Shown: one piece after another, positions 1 through 64,000 of the stretch
How positions within the stretch are numbered: position 1 is the stretch's first letter
Layout of the letters: each line of letters begins with the position of its first letter
Origin: Chloroflexota bacterium
Lineage (GTDB): Bacteria > Chloroflexota > Anaerolineae > Aggregatilineales > J027
Assembly: GCA_016234595.1 (NCBI GenBank)
Contig: JACRBG010000047.1
Span: 1,269 to 65,268, forward strand
Direction of reading: 5' to 3'
Length of the DNA stretch: 64,000 bases
The notes under the pieces: generated by a model
Told to the model about the DNA's origin: nothing
The model's input: the letters and a program-made list of their open reading frames with translations, nothing else
Databases searched by the model: none
Position numbers and translations under genes: made by a program

Positions 1-734
1 AACGAAGCGGTAATGACATAGCCAAAATAATAATAGCTTATCGCATAGCCCGCCATCCATGGGTCTTTGGGGGGGAAGGTTGCTGAGTTACGCACCCCGT
101 TGATAAAGGCCATTTCCATCGGTTTTTCGGTGGAGTTGATTTCGGGGTTATGGGCCTGCACAAAAGCCCAGATAATCATCGCGCCTAGAAAGAGTACCTC
201 AGTAAAAATAATCAGGGGCAGGTGTTCGCGTAGCCATTCACGAAGTTCAGGCCCAGAAGGGCGGTCTGACCAGCGAAGCCATGCGACCAAACTTAACACC
301 ATCACCAAGACCCATGCAAAGACCATGCCACCAATTTCATTGCGCAGGACGCCGATGCTGGCTAGAAACCAAAATAGATACCCAGTTAACATCAATCCGG
401 CGGCGCGGGCCAGCGTATAACCCCTATCCGATAGGCCGGACATGAGGCGAAACATCAAGGGGAAAATGGCCGCACCTGCTAATGTGACCAAGAGCCACCA
501 GACCAAGACATCGCCTAGTTCGCGCCCCGCCCAATTGGTGAATAGCTCCCAACGCACATGATGGATTTTTGGAATGATGCCATCTAAATAGAACCAGCCA
601 AAATAGGCAGCGATGGCAACGAGCAAGGCCGCAGTCGGAATTAGCCACAGCAGCCATAGCCATGCGATGGACGAACCAGCCTCTCGGCGTGGACGGGGTT
701 CAGTTGATTTTGATTGCTGAACGATTTGTGCCAT
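1..734 (-). CDS. Chlor_Arch_YYY / DUF2298-family polytopic membrane protein, N-terminal fragment (continues past window start)
   Basis: Hand translation of minus strand from ATG 734 gives MAQIVQQSKSTEPRPRREAG...TEKPMEMAFINGVRNSATFPPKDPWMAGYAISYYYFGYVITAS, open to base 1. Absent from the ORF track because it is truncated. Motif parallels KPMDFAYLNGILRSTTFPPIDPWFTGGYINYYYWGW in the 2373-aa neighbour, 21 nt away. Confidence 0.7.
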   Translation of the reverse strand, partial: MAQIVQQSKSTEPRPRREAGSSIAWLWLLWLIPTAALLVAIAAYFGWFYLDGIIPKIHHVRWELFTNWAGRELGDVLVWWLLVTLAGAAIFPLMFRLMSGLSDRGYTLARAAGLMLTGYLFWFLASIGVLRNEIGGMVFAWVLVMVLSLVAWLRWSDRPSGPELREWLREHLPLIIFTEVLFLGAMIIWAFVQAHNPEINSTEKPMEMAFINGVRNSATFPPKDPWMAGYAISYYYFGYVITAS

Positions 735-755
735 TCAGTTTCTTATCCCATGATA

Positions 756-3700
756 TTAGGGTGTGACTTTGCCAAAAATCTGTTGGGGGGTGGTTAAATC
801 ATCCACAGTGCGGATGTCGGACACCACCCGATAAATCTTATCGGTACTGATATGATCGGGTGGACATTGGGCTACATCCCGAATATCGGGCATGACGCAC
901 ACCGGATTTTGATAGACGACTTCGAGCAAGCCCATGTTGACCATCTGGTCAAATTTGGCGATGCCCAGCGATTGATGCTGTTTAAAGCCATCGGGGTCAT
1001 TGCGGAAGTCGCGATATTGGATGCGTTCCAATGTGCCGACCACGATATATTCAGCGTGATAGAAGCGAATCAAATCCCACGCGGTTTGAATATCGGTGGT
1101 GGTGTAGAAGGCTTGCACATTATTGGCCCGATTCCAGACCATGTTGTTGAGCAGATTAATGTTGCGCTGTTGCCGCTGATGGAAATTCCAGCCTAAAATG
1201 GTGGGTAGGCCTGTATAGATACTAATGCGGCTACCCCACCGATATTCGCTCAACTGAGCTTCAATGATGGTTGGACTGCCTTGCACATTATCTTGCATCC
1301 ACCGAATCAACTGATAGTCGCCCTTGAGATTGAACCAAACACTGGTGGTTTGATCCTGCGGGTCGGCATATTCCCCATGAGGGGCTACTTCCATATAGGC
1401 TATGCCATCAAGGGTCAGAGGTGTTTCTTTGCTATTCATGCGGTCAAGGAAACGCGCTTGGGTCGCCATAATGGGGTAGAGGAGGGCGATGCTGAGCAAA
1501 ATGGCGGTGGCGGTTTGCCAGACCCCGCGTGTCATGATATTCCATTTTTCAGCGGCCCGGATGAGCCATGCTAGGCCCACCCCGCTGGCGATGCTGAACA
1601 ATAACCATGCTTGAATGTAGAATTTGAATACGGTGTTTTGGCGGCCAATATCACCTTCCAACACGACCATTTCGACGGCCATAGTCAAGGCGAGGGCGAG
1701 GGCTGCAATGGTATAGATGGCGCGTTCAACGGCGCTTTGACCGGGGAGCAGGAACAAGAAAATGCACCATGCAAAGAGAGGTAGGGCGGCGATAAACACG
1801 CGATATTCCCCAAAGACTCCCATGACCAAGGTCACCAACAGAACGGCAGGCAAAAATAGCAAGCCAGCCATTGCCGCCAATCCATAATGGCGTAGCTCGG
1901 CAACTTTATGCGCCTTGAGCCAGCGGATGGTTTGCCACAACAATAGCGAGAACAAGATAAACAGGAATACGCCGTGAATATCTACATAGGCCCACAGCGG
2001 GGTTTTATCGCTTTCCCACGGCAAGATTTTGCCATAGGCGGTGGCGAAAAATCGTTCATAGGGGTAGATGGCGATGAGGCTAAACGACCCAAAGGCCACT
2101 AATGACCCAATCCAGCCGAGGATGCCACGCCGATCAAAACGATTACCCATCAGTACCATAGCCGCGATATAGAGCACGACGACGGCCCCAATCGCCCCGA
2201 AGCCCCACAGCGCGATACTATTGATACTGATTTTGGGTTTCAATAGGCCATCGCAGGCCGGGGGAATTTGCGACTGTAAAATATCTTCGGGCAAGGATTG
2301 GCAATAGGTGGGAACGATGCCTTGCTCTAGTTTGCTTTCATAACTACGATTTTCGTAGAGATATAGCCCGCTACGGAGCATCATGCCTAGCGGGATGACC
2401 AATAACAAGGGCCACAGCGATAGGATGTTGCGTAAATCTAATAGGCTTTGTAGGCGATAGTAGGGTCGAACGGGTTGGACATCGCCCCTCAAACGACCCT
2501 GACCTAACCACGCCGCAAAAGTGAGACCCACTACGGTAATCCCCATATAAGTCGGCCAGTCCCATGTATTGGTGGGTTTGAGCAAGCCGACTACCAAGCC
2601 GAGCAGTAGCATGGCAAAAAATGATGTGATTGGCCCGCGCAAACCATGTCCTGCACCAAAAATCTCACCCATGACCAATAACAATACCAACAGCGTCATC
2701 GGCATGGCGACCATATGGGCGTGCAGGTCGGCATAAAGGAAGGTGAAATAGGGCATTTCGTTGATAGCATTGTGCCCGCGCTGTTCTGGAATATCCCCGA
2801 TAACACGGGTTGGCCCCCAATACCAACGGTTGGACGCTTGGGGCATGGGTTCGCCATCTAAAACTTTCGGCAAGCCCTCTTGGAAACCATCTAGCCACGA
2901 GGAGGATTTGTCGAACTCGAACTTAATTTCATCGAGCAGATTATAGTCTTCTGCAGCCTTGCGCAAATCGGCGTCTTCATTGACATCCGGCAGGCGACCA
3001 TTTTCGGCTTGGAAGTCGGCGACGGCTTTGTCATACCGTACAGTGCTGAGAATTTGGGGGCCACCCCAACCACCAGCCCGTGCCACCCCATTACCAAAAA
3101 CGCGCACTGTGTCCAGATTACCAAGGATGACGGTCAACATTAAGGCTGCCACCCCGGCGATATAGGCATTACCAAGGGGGCCATGCGCCTCGCGTGATTT
3201 CGGTTCCTTGTGACGGCGCTCGTTGTTCCATTGCACAATATTATAGGCGACGCTGAATGCCCCAATGCCTGTCATGGCAAAGACGGTCGGGACAGCAAGG
3301 TTATAGCCAATGGAAGGAATAATCCCCAGCGCTTTGATGGGCGCACCAACCAGCACCCAGCCCCAATAATAATAATTGATGTAGCCGCCCGTAAACCAAG
3401 GATCAATGGGTGGGAAGGTGGTGCTGCGGAGGATGCCATTCAGATAGGCAAAGTCCATTGGCTTTTCACCACCGAGGTTTTGATGCCACAGGTCAGGATT
3501 GCCCAGCCGCACCCCAATCAACAAGATGAACAGGCCGAGCGAGATACCTTCGACAATCAGCAGATGGCGGTGGCGCTCACGGATGAAGGCAAGAAGCTCA
3601 TGACGTTTCCAGACCGCTATGACCGCGTTGATGGCAGCGAGTAGTAGAATCAAGCCTAATAATCCGCGCTGATTCCACGTCTTGAAACCGAGCGAACTGC

Positions 3701-6700
3701 TAAACCACGAGGCCCACGCTACGAGAATCCAGCCAAGTAGCTTGCCCACCCCAAAACCACGATCTGGCAGGCCGGGGAATAGTAAGGCCAACATGGGCAA
3801 AACCATCCAGCCAATTGCCACCATAAGCAACCACCAAACGATTACTCCAATCACCTGATATTTGTTGAGGATGGAGTCACGGTGGAACATCTCTGACCAT
3901 GTGCCACCTTCGCGTTGGGTCGCTTGTTGCCGCTGTGGAATTTGCAAGGCGGTGGGACTTTGGGTGGCGTCAAACGCATCCCATTTGACCACATTGATGG
4001 GCTCAGCATCGGTCAGCAACGCCCCATAGGCTTCGTCGGCACGACGTAGTTCAACATCCAAAATCGCGGCGGCTTTTTCGGTTGAATACTCCTCGGTCTT
4101 GCGGAATATGAATACCGCTGGATGGTCATAGACGTGAAAGGCTTCTTCGGCCTCGAATTCATTGCGCCAATTCGGCGGCCAATCGTTTTGGGTCGGCAAT
4201 ACTTCGTCGGGCCATTCAAACGGGCCAACTTGGGCATAGGACGTGAATGACTCGACTAATTCTAGGCCTAACTCACCAGAGAAAAGGGCTTCATAGTAGC
4301 GGTTGGTCATGGGCCAGCGCGACGGGATACGCGACAGGGTGTCATAAAAACGGTTGCTGGAAATGGTGAAATAATCCCCAATATCCAGATAGTGCAGCAG
4401 CAAATCGCGTTTTTGTTCGACATCATCCCATTCGCCAATATGCGTCTCGACCCCTAGATAATGCGAGCCATAGGGATCAATGCCGGGGTCAACAATATCG
4501 CAGAGACCTGAGGCGTTGTCGCTGGCATAGGTCACGTTGGAGGGGAGGGGGCAGACTTTGGTAGGTACAGGGTCATCCCACGGCAATTCTGTCACGACCA
4601 ACTGACCAAACACCCCTAAGAAATCATCTGGCACCACCACTAATTTATAGGGTTGGCCCTTTTTGACCGGGAATGGTTCGGGAAACTCAATGGTTGCAGG
4701 CACGCCGAAAGCCCGATGGCCGTCGTCAACCATATTGAAATTGCCTGTGACTTGTCCACTGGTTTGTAGTCCGGTGGTGTCATCTACCAGCAGCACTCGC
4801 ATGGTTTCAGGATCGGGGTCAGCAATCGGATCGCCGATGTGGGGCATCTCGATCCGTTCAATCACGCCATCGGAGTTCGATAGGAAACTATATTCTTGAC
4901 GAGACCCCGCACTGAAATAAGCTACATTGGAAAGTTCGTCCAAGACGGGTAAATCGAGGTCTTGAATGTTGAGGCTGTCTTGGATGGGGTCATGTAGATA
5001 GACCGAGACATGCGACGGATTAATTGGCAAGATCGAATCGGGGATATTGGCCGAGAGCATAATTGGGCCACCCTGTTCGGCTGTGATGACGACCTCATAG
5101 GTAATTGGCGTGACCGAGTCAATTGTTGCGGGCAGGACGAGGGATGGTTCAAATTTCAGACTATATTCGGTGCCAAACTCACCCCCGGCGGCATTCAAGT
5201 CGGAATTGATGGTTTGTTCACCCAACAATACGCGGCCTTGAACCGTGTCGTTTGACCAAATTTGAACCGAGACCACTTCAGGGTCGGGGTCACGATTGGG
5301 ATCGCCTAAACGATGCAGCACCACACTCATCAATTCTGAATTGGTGCTGAGGACGAGCTCCAGTGTTTTAGATTCCCCCTGCTCGATATGGACGATTTGG
5401 GGGAACAGGGCAGTTGGATAGATGCCCACATTAATCATGCGTTCCGTGCCATCATCGCGCTTGACCCACAAGCCAAAATCGCCGGGGACAAATTCTTGGA
5501 AATAGCGTGAGGCGGCCACGCGAGTTAATTCGTGCCGATAGATACTGGTGAAGGCATAGCCATAAACTGCCGTATAACCTGTGACCACCGCGAGTGTTAG
5601 CGTGGAGGCGCCAAAAGCAAGGCGGCGGAAGGTGGTGGGTTTGGTTTTGACGCGGCGATAGGAAATCGAAATGGCTTCCCACAGCACCCAACTTGCCAGC
5701 AGGGTCAGAACGGCATAAATCGGCAAGAAATAGCGCATGGTCGTGACCCAATTTTTGCCAAAATAGCCAAAATAGACGACAGCCCATGCGACCGGAATTG
5801 CCAAACGTGTCCAGTTGGGTTGGCGGCGCAAAATACTGACGATGGCCCAAATGACCCCAGCAACGGCGGATAGGCCAAGCAGAACACCTAAGCCGTATAA
5901 CACAATGTTTTGCAGGGGGAATAGGTATGGCACACGGTTCGCCCATTGATGATTGGGGGGTGAATCGCTTTTACCCGATACCTGACCCTTCACTTCGGCG
6001 AGATCATCTTGCCAATATTTGTTGATGCTAAGGTTATAGATATGTGGCCCGTTGAAGGCGTGTGGCTGCAAAACCCGGAAAGCGATAATGGTCAAGACGG
6101 CTGCCAAAATCAGGCCGACCATAAAGCGGGCGACCTGTTGCTGACGTTCAAAGTGGATGGCACGGCGATCAAGGGTAAATAGGCCCCGAATAATGACGGC
6201 TAGAAGCACAAGGCCAAGCAGCGGAGCGACATTGATTCGTCCGGCGAGAGATGCCCCAAAGGCAAGACCAAAGCCAGCATAATCTTGCAGACCAACCACA
6301 TTAGCCCCGGCGATAATTGTTCCTAATACCAGCGAGGCAAAAAAGCCTTCAACTGAAATCGTCCCATCAATAAGGGCGGCGGCACTCCATACAGCCAACA
6401 AAATCAGGAGGAACACAATGATGACCAGTTGCGTGGGGTATTGGGTTGAGGTGGGTTTTAGCTGGCGAATGATGGAGCTAATAAAGGCCAGCAGTACAAA
6501 AAAGACCAGATAGACCGCAAGGGGGGTGAGTTTGGGGGTGTCATAATGGGCCAATCCATCAAATACCCACAATCCATAAGCTGCCGCGATCCATGTCCAA
6601 AAGCCAGTATAACCACCTAATGAGTGGACGCCGCTCACCCAGAGCAGCATCAGTACAACAGCTACAAAAGCGGTGGCAATGGCCCCGAACCAGCCAATAA

Positions 6701-7877
6701 TGCCTGTCAACGCCAGAATGAACAACACAATCACGCTGACAGCAAAAGTGATCATTTCAAGTCCAGTGCGACGCTGCTCGGCGGTCAGACTGCTAACGAA
6801 GCCTATCGTCAGTAGGACACCAAGATAAACCAGTAGCGGCACATAAAATTGGGTGTCGTAACTGGCAAGGTCGTGCAGCCACTTGGTATCGGTCTGCTGG
6901 GCCACGATCTCCCAAATCCAAATAGCAATCGCGCCAACAACCCAAGGCAAGGCTGCAAACCGTTGCCGATAGGCATTGCTGTTGTCTAGCACCAAAACAG
7001 CAAAATAAATGGTCAGTACCACCCAGAATGAGGTGAAAACGTCGGCTGTCCAAAAATGGCTTTGTTGGATGGGGAAGGCGGCAAAGGCATAAAAACCTGC
7101 TGCGAATAGGCCGACCCACCGATTAAACAGTCGTGCCCCAATAAGGAAAATTAGCAAAATGGTCAGCGTATCGGCCACAGAACTGGCGGCTCGACCAACT
7201 AATTGAACGGCGTTATAGCTTGACCAATAACCATCCCCGGTCAAGTCATTATAAATTTCGGCCCAGATACGGGTGTTGAAAGCTGGAAATTCACCGTAGA
7301 CATAAAAACCATACCCTACATTGTGTGGGTTAAGATTTGAGCAAGCCGTATCAAAATAGCCCCCTTTACCCGTTCTGGCATAGGCATCCGCTTGATCTTC
7401 AGGCGACATGGCATTAAGGACATCCGGCGGGGGTAAGGGATATTTTTTATCGCAAGCCGCTTTAGTTGCGACGGTATCCCCTTGCGTCATACGGAGAGGG
7501 GATTCGCCGTGAATTTCGCTAGCTACTTGAGATAAGAAACGTTCATCGGGATGCAAATGGGTATAGTCGTCCCAATTTCGCCCAACTGAACGCATCCAAT
7601 AGCCTGCCGCCATCAGCGCCACCAAAATTAGGGCACAGGCGACATCTTGCCAAGGGATTTTGACCATACCCCATTCATAGGAACGCCGTGTTAAGGCAGC
7701 TTGTTCCTCAGAAGGCCGAGGTTGGGCTACCTCGTCTGGATTGAGGGTAGGGGTATAGGCCAAGCCAGTATCACCCTCATCAATAAGGGCGGGTTCGGGC
7801 GGGGCGACAGGGTATTCTAGTTCCGGTTCGAAGCCGGGTTCAATTGGAAATCGGTTTTCAGCGTCGGTCATGGGCAT
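756..7877 (-). CDS. Giant 2373-aa polytopic membrane protein: N-terminal GT-C/PMT-like module, duplicated soluble module, C-terminal Chlor_Arch_YYY (DUF2298) module
   Basis: Uninterrupted 7122-nt ORF with a 1-nt gap to the upstream gene stop and dozens of hydrophobic helices. N-module has the first-loop motif LHPDERFLSQV. Centre has two GDPxxDPDPE modules. C-module has EKPMDFAYLNG...GGYINYYYWGW (YYY codons at 3366-3374) and the tail GWNFHQRQQR...YIVVGTLERIQY. Confidence 0.85.
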   Translation of the reverse strand: MPMTDAENRFPIEPGFEPELEYPVAPPEPALIDEGDTGLAYTPTLNPDEVAQPRPSEEQAALTRRSYEWGMVKIPWQDVACALILVALMAAGYWMRSVGRNWDDYTHLHPDERFLSQVASEIHGESPLRMTQGDTVATKAACDKKYPLPPPDVLNAMSPEDQADAYARTGKGGYFDTACSNLNPHNVGYGFYVYGEFPAFNTRIWAEIYNDLTGDGYWSSYNAVQLVGRAASSVADTLTILLIFLIGARLFNRWVGLFAAGFYAFAAFPIQQSHFWTADVFTSFWVVLTIYFAVLVLDNSNAYRQRFAALPWVVGAIAIWIWEIVAQQTDTKWLHDLASYDTQFYVPLLVYLGVLLTIGFVSSLTAEQRRTGLEMITFAVSVIVLFILALTGIIGWFGAIATAFVAVVLMLLWVSGVHSLGGYTGFWTWIAAAYGLWVFDGLAHYDTPKLTPLAVYLVFFVLLAFISSIIRQLKPTSTQYPTQLVIIVFLLILLAVWSAAALIDGTISVEGFFASLVLGTIIAGANVVGLQDYAGFGLAFGASLAGRINVAPLLGLVLLAVIIRGLFTLDRRAIHFERQQQVARFMVGLILAAVLTIIAFRVLQPHAFNGPHIYNLSINKYWQDDLAEVKGQVSGKSDSPPNHQWANRVPYLFPLQNIVLYGLGVLLGLSAVAGVIWAIVSILRRQPNWTRLAIPVAWAVVYFGYFGKNWVTTMRYFLPIYAVLTLLASWVLWEAISISYRRVKTKPTTFRRLAFGASTLTLAVVTGYTAVYGYAFTSIYRHELTRVAASRYFQEFVPGDFGLWVKRDDGTERMINVGIYPTALFPQIVHIEQGESKTLELVLSTNSELMSVVLHRLGDPNRDPDPEVVSVQIWSNDTVQGRVLLGEQTINSDLNAAGGEFGTEYSLKFEPSLVLPATIDSVTPITYEVVITAEQGGPIMLSANIPDSILPINPSHVSVYLHDPIQDSLNIQDLDLPVLDELSNVAYFSAGSRQEYSFLSNSDGVIERIEMPHIGDPIADPDPETMRVLLVDDTTGLQTSGQVTGNFNMVDDGHRAFGVPATIEFPEPFPVKKGQPYKLVVVPDDFLGVFGQLVVTELPWDDPVPTKVCPLPSNVTYASDNASGLCDIVDPGIDPYGSHYLGVETHIGEWDDVEQKRDLLLHYLDIGDYFTISSNRFYDTLSRIPSRWPMTNRYYEALFSGELGLELVESFTSYAQVGPFEWPDEVLPTQNDWPPNWRNEFEAEEAFHVYDHPAVFIFRKTEEYSTEKAAAILDVELRRADEAYGALLTDAEPINVVKWDAFDATQSPTALQIPQRQQATQREGGTWSEMFHRDSILNKYQVIGVIVWWLLMVAIGWMVLPMLALLFPGLPDRGFGVGKLLGWILVAWASWFSSSLGFKTWNQRGLLGLILLLAAINAVIAVWKRHELLAFIRERHRHLLIVEGISLGLFILLIGVRLGNPDLWHQNLGGEKPMDFAYLNGILRSTTFPPIDPWFTGGYINYYYWGWVLVGAPIKALGIIPSIGYNLAVPTVFAMTGIGAFSVAYNIVQWNNERRHKEPKSREAHGPLGNAYIAGVAALMLTVILGNLDTVRVFGNGVARAGGWGGPQILSTVRYDKAVADFQAENGRLPDVNEDADLRKAAEDYNLLDEIKFEFDKSSSWLDGFQEGLPKVLDGEPMPQASNRWYWGPTRVIGDIPEQRGHNAINEMPYFTFLYADLHAHMVAMPMTLLVLLLVMGEIFGAGHGLRGPITSFFAMLLLGLVVGLLKPTNTWDWPTYMGITVVGLTFAAWLGQGRLRGDVQPVRPYYRLQSLLDLRNILSLWPLLLVIPLGMMLRSGLYLYENRSYESKLEQGIVPTYCQSLPEDILQSQIPPACDGLLKPKISINSIALWGFGAIGAVVVLYIAAMVLMGNRFDRRGILGWIGSLVAFGSFSLIAIYPYERFFATAYGKILPWESDKTPLWAYVDIHGVFLFILFSLLLWQTIRWLKAHKVAELRHYGLAAMAGLLFLPAVLLVTLVMGVFGEYRVFIAALPLFAWCIFLFLLPGQSAVERAIYTIAALALALTMAVEMVVLEGDIGRQNTVFKFYIQAWLLFSIASGVGLAWLIRAAEKWNIMTRGVWQTATAILLSIALLYPIMATQARFLDRMNSKETPLTLDGIAYMEVAPHGEYADPQDQTTSVWFNLKGDYQLIRWMQDNVQGSPTIIEAQLSEYRWGSRISIYTGLPTILGWNFHQRQQRNINLLNNMVWNRANNVQAFYTTTDIQTAWDLIRFYHAEYIVVGTLERIQYRDFRNDPDGFKQHQSLGIAKFDQMVNMGLLEVVYQNPVCVMPDIRDVAQCPPDHISTDKIYRVVSDIRTVDDLTTPQQIFGKVTP

Positions 7878-7878
7878 T

Positions 7879-10593
7879 TCACTTGGGGCCGGGTAGACAG
7901 TTGGTAATGCACGACCATCGGGCAGTTTGTTCTGTTACCCGAATAATCAGCCATTGCCATCCAGCCGGCACTTCATAGACATAATAATTGTTGTTGAATT
8001 TGACTTGGATTTCCCGTACTTCGCCGCCGGGGAAGTAGGTTTGTAGCCACTCTAGGCCTGCGACATTGACCTTATTGATGATGAAAAACAGCGGCTTGGT
8101 TGGGTCATATTGATGCGCCGTGCCCTGATTCATCACAATTTGTTGATAAACGTCCTCGGCTTTGAGTAATCCATTGGGCCAACTAAAATCGCCCGCTACA
8201 GTACCCAAAATTCGGTGATCTAGCCAGTTATCGGTATGGACATAAAAAGCATTGCCATAACTCCCCCGTGTTTCGGCAAAATCCCGTAATGGGGCGGCCA
8301 TTTGGGTGTAGGGTTTCCACCGCGTTTCATAACTTTCTCGATACACATTAAAGAAGGTATCGTAATTTGAGGGGGCGGCTAGGCCTATAAACAGAGCCAC
8401 GATTAAAGCAGAACTGGCGATAAAGGGCCGCTGGGCATAACCCGCTTTGGTGGTTTCATACGCGATTAGACCTAATGGATAGGCTGCCATCAAAAAGATA
8501 AAAGGGATCGTTCCGCTGGTGCGCGTAAAGGATGGGTTTTCAGTAACTTGGGTCAGGGCTAATGTACTGGGTAGCAGCATGACAATCACACCCAATGGAA
8601 TAGCAAGTAGGGCTATATCACGGCGTTTGATGATGAGGATAACCCACATCACCAGACCCATCACCAGCAGAGCATTAGTGACAGCATCTAGTGCTGGATA
8701 GCCATCGCCATTCAAAATCCACATGCCATCGCCTTGCCATGAATACATCTTGAAGGCACTGACATAATTATCCCACAGCACATCGCGGTGATTGACGATA
8801 AATTTCAATAACACGCCTGTGGAAGGATCGCAATATTCAGGATTGGCATTGGGCCCACGTTCGCAGTCACCCAACAAGCGCCCATAGGTACGCTTCCAAA
8901 ACGCATCCGGGTTTTCCACCGAATAACGATACATAGGCAGATATATGACCCATGCAATCACGGCGGCAGTTGTAAGGTTGACTATATAACGGGCTGTAAT
9001 TTTCCAGTTGATTTTTAGTCGGGCTAAAGCGGTCAGCAAAACAATCGGCACGACCAAAATCGGGAGCATCCGGTTGGCTTGGTAAAAATATGTCCCCGCT
9101 CCCAGTGTTACACCCATCAGAACAAAATCCATCCGGCGGTTATAACGCACAGCCCGCACCAAGAAAATGACTACAATCAAGGTAGTTAAGGGGGTGAGGG
9201 CGATGCGCAATCCAAGGCGTGATAACATGGTGTGCCACGAGCTAATGGCGAGAAGAGCGGCCATTGCTAGTCCCACCCAATCACCGAGAGCCTGTTGTTC
9301 GCGGGTTTCACGCCCAATGACCTCTTTGCCAAACCAATAGGCCAAGAGGACAGCCAATAGCCCTTCTAAAATGGTGGCATATTTGAGGGCGCGGAAATTA
9401 AAGCCGACCCCAAACCAGTCGCCAATGACCGCCACAAGGTACATTTGAAAACCTTCGCGACCTTCATTGTTCTCAAAGAAAATGCCGTAGTAACCTTGAT
9501 CCACGCGGTAGGCATCCCGCAATTTCTCAATATGGTCGCTGGTCATTTCTGGCGGAACCCCGTCGAGGTTGTGTAGCCGGAAATAGGATGCTACCAAAAA
9601 GATCAGAATTAACCCCACATAAGCCCAACGGAATTGAAGTTTACGCCGATGGGATGTGACAGGTTTTGGTTGAGGGTTGCTTGTTCGGGCAATCAACTTA
9701 AGCACAATTTTGTTGACATCAACCGCGAAAATGACAAACCAGAGTAGAGTTGCCATTACCCAAGCGATGACGCCTGACCGAGTGAAAATAGCTTCGACAC
9801 TGCCTGTTGGCGTGAGGGCCGCGTTTTTATCGTAGGCGAACCACGCAAACAAAGTGGCGACTGGCACAAGGGCAAAACGCAATGAGTGGCGGTTGAAAAA
9901 ATGAAGGGTTGATTGTAGGGGCGAGTCGGCTGGGTTGGTTTCGGATGGCTTATCCTCAATGACAATCGTCTGGGTCGTTGTGGAGCGGTTGCGCCATTGT
10001 AGACCAGCGGCCACCAATGCAATGGTGCCACCCAAGAACAGCCAAAAGAGCGCCCCATTGGTATCACCTGCGGCCCGCTTGATGGGGTCAATCGCTGATG
10101 AGCGTAATAGGCCCATGCCAATGAGCGAGAAGAAGAAAGCGACCAATAATAAACAAACCTGCACAAAACTATTTTTTTCCACTGCTAGATATTGACCAAA
10201 ACGGAGATTTTTGGCCCATTCGGGTGGTTCTGGCAAAGTGAGGTCGTTGGTGCGATAGCGGGCATCGGCACGGGCGACGGCAGCACGTAAGGCGGCCTGT
10301 TGTTCTGGCAGTGATCGGCCCGCTTGGTCAATCATCGGGGTATAGGGCATATCCGACGAAACAAATTCGTTACCCAGCGGGGCATCATACAAAATAGATG
10401 AATCGGCCCGCCGTACCTTTGGGGCTTCTTGCTCGGTGATGACTTGCCAAAATTCACTGGCAACACGCCCGGGTCGGTAGAGGAATAACCACAGGGCCTG
10501 CCACAACGTCAGCGACTCGAAATCAAAAGTAGGCCGCGTTGGTGAATCAGGCGGCGTGGCTTCGGGAGTTGGATTAGGAATAAATTCAGTCAT
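7879..10593 (-). CDS. ArnT/PMT_2-like GT-C family membrane glycosyltransferase (904 aa) with extra N-terminal TM region and C-terminal soluble domain
   Basis: Long ORF with ATG start. Polytopic. From about aa 330 the pattern is typical of lipid-carrier-dependent GT-C enzymes (FRLHNLDGVPPEMTSDHIEKL loop, FFENNEGREGFQMYL). Family call is from memory of motifs, not from an HMM. Confidence 0.75.
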   Translation of the reverse strand: MTEFIPNPTPEATPPDSPTRPTFDFESLTLWQALWLFLYRPGRVASEFWQVITEQEAPKVRRADSSILYDAPLGNEFVSSDMPYTPMIDQAGRSLPEQQAALRAAVARADARYRTNDLTLPEPPEWAKNLRFGQYLAVEKNSFVQVCLLLVAFFFSLIGMGLLRSSAIDPIKRAAGDTNGALFWLFLGGTIALVAAGLQWRNRSTTTQTIVIEDKPSETNPADSPLQSTLHFFNRHSLRFALVPVATLFAWFAYDKNAALTPTGSVEAIFTRSGVIAWVMATLLWFVIFAVDVNKIVLKLIARTSNPQPKPVTSHRRKLQFRWAYVGLILIFLVASYFRLHNLDGVPPEMTSDHIEKLRDAYRVDQGYYGIFFENNEGREGFQMYLVAVIGDWFGVGFNFRALKYATILEGLLAVLLAYWFGKEVIGRETREQQALGDWVGLAMAALLAISSWHTMLSRLGLRIALTPLTTLIVVIFLVRAVRYNRRMDFVLMGVTLGAGTYFYQANRMLPILVVPIVLLTALARLKINWKITARYIVNLTTAAVIAWVIYLPMYRYSVENPDAFWKRTYGRLLGDCERGPNANPEYCDPSTGVLLKFIVNHRDVLWDNYVSAFKMYSWQGDGMWILNGDGYPALDAVTNALLVMGLVMWVILIIKRRDIALLAIPLGVIVMLLPSTLALTQVTENPSFTRTSGTIPFIFLMAAYPLGLIAYETTKAGYAQRPFIASSALIVALFIGLAAPSNYDTFFNVYRESYETRWKPYTQMAAPLRDFAETRGSYGNAFYVHTDNWLDHRILGTVAGDFSWPNGLLKAEDVYQQIVMNQGTAHQYDPTKPLFFIINKVNVAGLEWLQTYFPGGEVREIQVKFNNNYYVYEVPAGWQWLIIRVTEQTARWSCITNCLPGPK

Positions 10594-10609
10594 GCGTCTG
10601 GTTTTAAAA

Positions 10610-11461
10610 TTAGGCTTTTTTACGCGCTTTGATGCACAAGTTTACCGTACTCCGATGTAGTGGTTCATCCAATTTATTTGGGCGGTCAAAAAAATTCAAG
10701 ACCGCTAAACCCAAATTGATTGGATTACGTAGGCTACCATCGTTTTTGTCAAAAGTCGTGCGGTCAGCTGCCGCCGCAAGATTATCTGGCATCAGCCCAC
10801 TTTCGAGTAACGGCTTGCCAAGACCATACACCAAATTGTGAATAAAGGGAAAGCTGTAATGGGTAAAGGCGCGTTCTTGCTCCACTATAAATCCAGCGGC
10901 GGTCGCGGCCTTACGCAGTTCTTCTATTGTATATAAACGGACGTGATTCGCCCAAATCCCAGCCAGTGGCCCGCGCCGAATTTTGGTATGGAACACATTT
11001 TCAAGGGTGCGGTTGATTGGATCCCACATAAACGGATAGTTGGTGTTGGGCACAGTGATGGCCGCGACACCGCCGGGTTTTAGAACACGATAGACTTCTT
11101 TTAAGCCTGCTACATCGTCATCTACATGCTCCAAAATTTCGCTGAGGATGACTCCATTAAAACTGTTATCGGCAAAGGGTAGGTGATAAATATTAGCCTG
11201 AGTCAGCAATAGATCGGGTTGATGCCCGACATTGGCTTGGGCCTTGCGGATAATGTCGCTTTCAAGCTCCAAACCGACTAGTTTGACGTCGCTGACATGC
11301 CGATAGTAATTTAAATAGAAACCACGACCACAGGCACAGTCCAAAACAATCATATCGTCAGTAGGGGGAATCCATTCAAAAATGGTTTGCACCCGCTTTT
11401 TAAAGGCCATATCGGCCTCATTTTTGGTGAGGCGGGCAATGGTTTGTGCGTCTACACCCAT
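10610..11461 (-). CDS. Class I SAM-dependent methyltransferase
   Basis: Motif I VLDCACGRGFY, post-I LVGLELE, motif II/III VILSEILEHV and LKPGGVAAITVPN. 3-nt gap to the upstream GT4 gene. Confidence 0.85.
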   Translation of the reverse strand: MGVDAQTIARLTKNEADMAFKKRVQTIFEWIPPTDDMIVLDCACGRGFYLNYYRHVSDVKLVGLELESDIIRKAQANVGHQPDLLLTQANIYHLPFADNSFNGVILSEILEHVDDDVAGLKEVYRVLKPGGVAAITVPNTNYPFMWDPINRTLENVFHTKIRRGPLAGIWANHVRLYTIEELRKAATAAGFIVEQERAFTHYSFPFIHNLVYGLGKPLLESGLMPDNLAAAADRTTFDKNDGSLRNPINLGLAVLNFFDRPNKLDEPLHRSTVNLCIKARKKA

Positions 11462-11464
11462 GTT

Positions 11465-12694
11465 TTAGCGCACCTCGTTTTTGCGAAAAACCGAAGTGTG
11501 GGCGGCATTCCGTAGATGTTTTTCATAACGGCTAATGGTTTCATCGTAATTGAAAAAAGTCTCAATTTCTTCGCGGGTACGCATATAGTGCTTTCGGTTT
11601 TGTAAAATCTCAACAACGGCTTCCCCAATAGCTTGGTGGTCGCCACGTGGGACAATTTTGCCCATACCTGTTTCTTGCAAGGGCACACGTGCGCCGGGAA
11701 TGTCGGTTGCGATGATGGGTGTACCACACATCATGGCTTCGACTTGTACCAGCGCAAAACATTCCGTGTCACTGGGCAGCACCACAATATCACATGCCGC
11801 GTAAAAATTAGCAAGGGCTTGGGCGCTGGTAATCAGGCCTAGGAAAATCAATTGCTCCTCAAAACGGCGCACCAGCGGCTGACTTTCTTCCCAAGTATTT
11901 TCGTACTTGATGTCATATTCACCCGCGAACACGACTCGTGCATTCGGGTAATGCTCATTGATGACCTCAAGGGATCGGATGAGCAAATCGGGCCGTTTTT
12001 CTTTGACAAACCGACCAGCATAACCAATGACTGGGCCACCATTGTGTTGCCAACGTTCGCGCAGTTCGGCGGCACGGTGGGGTTCGGGGTGGGGGATTTG
12101 AATGGGTGGAAAAATCACCGAGACCTTATCCCGATAATCTTCCAAATAATAGCTGTGGTCGGCATAGTCGTGGCTATAGGCGATGATGCGGCTAGCTCGG
12201 TTTGCCATATAGCGGTAATTTTGGAAGGTGAACCATTGAATAAATTGGTTTTTTAAACCCGGCCCTAGTAATAAATCGCCATGATGGGTTGCAATCAAAC
12301 CCCGCCGTACACGCTTGGCGATAAACGCGGTGAGAGCCGTTTCCAACATGGGCAAACTGAGCCATACCACATCGCTTTGGCGTAGAAAGCCCCACATTGA
12401 CCAAGGATAGGCGGGCATAATCATGCCTCGGCTGACCTTGATGGGGGCCCATAGGCGCACGATACGTACCCCATTAATGGTTTCGTCGCGGGGTAGGTCA
12501 ATGCTGTGGCGGGCGGTCAAAACAGTGACTTCGTGACCGCGTGCGGCCAACCCTTCGGCAACACGCTGGACATGCAGAGAATAGCCCGTGCGATGGGGTA
12601 GGTAAAATTGTAATGCGGCCAAAATCCGCAAGGGGCGGTCGGCATTTCGATAATCATCCAAATGGGTCACAATCTCCTCAGCGGTGTGGTTCAC
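11465..12694 (-). CDS. GT4 (GT-B fold, Glycos_transf_1) glycosyltransferase
   Basis: N-terminal LRILAALQFYLPHRTGYSLHV and C-terminal GLITSAQ...DIVVLPSDTECFALVQVEAMMCGTPIIATDIPG (EX7E-type region). GTG start overlaps the upstream stop as GTGA (12691-12694). Confidence 0.85.
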   Translation of the reverse strand: MNHTAEEIVTHLDDYRNADRPLRILAALQFYLPHRTGYSLHVQRVAEGLAARGHEVTVLTARHSIDLPRDETINGVRIVRLWAPIKVSRGMIMPAYPWSMWGFLRQSDVVWLSLPMLETALTAFIAKRVRRGLIATHHGDLLLGPGLKNQFIQWFTFQNYRYMANRASRIIAYSHDYADHSYYLEDYRDKVSVIFPPIQIPHPEPHRAAELRERWQHNGGPVIGYAGRFVKEKRPDLLIRSLEVINEHYPNARVVFAGEYDIKYENTWEESQPLVRRFEEQLIFLGLITSAQALANFYAACDIVVLPSDTECFALVQVEAMMCGTPIIATDIPGARVPLQETGMGKIVPRGDHQAIGEAVVEILQNRKHYMRTREEIETFFNYDETISRYEKHLRNAAHTSVFRKNEVR

Positions 12695-13734
12695 GATACC
12701 CCCTCCGCCAATATCTTTACAGCGGTGTCATGTTCGGTTAGGGTGGATGCGCCACGCCGCACCTGTCGCACCGAGGTGTGTTCGACATATAGCCCAATCA
12801 ACCCAAAGATAATATACAAGCCAATCAGCAATGCGTGCAAAATGGCCGCAAAAGCAATCGCTGGCGCATTTTCGGGGGCGGTGGCTTTATCAATGAGGCC
12901 CGCGATCCACAATCCACCCACAACAGCCCCTTCAAATGGGCCTAAGTTGCCGGGGACAGCTGGAAGGGCCACTGAGAATGACCCCAGCACCACAAATAAA
13001 GCAGCGGCTTGGATGGTGGGCTTGTCAAAAAGCATAAATAGGAGAGCGTAACCGGCCAAAATTGAGAAGAACCACGAAAAGCCTGTCCAGAAAAACACGG
13101 CTAGGGCGGTCTTGGGCCGACCTATGGGAGCAAAACCTTTAAGGATATGGTCAAGCCGCTCGTCCAATTTCAAACGGCGCAAAATCGGCAACCAACCTTC
13201 CATCCACTTTAGCATCGCTTTGGCCCAAGCTGGTCGGGCGGCGAAAATACTGAGGGTGATTAGGGCGATTAACGCGGCTGTTCCCATCAACACCCCTACC
13301 GAGGTCACTTCGGACGGGACATCCAAAACAGCTAGGCAGACCCCCAACACCAAAACAACAAATAGGAGGTCAACTAGACGTTCGACCACAATGGTACTGA
13401 GGGAGGTAAAACCAGAGACGGGTGGTTTTAGGCGGCTGGTGAGCCATGCCCGTGCAAAGTCGCCAATCCGGAAGGGTAAAATAGAACTGACAAAGTAGCC
13501 AACGTTCATAATATGAAAACTGTGCCAGACACTGACCCGCTTATCGAGCAAGATATGCCAACGCACAGCCCGCGTCAATAATCCGCCAAACAGCAACAAG
13601 GCACATGGCAGCAAATAGACATAATGTGCCCGTGCTAGTTCATCTTTGACTGCATCCAGTTCCGAGCCAACCAACGCGACAAAAATCCCTACACTGACCA
13701 CCGCGCCGAGGCCAAACGTTAGCCACTTTTTCAA
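12691..13734 (-). CDS. UPF0104 / lysylphosphatidylglycerol-synthase-TM-like flippase-like membrane protein
   Basis: MKKWLTFGLGAVVSVGIFVALV...RAVRWHILL...SILPFRIGDFARAW is the typical UPF0104 N-terminal pattern, with about 8 TM helices. Apparent TTG start at 13732-13734, no in-frame ATG nearby. Confidence 0.75.
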   Translation of the reverse strand: MKKWLTFGLGAVVSVGIFVALVGSELDAVKDELARAHYVYLLPCALLLFGGLLTRAVRWHILLDKRVSVWHSFHIMNVGYFVSSILPFRIGDFARAWLTSRLKPPVSGFTSLSTIVVERLVDLLFVVLVLGVCLAVLDVPSEVTSVGVLMGTAALIALITLSIFAARPAWAKAMLKWMEGWLPILRRLKLDERLDHILKGFAPIGRPKTALAVFFWTGFSWFFSILAGYALLFMLFDKPTIQAAALFVVLGSFSVALPAVPGNLGPFEGAVVGGLWIAGLIDKATAPENAPAIAFAAILHALLIGLYIIFGLIGLYVEHTSVRQVRRGASTLTEHDTAVKILAEGVS

Positions 13735-13778
13735 CGCACTTTACTCGTTTTATGTTTCAGAAAAGTTAACGCCGCGCC

Positions 13779-13784
13779 ATTATA
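13779..13784 (-). promoter_or_regulatory. Candidate -10 box (TATAAT on minus strand) in the only sizeable gap of the glycosylation locus
   Basis: Plus-strand ATTATA at 13779-13784, 45 nt upstream of the TTG start at 13734. No convincing -35. Confidence 0.3.
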
Positions 13785-13852
13785 GCAGAGGGGTGGACAA
13801 ATCTACACGGCAGGCCCACTGGATGTAATTACACGGTTGGGAAAACGTAGGC

Positions 13853-15472
13853 TCACTGCGCAGTATTGGCCGGAGCAATGCGTTTGTAGACGAGCATCGC
13901 CCCGCCATAATAATCAGTTTTGATTTCATAGAGGAGTTGATATTGCTCGGCAAAACGCGGGTCTTGTTGTAGGCCAAGTTTGACAAAATCTAACATAGTG
14001 ATGATGTAATCGGGTTGACGGTCAAAAATCATTTGGGGCGGGATGGCATAGTTGCCATCTTCGGGGATTAGTTCAGTATAGCCTTCCGCTTCATAATAAT
14101 GATTCAAGCCATCTGTGACAAGGCCAATGGTATCTAGAATTTTGGCGTGGCTATAGAACCCAACTGTGCCAATATCACCAGCCGCAATAACAGTAGCTGG
14201 CCCAACCCTTTCTTCGCTGACAAGGCGCTCGGCGACGGCCTGATAATTCGATTCGAGTTCGTGGAAGGCCATCTTGGGAGCGGGGCGATTGGGACGATGG
14301 TCAGGTTTAAGTTGCCAACCCGCCAATGCACACAGGATTGCAAAGGCACTCAAGCTATACGCCGCAAATTTTAAGCGTTGTGCGCCCAACGACGGAGCAA
14401 GGGATTGGCCGAGCGAATAGACTCCGCCGACGATTGCCAATAAATAGGCGGGCATGGGGGGCGTAAGATACCAGCGGAAAATGAGCGGATTAAGGACACA
14501 AAAGACGACCAGATAAATCCACGCATGGAGGAAAATGGGCAGGGTACGTGGATGCGTTTTGACCAATGCGCGTAGGCCGACCAACGCCAAAAAAGGAAAG
14601 AGTATCAAGCCGAGACCCGTGCCCACGACTGGCCCAAGAATTTCAAATTGGTCAACCGGATTGGCGAACTGTTGCAGCATTTTGATGAGGGCTTGGGTGC
14701 TTTCTACATCATAGACTACTGATTTAGTGCCAATGGTGTGAGGGAGGGGGCTACCAAAATAGGCCGCAGCGAAAATGACCCACGGCAGGCCAATAATTAA
14801 CCCGGCAATGTAATCAGGGAAGGGTAGCCACTGCAATAGATTTTGGTTGGGGGTACGTTCGCGCCATGCTGTCCAAAGTTGATGCAGCATCAAGGGGCCA
14901 GCCCATAATAAGGCATCTGGACGGGTCAATAGGCCCAGCGCCACCAATGCACCCACCCAGCCGCGCCGCCTATCCAAATAGGCGACCCATGCCGCAATCA
15001 TAAATAAATTGTGGACGCTGGTTTCCATGCCACCAATGGCGAAGGTGACACTATAGGAGATCAGTCCCCACAATAAGCCTAACAGTCCACCCGCAAGGCG
15101 ACTGTTGGTCAAATGACGGGCTAGTAGATAGAGCAACGCGACGGAAATGGCATCAGCAAGGGCGTTGACGAACAGGGCGTACCACTGATAATCGTCACCC
15201 ACAACACCTCCGATACCTGCTATCAGCAGCGTATAGAGCGGGGTGGTTGTGCCAAGCACTTTGCTGTCGGAGTTATAAACGAAGCCTTCCCCCTCGACCA
15301 GATTACGGCTATAGCGAAAGGTGATGAAGGCATCGTCAACAGTGCGTGGTTCGGGCATGACTCGTGCAAAAAAGGCCACCAGCGCAATTAATAAAATGAG
15401 CAGGAGGTCAGCACGAGTCAAATGGCTAGAGGGTTGTAAAATGGGATGACGGGCTGGAGCTTTAGTGAACAC
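13853..15472 (-). CDS. GT-C-like polytopic membrane protein (putative glycosyl/arabinofuranosyl-type transferase)
   Basis: 539-aa ORF with GTG start and about 12 TM helices. First-loop motif RTVDDAFITFRYSRNLVEGEGFVYN, seen in uncharacterised GT-C-type transferases. C-terminal soluble domain. Confidence 0.65.
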   Translation of the reverse strand: MFTKAPARHPILQPSSHLTRADLLLILLIALVAFFARVMPEPRTVDDAFITFRYSRNLVEGEGFVYNSDSKVLGTTTPLYTLLIAGIGGVVGDDYQWYALFVNALADAISVALLYLLARHLTNSRLAGGLLGLLWGLISYSVTFAIGGMETSVHNLFMIAAWVAYLDRRRGWVGALVALGLLTRPDALLWAGPLMLHQLWTAWRERTPNQNLLQWLPFPDYIAGLIIGLPWVIFAAAYFGSPLPHTIGTKSVVYDVESTQALIKMLQQFANPVDQFEILGPVVGTGLGLILFPFLALVGLRALVKTHPRTLPIFLHAWIYLVVFCVLNPLIFRWYLTPPMPAYLLAIVGGVYSLGQSLAPSLGAQRLKFAAYSLSAFAILCALAGWQLKPDHRPNRPAPKMAFHELESNYQAVAERLVSEERVGPATVIAAGDIGTVGFYSHAKILDTIGLVTDGLNHYYEAEGYTELIPEDGNYAIPPQMIFDRQPDYIITMLDFVKLGLQQDPRFAEQYQLLYEIKTDYYGGAMLVYKRIAPANTAQ

Positions 15473-15494
15473 CGGTCATCATCCTGAAAAATGC

Positions 15495-15854
15495 TTAGAC
15501 GCGGAACTGGTTGATAACCGCAATAAGATCATTTACTGCGATGGGTTTAACGATATGATATTCTGTACCCGCTTCTTCGCTGCGGCGTACATATTCATCA
15601 AAATCATAGGCGGTAATTGAGATAATCGGGGTCTGCAAGCCTGCATCGCGGAGGTATTCAGCAAATTCAATGCCGTCCATAACACCAGTGCCTAAATGGA
15701 CATCGGCGACGATCAAATCAAAAGGGATGGATTGTAATTCGCCAATGGCATCTTCAGGGCTTGCGACAGTGATGATTTCGTCACCATAGAGCTGGGCAAT
15801 TCGGTCGAACAGGGCGAGGTTGGAGGGGTCGTCTTCAAGATACAAAATACGCAT
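15495..15854 (-). CDS. Stand-alone response-regulator receiver (CheY-like)
   Basis: MRILYLEDD (acidic pair), LIVADVHL (acceptor Asp), SITAY (Thr), IVKP (Lys). No output domain. Confidence 0.85.
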   Translation of the reverse strand: MRILYLEDDPSNLALFDRIAQLYGDEIITVASPEDAIGELQSIPFDLIVADVHLGTGVMDGIEFAEYLRDAGLQTPIISITAYDFDEYVRRSEEAGTEYHIVKPIAVNDLIAVINQFRV

Positions 15855-15862
15855 GAGGTGTC

Positions 15863-16156
15863 CTACTTATCGTTGATTTCTTCATTCCCAATGCTAAAAG
15901 CGGCATCAAGATCGGATTTTGAATAGGCTTTGAAAGCAATCAGGGTTTCCGTGGCAAGGATGCCCTTAATACCCCGAATGATTACCGTAACAATTTCAGC
16001 AATGCGTTCGTTAGAATCGCTTCGCAAAATGGCAGCGAGGTCATAACGCCCCGCGATGGAAAAAACATCGGTTACACCATCAATGTTGATCATTTGTTGG
16101 GCCACTGGATTAACCTGACCGCGTTCCACATTGATGAGTACAATTGCATTAACCAT
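15863..16156 (-). CDS. Stand-alone Lrp/AsnC-type ligand-binding (RAM) domain protein, no HTH
   Basis: 97 aa. MVNAIVLINVERGQVNPVAQQMINIDGVTDVFSIAGRYDLAAILR matches the AsnC_trans_reg effector-domain pattern. GGGGAG SD upstream. Confidence 0.7.
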   Translation of the reverse strand: MVNAIVLINVERGQVNPVAQQMINIDGVTDVFSIAGRYDLAAILRSDSNERIAEIVTVIIRGIKGILATETLIAFKAYSKSDLDAAFSIGNEEINDK

Positions 16157-16309
16157 TTTGCACTCCCCTAAAGAAAATTTTTCTAAATTTCATTTCGCTC
16201 AAAAGTGTAAAACTATGATACTCTCAAGGCGAAGTGGATGCTAGACCCGACGTACTGGATTTACCTAGAATTTACCGAATTTTTTCTGAAGAAAGTTACG
16301 TGGTCGGAT

Positions 16310-17863
16310 ATGAAACTCCGAATTTTGTGTGGTCTTATCCTCGGTAGTCTGCTATTGGTGCCGATGCCTGTTTCCCCACAGATAGCGCAAGCCAATCGGC
16401 AGCCCCAATTTAGCCGCACCCTTAAGCCTTTTCAACCTGTGACCGGTCAGTTAGGGGAAGGGCTTGTTTTGGAAGAATGGAAATTTGAAGGCCAAACGGG
16501 CCAGATGATTTCCCTGCTTGCCGAAAAAACTAGTGGCGATCTGGATGTGGTCATCACTCTTTTAAACCCGAATGCCGAGACGATGGCTGCCAATGATAAT
16601 GCCAGCTTTGATACCACCGATGCCCGTTTAGAAGCGCTGCCCCTTGTGATGGATGGGACATACTCCGTGAGGGTCTATCGAGAAGGGGGTGGTTTTGGCA
16701 AAACTTCCGGGGAATATCAATTAACTTTATTGAATGGGTATAGCCAACGAGACACTGATCGCCGCACCAGTGCCGTCGTCAATTTAGGACCGGGGGAGCT
16801 GCTGGCCCGTGAATCTATCAAAACACTGGCTGCCGAAGACTTTTATCTCGAGTTCGCAATGGCGTTACCCGAAACCACTGACCCCTATACACTTGAATTT
16901 CGGTTGCGGGAAGTGCCCCAAAATAGCCACTATTGGTCATTTCAATTGGCTTCCGACGGTGTGTGGTTGCTCAATCTTCAAAATGAATCTAACCGAACTC
17001 TAGAAGGAATTGAAGGCCGTGACCCGTTGGAATTGGCATTAGGGGAGCGTGTTGAGTTTAGCTTTTGGCAATCGGCCAATATTTTCTTTGTGGCTATCAA
17101 TCATACGCTGGTGGCTCAACTCGACACGTCGCCAGATATGCTGCCGACCGAGGCGGGTGAAGCGGCCATTTTGATTCACGGGGACACCGATCACACTGAG
17201 AATATTGTGGCGACCTTGCGGGAAGTTTATCTCACCAATCGTTTTTATGCTGATGAACCCCCTGCACTTGGAGCGATTGGGCCTAATCAGCCGGGTGAGC
17301 GTATTTATGCCTACAAAGGTACACCCCAACAAATTGTAGATGAACTGCGGGCGTCTGAATTTATCCCAACGATGGAAGGAGGCGTGCAAGCCAAGGCTGT
17401 TGAGGCGTTTATTTTTACCTCGGATGTTGGGTTTAGTGCTTACCCCATGCTGGGCGAAAATCCCTATCAAAATTATGTGTTGGGGTTTAGTGCGGCGCTC
17501 TTAGAAGGGCCAACTGATACGGCGTGTGGGGTGATTTTTCGTCAGCAAGATGGGGCTAATTTTGCTACGATGCTCTTTACCCCATTGGGCCAAGTCTATT
17601 TTATCAATTATGAAAACGGTGAAGCTGCCCCCGACGGTTTAGCCATTGAGTCACCTGCTATTTTCCCCGGTATTAATCAAAATAACTGGTTTACCATTGT
17701 GGCAAACGGCGAACAGGGTAGTTTGTTTGTGAATGGGCGGTTGATTGGGCAAATTGCGTTGCAACCTGTAGCAGGGATGTTTGCGGTGAATATTGTCATC
17801 GCTACACCGGAAACAGCCTATTGCCGTTTGCAAAATGTTTGGATGTGGACATTGGGGAGGTAA
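16310..17863 (+). CDS. Secreted protein with PPC (pre-peptidase C-terminal)-like domain and two jelly-roll/LamG-like repeats
   Basis: Start re-set to ATG 16310, giving signal peptide MKLRILCGLILGSLLLVPMPVSPQIAQA. PPC-like segment GQLGEG...DLDVVITLLNPNAETMAANDN...GTYSVRVY...YQLTL. Two repeats ending FFVAINHTLVAQLD and LFVNGRLIGQIAL. Confidence 0.65.
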   Translation: MKLRILCGLILGSLLLVPMPVSPQIAQANRQPQFSRTLKPFQPVTGQLGEGLVLEEWKFEGQTGQMISLLAEKTSGDLDVVITLLNPNAETMAANDNASFDTTDARLEALPLVMDGTYSVRVYREGGGFGKTSGEYQLTLLNGYSQRDTDRRTSAVVNLGPGELLARESIKTLAAEDFYLEFAMALPETTDPYTLEFRLREVPQNSHYWSFQLASDGVWLLNLQNESNRTLEGIEGRDPLELALGERVEFSFWQSANIFFVAINHTLVAQLDTSPDMLPTEAGEAAILIHGDTDHTENIVATLREVYLTNRFYADEPPALGAIGPNQPGERIYAYKGTPQQIVDELRASEFIPTMEGGVQAKAVEAFIFTSDVGFSAYPMLGENPYQNYVLGFSAALLEGPTDTACGVIFRQQDGANFATMLFTPLGQVYFINYENGEAAPDGLAIESPAIFPGINQNNWFTIVANGEQGSLFVNGRLIGQIALQPVAGMFAVNIVIATPETAYCRLQNVWMWTLGR

Positions 17864-17865
17864 AA

Positions 17866-17905
17866 AACAGGAGGGCTGGCCTTACCTCTCCTGTTGTGTT
17901 TGTTT
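17866..17905. terminator. Bidirectional rho-independent terminator between the secreted-protein gene and phoU
   Basis: AACAGGAG (17866-17873) pairs with CTCCTGTT (17888-17895). Flanked by an A-run on the left (U-run for the minus transcript) and GTGTTTGTTT on the right. Confidence 0.6.
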
Positions 17906-17907
17906 AG

Positions 17908-18597
17908 TTAATCCTCTTCGTTCTGGCGGACATTACCCGTGACCATAAACAGCACCCGTTCACAAATATTGGTGATACGGTCGGCAATGCGTTCCATGTT
18001 ATGAGAGACCCAAAGCAGATAGGTGGCACGATTGATGTTACGGGGGTCTTGCAGCATATAGGTCAATAATTCCCGATAGACCTGCTTGTCTAATTCATCT
18101 ACCTCATTATCCCGTTCCACAATTTTCGCTGCGAGTTCGGTGTTTGCCTCCATATAGGCATTAATCCCGTCTTTAAGCATTTCGCGCGAAATTTCGGCCA
18201 TACGTGGAATGTCTACAAACGGCTTGAGGGGGGATTCTTTGGCAAGTTCCACACATAATTTGGCAATACCAGCCGCATGATCGGCCATACGCTCCAATTC
18301 GACGGCGATATGAATGGCGACCACCACCTTCCGCATATCGCGCGCGGCGGGGGCTTGCAGGGCTAAGACTTTATAGGCTTCCTCTTCCACTACATAACGC
18401 AAATCATTGATTTTTTGATCGTCAGCGATTACTTGACGAGCTAATTCAATATTTTGGGTACGGAGCGATTGGATGGAGCGATCAATAGCCTTGTCGGTTA
18501 GATCACTCATCCGCAAAATATTATCCCGTAGCTCGTTTTCTTCTTGGTCTAAAATGGTTCGATTTGGCAAAACCATAGTCCTTTCATCCCCCTTCAT
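17908..18597 (-). CDS. phoU: Phosphate signalling regulator PhoU
   Basis: Two PhoU repeats (DDQKINDLRYVVEEEA...ELERMADHA and RDNEVDELDKQVYREL...NMERIADRITNI). Alternative start ATG 18576 (MVLPNR...) has a better SD (AAAGGA). Confidence 0.9.
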   Translation of the reverse strand: MKGDERTMVLPNRTILDQEENELRDNILRMSDLTDKAIDRSIQSLRTQNIELARQVIADDQKINDLRYVVEEEAYKVLALQAPAARDMRKVVVAIHIAVELERMADHAAGIAKLCVELAKESPLKPFVDIPRMAEISREMLKDGINAYMEANTELAAKIVERDNEVDELDKQVYRELLTYMLQDPRNINRATYLLWVSHNMERIADRITNICERVLFMVTGNVRQNEED

Positions 18598-18601
18598 TGT
18601 A

Positions 18602-19036
18602 CTATGGATTAAAATTTCTTAACCACTGCGAAATTTGCTCTTGAATGCTGTCACGCACCTGTCGGAAAGCCACTAAGGTCTCTTCGGGAGTACCAACAAA
18701 AGCGGCTGGGTCGTCGAACCCAATATGCTGTTTGCGACCTTGACCCAACCAGATCGGACAATTTTCGGCGGCATCATCGCAAACGGTAATCACTACGTCA
18801 AAAGCTTGCCCCATAAAATAATCGGCCTGTTTGGGCGTATGCTGCGAGATATCGAGGCCAATTTCATGCATGACTTGAATAGCCAGCGGATGTACTTGGA
18901 TTGCTGGATTTGTCCCTGCCGAGAAGGCCTGCCAAGACTCCCCTAGGAATCCATTGACAAGCCCTTCGGCCATTTGGCTTCGGCAGGAATTCCCTGTGCA
19001 AAGAAATAGTACCGTTTTTTTCGCAATAGCCATCAT
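18602..19036 (-). CDS. arsC: Arsenate reductase, thioredoxin-coupled LMW-PTP type
   Basis: [17 protein letters not shown] (CX5R P-loop) plus [13 protein letters not shown] (second and third catalytic Cys spacing as in Bacillus/Staphylococcus ArsC). ATGA overlap with pstB stop. Confidence 0.8.
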
Positions 19037-19824
19037 CCAAAGCGCCCAGTAATGTAATCTTCAGTGCGCGAGTCGTTGGGTTTGGTGAAAATCCGTTCCG
19101 TCTGGTCGTATTCAATGAGTTCACCAGCACGTTCATTACCCATCAGCATAAAGGCCGTGTAATCCGAGACACGGGCGGCCTGTTGCATATTGTGGGTCAC
19201 GATGATGATGGTGTAGTTTTCCTTCAGTTCACGCATTAGTTCTTCGATACGCAAGGTAGCGATGGGGTCAAGGGCCGAGCACGGTTCGTCCATCAGAATG
19301 ATTTCTGGCTCGACTGCCAATGTGCGGGCGATACACAGCCGCTGCTGCTGACCACCTGACAAGGCCAACCCTGATTTTTTGAGATTGTCTTTGACATCAT
19401 CCCACAGCGCGGCCTGACGCAAACTACGTTCAACAATCTCACCCAATATCTTTTTGTTACGCTGACCCAAAATACGTGGGCCATAGGCGATGTTGTCAAA
19501 AATGGATTTGGGGAAGGGGTTGGGCTTTTGGAAGACCATGCCAATGCGGCGGCGCACTTCGACCGGGTCAACATTGTTGCCATAGAGGTTTTGGCCGCGA
19601 TATAGAATTTCGCCTTCGGCATGGCTGCCCAACACGAGGTCATTCATACGGTTGAATGAGCGCAGGAGGGTGCTTTTCCCACAACCGGATGGGCCAATCA
19701 GAGCCGTAATCTTGTTCGGCTCGATTTGCATGGTGACGTTACGCACGGCTCGAAAGGAGCTATAGAAGATATGGAGATTGCGTGCTTCAAGGGCGTATTT
19801 GCTGGTTCCATTAGGGTTTGTCAT
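19033..19824 (-). CDS. pstB: Phosphate ABC transporter ATP-binding protein PstB
   Basis: Walker [10 protein letters not shown], signature [13 protein letters not shown], Walker [12 protein letters not shown], PstB-typical C-terminus [10 protein letters not shown]. Confidence 0.95.
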
Positions 19825-19829
19825 GGTAA

Positions 19830-21341
19830 TTAGACTGCTCTCTTACTAAAACGGCTGCGCAAAATGACGGCCACCGCATTTAAACTCAAAAGAATGGTCA
19901 ACAGCAGTAAAATACCTGCCGCCGCAACGTTACGGAATTGGGCTTGGGGCTGCGTAATCAGCGCAAAAATTTGGAGGGGCAGCACGGTAAAGCGCGAGAA
20001 TGGCCCACTGGGGTCAACGGTGATACGGGTGATTGATCCGACCACGACTAAGACGGCTGTCTCACCAAAGGCCCGCGAGATTGCCAGAATTGTCCCAGTC
20101 AAAATACCGGGCATGGCATTTGGCAGAACGTGATTCCAGACCGTCTGCCATTTGGTCGCCCCAAGGCCATAACTGGCTTGACGCAGCGAATCTGGCACCG
20201 CGCGAATGGCTTCTTGGGCATTAATAATAATCACGGGCAAAATCAGTAGCCCCATCGTCAATGAAGCGGAAAGGATGGTACGCCCAGTTGCAGTATTGCC
20301 GCCGACGCCTAAGCCGAAAATGTCACCACTGGTAATTTTTTCGAGGGCACGCACGAATAAAGCTAACCCCAAAATACCATAGATAATCGAGGGCACCCCG
20401 GCCAAATTATCAATGTTGGTCTGGATGATGCGGGCCAGCCAGCCTCCCGATGAGTATTCTTCGAGATAGATCGCGGCCCCAACGCCAAGAGGTAGGGCGA
20501 TAAGGATCGTAAGAGTAATCATCCACAACGAGCCAATAATGGCTGTCCGCAAACCTGCGTCTTCAGGGCGACTGAGATCAATTGTTTTGGTAATGAGATG
20601 CCATTGAACCCATGAGTGAAATTTCGGTTCAGTAAGCTCAATGGTGGGGTCTTTTTTATCCTCACGCAAACGGGCTTCGGTGTCGGCGATGTCTTGATTT
20701 ACTTTATCCCGGCTGAAAAAGTATTCGTCGAGTGTCCAGCTATTGACGATCAGCGGCTGTACCACATTTTTGATGACAAAGTCATAGAGTTGTTCTTGGT
20801 CAAAGTTTTGCTCGATGAGCGCAGCATAACCTACTACGTCAAGCCGAATGACGGATTGGTCAGCCAGTTCGGCAGGATATTTTTTATCCTTATCCTCAAA
20901 AACTTCGCGAACGGTCACAGTTTCTTTGGCTCGTTCACGGTCGGCGATTTTTTCTTGATCCGACAGACTCAAACCTAGAACATTATTGAAGACAAGGGTT
21001 CGGATGTCGTTACGACCTGTGCGGATTGCGCCATAATGGTTTTCGATGACATCCCCCAATTCTTGTTGCGAGAGGTTTTCGAGGGGTTTATCCGACAGTG
21101 TAGCGGGATTAACTTGGTCGTAGATTGTCACATAGGTAAAGGCTTGGCGGATAATGCTGAAAAAGAGCATGAATAGACTGAACATCGCCAAGACAATCGA
21201 AAACAGGAAGACATACTTCCAGATTATGGCCTGACGATTGCGCCGCGCGATGTTCTTTTGCAGTTGTTTGTCATCGGGCAAATACTGCGAATATTGAGAG
21301 ACGGTGTTGGTTGAGTTTTCGGTGGCGCTCATTTTAGTCAT
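19830..21341 (-). CDS. pstA: Phosphate ABC transporter permease PstA (long form with large N-terminal periplasmic loop)
   Basis: C-terminal core [29 protein letters not shown]...[28 protein letters not shown]. Start ambiguous (ATG 21341 or 21332; track start 21380 lies inside pstC). Confidence 0.88.
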
Positions 21342-22551
21342 ATTCCTCTCGCAGCCACGTCGCCACTTGACGACTGACAATATTGAGTACCAGTGTCATT
21401 AAAAATAGGGTCAAACCAATGGCAAAGAGGCTGTCATAGTCAATCGTGCCATACGATAGGTCGCCTGTGCTGATACGAACGATATGCCCGGTCATGGTTT
21501 CAGCCGCTTCAAAGGGATTAAATGTGAAATAGGGGCGTGCACCAGCGGCGATAGCGACAATCATGGTCTCACCGACGGCCCGTGAAATCCCTAAAATGAA
21601 GGCGGCGACAATGCCCGAAATACCTGCTGGCAACACAATACGGGTGGAGGTTTCAAGTTTAGTTGACCCGAGCCCAAAAGCAGCTTCGCGGAGAGCACGT
21701 GGCACGGCACGGAGGGCATCTTCGCTCATTGAGGCGACAGTGGGTAAAATCATAATGCCCATCACCAATCCTGCCGAGAGCATGTTATAAATCCCCAATG
21801 TTTCTTTGCCTAAAAGCCCTTGCAATATCGGTGTGACAAAAGTGAGGGCGAAATAGCCGTAGACTACGGTAGGCACACCCGCTAAAACTTCCAAAATCGG
21901 TTTGAGTTTATTGCGCACGGATTCCGAGGCGTATTCACTGAGGTAGACGGCTGCTCCAACGCCCAGAGGGAGAGCGACAGCCATAGCAATTAAAGAGATG
22001 GTCAGGGTGGCGCTGACCAAAGCTAGTACCCCAAATTCGCCTACATGTGGCTGCCATTTTGTCCCCGTTAAAAATTCGACAACGGAAACTTTATCCCCTT
22101 CTTCTTCGATTATAGCGCCAGCTTTATGGGCTACTTGGGGGCTATCTTCTAGACCGCGTTCAACCGTGATGGTGTCGCCTTCAAAGGCCGTGACCCGCAT
22201 CATCTCATTGTCTAACCGAATTTTGCCATTCAGTGGAATTTTAACCTCTGTCCCTGCCGGAATTTTCAGAGTTGTTGCATCGGTTTCGATGTCAGTCGCC
22301 AAACTGACAAGCGAGTTGTTTTGATCGCGGAGTTCGTGCCATGTGGGGGTGCTGAAAAATAGCAAGGCTTCTTTGCCCAAAACCACCACAATAGCAATGG
22401 ACGTTATGATTGAGACCGCACCTGAGAAAAACAGGAACCCCTGTATAAGGACTTCAAAAGGTCGAATTCGTTTTTTGAGGTTAATCTGTTCGTCAGCGGG
22501 TCGGGCTGCGACAGGTGCTTGGTCAGCCGCCACAACTTGCTGGTTTGCCAT
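21334..22551 (-). CDS. pstC: Phosphate ABC transporter permease PstC with about 85-aa insertion in the first periplasmic loop
   Basis: Core [31 protein letters not shown]...[28 protein letters not shown]. Strong SD GGAGGGG before ATG 22551. Insertion spans about aa 70-158. Confidence 0.9.
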
Positions 22552-22654
22552 GAACCCCTCCTTGAGAGTGAGTGCCGATATTGCATAAAAACATTTGCAG
22601 ATTGCTAATTAATAATGACTGCCTTGATAAATTTTTTTGATTTTTACAGACTAA

Positions 22655-22687
22655 AGGGAAGAGATGAAAAACATCCATCCCTTCCCT
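22655..22687 (-). promoter_or_regulatory. Intercistronic stem-loop between pstS and pstC
   Basis: On the minus-strand RNA AGGGAAGGGAUG pairs with CAUCUCUUCCCU (12 bp including one G-U; the same position is an A-C mismatch on the plus strand). 9-nt loop, no U-run after it, 30 nt after the pstS stop. Confidence 0.5.
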
Positions 22688-22717
22688 CTAATGGTCAAAC
22701 TTTAGATTTATGACAAT

Positions 22718-24106
22718 TTATTGCATCGCGGCGTACAGAGCGATGTACAGGTTCAGTTTGGCAACGCTGATGCTGGCGTTGGAAGCTGGGAAGTAACCCA
22801 CCGCGCCGATTTCGTCATCAACGTTGGTCAGGTAGAAATTGATGAAGTCAGCGACCTGAGCTTTTTCAGCCAGAATTTCGCTAGCGGAGTAGATGAATAG
22901 CGGACGGCTCAAAGGATATTCACCACTTTCGGCAGTCTCGAAATCAGGGGTGACGCCATTGATATTCAAAATCTTTAAAGCGGATGCGTTCGCGGTATAG
23001 TAAGCATAGCCAAAGTAGCCAATGCCACCGGGATTGCCTTCCACACCCTGAACCAAAACGTTGTCATCTTCGCTCAATTGTGGATTAGCAGCCAAGAGAG
23101 GAGTTTCATCTTTTGCAAAGATAGCTTCCACAAAATAGTCGAAAGTACCACTATCAGTGCCGGGGCTGAACAAAGCAATCGGAACATCACCACAATCGGG
23201 GTTAATTTCATTCCAGTTGGTAACAACGGCAGAGTAAACCTGGGCTAGTTGTTCGATCGTCAAGTCGCTTACACATTCCAACGCGGGGTTAACCGTAACA
23301 GCCAGAGCGTCAGTACCTACGCGGAATTCAACAGGGGTACGGGGGGTTGCCAAAGCAGCGCAACTATCGGCTTCTTCTTGCTTGATGGGGCGGCTGGCAT
23401 TGGAAATGTCGGTCTCACCATTCACGCAGAAACGTTCAAAACCAGCACCTGTGCCCACGCTATCAACGGTGATGGTGCCAGTATAGCCGCCTTCTTCAAA
23501 GCGCTGGGCCATCACGGTCGAGAGAGGGAACACAGTGGAGCTACCAGCGGTCACGATGTCGCCTTCGGTCAAAAGCGGATCAACATCGACTAGGGGCACC
23601 AGAATGCCGTCAATGACGTGAATCACCCCATTGGAGGCCACAACATCGGGTGTCACAACTTCGGCATTACCATCGAGCACGACTTTATCTTCTTTGATAG
23701 AGATATTGATGCTTTCGCCTTCGACGGTGGTCGCGCTTTGGCCGTCCATGCCCATCACATCAGCGGCCATCACGGTGCCGGGGACGACATGGTAGGTCAG
23801 GATTTCGGTCAACAGAGCGGTGTCGGACAGCAGGGCTGCCACAGTCGCTTCGGGTAGCGCAGCGAAAACTTCATCACTGGGAGCAAATAAGGTGTAGGGG
23901 CCTTCACCATTGAGGGTGTCGGTCAGACCAGCGGCGTCAACGGCAGCCAACAGGATAGTAAAGTTACCAGCGGCGGCGGCGACTTCCAAAAGGGTGCCGG
24001 GTTCCTGCGCTTTGGCAGTCTTGGTCGAATGACCGGGGGCGGCGACAAGGGCCACGACGAGGGTCAGGGCCACGACTGCAAATAAAAGATTACGTGTACG
24101 CTGCAT
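22718..24106 (-). CDS. pstS: Fasciclin (FAS1) domain fused to PstS-family phosphate-binding protein
   Basis: Start re-set to ATG 24106 (GGAGGA SD 10 nt upstream), giving signal peptide MQRTRNLLFAVVALTLVVALVAAPG. FAS1: GPYTLFAPSDEVFAAL...LTYHVVPG...SNGVIHVIDGILVP. PstS: TAGSSTVFPLS...VGTGAGFERF...ISNASRPIK. Confidence 0.85.
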   Translation of the reverse strand: MQRTRNLLFAVVALTLVVALVAAPGHSTKTAKAQEPGTLLEVAAAAGNFTILLAAVDAAGLTDTLNGEGPYTLFAPSDEVFAALPEATVAALLSDTALLTEILTYHVVPGTVMAADVMGMDGQSATTVEGESINISIKEDKVVLDGNAEVVTPDVVASNGVIHVIDGILVPLVDVDPLLTEGDIVTAGSSTVFPLSTVMAQRFEEGGYTGTITVDSVGTGAGFERFCVNGETDISNASRPIKQEEADSCAALATPRTPVEFRVGTDALAVTVNPALECVSDLTIEQLAQVYSAVVTNWNEINPDCGDVPIALFSPGTDSGTFDYFVEAIFAKDETPLLAANPQLSEDDNVLVQGVEGNPGGIGYFGYAYYTANASALKILNINGVTPDFETAESGEYPLSRPLFIYSASEILAEKAQVADFINFYLTNVDDEIGAVGYFPASNASISVAKLNLYIALYAAMQ

Positions 24107-24199
24107 ATTTAGAATGTCCTCCACATTTGAAAAATATGTAAATCAGCTTTCCTCACGGGGGTGCAATCTTAAAGCCAGAAGATAAAACGCTGCCTAATA

Positions 24200-24250
24200 G
24201 AGGTTTAAATTAAGGTTGATCTTTAATTAATTTTCTTTAACGCATTAATA
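24200..24250 (-). promoter_or_regulatory. Candidate Pho-box region: AT-rich reiterated TTAA(A/T) motifs upstream of pstS
   Basis: Minus-strand reading is TTAATgcgTTAAAgaaaaTTAATTAAAgatcaaccTTAATTTAAAcc, 95-145 nt upstream of the pstS ATG. Several repeats are roughly 10-11 nt apart. No consensus for this lineage is known to me. Confidence 0.3.
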
Positions 24251-24300
24251 GAAAAAAGAAGGACTAGGGAGGGTATGGCGGGGGTTTTGATTAGTAGCAG

Positions 24301-25509
24301 TTAGGCAACTTCAGTTGAGCTGATGGTTTCCTCCTCAACGAGTGGCAGGGTAAAAAAGAAGCTGGCCCCTTGTCCCTCTTTGCTTTCAGCCCAAATTTTA
24401 CCACCATGTGCGATGATGATGTGGCGGGCAATTGCCAATCCTAACCCTGTTCCATCGCCACGTGTGCGGCTTGGGCTGGCTTGATAAAAACGTTCAAAGA
24501 TGCGCGGCAAATCATCATTTGAGATACCCGGCCCATTATCCGTTACTTTGATGGTGACTTCCTCATCATTGGCGGTTGCAGAAACGCGAATTTCACCACC
24601 CTCAGGTGTAAATTTGTGAGCATTGTGGACGATATTCTTGAGTACACGCTGGCTGTGGGTGAGATCGGCAAGGACACAGACATTCGGCACAGCTTCCATA
24701 ACAATACGCTGATTCTTGCGTTCAGCGATGGGTTGCAGCGGGTCGATGCTGCCCTGCACAATGGCTTCTAAAGGTGTTGGCAGCAATTTAATGGGCATTT
24801 GACCGGATTCGATACGTGATAGATAGCGCATTTCTTCAACCAATTGAGTTAATGTATCCACTTCACGCCGGATGTCTATAAGCATTTTTTTGCTGCGGCG
24901 GGGCTTATCAATCGCGCCATTAAGCAAGGTGTCCACCAAGAGACCAATGCTGGTAATGGGAGTACGCAGTTCATGCGAGATATTGGCAACCATTTCGCGC
25001 CGTGCCCGACCCAAACGCACCATCTCACTCATATCTCGCAGGGTTAACAGTTCGACCGGGGCATCACCATTCGGGTTTTCCGCGCTGACAAAGGCTCGAA
25101 CTCGCAGGGTCTTTCCGGCCAAGTCTACAAGCTGTTCGGGAATATCATCGGTTGTTTCGCGGGCCTCGTGTAGCATAGCTTCTAGTTCGTTTTCTTGGGT
25201 TGCCCGAATCAGCGTTTTCCCAATCAGATCAGGCCCCAATAATTTCTGGGCCTCGGGGTTGACGTGCAAAATCTGATGTTTCTGGTTCATCACCAAGACG
25301 GCATCATCTACGACCTGCAAAAGAGCATCCCGTAAAAGGATAGCCTCCTGTAGTTGGTCCGATACCCCTTGCCGGAGGTGTTCGGTTTGTTGCATCTGGC
25401 GTTCCAAAAGACGCAGATGTTTACGCGATTGCCACAATAGTCCCCCTAGACCGCCAATGATGAGCAGGAGGGGAACAAAAACGATTAAGTTTTCCATAGA
25501 GGGCATCAC
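24301..25509 (-). CDS. phoR: Sensor histidine kinase, PhoR-like (TM, PAS, HisKA, HATPase_c)
   Basis: H-box [14 protein letters not shown]-box [14 protein letters not shown]-boxes VTDNGPGI and [13 protein letters not shown] overlap with the upstream regulator. Symbol assigned from pst context only. Confidence 0.85.
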
Positions 25510-26183
25510 TTCTCAAAGCGATAACCAACACCACGTACTGTTACCAGCCGGGCAGGGCGGGATGGGTCTTCTTCGATTTTCTCGCGCAGCCAACGCACAT
25601 GCACATCAACCGTCTTGGTTTGGCCGCTGTACTCATACCCCCACACTCGCTCTAGCAACAAATCACGCGACAGCACGGCGCCCTTATTGCGCATCAAAGC
25701 TGCTAGGAGGTCGAATTCTTTGTGGGTAAGGCGAAGTTCCTCGCCATTGCGGGTGGCGCGACGGGCGATTAAATCCAGTGTGAGATCACCGGATTCTAAT
25801 TTATCCGTAACGGTATGATTGGCGGGGGCGCGTCGTAGTACTGCCCGGATACGCGCTAGAAATTCACCCAGATTGAAGGGTTTGACAATATAATCGTCGG
25901 CCCCAATTTCGAGGCCGATAATACGATCCACATCACTGTCACGGGCGGTTAACATCACAATCGGCACACTCGATTCATTCCGCAAAATCCGGCAAATCGA
26001 GATGCCATCCAACGAGGGCAGCATTAAATCCAGCACAATTAAATCCGGCTGATTTTCGCGGGCCATATCCAATCCCTCAGCGCCGTCCCCTGTGTGTAAA
26101 ACCTTATAGCCTTCTTTGGATAGGTTATAGACCAGCGTCTCGCGCATCGTGGATTCGTCTTCAACAACTAGAATTTTTTTCAT
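25506..26183 (-). CDS. phoB: OmpR/PhoB-family response regulator
   Basis: Start re-set to ATG 26183 ([10 protein letters not shown]; GGGAGGA SD upstream). Receiver [13 protein letters not shown], winged-helix C-terminus [14 protein letters not shown]...[11 protein letters not shown]. Symbol from context only. Confidence 0.88.
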
Positions 26184-26354
26184 GTGCAGGTATCCTCCCA
26201 GATACATTTTGCTTGCATCTTTAAAGCCTAGCACACCCGCAGTTAAGTTTCCATTAGATTGTTTAAATTTGCCTTGAGGGAGGGGTTGCATGTATGCTAA
26301 GAAGCCATTATCACACGGTTTTCAAAAAAACTTTCATGCGGACGGCGGCCAAAA

Positions 26355-28061
26355 ATGAGTACCGAATTATCAGGGCAGGTTTTAAATCAGTATGAATTGT
26401 TGGATGTCCTCGGCAAAGGAGGGATGGCAGTCGTTTATCGCGCTCGCCAGACCAACATCAACCGCTTTGTGGCGATGAAGGTGATGTCTAACACACTGGC
26501 CGGTGATACGGATTTTTTAGACCGTTTTCGACATGAAGCTGACCTAATAGCAAAATTAGAACACCCCAATATCCTGCCGATTTATGATTACGGTAGTGCA
26601 GGTGACTATTTTTATTTGGTACTGCGCCTGATGGATGGGGGTAGCTTAGATGGTTATATGAACGGTAATCCCATGGCTCTGCAAGATGTGGATCGTTTTT
26701 TGGTCCAGATCGCCAGCGCCCTTGATTTTGCCCATCAGCATCGGGTCGTCCATCGTGACCTTAAACCGAATAATGTGCTGTTGGATCGGCATGGCAATGC
26801 TTATTTGATGGATTTTGGGATCGCCAAAGTCATTTCCGATTCCAATTTAACCACAACCAACACGATCATGGGGACGCCGGGGTATATGGCACCAGAACAA
26901 TGGAAATTGACCCCCTTTGACCATCGTATTGATGTTTATAGCCTCGGCATTATGACCTATGAAATGTTGACAGGCAGCACCCCCTTTATCGGACAAACGC
27001 CCTTGCAATATATGTATGCCCATCTGCATGAACAAATCCCACGCCCCAGTAATTTTGTCTATGGATTATCGCCCGAAGTTGATAAGGTTTTGATGCGGGC
27101 CACTGCCAAAGACCCCAAACGGCGCTATCCAACGGCGGGGGAGTTCGCAGCAGCTTTTTCGGCAGCGTTACGTGGTGAAAAAGTCAGCGCAGATGGAGTA
27201 CCTGTTGTTACCAAGCCCGCAAGAGGGGCGAGTGGGAAACCTGCCCAAAATATATTGCAGGATGTTTTGGTGGATTTAGAACTTTCCTCGGACGAGCGAC
27301 GTAGCCCTGCGCCTAAACTCGATCAATTATTGGAAACCCCAAATAAATCAAATTCGGCAGAAGGTCTGGATGACAGCGACCTTGCCCATCTTTTAGAGGA
27401 TGTGCTTGATATTTTGGGTGAGCCTGCTCCCACTCAGCCTGAAGGGTCGGCCTATCAAACGACACCCTTGCCTGAAACTCAACCTGATGAGTCGCATCAA
27501 GCTGTGACCAAGCCACATGAACTAGATGAATCCTCAAAATCGTCCCGCCGTATTCCCGCCATCCGCCTCCACGATTTATTAGATGGCTTGACGGATCTGC
27601 CCGTGCGGACGGGACTGCCAACGCCCAAAGCGTCCGATTTGTTGCAACCCACCTCAACTCCCAAACCTCCCCCCAAACGTTCCGAGCGCATGGAAAATCT
27701 ACTTTCGCAATTGGTGGAACAACCTGCCGAGAAAAAGGTGCGGGTGCATCTGAATATGATGGATTTGTTATCATATGGGGGTAAGCGCCAACGCTCGTTA
27801 GGGGTCAATGCTCAACAGGTTCGGTTGCCACCGTCCCTTGAAGCGCAGGTTGGTCAGGCGACTGGGTTGATGTTATTGGGAGTGGATAGTGATGGCCCTG
27901 CTGACCGAGCAGGTTTGTTTTTAGGGGATATTTTGATAGCTGCAAACGATCAGCGGTTGCAACATTTAGATGATCTAAATAATGTTTTGACTTATGCTGC
28001 TGCGGAATTTCAGATGATACGGGCAGGGCAATTGCAAAATATCCAAGTTTCATTTGACTAG
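26355..28061 (+). CDS. Hanks-type Ser/Thr protein kinase with disordered linker and C-terminal PDZ domain, no TM segment seen
   Basis: GKGGMAVVYRA...AMKV (ATP site), HRDLKPNNVLL (catalytic loop), DFG, GTPGYMAPE. PDZ-like GLMLLGVDSDGPADRAGLFLGDILIAANDQRL. Confidence 0.9.
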   Translation: MSTELSGQVLNQYELLDVLGKGGMAVVYRARQTNINRFVAMKVMSNTLAGDTDFLDRFRHEADLIAKLEHPNILPIYDYGSAGDYFYLVLRLMDGGSLDGYMNGNPMALQDVDRFLVQIASALDFAHQHRVVHRDLKPNNVLLDRHGNAYLMDFGIAKVISDSNLTTTNTIMGTPGYMAPEQWKLTPFDHRIDVYSLGIMTYEMLTGSTPFIGQTPLQYMYAHLHEQIPRPSNFVYGLSPEVDKVLMRATAKDPKRRYPTAGEFAAAFSAALRGEKVSADGVPVVTKPARGASGKPAQNILQDVLVDLELSSDERRSPAPKLDQLLETPNKSNSAEGLDDSDLAHLLEDVLDILGEPAPTQPEGSAYQTTPLPETQPDESHQAVTKPHELDESSKSSRRIPAIRLHDLLDGLTDLPVRTGLPTPKASDLLQPTSTPKPPPKRSERMENLLSQLVEQPAEKKVRVHLNMMDLLSYGGKRQRSLGVNAQQVRLPPSLEAQVGQATGLMLLGVDSDGPADRAGLFLGDILIAANDQRLQHLDDLNNVLTYAAAEFQMIRAGQLQNIQVSFD

Positions 28062-28153
28062 TAGGCAACTAATCGCGCTTGCCCTGAAAGCCTTTCAACG
28101 GGTATGCTTAGGCTTGTTTTAAATTCCATCATGAGGAAAAAACACATAAGCTC

Positions 28154-30394
28154 ATGAATCCAAATCTTGCTGGACAAGTTATTGATAACTATCAACTGAT
28201 TGAAGTAATGGGGCGCGGGGGCATGGCGGTGGTCTATCGTGCCCGCCAACTCAATATCGAGCGTAATGTCGCCGTCAAGGTCATGTCCGCGGCACTAGCA
28301 GGCAGTCCCGATTTTATCGCCCGTTTCAAGCGCGAAGCCGACTTAATCGCCAAATTGGAACATCCGCATATTCTGCCCATCTATGATTATGGGCAAGTGG
28401 GTGAATATGTCTATTTGGTAGTGCGCTTGATGGAGGGCGGCAGTCTGGATCGCCGTATTCGGGGTAAACCTTTGCCCTTACCCGACATTGAAAAACTGAT
28501 GACCCAGATTGGCGGAGGACTGGATTATGCCCATCAGCATGGCATTGTGCATCGTGACCTGAAACCAAACAATGTGTTGTTGGATAATTTGGGTAATGCC
28601 TATCTGATGGACTTCGGCATCGCCAAAATTATGCAGGGTACGCAGATGACAGCGACAGGCACTATGATGGGGACACCCGCCTATATGGCCCCCGAACAAT
28701 GGAAAGCCGAAAATATTGACCAACGCGCCGATATTTACAGCTTAGGCATTATCCTCTATGAGCTTTTGACGGGTGATGTGCCCTTCCATGCTGAAACGCC
28801 GCATCAATTGATGTTTGCGCATCTTGAGAAAGAAATGCCGCGAGCCAGCCTAAAGGTTCCGGGTTTGTCGCCTATGCTCGACGAAGTTGTCTTAAAAGCG
28901 ACATCCAAGAAGCCCGAAGATCGCTATCAAAAAGCGACTGAACTAACCCAACACGTGGTCGAGGCGATTAAGGGCCAAAAAGAAGATTTACGTGGCGACT
29001 TGATTCCTTTGACGGTACGTTTGGAGCGACCACCCACTACTGAGCCTACCTCGCCACCAGCACCAGCCAAGCCTATCCCTGAGCAAGCCATGCGCACGGT
29101 GTTGGATGCCCTACCTCCAACCCAAACTCAGATGCCGCAGTATACGCCACCACCGCCAGCCACATCAATGCCGCAATATACCCCACCGCCGCAAACTGGC
29201 ATGGGTCAAATGCCGCCGCAGACGGGTATGGGGCAGGCGCCCTATCCCCCCTATCAAACTTCATATCCCCAATCGCCCACTTTTCCGCCACCAGCTGGCT
29301 ATACCATGCAGCCCGTTTATACTCCCAAGAAAAAAGGGCCGAGCGTTCTGGGGATTGTGGGAAGTCTTTTAGTGCTGCTGATTTTGTTGGGTGGGGCAGG
29401 TGGAATTATTCTCTTTGCGTTGAGCCAGAAGGATGATAAGGGCGGCAACGATAGCACTAAATCGGTTCTCGTAGACCAATCCCCTAGTCCGGCAACGGGT
29501 TCTGCCGAGGCGACGGGCGCGGCAACTGAGGGTGGTACACCAGAAAATACTGCGACGGCTACTCAAACAGCGACCAACACGGCAACCGCCACCCCCGAAA
29601 CGCCACAAATTGCGGATGTGCCTGTCTTGACTGCCCAATCGCCTATGATTTGTCCGGATACTATGATTAGCCAACTCTCAGTTGGAATGCACGCCCGTAC
29701 GACCTTAATTGGGAGAGGCACCACCAACGTTCGGACTAACCCCGATGGAGATATCACGACTGGTATTGCAAATGGGACGGAATTTAATGTCATAGGCGGG
29801 CCAGATTGCACGGGTGGACGTTTTACGTGGTGGCAGGTTCAACTGAAAGATGGCACTAAGGGTTGGGTGGCCGAAGGCGAGAATAACTATTTTGTTGAGC
29901 CGTGGCCCACAGTGGATATGACTGCCGGGGTGTTGCAAGTGGTGGACGGCATCACCAGTATTCAGGTGAGATCAGAAGCCACTGAATCATCTGAGACGGT
30001 CGCTACCCTGTTTCCGGGTGATCGTGTTAGCTGGGCTGGCACATTGGAACAAGACGGTGATTATCGGTGGGCCAAAGTGACCACCTATGACAATTCGGAA
30101 GGCTATATTCTCTTTGATGGCAATTTTGTCCGCCAAGTTGATCCTCGTGAAGTCACTGCGGGTATATTTGTCAGCAAGACGGTCGAGGTCATGCCGCCCG
30201 GTGATGGAGCCAACCTGCGCCAAACTTTTGATACTGCTTCTACGCGCGTTCAAACCGTAGATAAGGGAACCAAGATGGAGGTGATTGGTGGGCCAGAATA
30301 TGCCGATTATTTTGTGTGGTGGCAAGTCCGCCTTGAAGACGGTACGGAAGGTTGGATCGCCGACCATCCTGACTGGTTTGAGGTCGCCCAATAA
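28154..30394 (+). CDS. Membrane Hanks-type Ser/Thr kinase with Pro-rich linker, one TM helix and three extracellular SH3b-like domains
   Basis: The kinase core looks closely similar to the upstream kinase by eye (identity not computed). TM VLGIVGSLLVLLILLGGAGGIILFAL. Three repeats ending WWQVQLKDGTKGWVAEG, YRWAKVTTYDNSEGYILFDG and VWWQVRLEDGTEGWIADH. Confidence 0.9.
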   Translation: MNPNLAGQVIDNYQLIEVMGRGGMAVVYRARQLNIERNVAVKVMSAALAGSPDFIARFKREADLIAKLEHPHILPIYDYGQVGEYVYLVVRLMEGGSLDRRIRGKPLPLPDIEKLMTQIGGGLDYAHQHGIVHRDLKPNNVLLDNLGNAYLMDFGIAKIMQGTQMTATGTMMGTPAYMAPEQWKAENIDQRADIYSLGIILYELLTGDVPFHAETPHQLMFAHLEKEMPRASLKVPGLSPMLDEVVLKATSKKPEDRYQKATELTQHVVEAIKGQKEDLRGDLIPLTVRLERPPTTEPTSPPAPAKPIPEQAMRTVLDALPPTQTQMPQYTPPPPATSMPQYTPPPQTGMGQMPPQTGMGQAPYPPYQTSYPQSPTFPPPAGYTMQPVYTPKKKGPSVLGIVGSLLVLLILLGGAGGIILFALSQKDDKGGNDSTKSVLVDQSPSPATGSAEATGAATEGGTPENTATATQTATNTATATPETPQIADVPVLTAQSPMICPDTMISQLSVGMHARTTLIGRGTTNVRTNPDGDITTGIANGTEFNVIGGPDCTGGRFTWWQVQLKDGTKGWVAEGENNYFVEPWPTVDMTAGVLQVVDGITSIQVRSEATESSETVATLFPGDRVSWAGTLEQDGDYRWAKVTTYDNSEGYILFDGNFVRQVDPREVTAGIFVSKTVEVMPPGDGANLRQTFDTASTRVQTVDKGTKMEVIGGPEYADYFVWWQVRLEDGTEGWIADHPDWFEVAQ
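29132..29242 (+). repeat. Imperfect in-frame tandem repeats in the kinase linker (MPQYTPPP x2, 36-nt period; TGMGQ x2)
   Basis: ATGCCGCAGTATACGCCACCACCGCC at 29132 and ATGCCGCAATATACCCCACCGCCGCA at 29168, followed by ACTGGCATGGGTCAA... and ACGGGTATGGGGCAG... Confidence 0.6.
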
Positions 30395-30401
30395 TTTCGC
30401 T

Positions 30402-30432
30402 AAGGGCGGTTGTTAAAAAATCGCCCTTTTAT
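30402..30432 (+). terminator. Candidate rho-independent terminator after the second kinase gene
   Basis: AAGGGCG (30402-30408) pairs with CGCCCTT (30422-30428), 13-nt loop, followed by TTAT. The U-run is short. Confidence 0.45.
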
Positions 30433-30452
30433 CAAAGAATAATGATGCCCAC

Positions 30453-31727
30453 ATGAGTATTTCAGAATCGCTTGATACCACCCAGCCCTCAGATATTCCG
30501 CCGCAGAAACCCTCTTCAGTTTTATCAGACGGACTCCCCGTGCCAGATGAATCCCATAAGGAAAAATTTCGCCAGATTGTCGAACCCCATATGGCGATTG
30601 AGGAGGACGATTTGGCGCTGGCTCCCGCCGCCAAACGCACGGCATTAGTGTTTCGGGGCAAGTTGCTCCAGCCCGCATCGGAGGTCTATCCTCTTTTAAG
30701 TGAAAAAATTGAGGCACAGGGATACACCCTATTTTTGCAACGGGGCGCTAAAAAAAAGGATGAAGTGTTAATTGTGGAGGGGCAAGTTCTCCAACGCAAC
30801 ATCAAAACCCGCTGGTGGTTTCATCTTGGTTTGTTATTGGTGACGATTTTGACTACGCTGGCTGCTGGCGCGACTTTTGTAGGCTATGATCTCACCTCTA
30901 TGCGGGCTGCTGTGGGTGATTGGAACACTGTGACCCTGCGCGAAATGTATCATGGTGGACGACAATTTGCTTTTCCACTTCTGCTGATTCTCGGTGTGCA
31001 CGAAATGGGTCATTATGTTGCGGCGCGACTGCATAAGGTCAAAGTCACTCTGCCCTTTTTTATCCCTTTGCCACTGTCAGGAATAGTGCCCTTATCACTT
31101 GGCACGATGGGGGCAGTGATTTTTATTACCAGCCCATTTAAAAATCGCAAAATGTTGTTTGATGTGGGGTTGGCGGGGCCGCTAGCGGGATTGCTGGTGG
31201 CAATTCCTTTGTTCATCACCGGGCTAAAAACCCAACCAACCATCGGGATTCCACTGGAATGGCTGCAACAATTACATATAGACCGAGTTAGTGTTCCAGC
31301 GTTTTTACAATGGATGGCCCGCACGGTTTATGATGAACATCAAGTTTCACTTATTGACCGCACGGTATTTTTCCGTCACCCTCAGGCGCTGGCGGCATGG
31401 TTCGGAACTTTATTGACCTTCCTAAATTTGCTCCCGCTCGGCCAATTTGACGGCGGGCATGTCGCTTTTGCCTTGTTTGGGAGGCGAGTCGCATGGCCCC
31501 TAGCATTTTCGGTGGCCGCGATATGTGTCATGCTTGGTTTAATGGGCTATTGGTCGGCATGGCTGATTTGGCCGCTGTTTGCCTTGTTAACAGGTTTGCG
31601 TCACCCCCCACCGCATGATGATATTACGCCATTGGGCTGGCCGCGCATGATTCTAGGTGGCATCACCATTGCTTTGTTTTTTAGCTTGATTGTGATTACT
31701 CCGTTTTATAGCTCAATCACCCGCTAA
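30453..31727 (+). CDS. M50-family site-2 protease (intramembrane zinc metalloprotease) with about 115-aa cytoplasmic N-terminal extension
   Basis: HEMGHYVAARLH (HExxH) in a TM helix and NLLPLGQFDGGHV (NxxPxxxxDG). Confidence 0.85.
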   Translation: MSISESLDTTQPSDIPPQKPSSVLSDGLPVPDESHKEKFRQIVEPHMAIEEDDLALAPAAKRTALVFRGKLLQPASEVYPLLSEKIEAQGYTLFLQRGAKKKDEVLIVEGQVLQRNIKTRWWFHLGLLLVTILTTLAAGATFVGYDLTSMRAAVGDWNTVTLREMYHGGRQFAFPLLLILGVHEMGHYVAARLHKVKVTLPFFIPLPLSGIVPLSLGTMGAVIFITSPFKNRKMLFDVGLAGPLAGLLVAIPLFITGLKTQPTIGIPLEWLQQLHIDRVSVPAFLQWMARTVYDEHQVSLIDRTVFFRHPQALAAWFGTLLTFLNLLPLGQFDGGHVAFALFGRRVAWPLAFSVAAICVMLGLMGYWSAWLIWPLFALLTGLRHPPPHDDITPLGWPRMILGGITIALFFSLIVITPFYSSITR

Positions 31728-31745
31728 AAATTTGTTTAATCTAGT

Positions 31746-31768
31746 CGGCAACACGGTTGCCGTTTTTT
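31746..31768 (+). terminator. Rho-independent terminator after the site-2 protease gene
   Basis: CGGCAAC-acg-GTTGCCG perfect 7-bp stem followed by TTTTTT (31763-31768). Confidence 0.75.
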
Positions 31769-31839
31769 GCGTTTCATCGCATAATTGGCGGGCAAAAAGC
31801 GTATCCCGGTATGGACGGCATTTAGGAGCAAGTTTTATC

Positions 31840-33042
31840 ATGATTAGTATTCCACTGACCATTGGTATTGAAGAAGAATATCAAATTATTGACCCCGAAA
31901 CCCGCGAATTGACTTCCTACGTCCAACAACTCATGAATAAAGGCCGGGTCACGCTTGGTAATCAGTTGAAACCTGAATTTATGCAGTCGCAAATTGAAGT
32001 TGGTAGTCGCGTTTGCCAAAATATTCAGGAAGCCCGCCAAGAAATTATCCACTTGCGTAAAACCGTTTTTGAAGTGGCCGAAGAAAGTGGCCGGGCGATT
32101 GCAGCGGCAGGAACCCACCCTTTTTCGCGCTGGCAAGATCAACGATTTTCCGAGGGTCAACGTTATGACGACTTGCAATCCACGATGCAAGATGCGGCCC
32201 GCCGTTTGTTAATTTTTGGGATGCACGTTCATATCGGCTTCGGACAAGACCGCCGCGCCTTTGAAATGATCGTAGACATCATGAATCAAATCCGCTATTT
32301 CTTGCCCCATATTTTGGCACTTTCGACCTCCTCCCCTTTTTGGCATGGACGCGACACAGGCATGAAGAGTTATCGTAGCCTAGTTTTTGAGAACATGCCC
32401 CGCACAGGTATTCCGCCTGTTTTTGAAGGCTTTGCGGAGTATGATCGCTATGTGGATGTGATGGCGGCGGTGGGGTCGCTGGGGCCAACTGGCACAGGCA
32501 AGCCGTCTGGTGAACCCTCACCCAAAGATGCGACCAAAATTTGGTGGGATGCTCGGCCTCATCCCAATTGGGGGACACTTGAAATCCGCGTTTCGGATAT
32601 GTGTACAACGGTTGATGAGTGCATGTGCATTGCAGCCTTGATTCAATCGCTAGTTGCCAAGTTTATGAAGCTACGTAACCAAAATTTAAGCTGGCGTATC
32701 TATCCCTCCCATATGATTAGTGAAAACAAGTGGCGGGCGGTGCGCTATGGCATTGACGGGAAACTGATTGACTTTGGTATCCAAGAAGAAGTTCCCATGC
32801 GTATTTTGGTACGCGAAATTTTGGAAATAATTGACGATGTCGTGGATGAGATTGGCACGCGCCAAGATGTCGAATATGCTTATACCATTTTGGACAAGGG
32901 CACAAGCGCAGATCGTCAACTTGCCACCTTCCGTCGGGCCTTGAATGAAGGGGCGGATACGCAAGAGGCTTTGAACGCGGTGGTAGATCAACTTGTTCGT
33001 GAAACCCAACAGGGCTGGCGCGAACTTGCCATGCAGCCCTAG
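31840..33042 (+). CDS. Carboxylate-amine ligase, glutamate-cysteine ligase family 2 (YbdK-like)
   Basis: Start re-set to ATG 31840 (AGGAG 11 nt upstream). MISIPLTIGIEEEYQIIDPETREL...QIEVGS...GTHPFS...GMHVHIG...WWDARPHPNWGTLEIRVSD is the GCS2 pattern. Confidence 0.85.
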   Translation: MISIPLTIGIEEEYQIIDPETRELTSYVQQLMNKGRVTLGNQLKPEFMQSQIEVGSRVCQNIQEARQEIIHLRKTVFEVAEESGRAIAAAGTHPFSRWQDQRFSEGQRYDDLQSTMQDAARRLLIFGMHVHIGFGQDRRAFEMIVDIMNQIRYFLPHILALSTSSPFWHGRDTGMKSYRSLVFENMPRTGIPPVFEGFAEYDRYVDVMAAVGSLGPTGTGKPSGEPSPKDATKIWWDARPHPNWGTLEIRVSDMCTTVDECMCIAALIQSLVAKFMKLRNQNLSWRIYPSHMISENKWRAVRYGIDGKLIDFGIQEEVPMRILVREILEIIDDVVDEIGTRQDVEYAYTILDKGTSADRQLATFRRALNEGADTQEALNAVVDQLVRETQQGWRELAMQP

Positions 33043-33054
33043 TTTGAAAACCCT

Positions 33055-33228
33055 ATGCGACGCATTTTTGTTTTGATGTCTTTAACGGCGATGATGGGGC
33101 GGGCGCTCATTGTGTGGATGCGCGTCCGTCCTCTAGTGCCGACCGTACGCTGGCTTTTGAAGATTCGGCCTGATGTTATGGCCTATCTGCATGAAGTTAA
33201 CCAGATCCGCTCCCTGACCAAACAATAG
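33055..33228 (+). CDS. Possible small ORF (57 aa, Arg-rich, one hydrophobic segment)
   Basis: ATG 33055 to TAG 33228: MRRIFVLMSLTAMMGRALIVWMRVRPLVPTVRWLLKIRPDVMAYLHEVNQIRSLTKQ. Below the track length cutoff, no SD seen. It fills the gap between convergent genes. Confidence 0.2.
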   Translation: MRRIFVLMSLTAMMGRALIVWMRVRPLVPTVRWLLKIRPDVMAYLHEVNQIRSLTKQ

Positions 33229-33231
33229 TCG

Positions 33232-34140
33232 CTAGCAAGTGCCATAACCGCGCTGTTCAAAACTGAGTGGATCAACTGGGGCATCATTAATCCGTGTTTC
33301 GTAATGCACATGGGGGCCAGTGCTGTTACCCGTACTGCCACTCCATCCAATCACCGAAAACCGCCCAACGGATTGCCCGGATGACACATTAAATGAGGTC
33401 AGATGGGCATAGTAGGTGATAAAAGTTCCACTTTGGAGAATCACCAGATAGCCATAACCAATTTCGCTCCAACCCGCAAAGGTGACGGTGCCACTGTGGG
33501 TTGCTTGGACAGGGGTGCCCAGTGGAATGCCTAAATCAATCCCACTGTGATATTGATGAAAACGTTGGGTCAAAATGCCATCCACAGGTAACCCGGCGGG
33601 AGCACAACCCTCGGCTGGCACTTCACCATTAGCGACAATGGTTGGGCCTGCTTGACCCGAGGGGTCAAAAAAATCTGGTGGTGTAGCTGTGATGATACCT
33701 TGATCTTCGGATGGAATTAATGTGGCGGTTGATGGAGCGGTGGTGGGGAAAATCGGTGGCAAGGCTGAAAGTGGGGTTGGTGTGGTCAGAGAAAATTGCG
33801 AGTTGCCTGTCCGTGATAGATAGACCCCGACGGGTGGAATGCCTGCCGCGATGACTGATAGGCCCGCTGAATTGTCCAGCAGATTATCCTTCATCAGGGC
33901 CTGTTCAACATCGGGGAGAACGGCTGCGTAATAGCTGGATGGAGGCAGTTCGGCAGACAAATCGGGGGTGGCAATAGTTGGGACGGGGTGGAGTGAACGG
34001 TTTGGTTGGTTCCATGCCGCTGTCCACGCAAAATATGTCCCGCTGAGAATAATGAGAATCAATACTAAAGCCCACAACCAATGATTGAGACATTGGCGAG
34101 AGCGCCTGACAAACGAGGGATGATTAGCTTGTTTTGCCAT
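33232..34140 (-). CDS. M23 (LytM-type) peptidoglycan metallo-endopeptidase, membrane-anchored
   Basis: HSGIDLGIPLGTPVQATHSGTV...YAHLTS...GWSGSTGNSTGPHVHYE. Start set to ATG 34140 because the track start 34203 lies inside the upstream terminator hairpin. TM WLWALVLILIILSGTYFAW. Confidence 0.85.
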   Translation of the reverse strand: MAKQANHPSFVRRSRQCLNHWLWALVLILIILSGTYFAWTAAWNQPNRSLHPVPTIATPDLSAELPPSSYYAAVLPDVEQALMKDNLLDNSAGLSVIAAGIPPVGVYLSRTGNSQFSLTTPTPLSALPPIFPTTAPSTATLIPSEDQGIITATPPDFFDPSGQAGPTIVANGEVPAEGCAPAGLPVDGILTQRFHQYHSGIDLGIPLGTPVQATHSGTVTFAGWSEIGYGYLVILQSGTFITYYAHLTSFNVSSGQSVGRFSVIGWSGSTGNSTGPHVHYETRINDAPVDPLSFEQRGYGTC

Positions 34141-34176
34141 GCCTTCTATTGTACTCAACCGCCGCCCTTGTGGATA

Positions 34177-34209
34177 ACAAAAAAAGAGCGTACCAACCGG
34201 CACGCTCTT
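34177..34209 (-). terminator. Rho-independent terminator after the DUF4397 gene
   Basis: Minus-strand RNA AAGAGCGU-(10 nt)-ACGCUCUU followed by UUUUUG (plus-strand A-run 34179-34185). Confidence 0.7.
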
Positions 34210-34236
34210 AGAAAATGGGCACAGCGAGGAGTTGTC

Positions 34237-36108
34237 TTACGGTTGAACTTGAATGAGGATATATCCGAGGGTTGTGGGATCAGAGAGATCACCTACCACA
34301 ATGAAGGTGTAGTAGTTGCCTTTGGTTAGGTCAAAGCTCTCAATACGATAGTACACATTGCCTTGCCCGTCACTGAAATTGAAGGTGCGGGTATTGGCAT
34401 TCATATTGAGGTTGTCACTGCCTTGTCCATAGGCCAAAACACCTGCCAAAACGTCACCGCTGGCGGCATTGATGACCGACATACCCGGTACATTGCGCAC
34501 CGCATGGATGAAGCGGACACGGGCTTGGTCGGGTGGAATAATTTCCAGATTGTCGGCAAAGCCATTGACACGGAAATTATCGGTACCCAGCGCTACGAAA
34601 GTGAGCGGGAAATTGTTGGCAGCGATGGTGAGTTGGTCGCGCCACATGGGTTCAACACCTTCGGCGGGAGTGACATCACCGGGGTAGACGGTTAGTTCAT
34701 AGTTGCCAGCTGGCAGAGTCAAGTAGTCGGTGTAATCGAGATAGTTGAGATTATTGAGTACCAGATCGCCATTCAGATAGAAGTCGAGTGAGGGCGAATC
34801 AGGGGCAGCATGGGCAAACCGAACCGAAGCGACCTGTTCAACAGTTTCATTGAACCATGTCCAGCGTTGACGATCCGCACCATAGATAATCAAGGTGGCG
34901 ATTGAACCAGAGGGCGCATTTACTTCGGCACGCCCAACTGAGGCACTGGGGTCACTGGCATCCACCAAGGTCAGATCGTACAAACCACCGGGGATGTTGG
35001 CACTGGCAAGGCTGCCTTCTGATACTTCTTGGACAAGTGTAATCCCATTTTGAGATACAACTCCAAAGGTCGGGATGAGACTTGTCAGATTCATGACCTG
35101 CAACCGCGCAGTATTGACTGGAACGGGGGTTAGATCGTCAGCAAATAGATCCACTTTCACAGCATCAGGTGTGCCGGTGAGAATGATGAAGAGACTTTGA
35201 TCTTCAGCGATTTCGGTGTCGAGTGTAGCAACAGGTGTTCCACCATCAGGTGAGGTGCCCGTCGCATAGACTTCAAAATTGTAGGTGCCGGGGGTTACGA
35301 CGACTTCATTGGTGGCTTCGCCATATTGAATCCCCGCATAAACGGCAATGGGGTCGGCATTGACATAAACATCATAGGTGGCTTCGTCAGTGCCTTCTGG
35401 CACGTCGACCAAGTTCATGAAACGGAAACGGTTGGTGCCGCTAACACGATAGGGCCGACCTGTTAATTGGACGATACGCGGAGTTGGGCTGGCGGAATCG
35501 CCAACAAAAAACACCAAGTAATAACGTCCGGGGGACAAAACAATATCTGAGGCAGCAGCGCTACCGAGCGCGACAGAATAGCTTCCGGCGACGACTTCGG
35601 TGGCTTCGGTGACATCACCAAAACCAATATCACTGGCGACGACTTCGCCGTTGGCCCGCACATCTTGTCCATCGCTACCTTGAACAGCGTTTACATAGGC
35701 GACGCGCGATAGATTACGTACGGGTGGGGCGGCATTGTCAACCGTGACCACTACCCGGCTATCCCCACCTGCGCCAATCAGGGCGGCGGTCATACGGGTG
35801 ACATTGGCAAGTGTGAAATTAGCACTTGCGATTTGATCCCCCGCGGGAGTGGTAAATACGACGGTGTGGTCACCCGTATAGAAGGTGAAATAGCCCACGA
35901 CATTAAACAGCTTGTTGGCGATTAGACGGTTATCGAGATAGACGTTGACGTCTCCACCTGTTACAGTCGCGTTGGCAAAACGAATAAATCCGACACCTGT
36001 TTGGGTGTCTGGGGCTGCTTGAGCTGGCTGTCGCACCACACCCAACGCAGTTAGGGCAATAATCCCAATTAAGCAGAGGCCGATAAAACTTTGGAGATGC
36101 TTTCGCAT
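34237..36108 (-). CDS. Secreted DUF4397 repeat protein
   Basis: Signal peptide MRKHLQSFIGLCLIGIIALTALGVVRQPAQA. At least five repeats of the pattern (V/I)R(F)xxA...(V)DVY(L/V)(D/N)...Y..(V/L)..G.Y. AAGGAG SD. Confidence 0.8.
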   Translation of the reverse strand: MRKHLQSFIGLCLIGIIALTALGVVRQPAQAAPDTQTGVGFIRFANATVTGGDVNVYLDNRLIANKLFNVVGYFTFYTGDHTVVFTTPAGDQIASANFTLANVTRMTAALIGAGGDSRVVVTVDNAAPPVRNLSRVAYVNAVQGSDGQDVRANGEVVASDIGFGDVTEATEVVAGSYSVALGSAAASDIVLSPGRYYLVFFVGDSASPTPRIVQLTGRPYRVSGTNRFRFMNLVDVPEGTDEATYDVYVNADPIAVYAGIQYGEATNEVVVTPGTYNFEVYATGTSPDGGTPVATLDTEIAEDQSLFIILTGTPDAVKVDLFADDLTPVPVNTARLQVMNLTSLIPTFGVVSQNGITLVQEVSEGSLASANIPGGLYDLTLVDASDPSASVGRAEVNAPSGSIATLIIYGADRQRWTWFNETVEQVASVRFAHAAPDSPSLDFYLNGDLVLNNLNYLDYTDYLTLPAGNYELTVYPGDVTPAEGVEPMWRDQLTIAANNFPLTFVALGTDNFRVNGFADNLEIIPPDQARVRFIHAVRNVPGMSVINAASGDVLAGVLAYGQGSDNLNMNANTRTFNFSDGQGNVYYRIESFDLTKGNYYTFIVVGDLSDPTTLGYILIQVQP

Positions 36109-36277
36109 TATGCTGGCTCCTTAGCTAATACAAAAATAGAAAAGCAGAATTATCAAATTTGTAAAGTGAATACCCTACCAGTATACGAGAATGTGGAAAT
36201 TAGGAAATTAGCCCGATGGAGCTACCTGTGTTGTATTAATTGAAATATTACGGTCAGCCATGTTGGGTTTAGCGTGT

Positions 36278-37363
36278 TTACTCAAAACGGATGCTGTGAA
36301 TGATCCGGCGGGCCGTGCGTGCTTGACTACCGGGGGATTCCTCAAAAGCGACCATAAAAAACACATAGGTCTGCCCATGATGTTGGGTTGACGCGAGATA
36401 GTAGCTAATATTGATTTCTATTGAATCAGTTGAGGACAATTCCATAGAGTTCTTTTGAATTTGAACTGAGAGATGAAACAAAGTCAATTTGCCATTTTCA
36501 CCCCCAATTTTAATGTCCTCCGTTTCGGTGTTGGCGTTAATTCTGAAGCCAAAAAGATCGAAACCGTCTTGAGTTTGGATAGTATTGTCCAATTGAAGTT
36601 GGATTTGGGCAAGGTGGCCTTGGGATACTGGAGCAAAAATCACTGCTCCAAATGAGTGGAGCCGTTCTTCAAAATCATCACTAGATAAACTGGTTTCGGA
36701 TTCATTCGAAACGTCAATATTTAGGCTATCCAGATTTCCGCCGGTTAGGACATTAATGGCAGTATCTGCAGAGGGTTGACTTTCTACCATTTGAGCAATC
36801 GGGTCAAGCCTATCACTGGCGGCAACGACCCCCTTTTGATTTTGGGTCTGAAAACTTACAACCCTCCCCTCCCAATCTTCAGGATAGCGCATGGAATATT
36901 GGTCGGTGGTGGCTTCATTGGATAAATCTGGCCCAAAGAGACCAAATAGGCCACTGTGTTGATAGGTATAGGTGTACCAACCAGCCCCCAGCAGCAAAAT
37001 TGCCACTAGGATGAGTGCTCCACCCACTAATAAAATGTTGGCGGTACGGATTCGTATTTTAGGATTTTGGGCAAACGGATGGCTTGTTTGATTGGCGGAG
37101 GTAAGGGCGCCGAGGCTGAAAACCGATTCAACTTCTAATTCTTCTAACATGGCCCGGGCTTTGGCATTATCGGGTTTTAGTTCCAAAAGATGGATTAGGG
37201 CAGTGCGTTTGGCATCCGGGTCGGTTACGATGTTTGCCATAACCCACCACCCGCGTGCATCAAATGGATTTTGTTGAGTGTATTCGTCTACCAGTTGACG
37301 TGCTTGCTTTTGCTGGCCGTCTTTTGCCATTTGAACACTTTTAAGCAAAAGCTCCTCAGTCAT
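36278..37363 (-). CDS. Membrane protein with N-terminal TPR-like region, one TM helix and an uncharacterised extracytoplasmic domain
   Basis: N-terminus AKDGQQKQARQLVDEYTQQNPFDARGWWVMANI...ELKPDNAKARAMLEEL. TM ILLVGGALILVAILLLGAGWY. Confidence 0.65.
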   Translation of the reverse strand: MTEELLLKSVQMAKDGQQKQARQLVDEYTQQNPFDARGWWVMANIVTDPDAKRTALIHLLELKPDNAKARAMLEELEVESVFSLGALTSANQTSHPFAQNPKIRIRTANILLVGGALILVAILLLGAGWYTYTYQHSGLFGLFGPDLSNEATTDQYSMRYPEDWEGRVVSFQTQNQKGVVAASDRLDPIAQMVESQPSADTAINVLTGGNLDSLNIDVSNESETSLSSDDFEERLHSFGAVIFAPVSQGHLAQIQLQLDNTIQTQDGFDLFGFRINANTETEDIKIGGENGKLTLFHLSVQIQKNSMELSSTDSIEINISYYLASTQHHGQTYVFFMVAFEESPGSQARTARRIIHSIRFE

Positions 37364-37378
37364 TAGCTGGTTTAGCCC

Positions 37379-37711
37379 TTAACTATGGATGGCAGCGTCT
37401 AGGGTTGGGTAGACATGGAAGAATTTATCGAAGCCGATGATTTCTAGTACACGCATAATTTTGAGGTTGGGGGCGGCCAATTGTACATCTCCACCGCTTT
37501 GACGGCATTGCGTCAACACGTCGGCTAAAATGCGTAATCCGGCACTGTTTAAATAATTCGTTTGAGAAAGATCGAGTACCAACTGGTGATGTCCGGCGTT
37601 GACGACACTACGAAGAATATCTTCCATCTTGGTCGCGCCGTCGCCATCCACGCGGCCATCCACTTGAAAAACTATTTTGTCACCCTGCTGTGATTGTGAG
37701 ATGTTGAGCAT
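37379..37711 (-). CDS. STAS-domain anti-sigma-factor antagonist (SpoIIAA-like)
   Basis: 110 aa. LVLDLSQTNYLNSAGLRILADVL contains the conserved phosphorylatable Ser context. C-terminus VLEIIGFDKFFHVYPTLDAA. Confidence 0.85.
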   Translation of the reverse strand: MLNISQSQQGDKIVFQVDGRVDGDGATKMEDILRSVVNAGHHQLVLDLSQTNYLNSAGLRILADVLTQCRQSGGDVQLAAPNLKIMRVLEIIGFDKFFHVYPTLDAAIHS

Positions 37712-37772
37712 TGGATACTGCCCCTTTATGATAACACCACTACTGCCAACTAATGATACTCGGAATATGCTG

Positions 37773-37791
37773 AAAGTGAAAATTTCACTTT
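37773..37791. promoter_or_regulatory. Perfect 9-1-9 inverted repeat AAAGTGAAA-A-TTTCACTTT in the STAS/tgt divergent intergenic region
   Basis: Read directly: aaagtgaaaatttcacttt at 37773-37791, 62 nt from the STAS start and 130 nt from the tgt start. Confidence 0.4.
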
Positions 37792-37856
37792 ATGCGAAAG
37801 GGCAATATGGCTGGATTTGTAGGCCGCTATGAGATTGTGTGAAAATTTTGACCCGC

Positions 37857-37865
37857 TGTTATAAT
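37857..37865 (+). promoter_or_regulatory. Candidate extended -10 promoter element (TGtTATAAT) for tgt
   Basis: TG at 37857-37858 and TATAAT at 37860-37865, 55 nt upstream of the tgt ATG. No good -35. Confidence 0.35.
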
Positions 37866-37920
37866 GACCCCCTGTGTCGTTTTTAGATTATCAACATTGC
37901 ACTTTTAAGCCAGTTAACTT

Positions 37921-39102
37921 ATGAGTTTCACATTTTCTCTGGAAGCTACTGCTGGACGTGCGCGTGCGGGTGTGTTTAAAACGCCGCATGGGGATATTTT
38001 GACACCTGTGTTTGCCCCGGTAGGAACACAGGCCACTGTCAAAGCAATTCTTCCACGCGATTTACATGACCTGAATGCCACCCTTGTCCTCGCCAATACC
38101 TATCATTTACATCTACGTCCCGGTGATGATTTAGTCGCAGAAATGGGTGGGTTGCATCGTTTTATGGCATGGGACGGGCCAATGTTGACTGATTCGGGTG
38201 GTTTCCAAGTATTTAGCTTAGCCGAACTACGTCGTATTGATGATAATGGGGTGCGCTTCCGCAGTCATTTAGATGGAGCCTCCTATTATCTCACCCCCGA
38301 AAAATCGATGGCGATTCAGCATAATCTTGGCGCGGACATCATTATGGCTTTTGATGAGTGTGCTGTGCCCAATGATCGCCCCATCGTTGAAGCAGCCATG
38401 CACCGTACCCATGCTTGGGCTAAACGCTGTGTCGAATATCATATGACCCAAGGTGACCCAACCCATCAGGCTTTGTTTGGGATCGTGCAGGGTGGGATTT
38501 TTCCAGATTTGCGAGCACAGTCGGTTGAGGCAATTACATCGCTCAATCTTCCCGGTTATGCGATTGGTGGCTTAGCTGTTGGTGAAACCAAAAAAGAAAT
38601 GCTCACCACACTTGATGCAACCCTGCCCCTCATGCCAACTGGCCGCCCCCGCTATTTGATGGGTGTGGGTCGGGCCGAAGACTTGGTGCAAGGTATAGCG
38701 CGAGGTATTGATATTTTTGACTGCGTTTTACCCACCCGCGAGGCTCGACATGGGGCAGCTCTCACGCGGTTCGGTCGCTACAACATGCGTAACCAGCAGT
38801 TTGCCCATGACCCTGAACCGATTGAGGTAGGCTGTGAATGCTATGCCTGCCAACATTTTTCACGGGCTTACATCCGACATCTGATTAAAGCGAAAGAATT
38901 GATTGCACACCAGTTGTTGAGCATCCATAATCTGCACTTTTTGTTGAAATTGGTGCGGGATATGCGGGCCACAATTGTTAAGGGCGAGTCCGAATTTAGG
39001 ACATTTGCTGATGCGTTTTTGACCGACTGGCACTCTGGAGCAGGCGAAGAAGTCGTCGAGGAGGCGAGACGGTCATTGGGAGCAATCAACCTGTCAGGAT
39101 AA
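37921..39102 (+). CDS. tgt: Queuine tRNA-ribosyltransferase
   Basis: TPHGDILTPVFAPVGTQATVK, LANTYHL, LTDSGGFQVFSL, MAFDEC, GIVQGG, GYAIGGLAVGE, zinc site CECYACQHFSRAYIRHL. Confidence 0.95.
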   Translation: MSFTFSLEATAGRARAGVFKTPHGDILTPVFAPVGTQATVKAILPRDLHDLNATLVLANTYHLHLRPGDDLVAEMGGLHRFMAWDGPMLTDSGGFQVFSLAELRRIDDNGVRFRSHLDGASYYLTPEKSMAIQHNLGADIIMAFDECAVPNDRPIVEAAMHRTHAWAKRCVEYHMTQGDPTHQALFGIVQGGIFPDLRAQSVEAITSLNLPGYAIGGLAVGETKKEMLTTLDATLPLMPTGRPRYLMGVGRAEDLVQGIARGIDIFDCVLPTREARHGAALTRFGRYNMRNQQFAHDPEPIEVGCECYACQHFSRAYIRHLIKAKELIAHQLLSIHNLHFLLKLVRDMRATIVKGESEFRTFADAFLTDWHSGAGEEVVEEARRSLGAINLSG

Positions 39103-39109
39103 TCACTGG

Positions 39110-39964
39110 ATGAAGTGCGCCGCTAGCCGTAAAACCAAAAGAACCCTCATTGTGATGACATTAGCGCTCGCCAGTTGTCGTGCGCCAATGCAAGCCCCAA
39201 CTTCTACCCCCGAAGTCGTTCCTCTTTACTTTGTTACCTCTAGTAGTACTGATACCCTCTTACGAAATCTAGCTGCAACCTACACCCGTGAAAATTCGCT
39301 GGTCGCAATTGTTGACCAAACCGCCAATGGAACCTCAATCTCGGCTGCCTTAGACCCCTCCGACCCCTCCGAAAAAACCCTCTATGCGTTGACCACGTAT
39401 CTCCCCAATTCAGATCAGTTATGGGCGGCACCGCTAGGGCAAGATGGCATTGCGGTAGTCGTACATCCACGTTTGACCCTTCCCCAATTAAGTGCCGACG
39501 ATTTGCGGCGGATTTTTACAGGTGCAGTCGAAAATTGGACTGAATTAGGCGGGCCAGATGTACCCATTACGGTGGTAAGCCGTGAGGCTGAATCAGACAC
39601 TCGTCGTGTTTTTGAACAATTAGTTTTAGGGGAACGCCAGATCACTTATAATGCACTGCTGGCGCTCACCGATGCTGCTATGTTAGATGTGGTGTCGCGG
39701 ACACCGGGGGCAATTGGTTTTGTGAGCATGGCATTGGTGTCGGGGCAGGTGCGGGTGATGCCACTGGTGGCTGAAAATGGCGATACTCCGATGCTCCCAA
39801 CTCCATTGACTGTAGCCGATGGCTCCTATCCACTGCGGACACCCCTTCTCATTATTGGAAAAAAACCTCCTGAACCGGGGGATGGTTATTATGAATTTAT
39901 CGTGTGGGCACAACAACATCAGGCTCAGCAAATTATTGGCGAAACCTATGCTCCGCTGCCCTAA
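39110..39964 (+). CDS. PstS-family (PBP_like_2) periplasmic-binding lipoprotein, orphan
   Basis: Lipobox LALASC. FVTSSSTDTLLRNLA, IFTGAVENWTELGGPDVPITVVSREAESDTRRVFEQLVLG, GAIGFVSMA. 7-nt gap after tgt. Confidence 0.7.
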   Translation: MKCAASRKTKRTLIVMTLALASCRAPMQAPTSTPEVVPLYFVTSSSTDTLLRNLAATYTRENSLVAIVDQTANGTSISAALDPSDPSEKTLYALTTYLPNSDQLWAAPLGQDGIAVVVHPRLTLPQLSADDLRRIFTGAVENWTELGGPDVPITVVSREAESDTRRVFEQLVLGERQITYNALLALTDAAMLDVVSRTPGAIGFVSMALVSGQVRVMPLVAENGDTPMLPTPLTVADGSYPLRTPLLIIGKKPPEPGDGYYEFIVWAQQHQAQQIIGETYAPLP

Positions 39965-39973
39965 GGTGATTTT

Positions 39974-40624
39974 ATGATGGAAAAGGCTTGGTGGAAACTC
40001 ATTACCTTTGGCTTCCGATTGCTTTATAACGAGATGGCATGGACATATGATACCGTCTCGTGGGTAGTCAGTTTGGGACAATGGCGCAATTGGCAACAGG
40101 CTGCCCTTAAACATCTAGGAACCCAGCCGGGGGATTTAATTTTAGAATTAGCTCATGGCACGGGTAATTTGCAGCTCGATTTGTATGCTGCTGGTTACAA
40201 ACGGGTCGCGTATGATTTAAGCCCCTATATGGGCCGCATCGCCCGCCGCAAGTTACAAAGACGCCATGTTGTAGCCCCGTTGGTGCGTGGGCGTGCCCAA
40301 CAACTCCCCTTTCCCGATCAGGTTTTTGACGCAGTGATCAGTACCTTTCCGACGCCATTTATTATTGAAATGGACACGCTTCAAGAAGTTCATCGTGTAC
40401 TTAAACCGGGCCAGCGATTGGTGATTGTCCCCAACGGTATTTTGACCGGGGGTGGGATAGCCAAAGATGTGCTCGAAGCCACGTATCGTGCAACCGGACA
40501 GCGTGGGCCGTGGCCGGTGGATTTGGAACAGCGTTTTCAAGAGGCTGGATTTGAAGTTCAGTCGTTAGTGGAGTTATGCCCTTACAGTGTCGCACAAGTT
40601 ATCGTAGCCACGCGCAGGGATTAA
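39974..40624 (+). CDS. Class I SAM-dependent methyltransferase
   Basis: ILELAHGTGNLQLDL (motif I), AYDLSPYM, FDAVISTF, VLKPGQRLVIV. AAGGTGA SD. Confidence 0.8.
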   Translation: MMEKAWWKLITFGFRLLYNEMAWTYDTVSWVVSLGQWRNWQQAALKHLGTQPGDLILELAHGTGNLQLDLYAAGYKRVAYDLSPYMGRIARRKLQRRHVVAPLVRGRAQQLPFPDQVFDAVISTFPTPFIIEMDTLQEVHRVLKPGQRLVIVPNGILTGGGIAKDVLEATYRATGQRGPWPVDLEQRFQEAGFEVQSLVELCPYSVAQVIVATRRD

Positions 40625-40752
40625 CCCCGTCAGTTTTTTGTCAGGTTGCCTTCATGCCCCCGTAGTACAACCATCATTTGACCGTCCGGCTTAGCCTTGC
40701 TCGCTTGTCGTATACTATGCCTATCAATGCAGTCTCATGTGGAGGTTATGGA

Positions 40753-41853
40753 ATGTTGCAGTTGAAACGACTGATTGGCTTATGGTTGGTTGCTGTGGTC
40801 GCGTTGGCAATCGCGCCACGAGGTGATTCAGTTCACGCCCAAGATAATGGTACATTGCCCACTAGTTTTAAACTCGATATTACCCGCCTACGTCATGAAT
40901 ATCAGGGTTGGAATAATTGTGGCCCGACGACTCTGACGATGGGGTTAAGTTATTTTGGGTATCAAGAAAATCAACTCCCCGCCGCCCATTTTCTAAAACC
41001 TAATGGTGAAGATAAGAATGTCAATCCATGGGAGATGGTGGATTATGTCAACAACGTTGCCAGTCAAAGTGTTGATGTGCGGGCACTGTATCGCCCCGGC
41101 GGAGATTTTGACCTCATCAAGCGTTTGTTAGTCGCCGATTTCCCGGTCATTATTGAAAAAGGCTTTGATGTGGAAGACCTTGATTGGATGGGCCACTATT
41201 TGCTGTTGATTGGCTATGATGACACTGAAGGCATTTTCTATAGTTATGACAGCTATTTGGGGCATGGCAACTTTCAAGGGTTGAAAGAATCCTATGCCAC
41301 TGTTGAAAGCTACTGGTGGAATTTTAGTAATACCTTCATTGTGTTATATGCACCCGAACGTGAAGCTGAAGTCATGCAGATTTTGGGCGATCGGGCCGAT
41401 TTGAACCAGGCCTATCAATTGATGTCGCAGACGGCTCAAACCCGCGCCGCTGAAGATGGTCAGGACGCATGGGCGTGGTTTAATATTGGCGATGCCCTGA
41501 CACATTTGGGGTATTACACTGAGGCGACGGGGTTTTTTCGTGTGGCGTTCGACTTAGGGTTGCCATGGCGCACCCTCTGGTATCGGCATACCCCATTAGA
41601 GGCCTTCTATCAGACAGGGGAATTTAATACTGTCCTTGAACTGGTGCAGCAGGCCAAATTGACAACCCCTTATGTTGAAGAATGGGACTACTATCATGGC
41701 TTGGTGTTTGCATCTGAAGGGCGCACCGCCGATGCCAAAGCCCAATTTAACGAAGCGTTGCAATATAATTCCAATTACCAATTGGCAAAAGATGCCCTCG
41801 CCCAATTAGACGCGGGTACTTTTGTCGCTGTGGCTCAAACCGACACCCAGTAA
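40753..41853 (+). CDS. Secreted C39-like (Peptidase_C39_2) cysteine peptidase domain protein with C-terminal TPR repeats
   Basis: Start re-set to ATG 40753 (GGAGG 7 nt upstream), with signal peptide. QGWNNCGPTTLTMGLSYFG (catalytic Cys context), GHYLLLIGYDD. TPR-like GYYTEATGFFRVAFDL and AKAQFNEALQYNSNYQLA. Confidence 0.72.
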   Translation: MLQLKRLIGLWLVAVVALAIAPRGDSVHAQDNGTLPTSFKLDITRLRHEYQGWNNCGPTTLTMGLSYFGYQENQLPAAHFLKPNGEDKNVNPWEMVDYVNNVASQSVDVRALYRPGGDFDLIKRLLVADFPVIIEKGFDVEDLDWMGHYLLLIGYDDTEGIFYSYDSYLGHGNFQGLKESYATVESYWWNFSNTFIVLYAPEREAEVMQILGDRADLNQAYQLMSQTAQTRAAEDGQDAWAWFNIGDALTHLGYYTEATGFFRVAFDLGLPWRTLWYRHTPLEAFYQTGEFNTVLELVQQAKLTTPYVEEWDYYHGLVFASEGRTADAKAQFNEALQYNSNYQLAKDALAQLDAGTFVAVAQTDTQ

Positions 41854-41854
41854 G

Positions 41855-42463
41855 CTAACTTCTGACCCCTGCCTGAATTAAACGGTTGTGTAAAAAAACA
41901 GGGCGGGGGTCAATATATTTCCCACGATCAATCAGATAGCGCAATGTGAAGTCGGTTGCCATCAATGTTACCCCTTCTAAACTTCTTCTAGCCTCAGTCC
42001 GTAGCTCCTCCACCCCCGGAAAATCACGGGTCGGCTCAATTAAATCAGCGACATACACAATCATATCGGTTGCGGTCATCGTAGGGTCGCCTGTTGTATG
42101 GAAGGCGCAGGCACTTTGAATTTGAGGGTCATCTAGTCCAAATTCTTGCGCGGCCAACAGATAACCAACTGCGCCATGTAACAGCATGGGGACAGCTTTT
42201 TCACCTTCGCTAATGAGCAGTTGATGGAGTTCGGCCAGCCGTTTTAATTCATCATCAGGGAGATGTTTAGCAGCATCATGAATCCATGCAGCCAAACGTA
42301 CCCGCATTCGTTCCGTTGGCGCATAGAGTTGAGCCATCCAATCGGCGGTTTCGACCACGCCACGCACATGCGGAATGCGTTTGGGTTTTAGACGGGCTTC
42401 GACCCATGCCTGTACACGGGCTTCAAATTCAGGGGTGTATTCAGGTGGCATATCGTTTTCCAT
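41855..42463 (-). CDS. yqeK: HD-domain phosphohydrolase, YqeK family
   Basis: RIPHVRGVVETADWMA...AAWIHDAAKHL...LLHGAVGYLLA...HTTG are the YqeK-type HD motifs. Confidence 0.78.
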   Translation of the reverse strand: MENDMPPEYTPEFEARVQAWVEARLKPKRIPHVRGVVETADWMAQLYAPTERMRVRLAAWIHDAAKHLPDDELKRLAELHQLLISEGEKAVPMLLHGAVGYLLAAQEFGLDDPQIQSACAFHTTGDPTMTATDMIVYVADLIEPTRDFPGVEELRTEARRSLEGVTLMATDFTLRYLIDRGKYIDPRPVFLHNRLIQAGVRS

Positions 42464-42514
42464 GATAGGGGTAGGATGTCAGATAACAGCCCAATTGTAA
42501 TCGCTTACCTACCG

Positions 42515-42542
42515 TTGGCAAATGCGCTCAGGATGCTAGAAT
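42515..42542 (+). promoter_or_regulatory. Candidate sigma-70-type promoter for the PNP operon
   Basis: TTGGCA (42515-42520), 16-nt spacer, TGcTAGAAT (extended -10; TAGAAT 42537-42542), 63 nt upstream of ATG 42606. Confidence 0.45.
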
Positions 42543-42605
42543 AACGCTATGATATTTTAGTTGGGTTATCCCTGACCCCTTCATCTTGCTATTTGGAGAA
42601 CCATT

Positions 42606-43469
42606 ATGCTGACACCCGCGTTCACTCGCGCTGATTATGAAGCCGCCGCTGACGAAATCCGCCGTCGAACCCCCCGTGCCCCGAAAATCGGTATTATTTT
42701 GGGTTCAGGCCTAGGGCCATTGGCGGATAGTGTCGAAAATGCTGTTGCTATCTCCTATCGGGACATCCCTAATTGGCCGCAAGCCCCACACGGCGGACAT
42801 GTGCAAGGACATAAAGGGCAATTGGTGATTGGCAGCTTTGAAGGCCAAGATGTCGTGATGATGCAGGGGCGGTTGCATTTTTATGAGGGGTACAACATGC
42901 ACCAAGTCACCTTTCCGGTGCGGTTGATGCGTGTGTTAGGCGTGGATACCCTTGTGGTGACCAATGCAGCGGGTGGCCTGAATGAGAATTTTAAAGCGGG
43001 GGATTTGATGCTCATTACCGACCACATCAATTTGTTGGGTCAAATGGGCAATAACGGTTTAATTGGGCCGAATGATGATAGTTTTGGAGATCGTTTTCCA
43101 ATTTTTACGCAGGCTTATGATAAAAAACTGCGGAATAAGGCCATAGAAATTGCTCAACGTGAAGGTATTACCCTGCGACAGGGTGTGTATATTGCTCTAT
43201 CTGGCCCCGCCTTTGAGACGCCCGCCGAAATTCGTATGTTCCGCATGTGGGGAGCCGATGCGGTGGGTATGTCAACTGTACCAGAAGTTGTAGTGGCCCG
43301 TCATGCTGGGATGCGGGTGTTAGGGGTTTCGAGTATTACCAATGAAGCGATTGACAATCAGGATTCGACCAAAGATGTCAGCCACCAAGAGGTGTTGGAT
43401 GTAGGGGCCAAGATTGTCCCCAATTTGGTCAAAATCATTCGGGGGGTCATCCGCGAGTTTCCTGAGTAG
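42606..43469 (+). CDS. punA: Purine nucleoside phosphorylase (trimeric PNP-I / PunA type)
   Basis: GIILGSGLG, GHKGQLVIG, MQGRLHFYEGY, VTNAAGGLN, ITDHINL, GDRF, LSGPAFETPAE, GADAVGMSTVPEV. Confidence 0.92.
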   Translation: MLTPAFTRADYEAAADEIRRRTPRAPKIGIILGSGLGPLADSVENAVAISYRDIPNWPQAPHGGHVQGHKGQLVIGSFEGQDVVMMQGRLHFYEGYNMHQVTFPVRLMRVLGVDTLVVTNAAGGLNENFKAGDLMLITDHINLLGQMGNNGLIGPNDDSFGDRFPIFTQAYDKKLRNKAIEIAQREGITLRQGVYIALSGPAFETPAEIRMFRMWGADAVGMSTVPEVVVARHAGMRVLGVSSITNEAIDNQDSTKDVSHQEVLDVGAKIVPNLVKIIRGVIREFPE

Positions 43470-43483
43470 TTGGGAGTAGGGTT

Positions 43484-44275
43484 ATGGGTGATTTTTTCTT
43501 CTTTGTTGAGAGTGTGGCGGTTGGCCTCTATGTCTTTACCGCACTGGGACTATTGTGGAGCTTCCGTAATTTTTTACGGGCACGGCATGAACTGCGTGAA
43601 TCGCAATTCCGGCTGGAACGTGAACAGGCTCAACAACGTGGCGGCAAGGCCTTGACCGTTGTTTTTTTGAGTTTGAATATTTTGGTCATGGTTTGGGGCA
43701 CAGCCAATATGGCGGCTCCCACATGGCGTGAGGGTCTGCCGCCAACCTTAGACCCTAATTTTGCCCGTAACCGCGCCTATCAAACGAGTACGGCTGAAAA
43801 CAGCGGCGGTTTCCAATTGACCCCTAGAACCGATGCGAACGGTGATGTCATCCCCATTACAGCCCCGCCACCTAGCACACCCAAAGGCACAATTTTGCCC
43901 AGTAATCCGCGTGAAGGCTGTATCCGCGATCAGGCATGGATTGATTTTCCTGATAATGGGCAGGTTGTGTTTGATGTCATTCCAATACGTGGCACGGCTA
44001 ATATTCAGGACTTTGCCTTCTATCGTTTTGAGATTCGACCTGATACAGGGTCGTCGGATGCCATGTTTAGTACCATTGGTGGAGCACAAGGCGACTACGT
44101 ACAGGCCGTAGTTGATGGGGAACTGGGCCAACTGGTGCCCTTGAATTATCTGCCGGGAAATTATCGCTATCGCTTAGTGGTGTTTGACAGTACCAGTACC
44201 ATGCGGGCCAGTTGCGAAATTAGTATTATCATTAGTGACCCCATCCCAACCGCGACCCCGATTGGGGCGAATTGA
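43484..44275 (+). CDS. Hypothetical membrane-anchored protein with C-terminal beta-rich domain
   Basis: 263-aa ORF with GGGAG SD. Two N-terminal hydrophobic helices around a charged helix (RESQFRLEREQAQQRGG). No recognisable family. Confidence 0.6.
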   Translation: MGDFFFFVESVAVGLYVFTALGLLWSFRNFLRARHELRESQFRLEREQAQQRGGKALTVVFLSLNILVMVWGTANMAAPTWREGLPPTLDPNFARNRAYQTSTAENSGGFQLTPRTDANGDVIPITAPPPSTPKGTILPSNPREGCIRDQAWIDFPDNGQVVFDVIPIRGTANIQDFAFYRFEIRPDTGSSDAMFSTIGGAQGDYVQAVVDGELGQLVPLNYLPGNYRYRLVVFDSTSTMRASCEISIIISDPIPTATPIGAN

Positions 44276-44282
44276 GGTCGTC

Positions 44283-44678
44283 ATGCCACCACGTAAAAAA
44301 TCCTCACCCCTGCAAGAATTGCTGACCAGCGAAGCCCAAGATGCTAAATTATTAGCGGCTTTGTTGGTCAGCCCTGCTGATCAAGTAATCGCGTCTTATG
44401 TTATAGGTGGCTTAGATAAGGCGACCGCTGAAACCCCGTTGGTGACAACCCAGCGGATTTTCAGTCATGCCGAAAGCCGAGCACAGTTGGCCCAATTACA
44501 GGAAAGCGTTTTTTATGATTTAGACGGGCGGCGTTTAATTTGTCGGACTTTGATGCTACCCTCATTAGACGCCACCACCCCGCATTTGCTGATTGTCATG
44601 ACGACTGCCGAGCAAACCTATCGGCGCTCAGTGAATAAGCTGATTCGGGCGATTGAAAACGCGACAGGCAGTTTTTAG
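44283..44678 (+). CDS. Hypothetical 131-aa cytoplasmic protein (weak roadblock/LC7-like impression)
   Basis: Start re-set to ATG 44283 (GAGG 5 nt upstream). 3' end overlaps the convergent WYL gene by 4 nt. Confidence 0.5.
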   Translation: MPPRKKSSPLQELLTSEAQDAKLLAALLVSPADQVIASYVIGGLDKATAETPLVTTQRIFSHAESRAQLAQLQESVFYDLDGRRLICRTLMLPSLDATTPHLLIVMTTAEQTYRRSVNKLIRAIENATGSF

Positions 44679-45637
44679 TTTGCCAGACGGGTAATTTTTG
44701 CGGCGAGGCGATGTAAGACTGCTCGTAATTCAGGAGGGTGGCAAATCTGAAAATCGAACTCTAGGCCAACTAGAAAATGAGCGACCCACTCCAGTTTTTG
44801 AGTGTAAATAGTTAGACACACGCCATCCCCACAGGCCTCCATTAAGCCCCAGTAAGGCGGAATTTGCTGAGCGGCTTGTTCAATGGTAGTTGCTAAAAGG
44901 ACTTCCACGCGCCATGCTCCCGGTGCACTGGCGATACCTTTCATCACCTGCCCTACGCTGTCAAAATGGGCGGGAGGGATAAAGGTTTCGGTCAGAAGTT
45001 CCGCCTCAGTTATTCGATCCACCCGAAAAGTGCGTAAATCCTTACGCAGGTGACAATAGCCAATGGTATACCAGAGTCCGCCGTGCATCACCAAGCCATA
45101 CGCATCAAACTCCCGTGTTGAGATGTCGCCATTCCATGCTTTATAAGTGACTAGAAGACAGCGTTTTTGCTGAATCGCTTTGCTGAGTGTAATAATCATT
45201 TCGCTGGCTGGCGCAGCCTTGTGAATGTTCAAATGAATTAACAGGGCTTCTTGGACGGCTTGCACCTGTTCGCGTAGGGTATCGGGTAATACACGCTCAA
45301 TTTTGGCAAGTGCCCCTTCAATTGCAGGCGTCTCGATGGCTAAACCTAAACGCCGGGTGATGAGAAGCCCCAGCGTTAACCCCAATGCCTCCTCATCCGT
45401 AAACATCATCGGTGGCAGTTTGAAACCCGGACGCAGCCGATAAGCCCCATATCGTCCCCGCTCCCCTTCAATTGGAATGCCTAAATCTTGCAGCATGACG
45501 ACGTAGCGTCGCACTGTTCGCACATCCACCTCTAGCCGCTGGGCTAGTTCTGGCCCGCTAAGTTGAGGATGGGCTTGCAATAATTCCAAGACGGTCAGCA
45601 GGCGGGTAGTAGGGTGATACAACAGAAATGCCTCCAT
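44675..45637 (-). CDS. YafY-type transcriptional regulator (N-terminal HTH, WYL domain, C-terminal WCX-like domain)
   Basis: TRLLTVLELLQAHPQLSGPELAQRLEVDVRTVRRYVVMLQDLGIPIEGERGRYGAYRL. Central RCLLVTYKAWNGDISTREFDAYGLVMHGGLWYTIGYCHLRKDLRTFRVDRI is the WYL pattern. Confidence 0.85.
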   Translation of the reverse strand: MEAFLLYHPTTRLLTVLELLQAHPQLSGPELAQRLEVDVRTVRRYVVMLQDLGIPIEGERGRYGAYRLRPGFKLPPMMFTDEEALGLTLGLLITRRLGLAIETPAIEGALAKIERVLPDTLREQVQAVQEALLIHLNIHKAAPASEMIITLSKAIQQKRCLLVTYKAWNGDISTREFDAYGLVMHGGLWYTIGYCHLRKDLRTFRVDRITEAELLTETFIPPAHFDSVGQVMKGIASAPGAWRVEVLLATTIEQAAQQIPPYWGLMEACGDGVCLTIYTQKLEWVAHFLVGLEFDFQICHPPELRAVLHRLAAKITRLAN

Positions 45638-45714
45638 TTAAATTAGGGCCGATCATGTCCTCATTAGAGGATACGCTAAATTGTAGACGGTTGAAACCAT
45701 TATGAGGAGCACCC

Positions 45715-46563
45715 ATGAACGTCACTAAAGGTTTTGCTGAGGTCAAGAATTCCAAGCTGTACTATGAAATGGCTGGCGAGGGACATCCTCTTTTATTGGT
45801 ACACACGATGCTGACCAGTCACCGCTATTGGGACGAGCAATTCAGTGAATTTGCGAAACAGTACCGGGTTATTCGCTACGATGTGCGCGGCTTCGGCCAG
45901 TCCAAAATCTCAAAGGAAGCCTTCTCTGATACCCAAGATATTGTCCAATTGCTCAACTTTCTCGGCATCGAAAAAACCTATCTCTTGGGGCTTTCGATGG
46001 GTGGTGAAATTGCCATGCAATTTGTGCTGGAACAGCCTGAACGGGTAGATGCTCTCGTGATGAGTGGGGTAGGTTTGGAAGGCTATGAGTATTCGATAGA
46101 GGGCACACAGGAATTTGAACCGAAGTGGATGGCTTTTATCGAGCACATTCAAAAACATGATTTTGCTGGAGCACGGGAACGATTCATTGAATTTGCGGTG
46201 GATAGCCCAGCGGGGCGGGCGGATGAAAAGGTTCGGGACAGAGCACGGGCGCTTATGCAGGACTATACTTTTCCACACTTTTTTCTGCCAGATGAGGTGG
46301 TTGCTGCGGCAGAGGCTGCGTCCGCTGAATCAGAGGTAACCCATGTGCCAGCTATTCAGCGCCTCAAGGAAATTCAAGTTCCTACGCTGGTCATGGCAGG
46401 GGGCTATGAACCAAAGGATATGCAGAATATTGTGGATGTGCTGGTTCGGGACATTCCTCATGCCAAAAAAGCTGTAATTCCAAAGGCGGGACATTTTGTC
46501 AGTCTTGAAAAACCAGCCGAATTTAACCGCGCCGTCTTGGATTTTTTAGCCGATTTAGGATAG
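45715..46563 (+). CDS. Alpha/beta-fold hydrolase
   Basis: HPLLLVHT (oxyanion region), nucleophile elbow GLSMGG, C-terminal AGHFVSLEKP (His). GAGGAG SD. Confidence 0.85.
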   Translation: MNVTKGFAEVKNSKLYYEMAGEGHPLLLVHTMLTSHRYWDEQFSEFAKQYRVIRYDVRGFGQSKISKEAFSDTQDIVQLLNFLGIEKTYLLGLSMGGEIAMQFVLEQPERVDALVMSGVGLEGYEYSIEGTQEFEPKWMAFIEHIQKHDFAGARERFIEFAVDSPAGRADEKVRDRARALMQDYTFPHFFLPDEVVAAAEAASAESEVTHVPAIQRLKEIQVPTLVMAGGYEPKDMQNIVDVLVRDIPHAKKAVIPKAGHFVSLEKPAEFNRAVLDFLADLG

Positions 46564-46568
46564 GGCCT

Positions 46569-47150
46569 ATGTCTGAATCATTTGGGTTTAAACTGGAATT
46601 TTACCCTGTCACTGCCGAACGATGGCCCGATTTTGAGGCCCTATTTGGTGAAAAAGGCGGTTCTGCAGGGTGTTGGTGTATGTTCTGGCGACTGGATCGA
46701 GCGGAATTTAAGGCCCAAAAGTATGATGGCAATAAAGATACGGCTCGGCATCGCATCTATTCTGGCGAAACACTGGGTTTGTTGGGTTATGCGGACGGGC
46801 AGGTCGCAGCATGGTGCTCCGTTGGGCCGCGTGAAAACTATAAGGCATTGGAAAAATCCCGTATTCTCAAACGGGTAGATGAACAGCCAGTTTGGTCAAT
46901 TGTCTGTTTCTTGGTGGCAAAACCATTTCGCCGCAAAGGGATAATGCGCCCGTTGCTGCAAGGCGCAGTTACCTATGCTAAGTCGCAAGGAGCATCTATT
47001 GTCGAGGGGTATCCGATTGATCTCAAAGTTGAATTTGAAACGCCGGGGGGGTATATGGGAGTGGCCTCGGCGTTTCGAGATGTTGGTTTTGTCGAAGTGG
47101 GACGCGCCTCTGAGACGCAACTGATTATGCGCTATCACATTACGCCATGA
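46569..47150 (+). CDS. GNAT-family N-acetyltransferase
   Basis: GCWCMFWR, VAKPFRRKGIMRPLL (acetyl-CoA-binding R/Q-x-x-G-x-G/A-like motif). 5-nt gap after the hydrolase gene. Confidence 0.72.
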   Translation: MSESFGFKLEFYPVTAERWPDFEALFGEKGGSAGCWCMFWRLDRAEFKAQKYDGNKDTARHRIYSGETLGLLGYADGQVAAWCSVGPRENYKALEKSRILKRVDEQPVWSIVCFLVAKPFRRKGIMRPLLQGAVTYAKSQGASIVEGYPIDLKVEFETPGGYMGVASAFRDVGFVEVGRASETQLIMRYHITP

Positions 47151-47153
47151 GCA

Positions 47154-48515
47154 TTATTCCAAGCCAGCCAGACGTTTTTCAGCCGCATACTGTTCGGGCG
47201 TATCAATGTCGCGCAGGATGCTGTCATTTTCGACCGCAAAGGTATAGACCGGATTGCGATTGATGGCGTCGCGCGGGGCACTCCCGACGGGGAGGTTGAG
47301 AATATCGGGCCAGTGGCGGCGCTGAATCAAAATTGGGTGGCCGCGCTGGCCGCGATAACTTGGCGCGATGATAGACCCCTTGCCCTCCGCATGGAAATTC
47401 AAAATTTGGCGGATAATTTTGGCGCGTAATTGTGGTTGATCGCCCAATAGCACCAAACAGGCGTCAATATTGTCGCTCATGGCTTGCAGACCTACTTGCA
47501 GAGAGGAGAGCATCTCGCCCTCTTTGAATTTCGGATTAAATGTGGTTTTGACCGAGGTATTCCGCAAAACATGGGTGACTTCGCCAGACTTGTGACCCGT
47601 TACCACTACAATTTCGGGCAGGCGGAACGGCACGAGGGTATTCACAATCGTTTCAATGACAGTATGCCGTCCCCATTTAAGCAGGGCTTTGGGTTGACCC
47701 CCCATCCGTGAAGATAGACCCGCCGCTAGAACGATGACCCCAACCCGCCGTTGGACTTCAAAGACGGGATTTTTGGCGTGCATGGCCCCAATGGCTACGG
47801 CACTGATTTTGGGTGAGGCAAGGATGATTTGGGCAATCCGCCGAGCGCGACCCCGGCCTAAACCATTGCCAGCTTTGTTGAGTAGGGCCACAACACGTGC
47901 AGTAGCGGGTAGGTCTTTGAGGCCCAATTGCTCATCGCGCACGATTTGGGCTAACCACGCCGGCTGGATGGGTTCACCGGGGGGGAATCCATACCGTTCA
48001 ATAATGGGTTCGGGATTATAGACCGTCGTTTCATCAAATGGCCGACCCAGCGCATCTAGGCCTGCGACGGGGACAAGCAGCGTCGTGTCGTGCGGGATAA
48101 CGGGTTCGTGAAGTCGTGGTGCTTTGAGGGGCAGTCGGCGTGATCCATCGGCCTCAACCAACAAAATATCGGCATTCATTTCATCCACCAAGCGCGAAAT
48201 AGACTCACTTGGCAGACCGATGACCTTATCGCCACGAATTTCTTGATATACAAACACTAATCGTTTGGAATCGAGGAGGGTCGCAAGTTCACGTTTGCCC
48301 TGCAATAAATTGGATTGCCAACGGGTGGCTTGTGGAAATTGCTCCAATTCCTCAACTGCGATACGGGTGGTCGTGGTGGCTAAGACCCGCCAGCCTTCGG
48401 TCGCCAATTCGCGGCCCAAACGTACCATTGCCGAGGTCTTACCCCCCGCACCAGTGAACGCCACGACATCCCCGCGCTGAACATTGAGCGCCTCATGTAA
48501 ACGCATCCGCTTCAT
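47154..48515 (-). CDS. yqeC: Fusion of YqeC-family selenium-cofactor accessory protein (N-terminal) and MobA/MocA-like molybdenum cofactor nucleotidyltransferase (C-terminal)
   Basis: N-terminus VVAFTGAGGKTSAMVRLGREL...VLATTTTRI...LLVEADGS (YqeC pattern). C-terminus VGVIVLAAGLSSRMGGQPKALL...LVLLGDQP...GHPILI (MobA-like NTP transferase). Confidence 0.78.
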   Translation of the reverse strand: MKRMRLHEALNVQRGDVVAFTGAGGKTSAMVRLGRELATEGWRVLATTTTRIAVEELEQFPQATRWQSNLLQGKRELATLLDSKRLVFVYQEIRGDKVIGLPSESISRLVDEMNADILLVEADGSRRLPLKAPRLHEPVIPHDTTLLVPVAGLDALGRPFDETTVYNPEPIIERYGFPPGEPIQPAWLAQIVRDEQLGLKDLPATARVVALLNKAGNGLGRGRARRIAQIILASPKISAVAIGAMHAKNPVFEVQRRVGVIVLAAGLSSRMGGQPKALLKWGRHTVIETIVNTLVPFRLPEIVVVTGHKSGEVTHVLRNTSVKTTFNPKFKEGEMLSSLQVGLQAMSDNIDACLVLLGDQPQLRAKIIRQILNFHAEGKGSIIAPSYRGQRGHPILIQRRHWPDILNLPVGSAPRDAINRNPVYTFAVENDSILRDIDTPEQYAAEKRLAGLE

Positions 48516-49359
48516 CCCTTACCCGGTTTTGTTTGTGCAGTGGCAAGATGCCCCGGCTGAGGATGGCCTCTAATACACCGCCCCCGATTGCCAGTGCCTT
48601 ATCTGAAATAGTGAAGCAATGTTCACGGACACCACGCGGGTCTAGATCACCCACCTTGAGACCAGCCCATACGTCCACACTTTCGTGGATTAGGCCGCGC
48701 AGCATACCATCAAATGGGGCGATCATTGGTTCGCCTTCGACGGTCGCGATAACCGCATCTTTTTCAACCGAGTCACCGATCGCGGCGCGAGGTTGGACAT
48801 GACCAGCGCGCGGTGCACGCAGCACTCGTTGGCTATCCACACCTCCAATAGTGCCGGGGATACCTGTGTTGGCAATCGCGCTACCCTGCCATATTACCCG
48901 ACCAAGCCAGTGTCCTCGATGCGTTTCAACAATCGCATGGCAATCTTGAGCTGTGGTAAAGCCGGGGCCAAGCGCTATGACGAATTCGGCATCATCGAGC
49001 GTAGTATCAATATTACGCTTCGCCAGTCGTGCATCAACCACGACCTGCGTGTTTATATTGCGCCATGTCCCATCTATGTCCACTAGAATGGGGATTTCAC
49101 CACCGCGCATGGCTAACCATACGGCTGAGTCAGCATTGATAACCCGCGAAGTAATGCCTTCGACTTGATAGATACCCTCCGGCTCAAAAATCGCACTGCC
49201 ATACGAAACTGTGCGCCGCACCAACAACGGGGTTGGCAAGTCCACCATGATGACAGGGTAGCCTGCATGGTATAAGCGAAAAGCGACCCCAGAACCGAGG
49301 TCGCCCGCGCCGCGAATGAGGACAATGGGCAGTGGGTCAGACGATGACACCGAGTCCAT
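48493..49359 (-). CDS. yqeB: YqeB / EF2563-family selenium-dependent molybdenum hydroxylase system protein
   Basis: IVLIRGAGDLGSGVAFRLYHAGYPVIMVDLPTPLLVRRTVSYGSAIFE matches my recollection of the family N-terminus. 23-nt overlaps with both neighbours. Needs HMM confirmation. Confidence 0.65.
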   Translation of the reverse strand: MDSVSSSDPLPIVLIRGAGDLGSGVAFRLYHAGYPVIMVDLPTPLLVRRTVSYGSAIFEPEGIYQVEGITSRVINADSAVWLAMRGGEIPILVDIDGTWRNINTQVVVDARLAKRNIDTTLDDAEFVIALGPGFTTAQDCHAIVETHRGHWLGRVIWQGSAIANTGIPGTIGGVDSQRVLRAPRAGHVQPRAAIGDSVEKDAVIATVEGEPMIAPFDGMLRGLIHESVDVWAGLKVGDLDPRGVREHCFTISDKALAIGGGVLEAILSRGILPLHKQNRVRDEADAFT

Positions 49360-51568
49360 TCTTGCGTAATCCTTCTACTATCCGATCAGGGGTAAGCGGC
49401 AGATGGTCGAACCAAATGCCAGTAGCGTCGTGAATCGCAGCAGCGATAGCTGGGGCCAGTGGGATAAATGGCATTTCGGCCATTCCACGCGCCCCCCATG
49501 GGCCAATAGGGACGGGATTTTCGAGCAAGACCGATTTGACTTCCACCGGAACATCATAGACAGTGGGGATGAGATAGGTGGACAGGAAAGGATTGAGAAT
49601 GCGCCCCTCTTTGCTTACCAAATGCTCCATGAGGGCATACCCTTGGGCTTGAACAACGGCTCCTTCAACCTGCCCCTCGACCAATGTACGATTAAGCACC
49701 TTGCCGACGTCATTGGCACAGGTCACCCGTACCAAGTTGACTAGACCCGTTTCTAAATCCACCTCGACCTCGGCGACTTCGGCCACATAGCCATAGGCAA
49801 AATTGGGTGTGCCATAACCTGTTTCTTGATCGAGGGTGGTGGTGGCGGGAGGGCGGTATTGATAGGTGGCAATAGCGGGTCGTTCTTCATCTTGCCATTT
49901 TTTGAGTGCTATCTCTGCTGCACCGCGAATGGCGTTCCCGGTCATGAAGGTCATGCGGGAAGCGGATGAACTGCCAGAGGTTTGGGTTTCGGCGGTGTCG
50001 TGCGAAATCAGATGTACCTTTTCAACTGGAACGCCAACTGCCTCGGCTGCCATTTGGACAAAAATGGTGTGGGCCCCTTGTCCGACATCCGCCCCAGCGG
50101 CCCGCACAATGACCTCTTCAATCAGGCCATTGCCCCGCAGTTCAATGGTGGCCCAATTTTGTTCGGGTGCGCCAAAACTGTACCCAATATTCTTGAACCC
50201 ACAGGCAAACCCAATCCCACGTCGCTTGTAAGACTCGCGTGGTTGTTGAGTAACGGATTTTTGCCAACCATGCCTATCTTGTGTCCAAGTGCCGCTTTCA
50301 ACAGCCCCAGCTTCAATCGTTTGTTGAATGGTGACACCGGGCGGTGGCGGTGTGCCTGTGGTCATGGTGCTGCCTTCATGAATGACATTGCGCAGCCGAA
50401 ATTCAACCGGGTCAAGTCCGAGGGCTTCCGCTAATCGGTTCATCATGCCTTCAGCGGCGAATGCCCCTTGGGGCCCACCAAAACCGCGAAACGCCCCCGT
50501 CATGATGTTATTGGTGTACACGCCATAGGTATCCACCTGAACATTAGGGATTTCATAAGGGCCGGTCACCATTAAATGGGCATTCCCCATCACCTTATTG
50601 GTGGTGTAGTTGTATCCCCCCGCGTCCCCAATGACGGTGGCTTCGGCAGCGACCAATTTGCCGTCACGGGTCGCACCCCATTTGGCCTGAATCTTGATGG
50701 GATGGCGTTTGTGGTGATAGAGGATAGATTCTTCCCGACTCCAAATAGTTTTGACCGGACGGCCCAATTTTAATGCTGCCAAGGCAAGGACGATTTGCAC
50801 ACTCATGTCCTCGCGTCCGCCAAACGCGCCGCCGATAGCTGGGTAAATCACCCGTACTTGGTCGGGGGGCAGATTGAGTGCATGATAGATTTGTTCTTGA
50901 TCTTCATGCACCCATTGACCTGCCACCACGACGGTGACCCGGCCTTGTTCATCCAGATAGCCAAGACCTGCTTCGGGTTGTAGATAGGCGTGTTCTTGAT
51001 AGCTAGTCGAAAACTCACCCTCTACAATTACATCGGATTTGGCCCACGCTTCGGTCATATCGCCCATGCGGATTTTGTAATGCACGATGATGTTATTGGG
51101 CTTATCCAGATGTAATTGAGGCGCGCCATCTTGCATAGCTGCTTCAGGGTCAAAAACCGCAGGGAGGTCTTGATATTCAACATTGATGAGTTGAGCAGCG
51201 GCGGCAGCGTTTTCTTCGGCGTCTGCAACCACAACAGCGACCACATCAGCCAAACAACGCACGACATCTGCGCCGGGGATAGTGCTGCCGGGGCCACAGA
51301 TGACGGGCTGGTCTTTCATCGTCAAGCCATATTCATTGACAGGCACATCACGGGCTGTAAAGATTCTGACAACGCCGGGATAAGCCTCGGCCTTGTGCGT
51401 GTCAATTGAAACCACCCGCGCATGGACACGATCCGAAAACCGGATTTTCATCCATAGCTGACCATCCATATTAAAATCGCTCGGATAAGGGGTTTGGCCT
51501 GTCACTTTACCGAACGCATCAATTCGTTTCATACTTACGCCAATGGCAGGTGTTTGATTGTCAGACAC
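49337..51568 (-). CDS. Xanthine dehydrogenase-family molybdopterin-binding large subunit
   Basis: RIDAFGKVTGQTPYPSD (a/b hammerhead), AIGGAFGGRED, GDAGGYN, FRGFGGPQGAFAAE, QGAHTIFVQMAAE, GSSSASRMT, MEHL. GTG start at 51568, alternative ATG at 51532. Confidence 0.92.
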   Translation of the reverse strand: MSDNQTPAIGVSMKRIDAFGKVTGQTPYPSDFNMDGQLWMKIRFSDRVHARVVSIDTHKAEAYPGVVRIFTARDVPVNEYGLTMKDQPVICGPGSTIPGADVVRCLADVVAVVVADAEENAAAAAQLINVEYQDLPAVFDPEAAMQDGAPQLHLDKPNNIIVHYKIRMGDMTEAWAKSDVIVEGEFSTSYQEHAYLQPEAGLGYLDEQGRVTVVVAGQWVHEDQEQIYHALNLPPDQVRVIYPAIGGAFGGREDMSVQIVLALAALKLGRPVKTIWSREESILYHHKRHPIKIQAKWGATRDGKLVAAEATVIGDAGGYNYTTNKVMGNAHLMVTGPYEIPNVQVDTYGVYTNNIMTGAFRGFGGPQGAFAAEGMMNRLAEALGLDPVEFRLRNVIHEGSTMTTGTPPPPGVTIQQTIEAGAVESGTWTQDRHGWQKSVTQQPRESYKRRGIGFACGFKNIGYSFGAPEQNWATIELRGNGLIEEVIVRAAGADVGQGAHTIFVQMAAEAVGVPVEKVHLISHDTAETQTSGSSSASRMTFMTGNAIRGAAEIALKKWQDEERPAIATYQYRPPATTTLDQETGYGTPNFAYGYVAEVAEVEVDLETGLVNLVRVTCANDVGKVLNRTLVEGQVEGAVVQAQGYALMEHLVSKEGRILNPFLSTYLIPTVYDVPVEVKSVLLENPVPIGPWGARGMAEMPFIPLAPAIAAAIHDATGIWFDHLPLTPDRIVEGLRKNGLGVIV

Positions 51569-51594
51569 GATTCTCTGCTTTCAACAAAATGTGA

Positions 51595-52074
51595 TTAACC
51601 CTGACCACGCTTCCGCATTTCGCGGTCTTGAATCTCTTTGAGTTTCTTGACCTCTTTGATTTTTTTCTGGCGAATCTTGTCCCGTTTTTTCTCATATTTG
51701 CGAATCGCTTTGGGGTCGTTTTTGGTTGGGGGCAGAACAGCCTCTTCTTTACTCGCAAAGTCTCCACCGAGGGCCGTTGCAACAATCATGCCGGAAATGC
51801 CCAATAAAATAATCCCCAAAAACCCCGCTATAGCCAAGTCAAGACGACTGTAGCTGTTACCAGCAAATTCTAATACCTCATTTTGCTTTAGTTCAGTTTC
51901 GGCAACACGCTGGTTGAATTTTTCATTTTTATCTTTGGCAGTCTCCACGATTAGCGGGGCCGCCAAAAATGAAATCACCGAGATCGAGATGACTAATACA
52001 AGGGCGATAATGGGTACAAGACGACTGCGTTTTTTAAGTTTTTCCTTCTCAGCTTCACGGCGGGCAACACTCAT
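51595..52074 (-). CDS. Hypothetical two-TM membrane protein with Lys/Glu-rich termini, embedded in the Mo-hydroxylase operon
   Basis: ATGA overlap with the upstream FAD/FeS gene and 26-nt gap to the large-subunit gene. TMs LVPIIALVLVISISVISFLAAPLIV and LAIAGFLGIILLGISGMIVATAL. C-terminus KKRDKIRQKKIKEVKKLKEIQDREMRKRG. Confidence 0.6.
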   Translation of the reverse strand: MSVARREAEKEKLKKRSRLVPIIALVLVISISVISFLAAPLIVETAKDKNEKFNQRVAETELKQNEVLEFAGNSYSRLDLAIAGFLGIILLGISGMIVATALGGDFASKEEAVLPPTKNDPKAIRKYEKKRDKIRQKKIKEVKKLKEIQDREMRKRGQG

Positions 52075-53513
52075 GGGTTCACTTGCTCCTTCTGCTGTGC
52101 CAATTCACTTGCAAGTTCAAAAGCATCAATAATTTTATAATAGCCAGTACACCGACAAAGATTGCCAGAAATACTTTGAGCAACTTGGTCGCGGGTGGGG
52201 TGGGGGTGTTCCTCTAACAATTTTGCCCCGGACATGAGAAAGCCGGGTGTACAAAAACCACACTGGACACCGCCAGTTTGCATAAAGGCCTCTTGGATGG
52301 GGTGTAGGGTGCTCGCATCGGCCAATCCCTCCACCGTGCTAATTTCCGCCCCATGTGCGCGTGGGGCCGGTATCATACACGCCATGACGGCTACACCATC
52401 TAAATAGACGGTACAGGCGCCACATTCCCCTTCGGCACAGCCCTCCTTTGTGCCTGTCAGGTGAACATCATCGCGCAAAAAGCGTAGTAGGGTTTTGTTG
52501 GACGCGCCTGTAACCGTGTATTTTTCGCCATTGACCGTCGTGACAATGGTATCACTGGCATCATCTTCATGGCGGACGGCGGCGGGTAGGAGGGCATGAT
52601 TGGGTGTGCGTTTTGCTCCCCACAGCATAGCTGGATTAGCAGGCCAGTTCGCTCGTTCTTGCTTATCCCGTAGTAGCCGTAGCGCACGGGCTGTCAACAC
52701 TTTAACCATCTCGGTGCGATAGGCGGCAGGGGCGCGCACATCGGTGATGGGTCTGGGGGTGGCGCCAGCTAGTTTGGCCGCCTCGGCAATAGTGGCATCG
52801 TTAAGGGTTTGCCCTTGCAAATAGGTTTCCGCATCGGGCACACGGATAATGGTAGGGGCAACACTGCCGAGTGTGATACGAGCATGGGTGATGGTGTCTC
52901 CCTCAAACCCAAGGATCACGGCAATATTCACCACGGAAATGGCTTGTGCTCGGCGTAATCCTAATTTTAGGAACACCCCCCGTTCATTTTCGGCCAATGG
53001 CTTAAATTGAATCGCGGTAAGCAATTCATCGGGCTGCATGGCGGTTTTCCGCACACCCTTGTAAAACTCGGCAAAATTGAGGGTACGCTGACCATTGGTT
53101 GATGAAAGTGTTACTGTCCCATCTAAGGCCCATAAAGGTGTGATGGTGTCGTTAGCAGGGCTGGCTGTAATGAGATTACCAGCGACCGTGGCTCGATTGC
53201 GAATTTGCGGTGCACCAACCTCCCAACAGGCTTGGGCCAATGGGAGTGCCCGCTCCACCATTAAATCACTGGCGACTACCTGATTGTGGGTTACAAGGGG
53301 GCCAAGCTGAATGGTTTGACCATCGGACGAAATCGTGTCGAGATCGGACAGGCGTGTAATGTCAATCAACGTTTCAAGGCCGGGACGTTGATGACGTTCT
53401 ATCTCAATCAAAATATCGGTTGCGCCAGCGACAACACGAGCGCTTTCGCGATGCTGGGCTAATAAATCTAAGGCCTCACCTAGATTGGTGACACTAAAGT
53501 AGTTTTTCCACAT
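52071..53513 (-). CDS. Fused FAD-binding (CoxM/XdhB-like) and [2Fe-2S] (CoxS/XdhC-like) subunit of a molybdenum hydroxylase
   Basis: N-terminus VVAGATDILIEIE, ATVAGNL, DVRAPAAYR. C-terminus GCAEGECGACTV, QCGFCTPGF, GNLCRCTGY. Confidence 0.9.
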   Translation of the reverse strand: MWKNYFSVTNLGEALDLLAQHRESARVVAGATDILIEIERHQRPGLETLIDITRLSDLDTISSDGQTIQLGPLVTHNQVVASDLMVERALPLAQACWEVGAPQIRNRATVAGNLITASPANDTITPLWALDGTVTLSSTNGQRTLNFAEFYKGVRKTAMQPDELLTAIQFKPLAENERGVFLKLGLRRAQAISVVNIAVILGFEGDTITHARITLGSVAPTIIRVPDAETYLQGQTLNDATIAEAAKLAGATPRPITDVRAPAAYRTEMVKVLTARALRLLRDKQERANWPANPAMLWGAKRTPNHALLPAAVRHEDDASDTIVTTVNGEKYTVTGASNKTLLRFLRDDVHLTGTKEGCAEGECGACTVYLDGVAVMACMIPAPRAHGAEISTVEGLADASTLHPIQEAFMQTGGVQCGFCTPGFLMSGAKLLEEHPHPTRDQVAQSISGNLCRCTGYYKIIDAFELASELAQQKEQVNP

Positions 53514-53633
53514 GTAGTTCCCTAAGCCATTTTGCAGTAAAAGGTCGCAAATGCGGCAAGTACGCTAATGTTAGCACATCCAGCAGTCTGTTGCGAAAGA
53601 ATTTGTAAGGTTTTGTGGCGGGCTGCATTCCAT

Positions 53634-53639
53634 TATAAT
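53634..53639 (+). promoter_or_regulatory. Candidate -10 box (TATAAT) upstream of the PrsW::cNMP gene
   Basis: TATAAT at 53634-53639, 31 nt upstream of ATG 53671, within the palindromic ATTATAAT. Weak -35 (TTTTGT, 17-nt spacer). Confidence 0.3.
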
Positions 53640-53670
53640 CTAACTAACGATCCTATCTCGAAAGCGCGGC

Positions 53671-55485
53671 ATGAATTTTTCAACGCTTATCGCCTATTTA
53701 ATTGCCATTGCCATCCCGACTCTCACCATTTACCTGTTCTACGCTTTTGATTTGTATGGCACAGGTAGAATTAGCACGGTCTTGGTAAGTTTTGGCTGGG
53801 GGGTGGTCGGCGCTTTTGGCATTGCGAACCTGACCTATCGGTTATTGCTGGGGGGTATTGAATTTACCCAATTAACCACCTTGTTCGCCCCGACGCTTGA
53901 GGAAATGCTGAAGTCGTTCGTTCTCATCTATCTCGTTTTTCAACCACGCTTCCGCTATATCGTGGATGGCACAATTTATGGGATTGCTGTCGGCATTGGT
54001 TTTGCTATGTCCGAAACGGCCTTTATTTATTTGCCGGATGCCGGCAACGCCGCCCTTTCCACCGCGATCAGCCGCGTACTTTCAACCTCCTTGATGCACG
54101 CAACCGCTAGTGCCATGGTCGGGATTATGTTCGGACGCTATCGGCGGGCGACCAGTCAAAATAAACGCCTGTTTCCTTTTATGGGGCTTGTACTGGCTAT
54201 TCTTGTTCATACCATTTACAACGTCGGCCTGACCCAAATTGAAGATTATAGTGCTGGACGATTTTTGCTCCTATTTGCCATTACCTTAGGTTTTTCGGGC
54301 AGTGCTTTAATTGCTTTGGTGATGAATCAAGGCCTCCAAGAAGAAAAGCGCCGCTTTGAACAAACGCTCGGTTTAGATGTTGGGGTTTCTGAGGGTGAAC
54401 GTAAGGCTGTTCAGCGACTTGGCGGTAATGGTATTGAGCAGATTTTGAATGAGATGAAAGAGTTTTTTGGGCAGGAAAATATTGCCCTCATCCGTCGCTT
54501 GCTGGTTGTTCAAGCCAATATGGGAATATTGCAGAATAATCTCAAAAGCCAAGTCAGTGATCGCCTAAAACGGGCTTGGCAGGAAGAAATTGCCGAATAT
54601 CAGCGCGAAAATGATGAAATCCGTACTCAGTTGGGTGTGTATGTCACCAGTTTTATGCGGCGCGTGTTTCCGGCTGAAGATCAAACATTATGGGATACGG
54701 TCAATTCTGAGCTTGCCAATTACGACCCTACATTGGTGCATACCTTTGATATGTTTATGCGCGTTTCCGAATTGGCCGAAACCTTTACGGTTGACCAGTT
54801 GTCCGCGATGGCTGAGCGCCTGAGCCATATGGAAATTTTCCGGAATGTCTCCCTCACCAATCTCGAAAACCTGTGTCGGGCCATTGTGGTCGAAAACTAT
54901 TCGGATGGATCGGTGATTTTTGATCTAGGGGACATGGGCGATTCAATGTATATGATTGAAAGCGGGCGTATCAATGCCTATTTGACATCGAATAAGGACA
55001 GCGAAGAAAAATTTCTACGGAGTTTTCGGGCTGGCGATGTGGTTGGTGAATTTTCCTTACTGGATGGTCAACCCCGTTCAGCGCGGGCTTTGGCAATGGG
55101 CGATGTCAAAGTGCTGGTACTCCAACGTCAGGCTTTTATGATGTTCGTGCAAAGTCGTCCCCAAGTCGTCCTAGCTATGTTGCAATATCTGGCCGATAAA
55201 TTGCGCTACACTACCGCCTCGGTGGAGGCCAGCACCAGTTGGGCCACCCGCATTGCACAGGGCAATTATGATGACCCTTATATTTTTAATCCCCCGGTTT
55301 CCAATTTGCCTGTGCCGGATGATCCTCCGCCTGCCCTCGAACCGAATGATCTTTCGGAAGATACTCCGGTGATTATTGGTGCATTATTGGTACGGGCAGC
55401 GAGTGTTTTGAAAGAACGTGAACGGACACTACGCAAACGCATTAGTGATACATGGAAGCGTGTGACCATCAACGAACAAACATGA
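53671..55485 (+). CDS. PrsW-family intramembrane protease domain fused to a cyclic-nucleotide-binding (CAP_ED) domain
   Basis: N-terminal roughly 7 TM helices with APTLEEMLKSF (EE motif), LMHATASAMVG and LVHTIYN. C-terminal aa 383-515 FRNVSL...GDSMYMIESGRI...GEFSLLDGQPRSARALA (intact phosphate-binding cassette). Confidence 0.8.
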   Translation: MNFSTLIAYLIAIAIPTLTIYLFYAFDLYGTGRISTVLVSFGWGVVGAFGIANLTYRLLLGGIEFTQLTTLFAPTLEEMLKSFVLIYLVFQPRFRYIVDGTIYGIAVGIGFAMSETAFIYLPDAGNAALSTAISRVLSTSLMHATASAMVGIMFGRYRRATSQNKRLFPFMGLVLAILVHTIYNVGLTQIEDYSAGRFLLLFAITLGFSGSALIALVMNQGLQEEKRRFEQTLGLDVGVSEGERKAVQRLGGNGIEQILNEMKEFFGQENIALIRRLLVVQANMGILQNNLKSQVSDRLKRAWQEEIAEYQRENDEIRTQLGVYVTSFMRRVFPAEDQTLWDTVNSELANYDPTLVHTFDMFMRVSELAETFTVDQLSAMAERLSHMEIFRNVSLTNLENLCRAIVVENYSDGSVIFDLGDMGDSMYMIESGRINAYLTSNKDSEEKFLRSFRAGDVVGEFSLLDGQPRSARALAMGDVKVLVLQRQAFMMFVQSRPQVVLAMLQYLADKLRYTTASVEASTSWATRIAQGNYDDPYIFNPPVSNLPVPDDPPPALEPNDLSEDTPVIIGALLVRAASVLKERERTLRKRISDTWKRVTINEQT

Positions 55486-55508
55486 GTATTTGCCACCCCT
55501 ATGGTGTT

Positions 55509-56711
55509 TTACACCTTCACGATAATTGGTTCCGTTTGTGGGGCGGCAAGCCATTCCATGCCATCTTCTGTTACCAACACATCTTCTTCAAGCGCGACTA
55601 GGCCGTAATGAGGCACTTGTACACCTAATTCGAGTGTATAGATATTGCCAACTTCCAGCAGGCCCTGCGGACTTTGCCCATATTTTTCCCACATCGGCCC
55701 TAACAAGGTCGAACCGTCATGCACAGTGCGGCCAATTTGATGCCCGGTGGCGTGCATAAATTCAGGGTAGCTGTTTTGGATGATATGTTGACGGGCGGCG
55801 GTATCAATGGCGTTACCTGTGACCCCCGGTCGCATAATATCGGCGGCAGCTTGAATCGCTCCCCAGACGACCTTGAAGCCATCCAAAATGGATTGGGGTA
55901 CGCTGGTTTCTCCGGCAGGCTGCAAATACCACACACGCTGCATATCCGAAACATAATCTTCAAAATAGACACCCAAATCAACATGCACCAACTGTCCAGC
56001 CCGCGACACATATTTATCGGATGGAGCAGCATGGCCGATGGGGGAGTCGGGGCCACAGTTCACAATCGGGCAATATTCTGGTTCCCACGCTGGGGTGAGA
56101 CCACGTTTGGTCATTTCAGCATGAATGAATGCGGCGATTTCCAATTCGTGCAGGCCGGGGCGCAGATAGGCGGTGATTTGCGCAATAATTTCTTCGGTGG
56201 CCTTGACCGCTTGACGAATACGAGCAATTTCAGTGGCCGATTTACGACCTCGTAGCGAATTGAGGATGCCCTCGGCGGAAATGAGCTCATAGGACGTACC
56301 TTGCAGATAGCGCTTTAAAATCATATACATCCCATGCGACAGCCCATCCGCCGCCGAGTCGTTTTCGGAATAATTGAGGGCGATTTGACGGGGGTGAAGT
56401 CGCTCCAAAACCCGATTCAATTCCGGCTGGATACTTTGGTCATAGCCAATGATTTCGGTAAAACCACCGATGCGCTCAATGTTTTCCACGTCATAGCGCC
56501 CGACGATGGCAATTTTTTCGCCTGTGCGGGTAATAATAAAGGCGGATTGCCACGTCAAATTCATGCCGACAATTAAGCCAAGGGCGGGGTCAGCATTGTG
56601 GGCGGTTTCGCGCACAAAGGTCATCCATGCATCAATCTGTTTTTCTTGAAGAATCTCGACTGCCTGATTTAATTTTTCAAGCTGAATGCTAAAATCGGTC
56701 ATTCTGCCCAT
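55509..56711 (-). CDS. M24-family Xaa-Pro aminopeptidase/dipeptidase
   Basis: VHVDLGVYFEDYVSDMQR (Asp pair region), GHQIGRTVHD, YTLELG, LVALEEDVLVTE. Alternative start ATG 56702. Confidence 0.88.
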   Translation of the reverse strand: MGRMTDFSIQLEKLNQAVEILQEKQIDAWMTFVRETAHNADPALGLIVGMNLTWQSAFIITRTGEKIAIVGRYDVENIERIGGFTEIIGYDQSIQPELNRVLERLHPRQIALNYSENDSAADGLSHGMYMILKRYLQGTSYELISAEGILNSLRGRKSATEIARIRQAVKATEEIIAQITAYLRPGLHELEIAAFIHAEMTKRGLTPAWEPEYCPIVNCGPDSPIGHAAPSDKYVSRAGQLVHVDLGVYFEDYVSDMQRVWYLQPAGETSVPQSILDGFKVVWGAIQAAADIMRPGVTGNAIDTAARQHIIQNSYPEFMHATGHQIGRTVHDGSTLLGPMWEKYGQSPQGLLEVGNIYTLELGVQVPHYGLVALEEDVLVTEDGMEWLAAPQTEPIIVKV

Positions 56712-56785
56712 ATCCTTTGGTGTTTAGTTTGAACGGCGCGAGTATACCATCGGTTCTTTTTTCACCCACTAATGAGGTTATGTTC

Positions 56786-57631
56786 ATGACTGCCAAGCGA
56801 ATGCTGCTGTCTTTTGCCCATCCCGATGATGAAACCTTTGGCATGGGTGGGGTTATTGCCAAATATGCCCATGAGGGTGTTGAGATTTCCCTCATTTGTT
56901 CCACACAAGGCGACCGGGGAACCATCCCCCCTGAATTTTTGGAAAGGCATGGCTCGGTGTCGGCAGTACGGTATGCTGAATTGGAATGTGCCGCTCAAAA
57001 ATTAGGGATTCAACAGCTTTTTCGACTCGGCTATAGTGACAGTGGCATGATGGGTACACCCGATAATGACCATCCCGATTGTTTGTGGCAGGCTAATGAG
57101 GAAGAGGTAGTCAGCAAAATTGTAGCGGTCATTCGACAGGTCAAACCTCAGATCGTTGTGACTTTTGACGCTTTTGGCGGTTATGGACATCCCGACCATA
57201 TTTTTATGTATCGGACAACCACGAAAGCCTTTTTTGCAGCGGGAGATGCCGCCCAATATCCTGATGCTGGCCCAGCCTATGCCCCGCAAAAACTTTACTA
57301 TATGCCCGCTAAAAAACTTTTGATCGGGCTAGGGGTTATCCGCTCCCTCATTCAACGCCAAAATCCGCGCAAAATTGGGGCTAACCGCGATATTGACCTG
57401 ATTGCCATTTTGCAAAATGTGCCCCCGACCCATACCACTATTCAGGTGGGCAAGTTTTTAGAGATTTGGGATGAGGCCAATCGTTGCCACGCCAGCCAAT
57501 GGCAACAACCCCCCATGCGCAAATGGCTACGCCAACTCATTTATTCGGGACAGAGTTTTGTGCGGGTTGCGCCTAAAACGTCGCGGTGGGGGCGGCGTGA
57601 AACCGACTTCTTTGCGGAGGTTCAGATTTAA
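56786..57631 (+). CDS. PIG-L / LmbE-family N-acetylglucosaminyl deacetylase
   Basis: Start re-set to ATG 56786 (GAGG 8 nt upstream). LLSFAHPDDETFGMGG and FDAFGGYGHPDHI zinc-site motifs. Confidence 0.85.
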   Translation: MTAKRMLLSFAHPDDETFGMGGVIAKYAHEGVEISLICSTQGDRGTIPPEFLERHGSVSAVRYAELECAAQKLGIQQLFRLGYSDSGMMGTPDNDHPDCLWQANEEEVVSKIVAVIRQVKPQIVVTFDAFGGYGHPDHIFMYRTTTKAFFAAGDAAQYPDAGPAYAPQKLYYMPAKKLLIGLGVIRSLIQRQNPRKIGANRDIDLIAILQNVPPTHTTIQVGKFLEIWDEANRCHASQWQQPPMRKWLRQLIYSGQSFVRVAPKTSRWGRRETDFFAEVQI

Positions 57632-57692
57632 CCCGATGAGTTTTATGAGAAATTTTGCGGTTCTCAAAAGGGATTGGTATATTTGGCACAAA

Positions 57693-57706
57693 GTGGACTA
57701 GTCCAC
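57693..57706. promoter_or_regulatory. Perfect 14-bp palindrome GTGGACTAGTCCAC upstream of the ABC substrate-binding gene
   Basis: Read directly at 57693-57706, 39 nt upstream of ATG 57745 and 62 nt after the PIG-L stop. Confidence 0.35.
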
Positions 57707-57744
57707 CCTATACCAGTCCTTAAATTTTTTGGGAGAACCACAGC

Positions 57745-59520
57745 ATGAAACGATATTTGCTTTTGTTAGTGGCTTTCATTTTAGTATTCAGCGCAGTGGG
57801 TACGTTTAGCACCGCTAAGCCTGTTGCGAAAGCTCAAGATGCTCCTTCTGGAACATTCCTCGGGACATGGCCCTACACCCTCCCACCCGATCATCACCTC
57901 AACGGTTTTGATGCAAGTGGTTTAGACACCAACCTCGGGGTTATTTACCGCCAAATTGTGGAATTGACCCCAGCCTTCTATATGTGGGCGACGAACGAAT
58001 ATGTACCTATGCTGGCGACGGAATGGGGTTTTACCGACGACAACACCGCCTACTATATCAAACTACGTGAAGATGCCCATTGGAGTGATGGTTCAGCCAT
58101 TACTGCTGATGACGTGGTTGCGACCTATGCACTGGCACGTATTACCAATTACTTCTCAGTCTTCAGCGCCGGATACGTCTCTGATGTCGTAAAGGTAGAT
58201 GATTACACTGTCAAATTCATCTTTGCTGGCGAACCTTCATTAGTTGCGGAGCGTGCTATCCTCAAGAGCAGCATCAGCGCCGCCGCAAGCTATGGTGATC
58301 TGCCCCAACGCGCCCTTGACCTTATCGCCAGTGGTGCCGCCTCCGACAGCGAAGAGTGGACCGCCCTTAAGACTGAAATTACTGAATTCCGCCCCGCGCA
58401 ACTGCTTGCCAGCGGCCCCTATACCTACTCGCTAGATGATGTCAGTGACACCTATATGACCCTGCGTTGGCAGCCCAACAGCATCTTCTCCGATAGCGTT
58501 AAGTTTGGGGAAATCCGTCTATGGGCAGGTGAAACCGAAGCGACAACTCCGCTAGTACTGAGTGGTGATATTGCCCATTCAACCAATGTCTATCCGCCTT
58601 CAACCCAACAGGCGTTTGCCGACGCGGGTATCCGCTTGCTGATTATGCCCCGCATGTACGGTCCGGCTTTGCTGTTTAACTATGATGTGTATCCATTCAA
58701 CATCAAAGAAGTCCGTCAGGCCATTGCCTACTTGATTGACCGTGAACAAAGTGCCTTCCTGACCAATGGCCTCGGCGCGACAGGCACCGTGTATATGTGC
58801 GGCCTGCTGGATTCATCGGTACCAACCCTGCTCAATCAGGCGGATATTGACGCCCTCAATCACTATGAACTCAATCGTGATAAAGCTGCCGAACTGCTGC
58901 AAAGTGTTGGCTTCTCCAAGAACTCTGATGGCAAGTGGGCCGATGCTGATGGCAAGGTCATTGCCGCCGAGTATAAGTTCCCAGCCGAATTTGCCGACTT
59001 CTCAGCTGCGGCCCAAGACGCCGTTGACCAAATGAATCAATTTGGTTTTGACATCACCCCCGTCTCCACCCCGTGGCAGCAAACGGCCCAAGACATCCGC
59101 GATGGCAATTTTGAACTCTCGGTTTGGAGCTGGGCCGCTGGTTCACCCTTCGCCAGTCGTCAATTCTTTGGCCCCATCCAACGCTTTAATTATGTTGGCC
59201 TGACTGATGGTCAAAAGGGCATGGACTTCCCGATGGAATTTGACTATAACGGGACGACCATCAACCTTGACCAGATGATTAAAGATGCCAGCAATGGCCT
59301 TGATCTGGAAGTTCAAAAACAACGTGCTGGTGAAATTGCCAAGATCATTAATGACTTGATGCCTTTCATCCCGTTGAATGTCATCCTCAGCACCGAGCCA
59401 TGGAACGAAAACCTGCTCTCTGGTGCTCCTGCCGATGATGATCCCATCCTCCAGAACCCCAGCGCCGACCACTTTATCGTGCTCTATCTGTTGAACGGGA
59501 CGATTGCCCCTGCCAACTAG
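57745..59520 (+). CDS. ABC transporter substrate-binding protein, family 5 (peptide/nickel type)
   Basis: Signal peptide MKRYLLLLVAFILVFSAVGTFSTAKP. 591 aa with SBP_bac_5-like pattern (KLREDAHWSDGSAITADDV, VRQAIAYLIDRE). Confidence 0.88.
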   Translation: MKRYLLLLVAFILVFSAVGTFSTAKPVAKAQDAPSGTFLGTWPYTLPPDHHLNGFDASGLDTNLGVIYRQIVELTPAFYMWATNEYVPMLATEWGFTDDNTAYYIKLREDAHWSDGSAITADDVVATYALARITNYFSVFSAGYVSDVVKVDDYTVKFIFAGEPSLVAERAILKSSISAAASYGDLPQRALDLIASGAASDSEEWTALKTEITEFRPAQLLASGPYTYSLDDVSDTYMTLRWQPNSIFSDSVKFGEIRLWAGETEATTPLVLSGDIAHSTNVYPPSTQQAFADAGIRLLIMPRMYGPALLFNYDVYPFNIKEVRQAIAYLIDREQSAFLTNGLGATGTVYMCGLLDSSVPTLLNQADIDALNHYELNRDKAAELLQSVGFSKNSDGKWADADGKVIAAEYKFPAEFADFSAAAQDAVDQMNQFGFDITPVSTPWQQTAQDIRDGNFELSVWSWAAGSPFASRQFFGPIQRFNYVGLTDGQKGMDFPMEFDYNGTTINLDQMIKDASNGLDLEVQKQRAGEIAKIINDLMPFIPLNVILSTEPWNENLLSGAPADDDPILQNPSADHFIVLYLLNGTIAPAN

Positions 59521-59540
59521 TCGAGTATCATGAACTACAT

Positions 59541-59580
59541 ATTGGGGGCGATTGATAAGATTGCCCCCAATTCCATTTTT
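59541..59580 (+). terminator. Rho-independent terminator/attenuator between the substrate-binding and permease genes
   Basis: ATTGGGGGC (59541-59549) pairs with GCCCCCAAT (59563-59571), 13-nt loop, followed by TCCATTTTTCTT. Confidence 0.6.
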
Positions 59581-59603
59581 CTTGCCAATCCGAGGGGATT
59601 CCT

Positions 59604-60692
59604 ATGGGTGCTGTTCCTTTGCCCGTGAGCATGAGTAAAAACATGGGCTTATGGTCACAAGTTAAAAAAGTGCTGGGCGGGGTCTATAAAAGTTATACTT
59701 TTCGGGTCACCATTCAAGGTTTTTTGACCCTGTGGGTGGTCACGACCTGCACCTTTTATATGATTCGCAAAATGCCCAACAACCCAATTCAGGTCAAGAT
59801 TGAAGAATTTCAGACCAAGCAGAATTTGCCCTATGAAGAAGCCCGGGCGAAGGTTGCTGGGTTATATGACTACGACCCCGATGCGCCATTCATTGAGCAA
59901 TATATGGATTACATGGGCGATTTAGCCCATGGCAATTTGGGCAAGTCTATAACCACTGGCCGCACCCCGGTTTCGCAACAAATCACCAAATATCTGCCAT
60001 GGACATTATTTGCTGTTGGCATGGGCTTGCTCATCAGTTTTGTCATGGGGGTGTTGGCTGGCGCGGCGATGGCCTATTGGCGCGGAAGTGTGTTTGATAA
60101 TGTCATGACTGCCTTTGCCTCGATTAGTTATGGAATCCCCGACTTCGTGATTGCTTTTATGATTTTGCTGATTGGCGGCATCCAACTGGAAATATTTAAG
60201 GTAGGTGACTACATCGGGGGTGTTGACCCGCAATTAAAAGCTGGTTTCAATCCCGACTATATCCAAAGTCTTTTTAAACACGCCCTACTGCCCGTGACGA
60301 CCTATGTGCTGGCGAGTGTGGGGGGGTGGATGCTCACTATGAAAAGCAGCACCATTTCAACCCTCGGCGAAGACTATATCACAGTGGCCCATGCCCGTGG
60401 CCTCAGCCAACGTCGTATTTTATTTGGCTATGTGGGCCGGAATGCCATGCTGCCTTTGATGACACGCTTGGCGATTAGTGTGGGCTTTATTTTAAGCGGT
60501 AGCATCATTATCGAAACTATTTTCATTTATCCGGGACTTGGTAAATATCTTTTTGAAATGATAGGTCGCCGTGATTACACCACCATTCAAGGTATTTTCC
60601 TAGTGACCTCTGCTGCGGTGGTCGTTTCCAATATTTTGGCAGATTTGCTCTTTGGGGTACTCGATCCACGTGTTCGGGTAGGGGGCAAATAG
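59604..60692 (+). CDS. ABC transporter permease (DppB/OppB-like)
   Basis: BPD_transp_1 pattern EDYITVAHARGLSQRRILFGYVGRNAMLPLMT. GGGGA SD. Alternative downstream ATG starts exist. Confidence 0.9.
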   Translation: MGAVPLPVSMSKNMGLWSQVKKVLGGVYKSYTFRVTIQGFLTLWVVTTCTFYMIRKMPNNPIQVKIEEFQTKQNLPYEEARAKVAGLYDYDPDAPFIEQYMDYMGDLAHGNLGKSITTGRTPVSQQITKYLPWTLFAVGMGLLISFVMGVLAGAAMAYWRGSVFDNVMTAFASISYGIPDFVIAFMILLIGGIQLEIFKVGDYIGGVDPQLKAGFNPDYIQSLFKHALLPVTTYVLASVGGWMLTMKSSTISTLGEDYITVAHARGLSQRRILFGYVGRNAMLPLMTRLAISVGFILSGSIIIETIFIYPGLGKYLFEMIGRRDYTTIQGIFLVTSAAVVVSNILADLLFGVLDPRVRVGGK

Positions 60693-60694
60693 AT

Positions 60695-61882
60695 ATGGGC
60701 TTTTTAATCGCAATTGCCAGTCTTCCCGGCCTGATCATCGGCGTATTATGCGGTCTAGTGCCACTAGGCATGGGCTTACGTCATCAACAGTTGAAATGGG
60801 GCATTATTGGGCTGGCGCTATGTGCGCTGGCAGGTTTCGCGTTTAGCTTGGTGGGCGGCCTTGTGATGTTGTTGTTGACAACAGCCGTGGTTATTTCCTA
60901 TGCCTACGTGGATCGGGAAGACCCTTTTACATCACGGGCTTCGTTAGATGCGGTCAATTTTGAGGAGTCGCAGCTTGAATTTTTGATGCGCCAGATGGCC
61001 GCATTGGGCCGAACTATTCGCCAAAGTATGCGTGCCTTAATGCGCAACAAAGCTGGTTTTTTGGGTTTTATCGGCATCCTGTTTTTTGTGGGTGTCTCGG
61101 TGTTTGGCCCATTGTTTATTGAATATGATGGTATTACCCATGTTGAACGCCGCCTACCGGGAGCGCGCACGCTGTTTCAAGGCCCTTCGGACGAACATAT
61201 TTTGGGCCTCGATTGGAAAGGCCGCGATATTCTTTCCCATATGGTGCATGGCGGGCGCAATCTGATTATCACCTCGCTTGAAGCAGGCCTAATTGCGACC
61301 TTGATCGCGGTTGTGGTGGGTGCGATTGCGGCTATGGTGGGTGGCCTTGTGGATCAAATTTTGTCGGCTATTGCTAATTTTATATTGACCATCCCACAAT
61401 TTCCGCTCCTATTGGTGCTGGCTTCTATCCTGAGTTTTAGCAGCCGTTTTTATATGGCCTTGTTATTTGCGGCGCTGAGTTGGCCTGCTTTGATGCGGGC
61501 GGTGCGTGCCCAAGTGCTCAGTCTGCGCGAACGTGATTATGTGCAGGCCGCCATTGCCCTCGATCTAGGCTTGCCACATATCATCATCCGTGAAGTCCTG
61601 CCCAATTTGATGAGTTATATCGTGGTCAATATGATTTTTTCCATCCGTTCGGCCATGTATTACATTGTCGGCCTTGTCTTTTTAGGCCTCGTTCCGCTTA
61701 AAGAGCCCGATTGGGGGGTGATGATTTTTACAGGCCGTCAGCAAGGAGCCATTTTTAACCCCGATGGCGCGAGTATGATCTTGTCACCCGTCATTGCCAT
61801 TGCCCTATTTCAATTGTCCCTGATTCTCTTCACCCGTTCGCTCGAAGAGGTCTTTAATCCGCGTCTGCGCTCAGGTCTATAG
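60695..61882 (+). CDS. ABC transporter permease (DppC/OppC-like) with about 110-aa N-terminal extension carrying extra TM helices
   Basis: Core from RALMRNKAGFLGFIGILFF. EAA-type loop RERDYVQAAIALDLGLPHIIIREVLPNLMS. 2-nt gap after the previous permease. Confidence 0.9.
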   Translation: MGFLIAIASLPGLIIGVLCGLVPLGMGLRHQQLKWGIIGLALCALAGFAFSLVGGLVMLLLTTAVVISYAYVDREDPFTSRASLDAVNFEESQLEFLMRQMAALGRTIRQSMRALMRNKAGFLGFIGILFFVGVSVFGPLFIEYDGITHVERRLPGARTLFQGPSDEHILGLDWKGRDILSHMVHGGRNLIITSLEAGLIATLIAVVVGAIAAMVGGLVDQILSAIANFILTIPQFPLLLVLASILSFSSRFYMALLFAALSWPALMRAVRAQVLSLRERDYVQAAIALDLGLPHIIIREVLPNLMSYIVVNMIFSIRSAMYYIVGLVFLGLVPLKEPDWGVMIFTGRQQGAIFNPDGASMILSPVIAIALFQLSLILFTRSLEEVFNPRLRSGL

Positions 61883-61891
61883 GAGAAAATA

Positions 61892-62929
61892 ATGGCAGGC
61901 CAAGATGTTGTCCTGAGTGTCCAAGACCTATCCATTGATTACTTAACGCGGCGCGGGCGACTGCAAGCGGTGAGCCATGTCTCATTTGATTTGCATCGCG
62001 GCGAAACATTGGCCCTGATTGGCGAAAGTGGTTGTGGTAAATCCACCTTAAATTTTGGCTTGATGCGTTTGTTGCCAAAAACCGCCCGTACTGAGGCTGG
62101 CAAAATTGTTTATACCGACCGCCAAAATCGCTCCATTAATATTCTGGAATTAAATCCACGTGCCCTGCGGCGTTTCCGCTGGTCAGAATGTGCGATGGTC
62201 TTCCAAGGGGCCCAAAATTCGTTGAATCCGGTCATTCATGTACGCGATATGATCTTTGATACAGCGCGTGCGCATGGCATGAATAATCGGAACGAGGTAC
62301 GCCAACGTGCCCTCGAATTATTCCGAAAAGTACGACTTGATCCTGACCGGGTGTTTAATGCTTATCCGCATGAACTCAGCGGTGGAATGCGTCAGCGGGT
62401 GCTGATTGCACTTGGCCTTCTACTAAACCCACAAGTCGTGATATTTGACGAACCCACGACAGCACTGGATATTCTGACCCAGCGCAGCATTTTAAATGTC
62501 CTACGCGATTTAAAAGAGGAACTTGGCTTTAGCTCCATTTTTATCAGCCATGATCTTGCGGTGGCGGCGGAAATTGCGGATACCGTAGCGACGATGTATG
62601 CAGGTGAGATTGTGGAGATGGGGCCAGTTAATGATATTTTCTATGAGCCACGGCACGCCTATACACTGGGGTTGATGGAAGCCTCACCGCGTTTAAGTGT
62701 GGGGCGCGAAGAATTAGAAGGTATTCCGGGCAGTCCACCCGATTTAGTTGAGCCTCCCACAGGCTGCAAATTCCATATTCGCTGCCCGTTGGCAATCGAA
62801 AGTTGTAAAACAACGCCGCCCCAACTGGAACGAGTCGGTGCGGGGCATATTGTTGCGTGTTATAAGAGTAATGAGGTATTGGAAAAGGGCAAGGCTTTGC
62901 GAGCGTTACCCGCGACCCACCTATCATAA
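61892..62929 (+). CDS. ABC transporter ATP-binding protein (DppD/OppD-like)
   Basis: Walker A GESGCGKST, signature LSGGMRQRVLIA, Walker B VIFDEPTTALD, oligopeptide C-terminal Cys motif CKFHIRCP. Confidence 0.93.
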   Translation: MAGQDVVLSVQDLSIDYLTRRGRLQAVSHVSFDLHRGETLALIGESGCGKSTLNFGLMRLLPKTARTEAGKIVYTDRQNRSINILELNPRALRRFRWSECAMVFQGAQNSLNPVIHVRDMIFDTARAHGMNNRNEVRQRALELFRKVRLDPDRVFNAYPHELSGGMRQRVLIALGLLLNPQVVIFDEPTTALDILTQRSILNVLRDLKEELGFSSIFISHDLAVAAEIADTVATMYAGEIVEMGPVNDIFYEPRHAYTLGLMEASPRLSVGREELEGIPGSPPDLVEPPTGCKFHIRCPLAIESCKTTPPQLERVGAGHIVACYKSNEVLEKGKALRALPATHLS

Positions 62930-62947
62930 AATGGACGATTTGAAATA

Positions 62948-63976
62948 ATGACCCAACAACCTTTAATTGAACTGCGCCATGTTGATCGTACCTTCAAAAA
63001 AGGACGCACTGAGATTGGCGTGCTCCAAGACATCAATTTAGCCGTCCACTCCGGTGAAATTTTGTGCCTTGTTGGGGAAAGTGGCTGCGGCAAAACGACC
63101 ACTGGTAAAATCATGGCGGGGTTGCTGGCAGCATCATCCGGCGAAGTATTGTATGAAGGCCAGCCGATTCAGGATCATAAAAGAAAAGCCAAGTCAGCCT
63201 ATCGGCGGGCATTGCAAATCGTCCATCAAGACCCCTTTGCTTCGCTCAATCCCTCCCATACCATTGGGCAAATTTTAAGCTACCCCCTCAAACGGCATCA
63301 GTTAGTCAACAGTCGGGCCGAATTACGCCGCCGTATCTGGGAACTACTGACATTGGTAGATTTGACACCGCCGGGGGATATTGTCAATAAATACCCGCAT
63401 CAACTGAGTGGGGGACAGCGCCAACGGGTCAGTATTGCACGGGCGCTATCAGTTAATCCACGCTTGATTGTGGCCGATGAAGCTGTCAGCATGGTGGATG
63501 TGAGCATCCGCATCAGCTTGCTTAAAACCTTGCAAAGCCTGCGCGATAAATTTGGGATTGCGATTGTTTTTATCACCCATGACCTTGCGCTTGCCAAATA
63601 TTTTGCGTGGGAAGGCCGGGTGGCGGTCATGTATCTGGGCCGAGTGGTCGAGATTGGCAGTACACCAGAGATTATTGGCAGCCCAACCCATCCCTATACT
63701 AAGGCACTTATTTCGGCCATCCCCGAAGCTGACCCGATTTTGACCCGCAGCAAACGAACTCTGCCCTTACGCAGCGACGAAATCCCTAGTTTGGTCAATA
63801 TCCCAGCAGGTTGCGCTTTCCATCCACGTTGCCCCTATTTTGTGCCGGGACTGTGTGATGATGCTGTGCCTGTGCTGCAACAGTTAAATGGGTTTGGGCA
63901 AGAAGTTGCTTGTACACCTTTGACACGAGGAATGGAACTAAAAATCAGTGAACCAGAACCCATCACCGCGTCGTGA
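62948..63976 (+). CDS. ABC transporter ATP-binding protein (DppF/OppF-like)
   Basis: Walker A GESGCGKTT, signature LSGGQRQRVSIARA, Walker B IVADEAVSMVD, C-terminal CAFHPRCP. Confidence 0.93.
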   Translation: MTQQPLIELRHVDRTFKKGRTEIGVLQDINLAVHSGEILCLVGESGCGKTTTGKIMAGLLAASSGEVLYEGQPIQDHKRKAKSAYRRALQIVHQDPFASLNPSHTIGQILSYPLKRHQLVNSRAELRRRIWELLTLVDLTPPGDIVNKYPHQLSGGQRQRVSIARALSVNPRLIVADEAVSMVDVSIRISLLKTLQSLRDKFGIAIVFITHDLALAKYFAWEGRVAVMYLGRVVEIGSTPEIIGSPTHPYTKALISAIPEADPILTRSKRTLPLRSDEIPSLVNIPAGCAFHPRCPYFVPGLCDDAVPVLQQLNGFGQEVACTPLTRGMELKISEPEPITAS

Positions 63977-64000
63977 GCCAGACGCTATTGAGATTTTTTT

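Follow-up and report, generated by a model that had tools for sequence, protein, structure and literature searches.

The 64,000-nucleotide stretch of DNA analysed here (the window) carries on its plus strand a complete open reading frame (ORF; 53671–55485) that encodes a 604-amino-acid (aa) protein from an ATG start and lies exactly where an earlier reading of the DNA (the sequence-only reading) had placed it. The protein comprises a PrsW domain, a middle domain, a cyclic-nucleotide-binding (cNMP) domain and a C-terminal tail, all of whose features are given below in plus-strand window coordinates. Residue-for-residue alignment with the N termini of homologues backs the start codon, and the product is identical in sequence to NCBI protein MBI5931077.1 (cluster table), for which JGI and NCBI annotation already names both the PrsW and the cNMP domains. 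Upstream lies a divergent intergenic region of 157 bp (53514–53670), read as the promoter region of the PrsW-cNMP gene; a consensus scan of its plus strand found no sigma-70-like site.

PrsW membrane domain

The first 220 residues (53671–54330) form a predicted PrsW-family intramembrane protease domain with seven transmembrane (TM) helices. HMM search for PrsW motifs in the TM region, which the sequence-only reading had named as one point on which it could fail, returned the Pfam PrsW-protease model PF13367 at aa 35–196, well above threshold (E = 2.6e-25; 89.6 bits against a cutoff of 23.5). The roughly seven TM helices of that reading reappear as seven hydropathy peaks, matching seven long AlphaFold helices (3–26, 34–59, 65–89, 97–123, 125–159, 163–191 and 196–233; pLDDT mostly 85–98). 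Predicted loops of this domain carry nine Lys/Arg residues on the inside versus one on the outside, and the topology is predicted to be N-out, C-in, which would place the cNMP domain in the cytoplasm.

Catalytic residues were counted across 63 aligned family members, following the four-motif definition of PrsW (EExxK, FxxxE, H, HxxxD/N; PMC12943098). Motif 1, E77-E78-x-x-K81 (53899–53913; Bacillus subtilis E75E76xxK79), has both Glu residues in 63 of 63 members and K81 in 62 of 63. Motif 2, F111-x-x-x-E115-(N/T) (54001–54018; B. subtilis F110xxxE114), motif 3, LMH143ATAS (54091–54111; H138), and motif 4, H180-x-x-x-N184 (54208–54222; H175xxxD/N179), retain F111, E115, H143, H180 and N184 in 63/63. 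The PrsW signature first quoted from sequence (EE in APTLEEMLKSF, His in LMHATASAMVG and LVHTIYN) therefore corresponds to the invariant E77/E78, H143 and H180/N184, to which F111xxxE115 adds a further, fourth motif. All four motifs sit in helices TM3 to TM6, in the middle-to-outer part of the membrane, and the helix count agrees with the 7–8 TM of a polytopic PrsW protease.

From these sequence features we assign the window protein to the PrsW family (PF13367, MEROPS M82, CPBP superfamily) as a family member only; orthology to B. subtilis PrsW is ruled out by the NCBIfam equivalog for PrsW proper (NF033739), against which it scores 63 bits where the cutoff is 225. Profile search found no solved relative of the membrane domain, and Foldseek against the PDB gave matches to the cNMP domain alone.

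A conserved PrsW-associated middle domain

Following the membrane domain is a cytoplasmic helical domain without family assignment (aa 221–392; 54331–54846). The sequence-only reading had taken this region for a helical linker of about 160 aa; helical it is, but rather than being loose it is a conserved domain rich in invariant residues (K226, F229, E243, G251, R275, N283, G285, L287, N290, R298, W303, R318, D352, F359, D360 and F362). Profile searches gave only a sub-threshold Pfam match and no relative in the PDB. The domain is rare: of 1.84 billion representatives searched, only 157 clusters contain it, and it directly follows a PrsW domain in every complete match whose domains were checked; PrsW proteins without a cNMP domain can carry its first ~130 residues as well. 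Judged from sequence, it exists only on PrsW proteins and is a PrsW-associated domain. Because variants fuse PrsW plus the middle domain to REC or to a PAS-GAF-histidine kinase, we place this module in signalling.

TM7 of the PrsW domain runs on as one helix into the cytoplasmic middle domain in the AlphaFold model. Model confidence within the middle domain (approximately aa 260–330) is high in the full-length model (pLDDT 84–94) versus a pLDDT of 58 when the domain is modelled alone, and the isolated model was left out of the fold search. The juxtamembrane segment aa 233–252 (54367–54426; LGLDVGVSEGERKAVQRLGG) has pLDDT below 50, although E243 and G251 are invariant; Q248 and L250 are at least 90% conserved, as are L233, V239, R244 and A246 in a 33-sequence alignment.

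Cyclic-nucleotide-binding domain and C-terminal tail

Residues 393–530 (54847–55260) constitute the cNMP domain, including its C-helix. Pfam PF00027 (cNMP_binding) matches aa 408–495 (E = 1.3e-19; 70.3 bits against a threshold of 27.5), phmmer against structures recovered PKA-R, PKG and CRP at E = 1e-20 to 1e-12, and Foldseek superposed the domain on CRP, GlxR and Clr with a probability of 1.0 (rmsd 1.8–2.3 Å over ~140 residues). The phosphate-binding cassette GEFSLLDGQPRSA (aa 459–471; 55045–55083), G459-E460-FSLLDGQP-R469-S470-A471, lines up with its GE...R[AST]A counterpart in PKA-R and PKG and, as first proposed, is intact, with G459, E460, R469, S470 and A471 all present. Across the family the cassette Gly is found in 62/62 members, Arg in 60/62, Ser in 61/62 and Ala in 61/62, the Arg being lost in two loci (L062 and L063); the Glu position holds Glu in 48 and Asp in 13 of about 62–63 members. 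Asp replaces Glu in the fused cNMP domain of the cyclase-linked clade described below, which may weaken nucleotide binding there. We classify the window domain as a PF00027 member with a CRP/PKA-like fold and an intact predicted nucleotide cassette.

Weak NCBIfam matches of the domain were to FNR, FixK and NtcA. The reading as a CRP-like transcription factor is ruled out, since no HTH family match follows the cNMP domain; the CRP model covers only its own positions 14–137 on the window protein. What follows instead is a variable Pro-rich spacer of low conservation (aa 533–564; 55267–55362; pLDDT 53–65) and a conserved C-terminal helix, hydrophobic then basic (aa 565–603; 55363–55479), whose TP...F.R.A..L..RE pattern is common to the stand-alone cNMP-binding proteins of related loci. 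Because the pTM of the full-length AlphaFold model is only 0.51, its inter-domain arrangement is provisional.

Gene neighbourhoods in the PrsW-cNMP family

The PrsW-cNMP family comprises at least 210 clusters, the best 120 of which all have both domains, and is found almost exclusively in Chloroflexota (class Anaerolineae and relatives). We collected 67 genome loci and counted neighbourhoods over 63. An ECF sigma gene (matching Sigma70_r2, r4_2 and ECF models; TIGR02937, 97.6 bits) lies upstream on the same strand in about 20 of the 63 loci, across several clades, with about two-thirds of the loci lacking a sigma gene. In about 20 of 63, the PrsW-cNMP gene stands directly 3′ of a pair formed by the ECF sigma gene and a gene for a 2-TM protein (c4), and in at least 17 loci c4 starts between −4 and +13 nt from the sigma stop codon, so that the two genes adjoin or overlap. 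The c4 protein (140–155 aa) has a conserved N-terminal helix and two TMs arranged as a hairpin, whose short outside loop of ~15–20 aa bears a conserved L-x-G-T-A-x-G. Comparison of c4 with known anti-sigma families and structures (Pfam, PDB) gave no match; judged solely by position, translational coupling and topology, it is a likely candidate anti-sigma factor.

Further genes recur around this core. About 12 of the ~20 sigma-linked loci have an upstream gene for a tandem-cyclase-STAND protein, whose best match is human soluble adenylyl cyclase (sAC) C1+C2 (E = 2e-20). Most loci have a stand-alone cNMP-binding gene downstream, which in most of the distant loci is the very next gene, and two loci (L068 and L071) have split forms, with PrsW plus the middle domain in one gene and the cNMP domain in a separate gene after it. 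A further clade has, upstream, a gene for a 2-TM protein with a cytoplasmic region that looks winged-helix-like by eye and a weak zinc-ribbon match; we read this protein as again a putative membrane-tethered regulator. Some PrsW-cNMP variants have a wHTH-like C-terminal extension homologous to a separate gene, c17. The sigma/cyclase/cNMP neighbourhood is kept among loci whose proteins share 40–50% identity.

The window copy as an orphan paralogue

A neighbour-joining tree nests the window clade among sigma-linked clades, and all five sister genomes carry a second, sigma-linked paralogue (pairs L001/L028, L002/L025, L003/L054, L004/L026 and L005/L024). Linkage to an ECF sigma gene and a membrane anti-sigma candidate, present in about 20 of 63 relatives, is absent from the window, and a search of its 64 kb for homologues of the linked sigma, c4, cyclase, c14 and c17 genes found none. 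The window copy is an orphan paralogue, with no sigma, anti-sigma-like or cyclase partner in 64 kb. Its neighbours encode xanthine-dehydrogenase-type subunits, a 2-TM protein, an M24 peptidase, PIG-L and an Opp-type ABC transporter, and are conserved only in L001–L005 (near-identical genomes; orthologues 85–87% identical); window synteny was rejected as functional context for this reason. A shared ECF promoter was likewise rejected: the dyad GCGGCAC-N17-CGAC, found 5′ of many linked sigma genes in related loci, is absent from the intergenic region (53514–53670) 5′ of the window PrsW-cNMP gene, and its 19 occurrences in the window are not above chance (12.8 ± 3.6).

The sequence-only reading had pointed to an M50 site-2 protease (S2P) and a STAS protein in the window as context. 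Both genes are real, the S2P gene at 30453–31727 on the plus strand and the STAS gene at 37379–37711 on the minus strand, but they lie 22 kb and 16 kb from the PrsW-cNMP gene, respectively, and no sigma or anti-sigma gene was found among their neighbours. No S2P occurs within 10 kb of the PrsW-cNMP gene in any of the 67 related loci. Being distant, unlinked in those loci and, for S2P, near-universal in bacteria, these genes carry no weight as context.

Proposed mechanism and alternatives

On balance, we consider it probable that the window gene encodes a predicted-active PrsW protease under cytoplasmic control by a cyclic nucleotide, most likely cAMP. The loci of relatives, with their sigma, likely anti-sigma and adenylate cyclase genes, suggest cAMP-controlled proteolytic signalling, and the window protein itself is plausibly a real cNMP-gated signalling protease. 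The preference for cAMP over other ligands comes only from the linked sAC-like cyclase in relatives, and binding is a prediction. A cNMP-gated site-1 protease acting on an anti-sigma factor, as first envisaged, is supported by about 20 of the 63 related loci but by nothing in the window.

Binding of the nucleotide would be passed on by way of the middle domain and TM7 and would thereby admit the substrate or shut it out, much as the C-linker of CNG/HCN channels couples their cNMP domain to the pore. As the substrate we propose a small membrane-tethered regulator, for which the best candidate in relatives is c4, encoded between the ECF sigma and protease genes; a cut at or near its short outside loop may start c4 removal and so free the sigma factor, with cAMP presumably supplied by the sAC-like cyclase-STAND protein encoded upstream. 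Because no partner genes lie within 64 kb, the window orphan would act in trans on the anti-sigma-like protein of its sigma-linked paralogue, or on a different substrate.

More ambitiously, and offered tentatively as possible rather than probable, the Anaerolineae family may represent a complete undescribed pathway, running from a cyclic nucleotide through intramembrane proteolysis to an alternative sigma factor, with the window orphan as a second cAMP-responsive protease acting in trans. Here the sAC-like cyclase-STAND protein would make cAMP, to be bound by the sensor fused to PrsW and possibly also by the stand-alone cNMP protein, docked on the PrsW-specific middle domain. The protease would then cut a new type of anti-sigma factor, the 2-TM hairpin, in its short outside loop or in a TM and so set the ECF sigma factor free, and the trans target of the orphan would be the same or another membrane-tethered regulator.

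We consider it unlikely that the protein instead processes itself, with PrsW cutting its own chain, for example at aa 233–252, and freeing the middle/cNMP module (plus wHTH-like, REC or kinase parts in variants) as the output. Autoproteolytic release was proposed for domains fused to PrsW in toxin fusions by Zhang et al. (2012; PMC3482391), who nevertheless set signalling-domain fusions apart from toxin-processing ones. Self-cleavage would account for a segment that is conserved yet modelled at low confidence, for the C-terminal output-like modules of variants (the c17-homologous wHTH-like extension, REC and histidine kinase) and for a soluble cNMP paralogue with the same C-terminal tail encoded as a separate gene; however, the catalytic residues are predicted in the mid-to-outer membrane and segment 233–252 in the cytoplasm, PrsW plus middle-domain proteins with nothing to release occur, and the window protein has no recognizable output domain behind its cNMP domain.

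Members of the CPBP superfamily have diverse non-signalling roles, and the window protein could likewise be a general membrane-protein turnover or envelope-maintenance protease outside sigma pathways, its nucleotide domain tuning the orphan to physiological state. The lack of a regulatory partner near the window copy and of a sigma gene in most family loci fits this idea, which is nonetheless improbable given that two independent clades each encode a small membrane-tethered regulator immediately upstream, that variants fuse the module to signalling domains and that the sigma/cyclase/cNMP neighbourhood withstands divergence to 40–50% protein identity.

Least probable is a cNMP-like domain that senses neither cAMP nor cGMP and serves another ligand or only dimerization or partner binding, leaving the protease constitutive or otherwise regulated: many CRP/FNR-superfamily domains do bind non-nucleotide ligands (haem, Fe–S clusters and other molecules), and the weak FNR, FixK and NtcA matches, the Asp in 13/63 cassettes, the Arg losses in L062 and L063 and the absence of a cyclase gene from the window point the same way, but the window protein has a complete G-E...R-S-A cassette, which nearly all members retain, the domain is closest in sequence to genuine cAMP/cGMP binders and ~12 loci have an adenylate cyclase gene in physical linkage.

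Relation to known systems

The membrane domain is homologous to that of B. subtilis PrsW (YpdC), the site-1 protease of the anti-sigma-W factor RsiW, and of Clostridioides difficile PrsW (NF033739 positions 8–198 of 210). Relatives of the window protein resemble the B. subtilis system further in being gene-linked to an ECF sigma factor and a membrane protein in anti-sigma position. Unlike B. subtilis PrsW, the window protein has ~385 extra cytoplasmic residues (middle domain, cNMP domain and tail); the candidate substrate in relatives, the c4 hairpin, is unrelated to RsiW; and the signal presumably comes from a second messenger in the cytoplasm, not from the envelope.

Fusions of PrsW to PilZ, cNMP-binding, FHA and Zn-ribbon domains were noted in one sentence by Zhang et al. 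(2012; Biol Direct 7:18; PMC3482391), who predicted such proteins to be 'signaling peptidases' that cleave proteins upon signals sensed by the fused domains; the window protein is of this class. The Leptospira PrsW-PilZ protein LIC_20173, described in silico (Pathogens 2026;15:151), is a parallel case with c-di-GMP. Neither account includes the middle domain, the sigma/2-TM/cyclase neighbourhood, the split forms or the Chloroflexota family. The sequence-only reading was not aware of any characterization of a cNMP-gated PrsW; our literature search found no experimental work on the PrsW-cNMP fusion, but the fusion had been mentioned in 2012 and its domains were already annotated.

The window cNMP domain shares its fold and phosphate-binding cassette with CRP, GlxR, Clr and PKA regulatory subunits, yet unlike them the window protein has no HTH or kinase-inhibitor segment and tethers the domain to a membrane protease. 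The same logic is seen in CNG/HCN/AKT1-type channels, where a helical linker domain likewise connects a membrane effector with a cytoplasmic cNMP domain at the C terminus; the Foldseek match to these channels runs through the cNMP domain only, and their membrane domains are unrelated (whole-chain TM-score ~0.2, rmsd >22 Å), making the likeness one of analogy.

Significance

Even for Bacillus, the activation of PrsW-type site-1 proteases is poorly understood. A PrsW with a defined small-molecule sensor would offer a ligand-controllable model of intramembrane protease gating. The PrsW-cNMP fusion itself is already on record, in the 2012 study and in annotations, and the gain from the window copy, an annotated orphan family member without visible substrate, is the smaller one. 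If the operons of its relatives work as their gene order implies, they would provide the first link between cAMP signalling and anti-sigma regulated proteolysis, and would define a new type of anti-sigma factor, the 2-TM hairpin, together with a new PrsW-specific coupling domain.

A PrsW-type protease joined to a predicted cyclic-nucleotide sensor

The 604-aa open reading frame at 53671-55485 (+ strand) encodes a PrsW-type protease domain that, judged from sequence, is intact, as the sequence-only reading had proposed. Residues 35-196 match Pfam PrsW-protease (E=2.6e-25, 89.6 bits versus a cutoff of 23.5), and the four motifs of Bacillus subtilis PrsW, E75E76xxK79, F110xxxE114, H138 and H175xxxD/N179 (PMC12943098), have counterparts at E77E78xxK81, F111xxxE115, H143 and H180xxxN184, unchanged across all 63 family sequences apart from K81 (62 of 63). 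The NCBIfam model for B. subtilis-type PrsW, now titled 'glutamic-type intramembrane protease PrsW', gave 63 bits versus a cutoff of 225 (model positions 8-198 of 210), so we regard the protein as a PrsW family member, not an ortholog. Its exact sequence match is NCBI MBI5931077.1, 'MAG: PrsW family intramembrane metalloprotease [Chloroflexi bacterium]'.

An AlphaFold model (96-sequence alignment, mean pLDDT 84, pTM 0.51) contains seven long helices (3-26, 34-59, 65-89, 97-123, 125-159, 163-191 and 196-233) that coincide with seven hydropathy peaks, with the PrsW motif residues in the mid-to-outer part of helices 3-6. Loops 27-33, 90-96, 157-165 and 221 onwards hold nine Lys or Arg residues versus one in the alternate loops; this bias indicates an N-out/C-in topology, which places residues past 220 in the cytoplasm, where helix 7 is modelled as continuing as a single helix.

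The predicted cyclic-nucleotide (cNMP)-binding domain likewise appears intact and cytoplasmic. Residues 408-495 match Pfam cNMP_binding (E=1.3e-19), residues 393-530 match the sequences of PKA-R, PKG and CRP-type structures (E=1e-20 to 1e-12), and the modelled fold matches CRP-type structures in Foldseek (probability 1.0, rmsd ~2 Å over ~140 residues). The phosphate-binding cassette, G459-E460...R469-S470-A471, is complete and conserved in the family, which upholds the initial call of an intact cassette. In the cyclase-/sigma-linked clade described below, the fused domain has Asp for the cassette Glu at position 460, with Glu kept in the adjacent stand-alone cNMP protein; the cassette Arg is lost in the two most divergent members (L062 and L063). 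The domain is followed by a Pro-rich spacer, which is variable, and by a C-terminal helix (565-603), which is conserved.

The region between the two domains, first read as a helical linker, is indeed helical, but residues 221-392 are a conserved domain with many invariant positions and not a mere linker. A profile search of 1.84 billion representatives matched only 157 clusters, and in every complete match with its architecture checked, the middle domain directly follows a PrsW domain; a cNMP domain comes next, or the protein is ~375 aa long with only the first ~130 middle-domain residues. Profile search found no PDB relative, and confident modelling was obtained only within the whole-protein context; segment 233-252, in the first 30 residues of the domain, is conserved, yet has pLDDT <50. 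We conclude that this is a conserved PrsW-specific domain with a predicted coupling role, and that the family is clearly constrained.

Distribution of the family

At least 210 clusters (90% identity) match the window protein, the best 120 all having PrsW and cNMP domains. Scanning a single genome for each species yielded 67 family loci, nearly all in Chloroflexota (Anaerolineae, Aggregatilineales, Ardenticatenia and Phototrophicaceae). Records labelled Pleurocapsa minor (L057; JAHHHY010000001.1, 1.02 Mb) and Oceanobacillus sp. (L032) have Anaerolineae-typical gene order despite the cyanobacterium and Firmicute labels of their MAGs, and we suspect mis-binning or mislabelling. Orthologs of the window gene at 85-87% identity occur in five genomes (L001-L005), all five of which carry a second paralog, 47-48% identical, on a separate contig (L024-L026, L028 and L054). 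In a neighbour-joining tree, the window clade falls among sigma-linked clades. Extended architectures also occur: P0267 (1036 aa) adds PAS-GAF-HisKA-HATPase after the PrsW/middle-domain/cNMP module, and P0251 (675 aa; L069:6001-8028), encoded behind a FecR-like protein and a CHASE2 histidine kinase, has a response-regulator receiver (REC) after the cNMP domain.

Recurrent gene partners in relatives

Open reading frames were called around all family loci and then clustered. At ~20 of 63 loci, in several clades, the protease gene is preceded on its own strand by an ECF sigma gene (Pfam Sigma70_r2, r4_2 and ECF; TIGR02937 at 97.6 bits, without any specific equivalog). At 17 or more loci, the start of the next gene, cluster c4, falls between -4 and +13 nt relative to the stop codon of the sigma gene. 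The c4 product, 140-155 aa long, carries a conserved helix (LDDELAxLTDA) in its N-terminal part and ends in a basic C-terminus; in between, two TM helices flank an outside loop of 15-20 aa in which L-x-G-T-A-x-G is conserved. Position and shape are those of an anti-sigma factor, and we consider c4 a candidate anti-sigma-like protein; comparison with known anti-sigma families and structures gave no match. By eye, a promoter-like dyad, GCGGCAC-N17-CGAC(T/A), was observed ~20-60 nt before the sigma start at L021, L027, L032, L033, L035, L043, L044, L045, L048, L050 and L057. It may be an autoregulated promoter of the linked ECF sigma group; the window gene has no such dyad upstream.

Just upstream in ~12 sigma-linked loci is a gene for a ~1050-aa protein in which a pair of class III cyclase domains precedes a STAND ATPase. 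Because the first and second cyclase domains line up with C1 and C2, respectively, of human soluble adenylyl cyclase (E=2e-20), with LKFAGDALLA-W and EYTV-G--VNLAARLM common to both proteins, we predict a sAC-like adenylate cyclase. Directly downstream of the protease in most distant loci is a gene for a ~200-aa stand-alone cNMP-binding protein sharing the fusion protein's post-domain motifs and C-terminal helix. The resulting five-gene array (sAC-like tandem adenylate cyclase-STAND, ECF sigma, c4, PrsW-cNMP, stand-alone cNMP-binding protein), conserved in Anaerolineae relatives, is found at L027:5543-12427, L033, L044, L045, L048, L050 and others, often followed by a ParA-like ATPase gene. 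Split forms also exist (L068:612-2475 and L071:1021-2997), in which a 377-379-aa PrsW and middle-domain protein precedes a separate cNMP-binding gene with the fusion's C-terminal tail motifs.

In a different clade, a gene for a DUF2207 membrane protein is followed by c14 (nine loci, for example L011:9452-9964), which lies immediately upstream of the protease. The c14 product (170 aa) has two TM helices near its N-terminus; by eye, its cytoplasmic part resembles a winged helix, and a zinc-ribbon model matches below threshold (E=0.0013). It could be a membrane-tethered transcription factor that serves as substrate. Two further genes recur downstream of the protease, one for a ParA-like ATPase and the other, c17, for a small protein of ~120 aa that has no Pfam match and, by eye, resembles a winged helix. 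Besides occurring as a separate gene beside the protease (L046:12274-12648), c17 is homologous to the fused C-terminal extension of P0104 (aa 611-705), P0071 and P0112 (BLASTP E=1e-8).

Surroundings of the window gene

No homologs of these recurrent partners occur within the 64-kb window. Upstream and divergent is a xanthine-dehydrogenase-type operon (FAD/2Fe-2S fusion, 159-aa two-TM protein and Mo subunit), and downstream and convergent are an M24 peptidase, then PIG-L and an Opp-type ABC transporter. Since these neighbours are kept only in L001-L005, window synteny is uninformative on function. The 159-aa protein (51595-52074, - strand), with highly basic termini and no Pfam match, overlaps the FAD/2Fe-2S subunit gene stop and is present only in L001-L005 at 72-80% identity, below that of its neighbours; in topology it is similar to the hairpin proteins c4 and c14, to which it is not homologous.

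The sequence-only reading had also cited an M50 site-2 protease (S2P; 30453-31727) and a STAS protein (37379-37711). Both genes are present, the first encoding 424 aa with its M50 match confined to aa 172-364 and the second lying on the - strand, but they give no evidence of a pathway link: their neighbours (Ser/Thr kinase, GCS2, M23 peptidase, DUF4397 protein and TGT) include no sigma or anti-sigma gene, and no related locus has an S2P within 10 kb of its PrsW-cNMP gene. Within 28154-31727, the M50 gene directly follows one for a Ser/Thr protein kinase that carries three SH3_3 repeats. Next to the STAS gene are genes for a protein of 623 aa that contains five DUF4397 repeats and for an unassigned one of 361 aa.

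Proposed function and prior knowledge

The occurrence of fused and split forms points to a functional tie between the cNMP module and the protease. We propose that nucleotide binding would gate proteolysis by the PrsW domain, with a small membrane-tethered regulator as the likely substrate. For the sigma-linked relatives, a cAMP-to-ECF-sigma route is the most economical reading, given the gene order of cyclase, sigma, two-TM protein, protease-sensor and sensor. The window copy could act in trans on its paralog's two-TM protein, or on something else. Among the main rivals, the cNMP-like domain may sense another ligand, or the protein may have a turnover role outside signalling. Self-processing by the PrsW domain might instead free the cytoplasmic module, as proposed for PrsW-toxin fusions by Zhang et al. 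2012 (PMC3482391), who however explicitly set signalling-domain fusions apart from these.

PrsW fusions to PilZ, cyclic-nucleotide-binding, FHA and Zn-ribbon domains were reported in several bacteria in the same study, and a Leptospira PrsW-PilZ fusion has been analysed in silico (2026 paper, PMC12943098). In full-text literature searches, no experiments on an intramembrane protease under cyclic-nucleotide control came to light, nor did any account of the sigma/two-TM/cyclase neighbourhood or the five-gene array. As the fusion is already in print and annotated, the window gene is an ordinary member of what is a variant, itself uncharacterised, within a known protease family, and the greater interest lies in the family-level operon.
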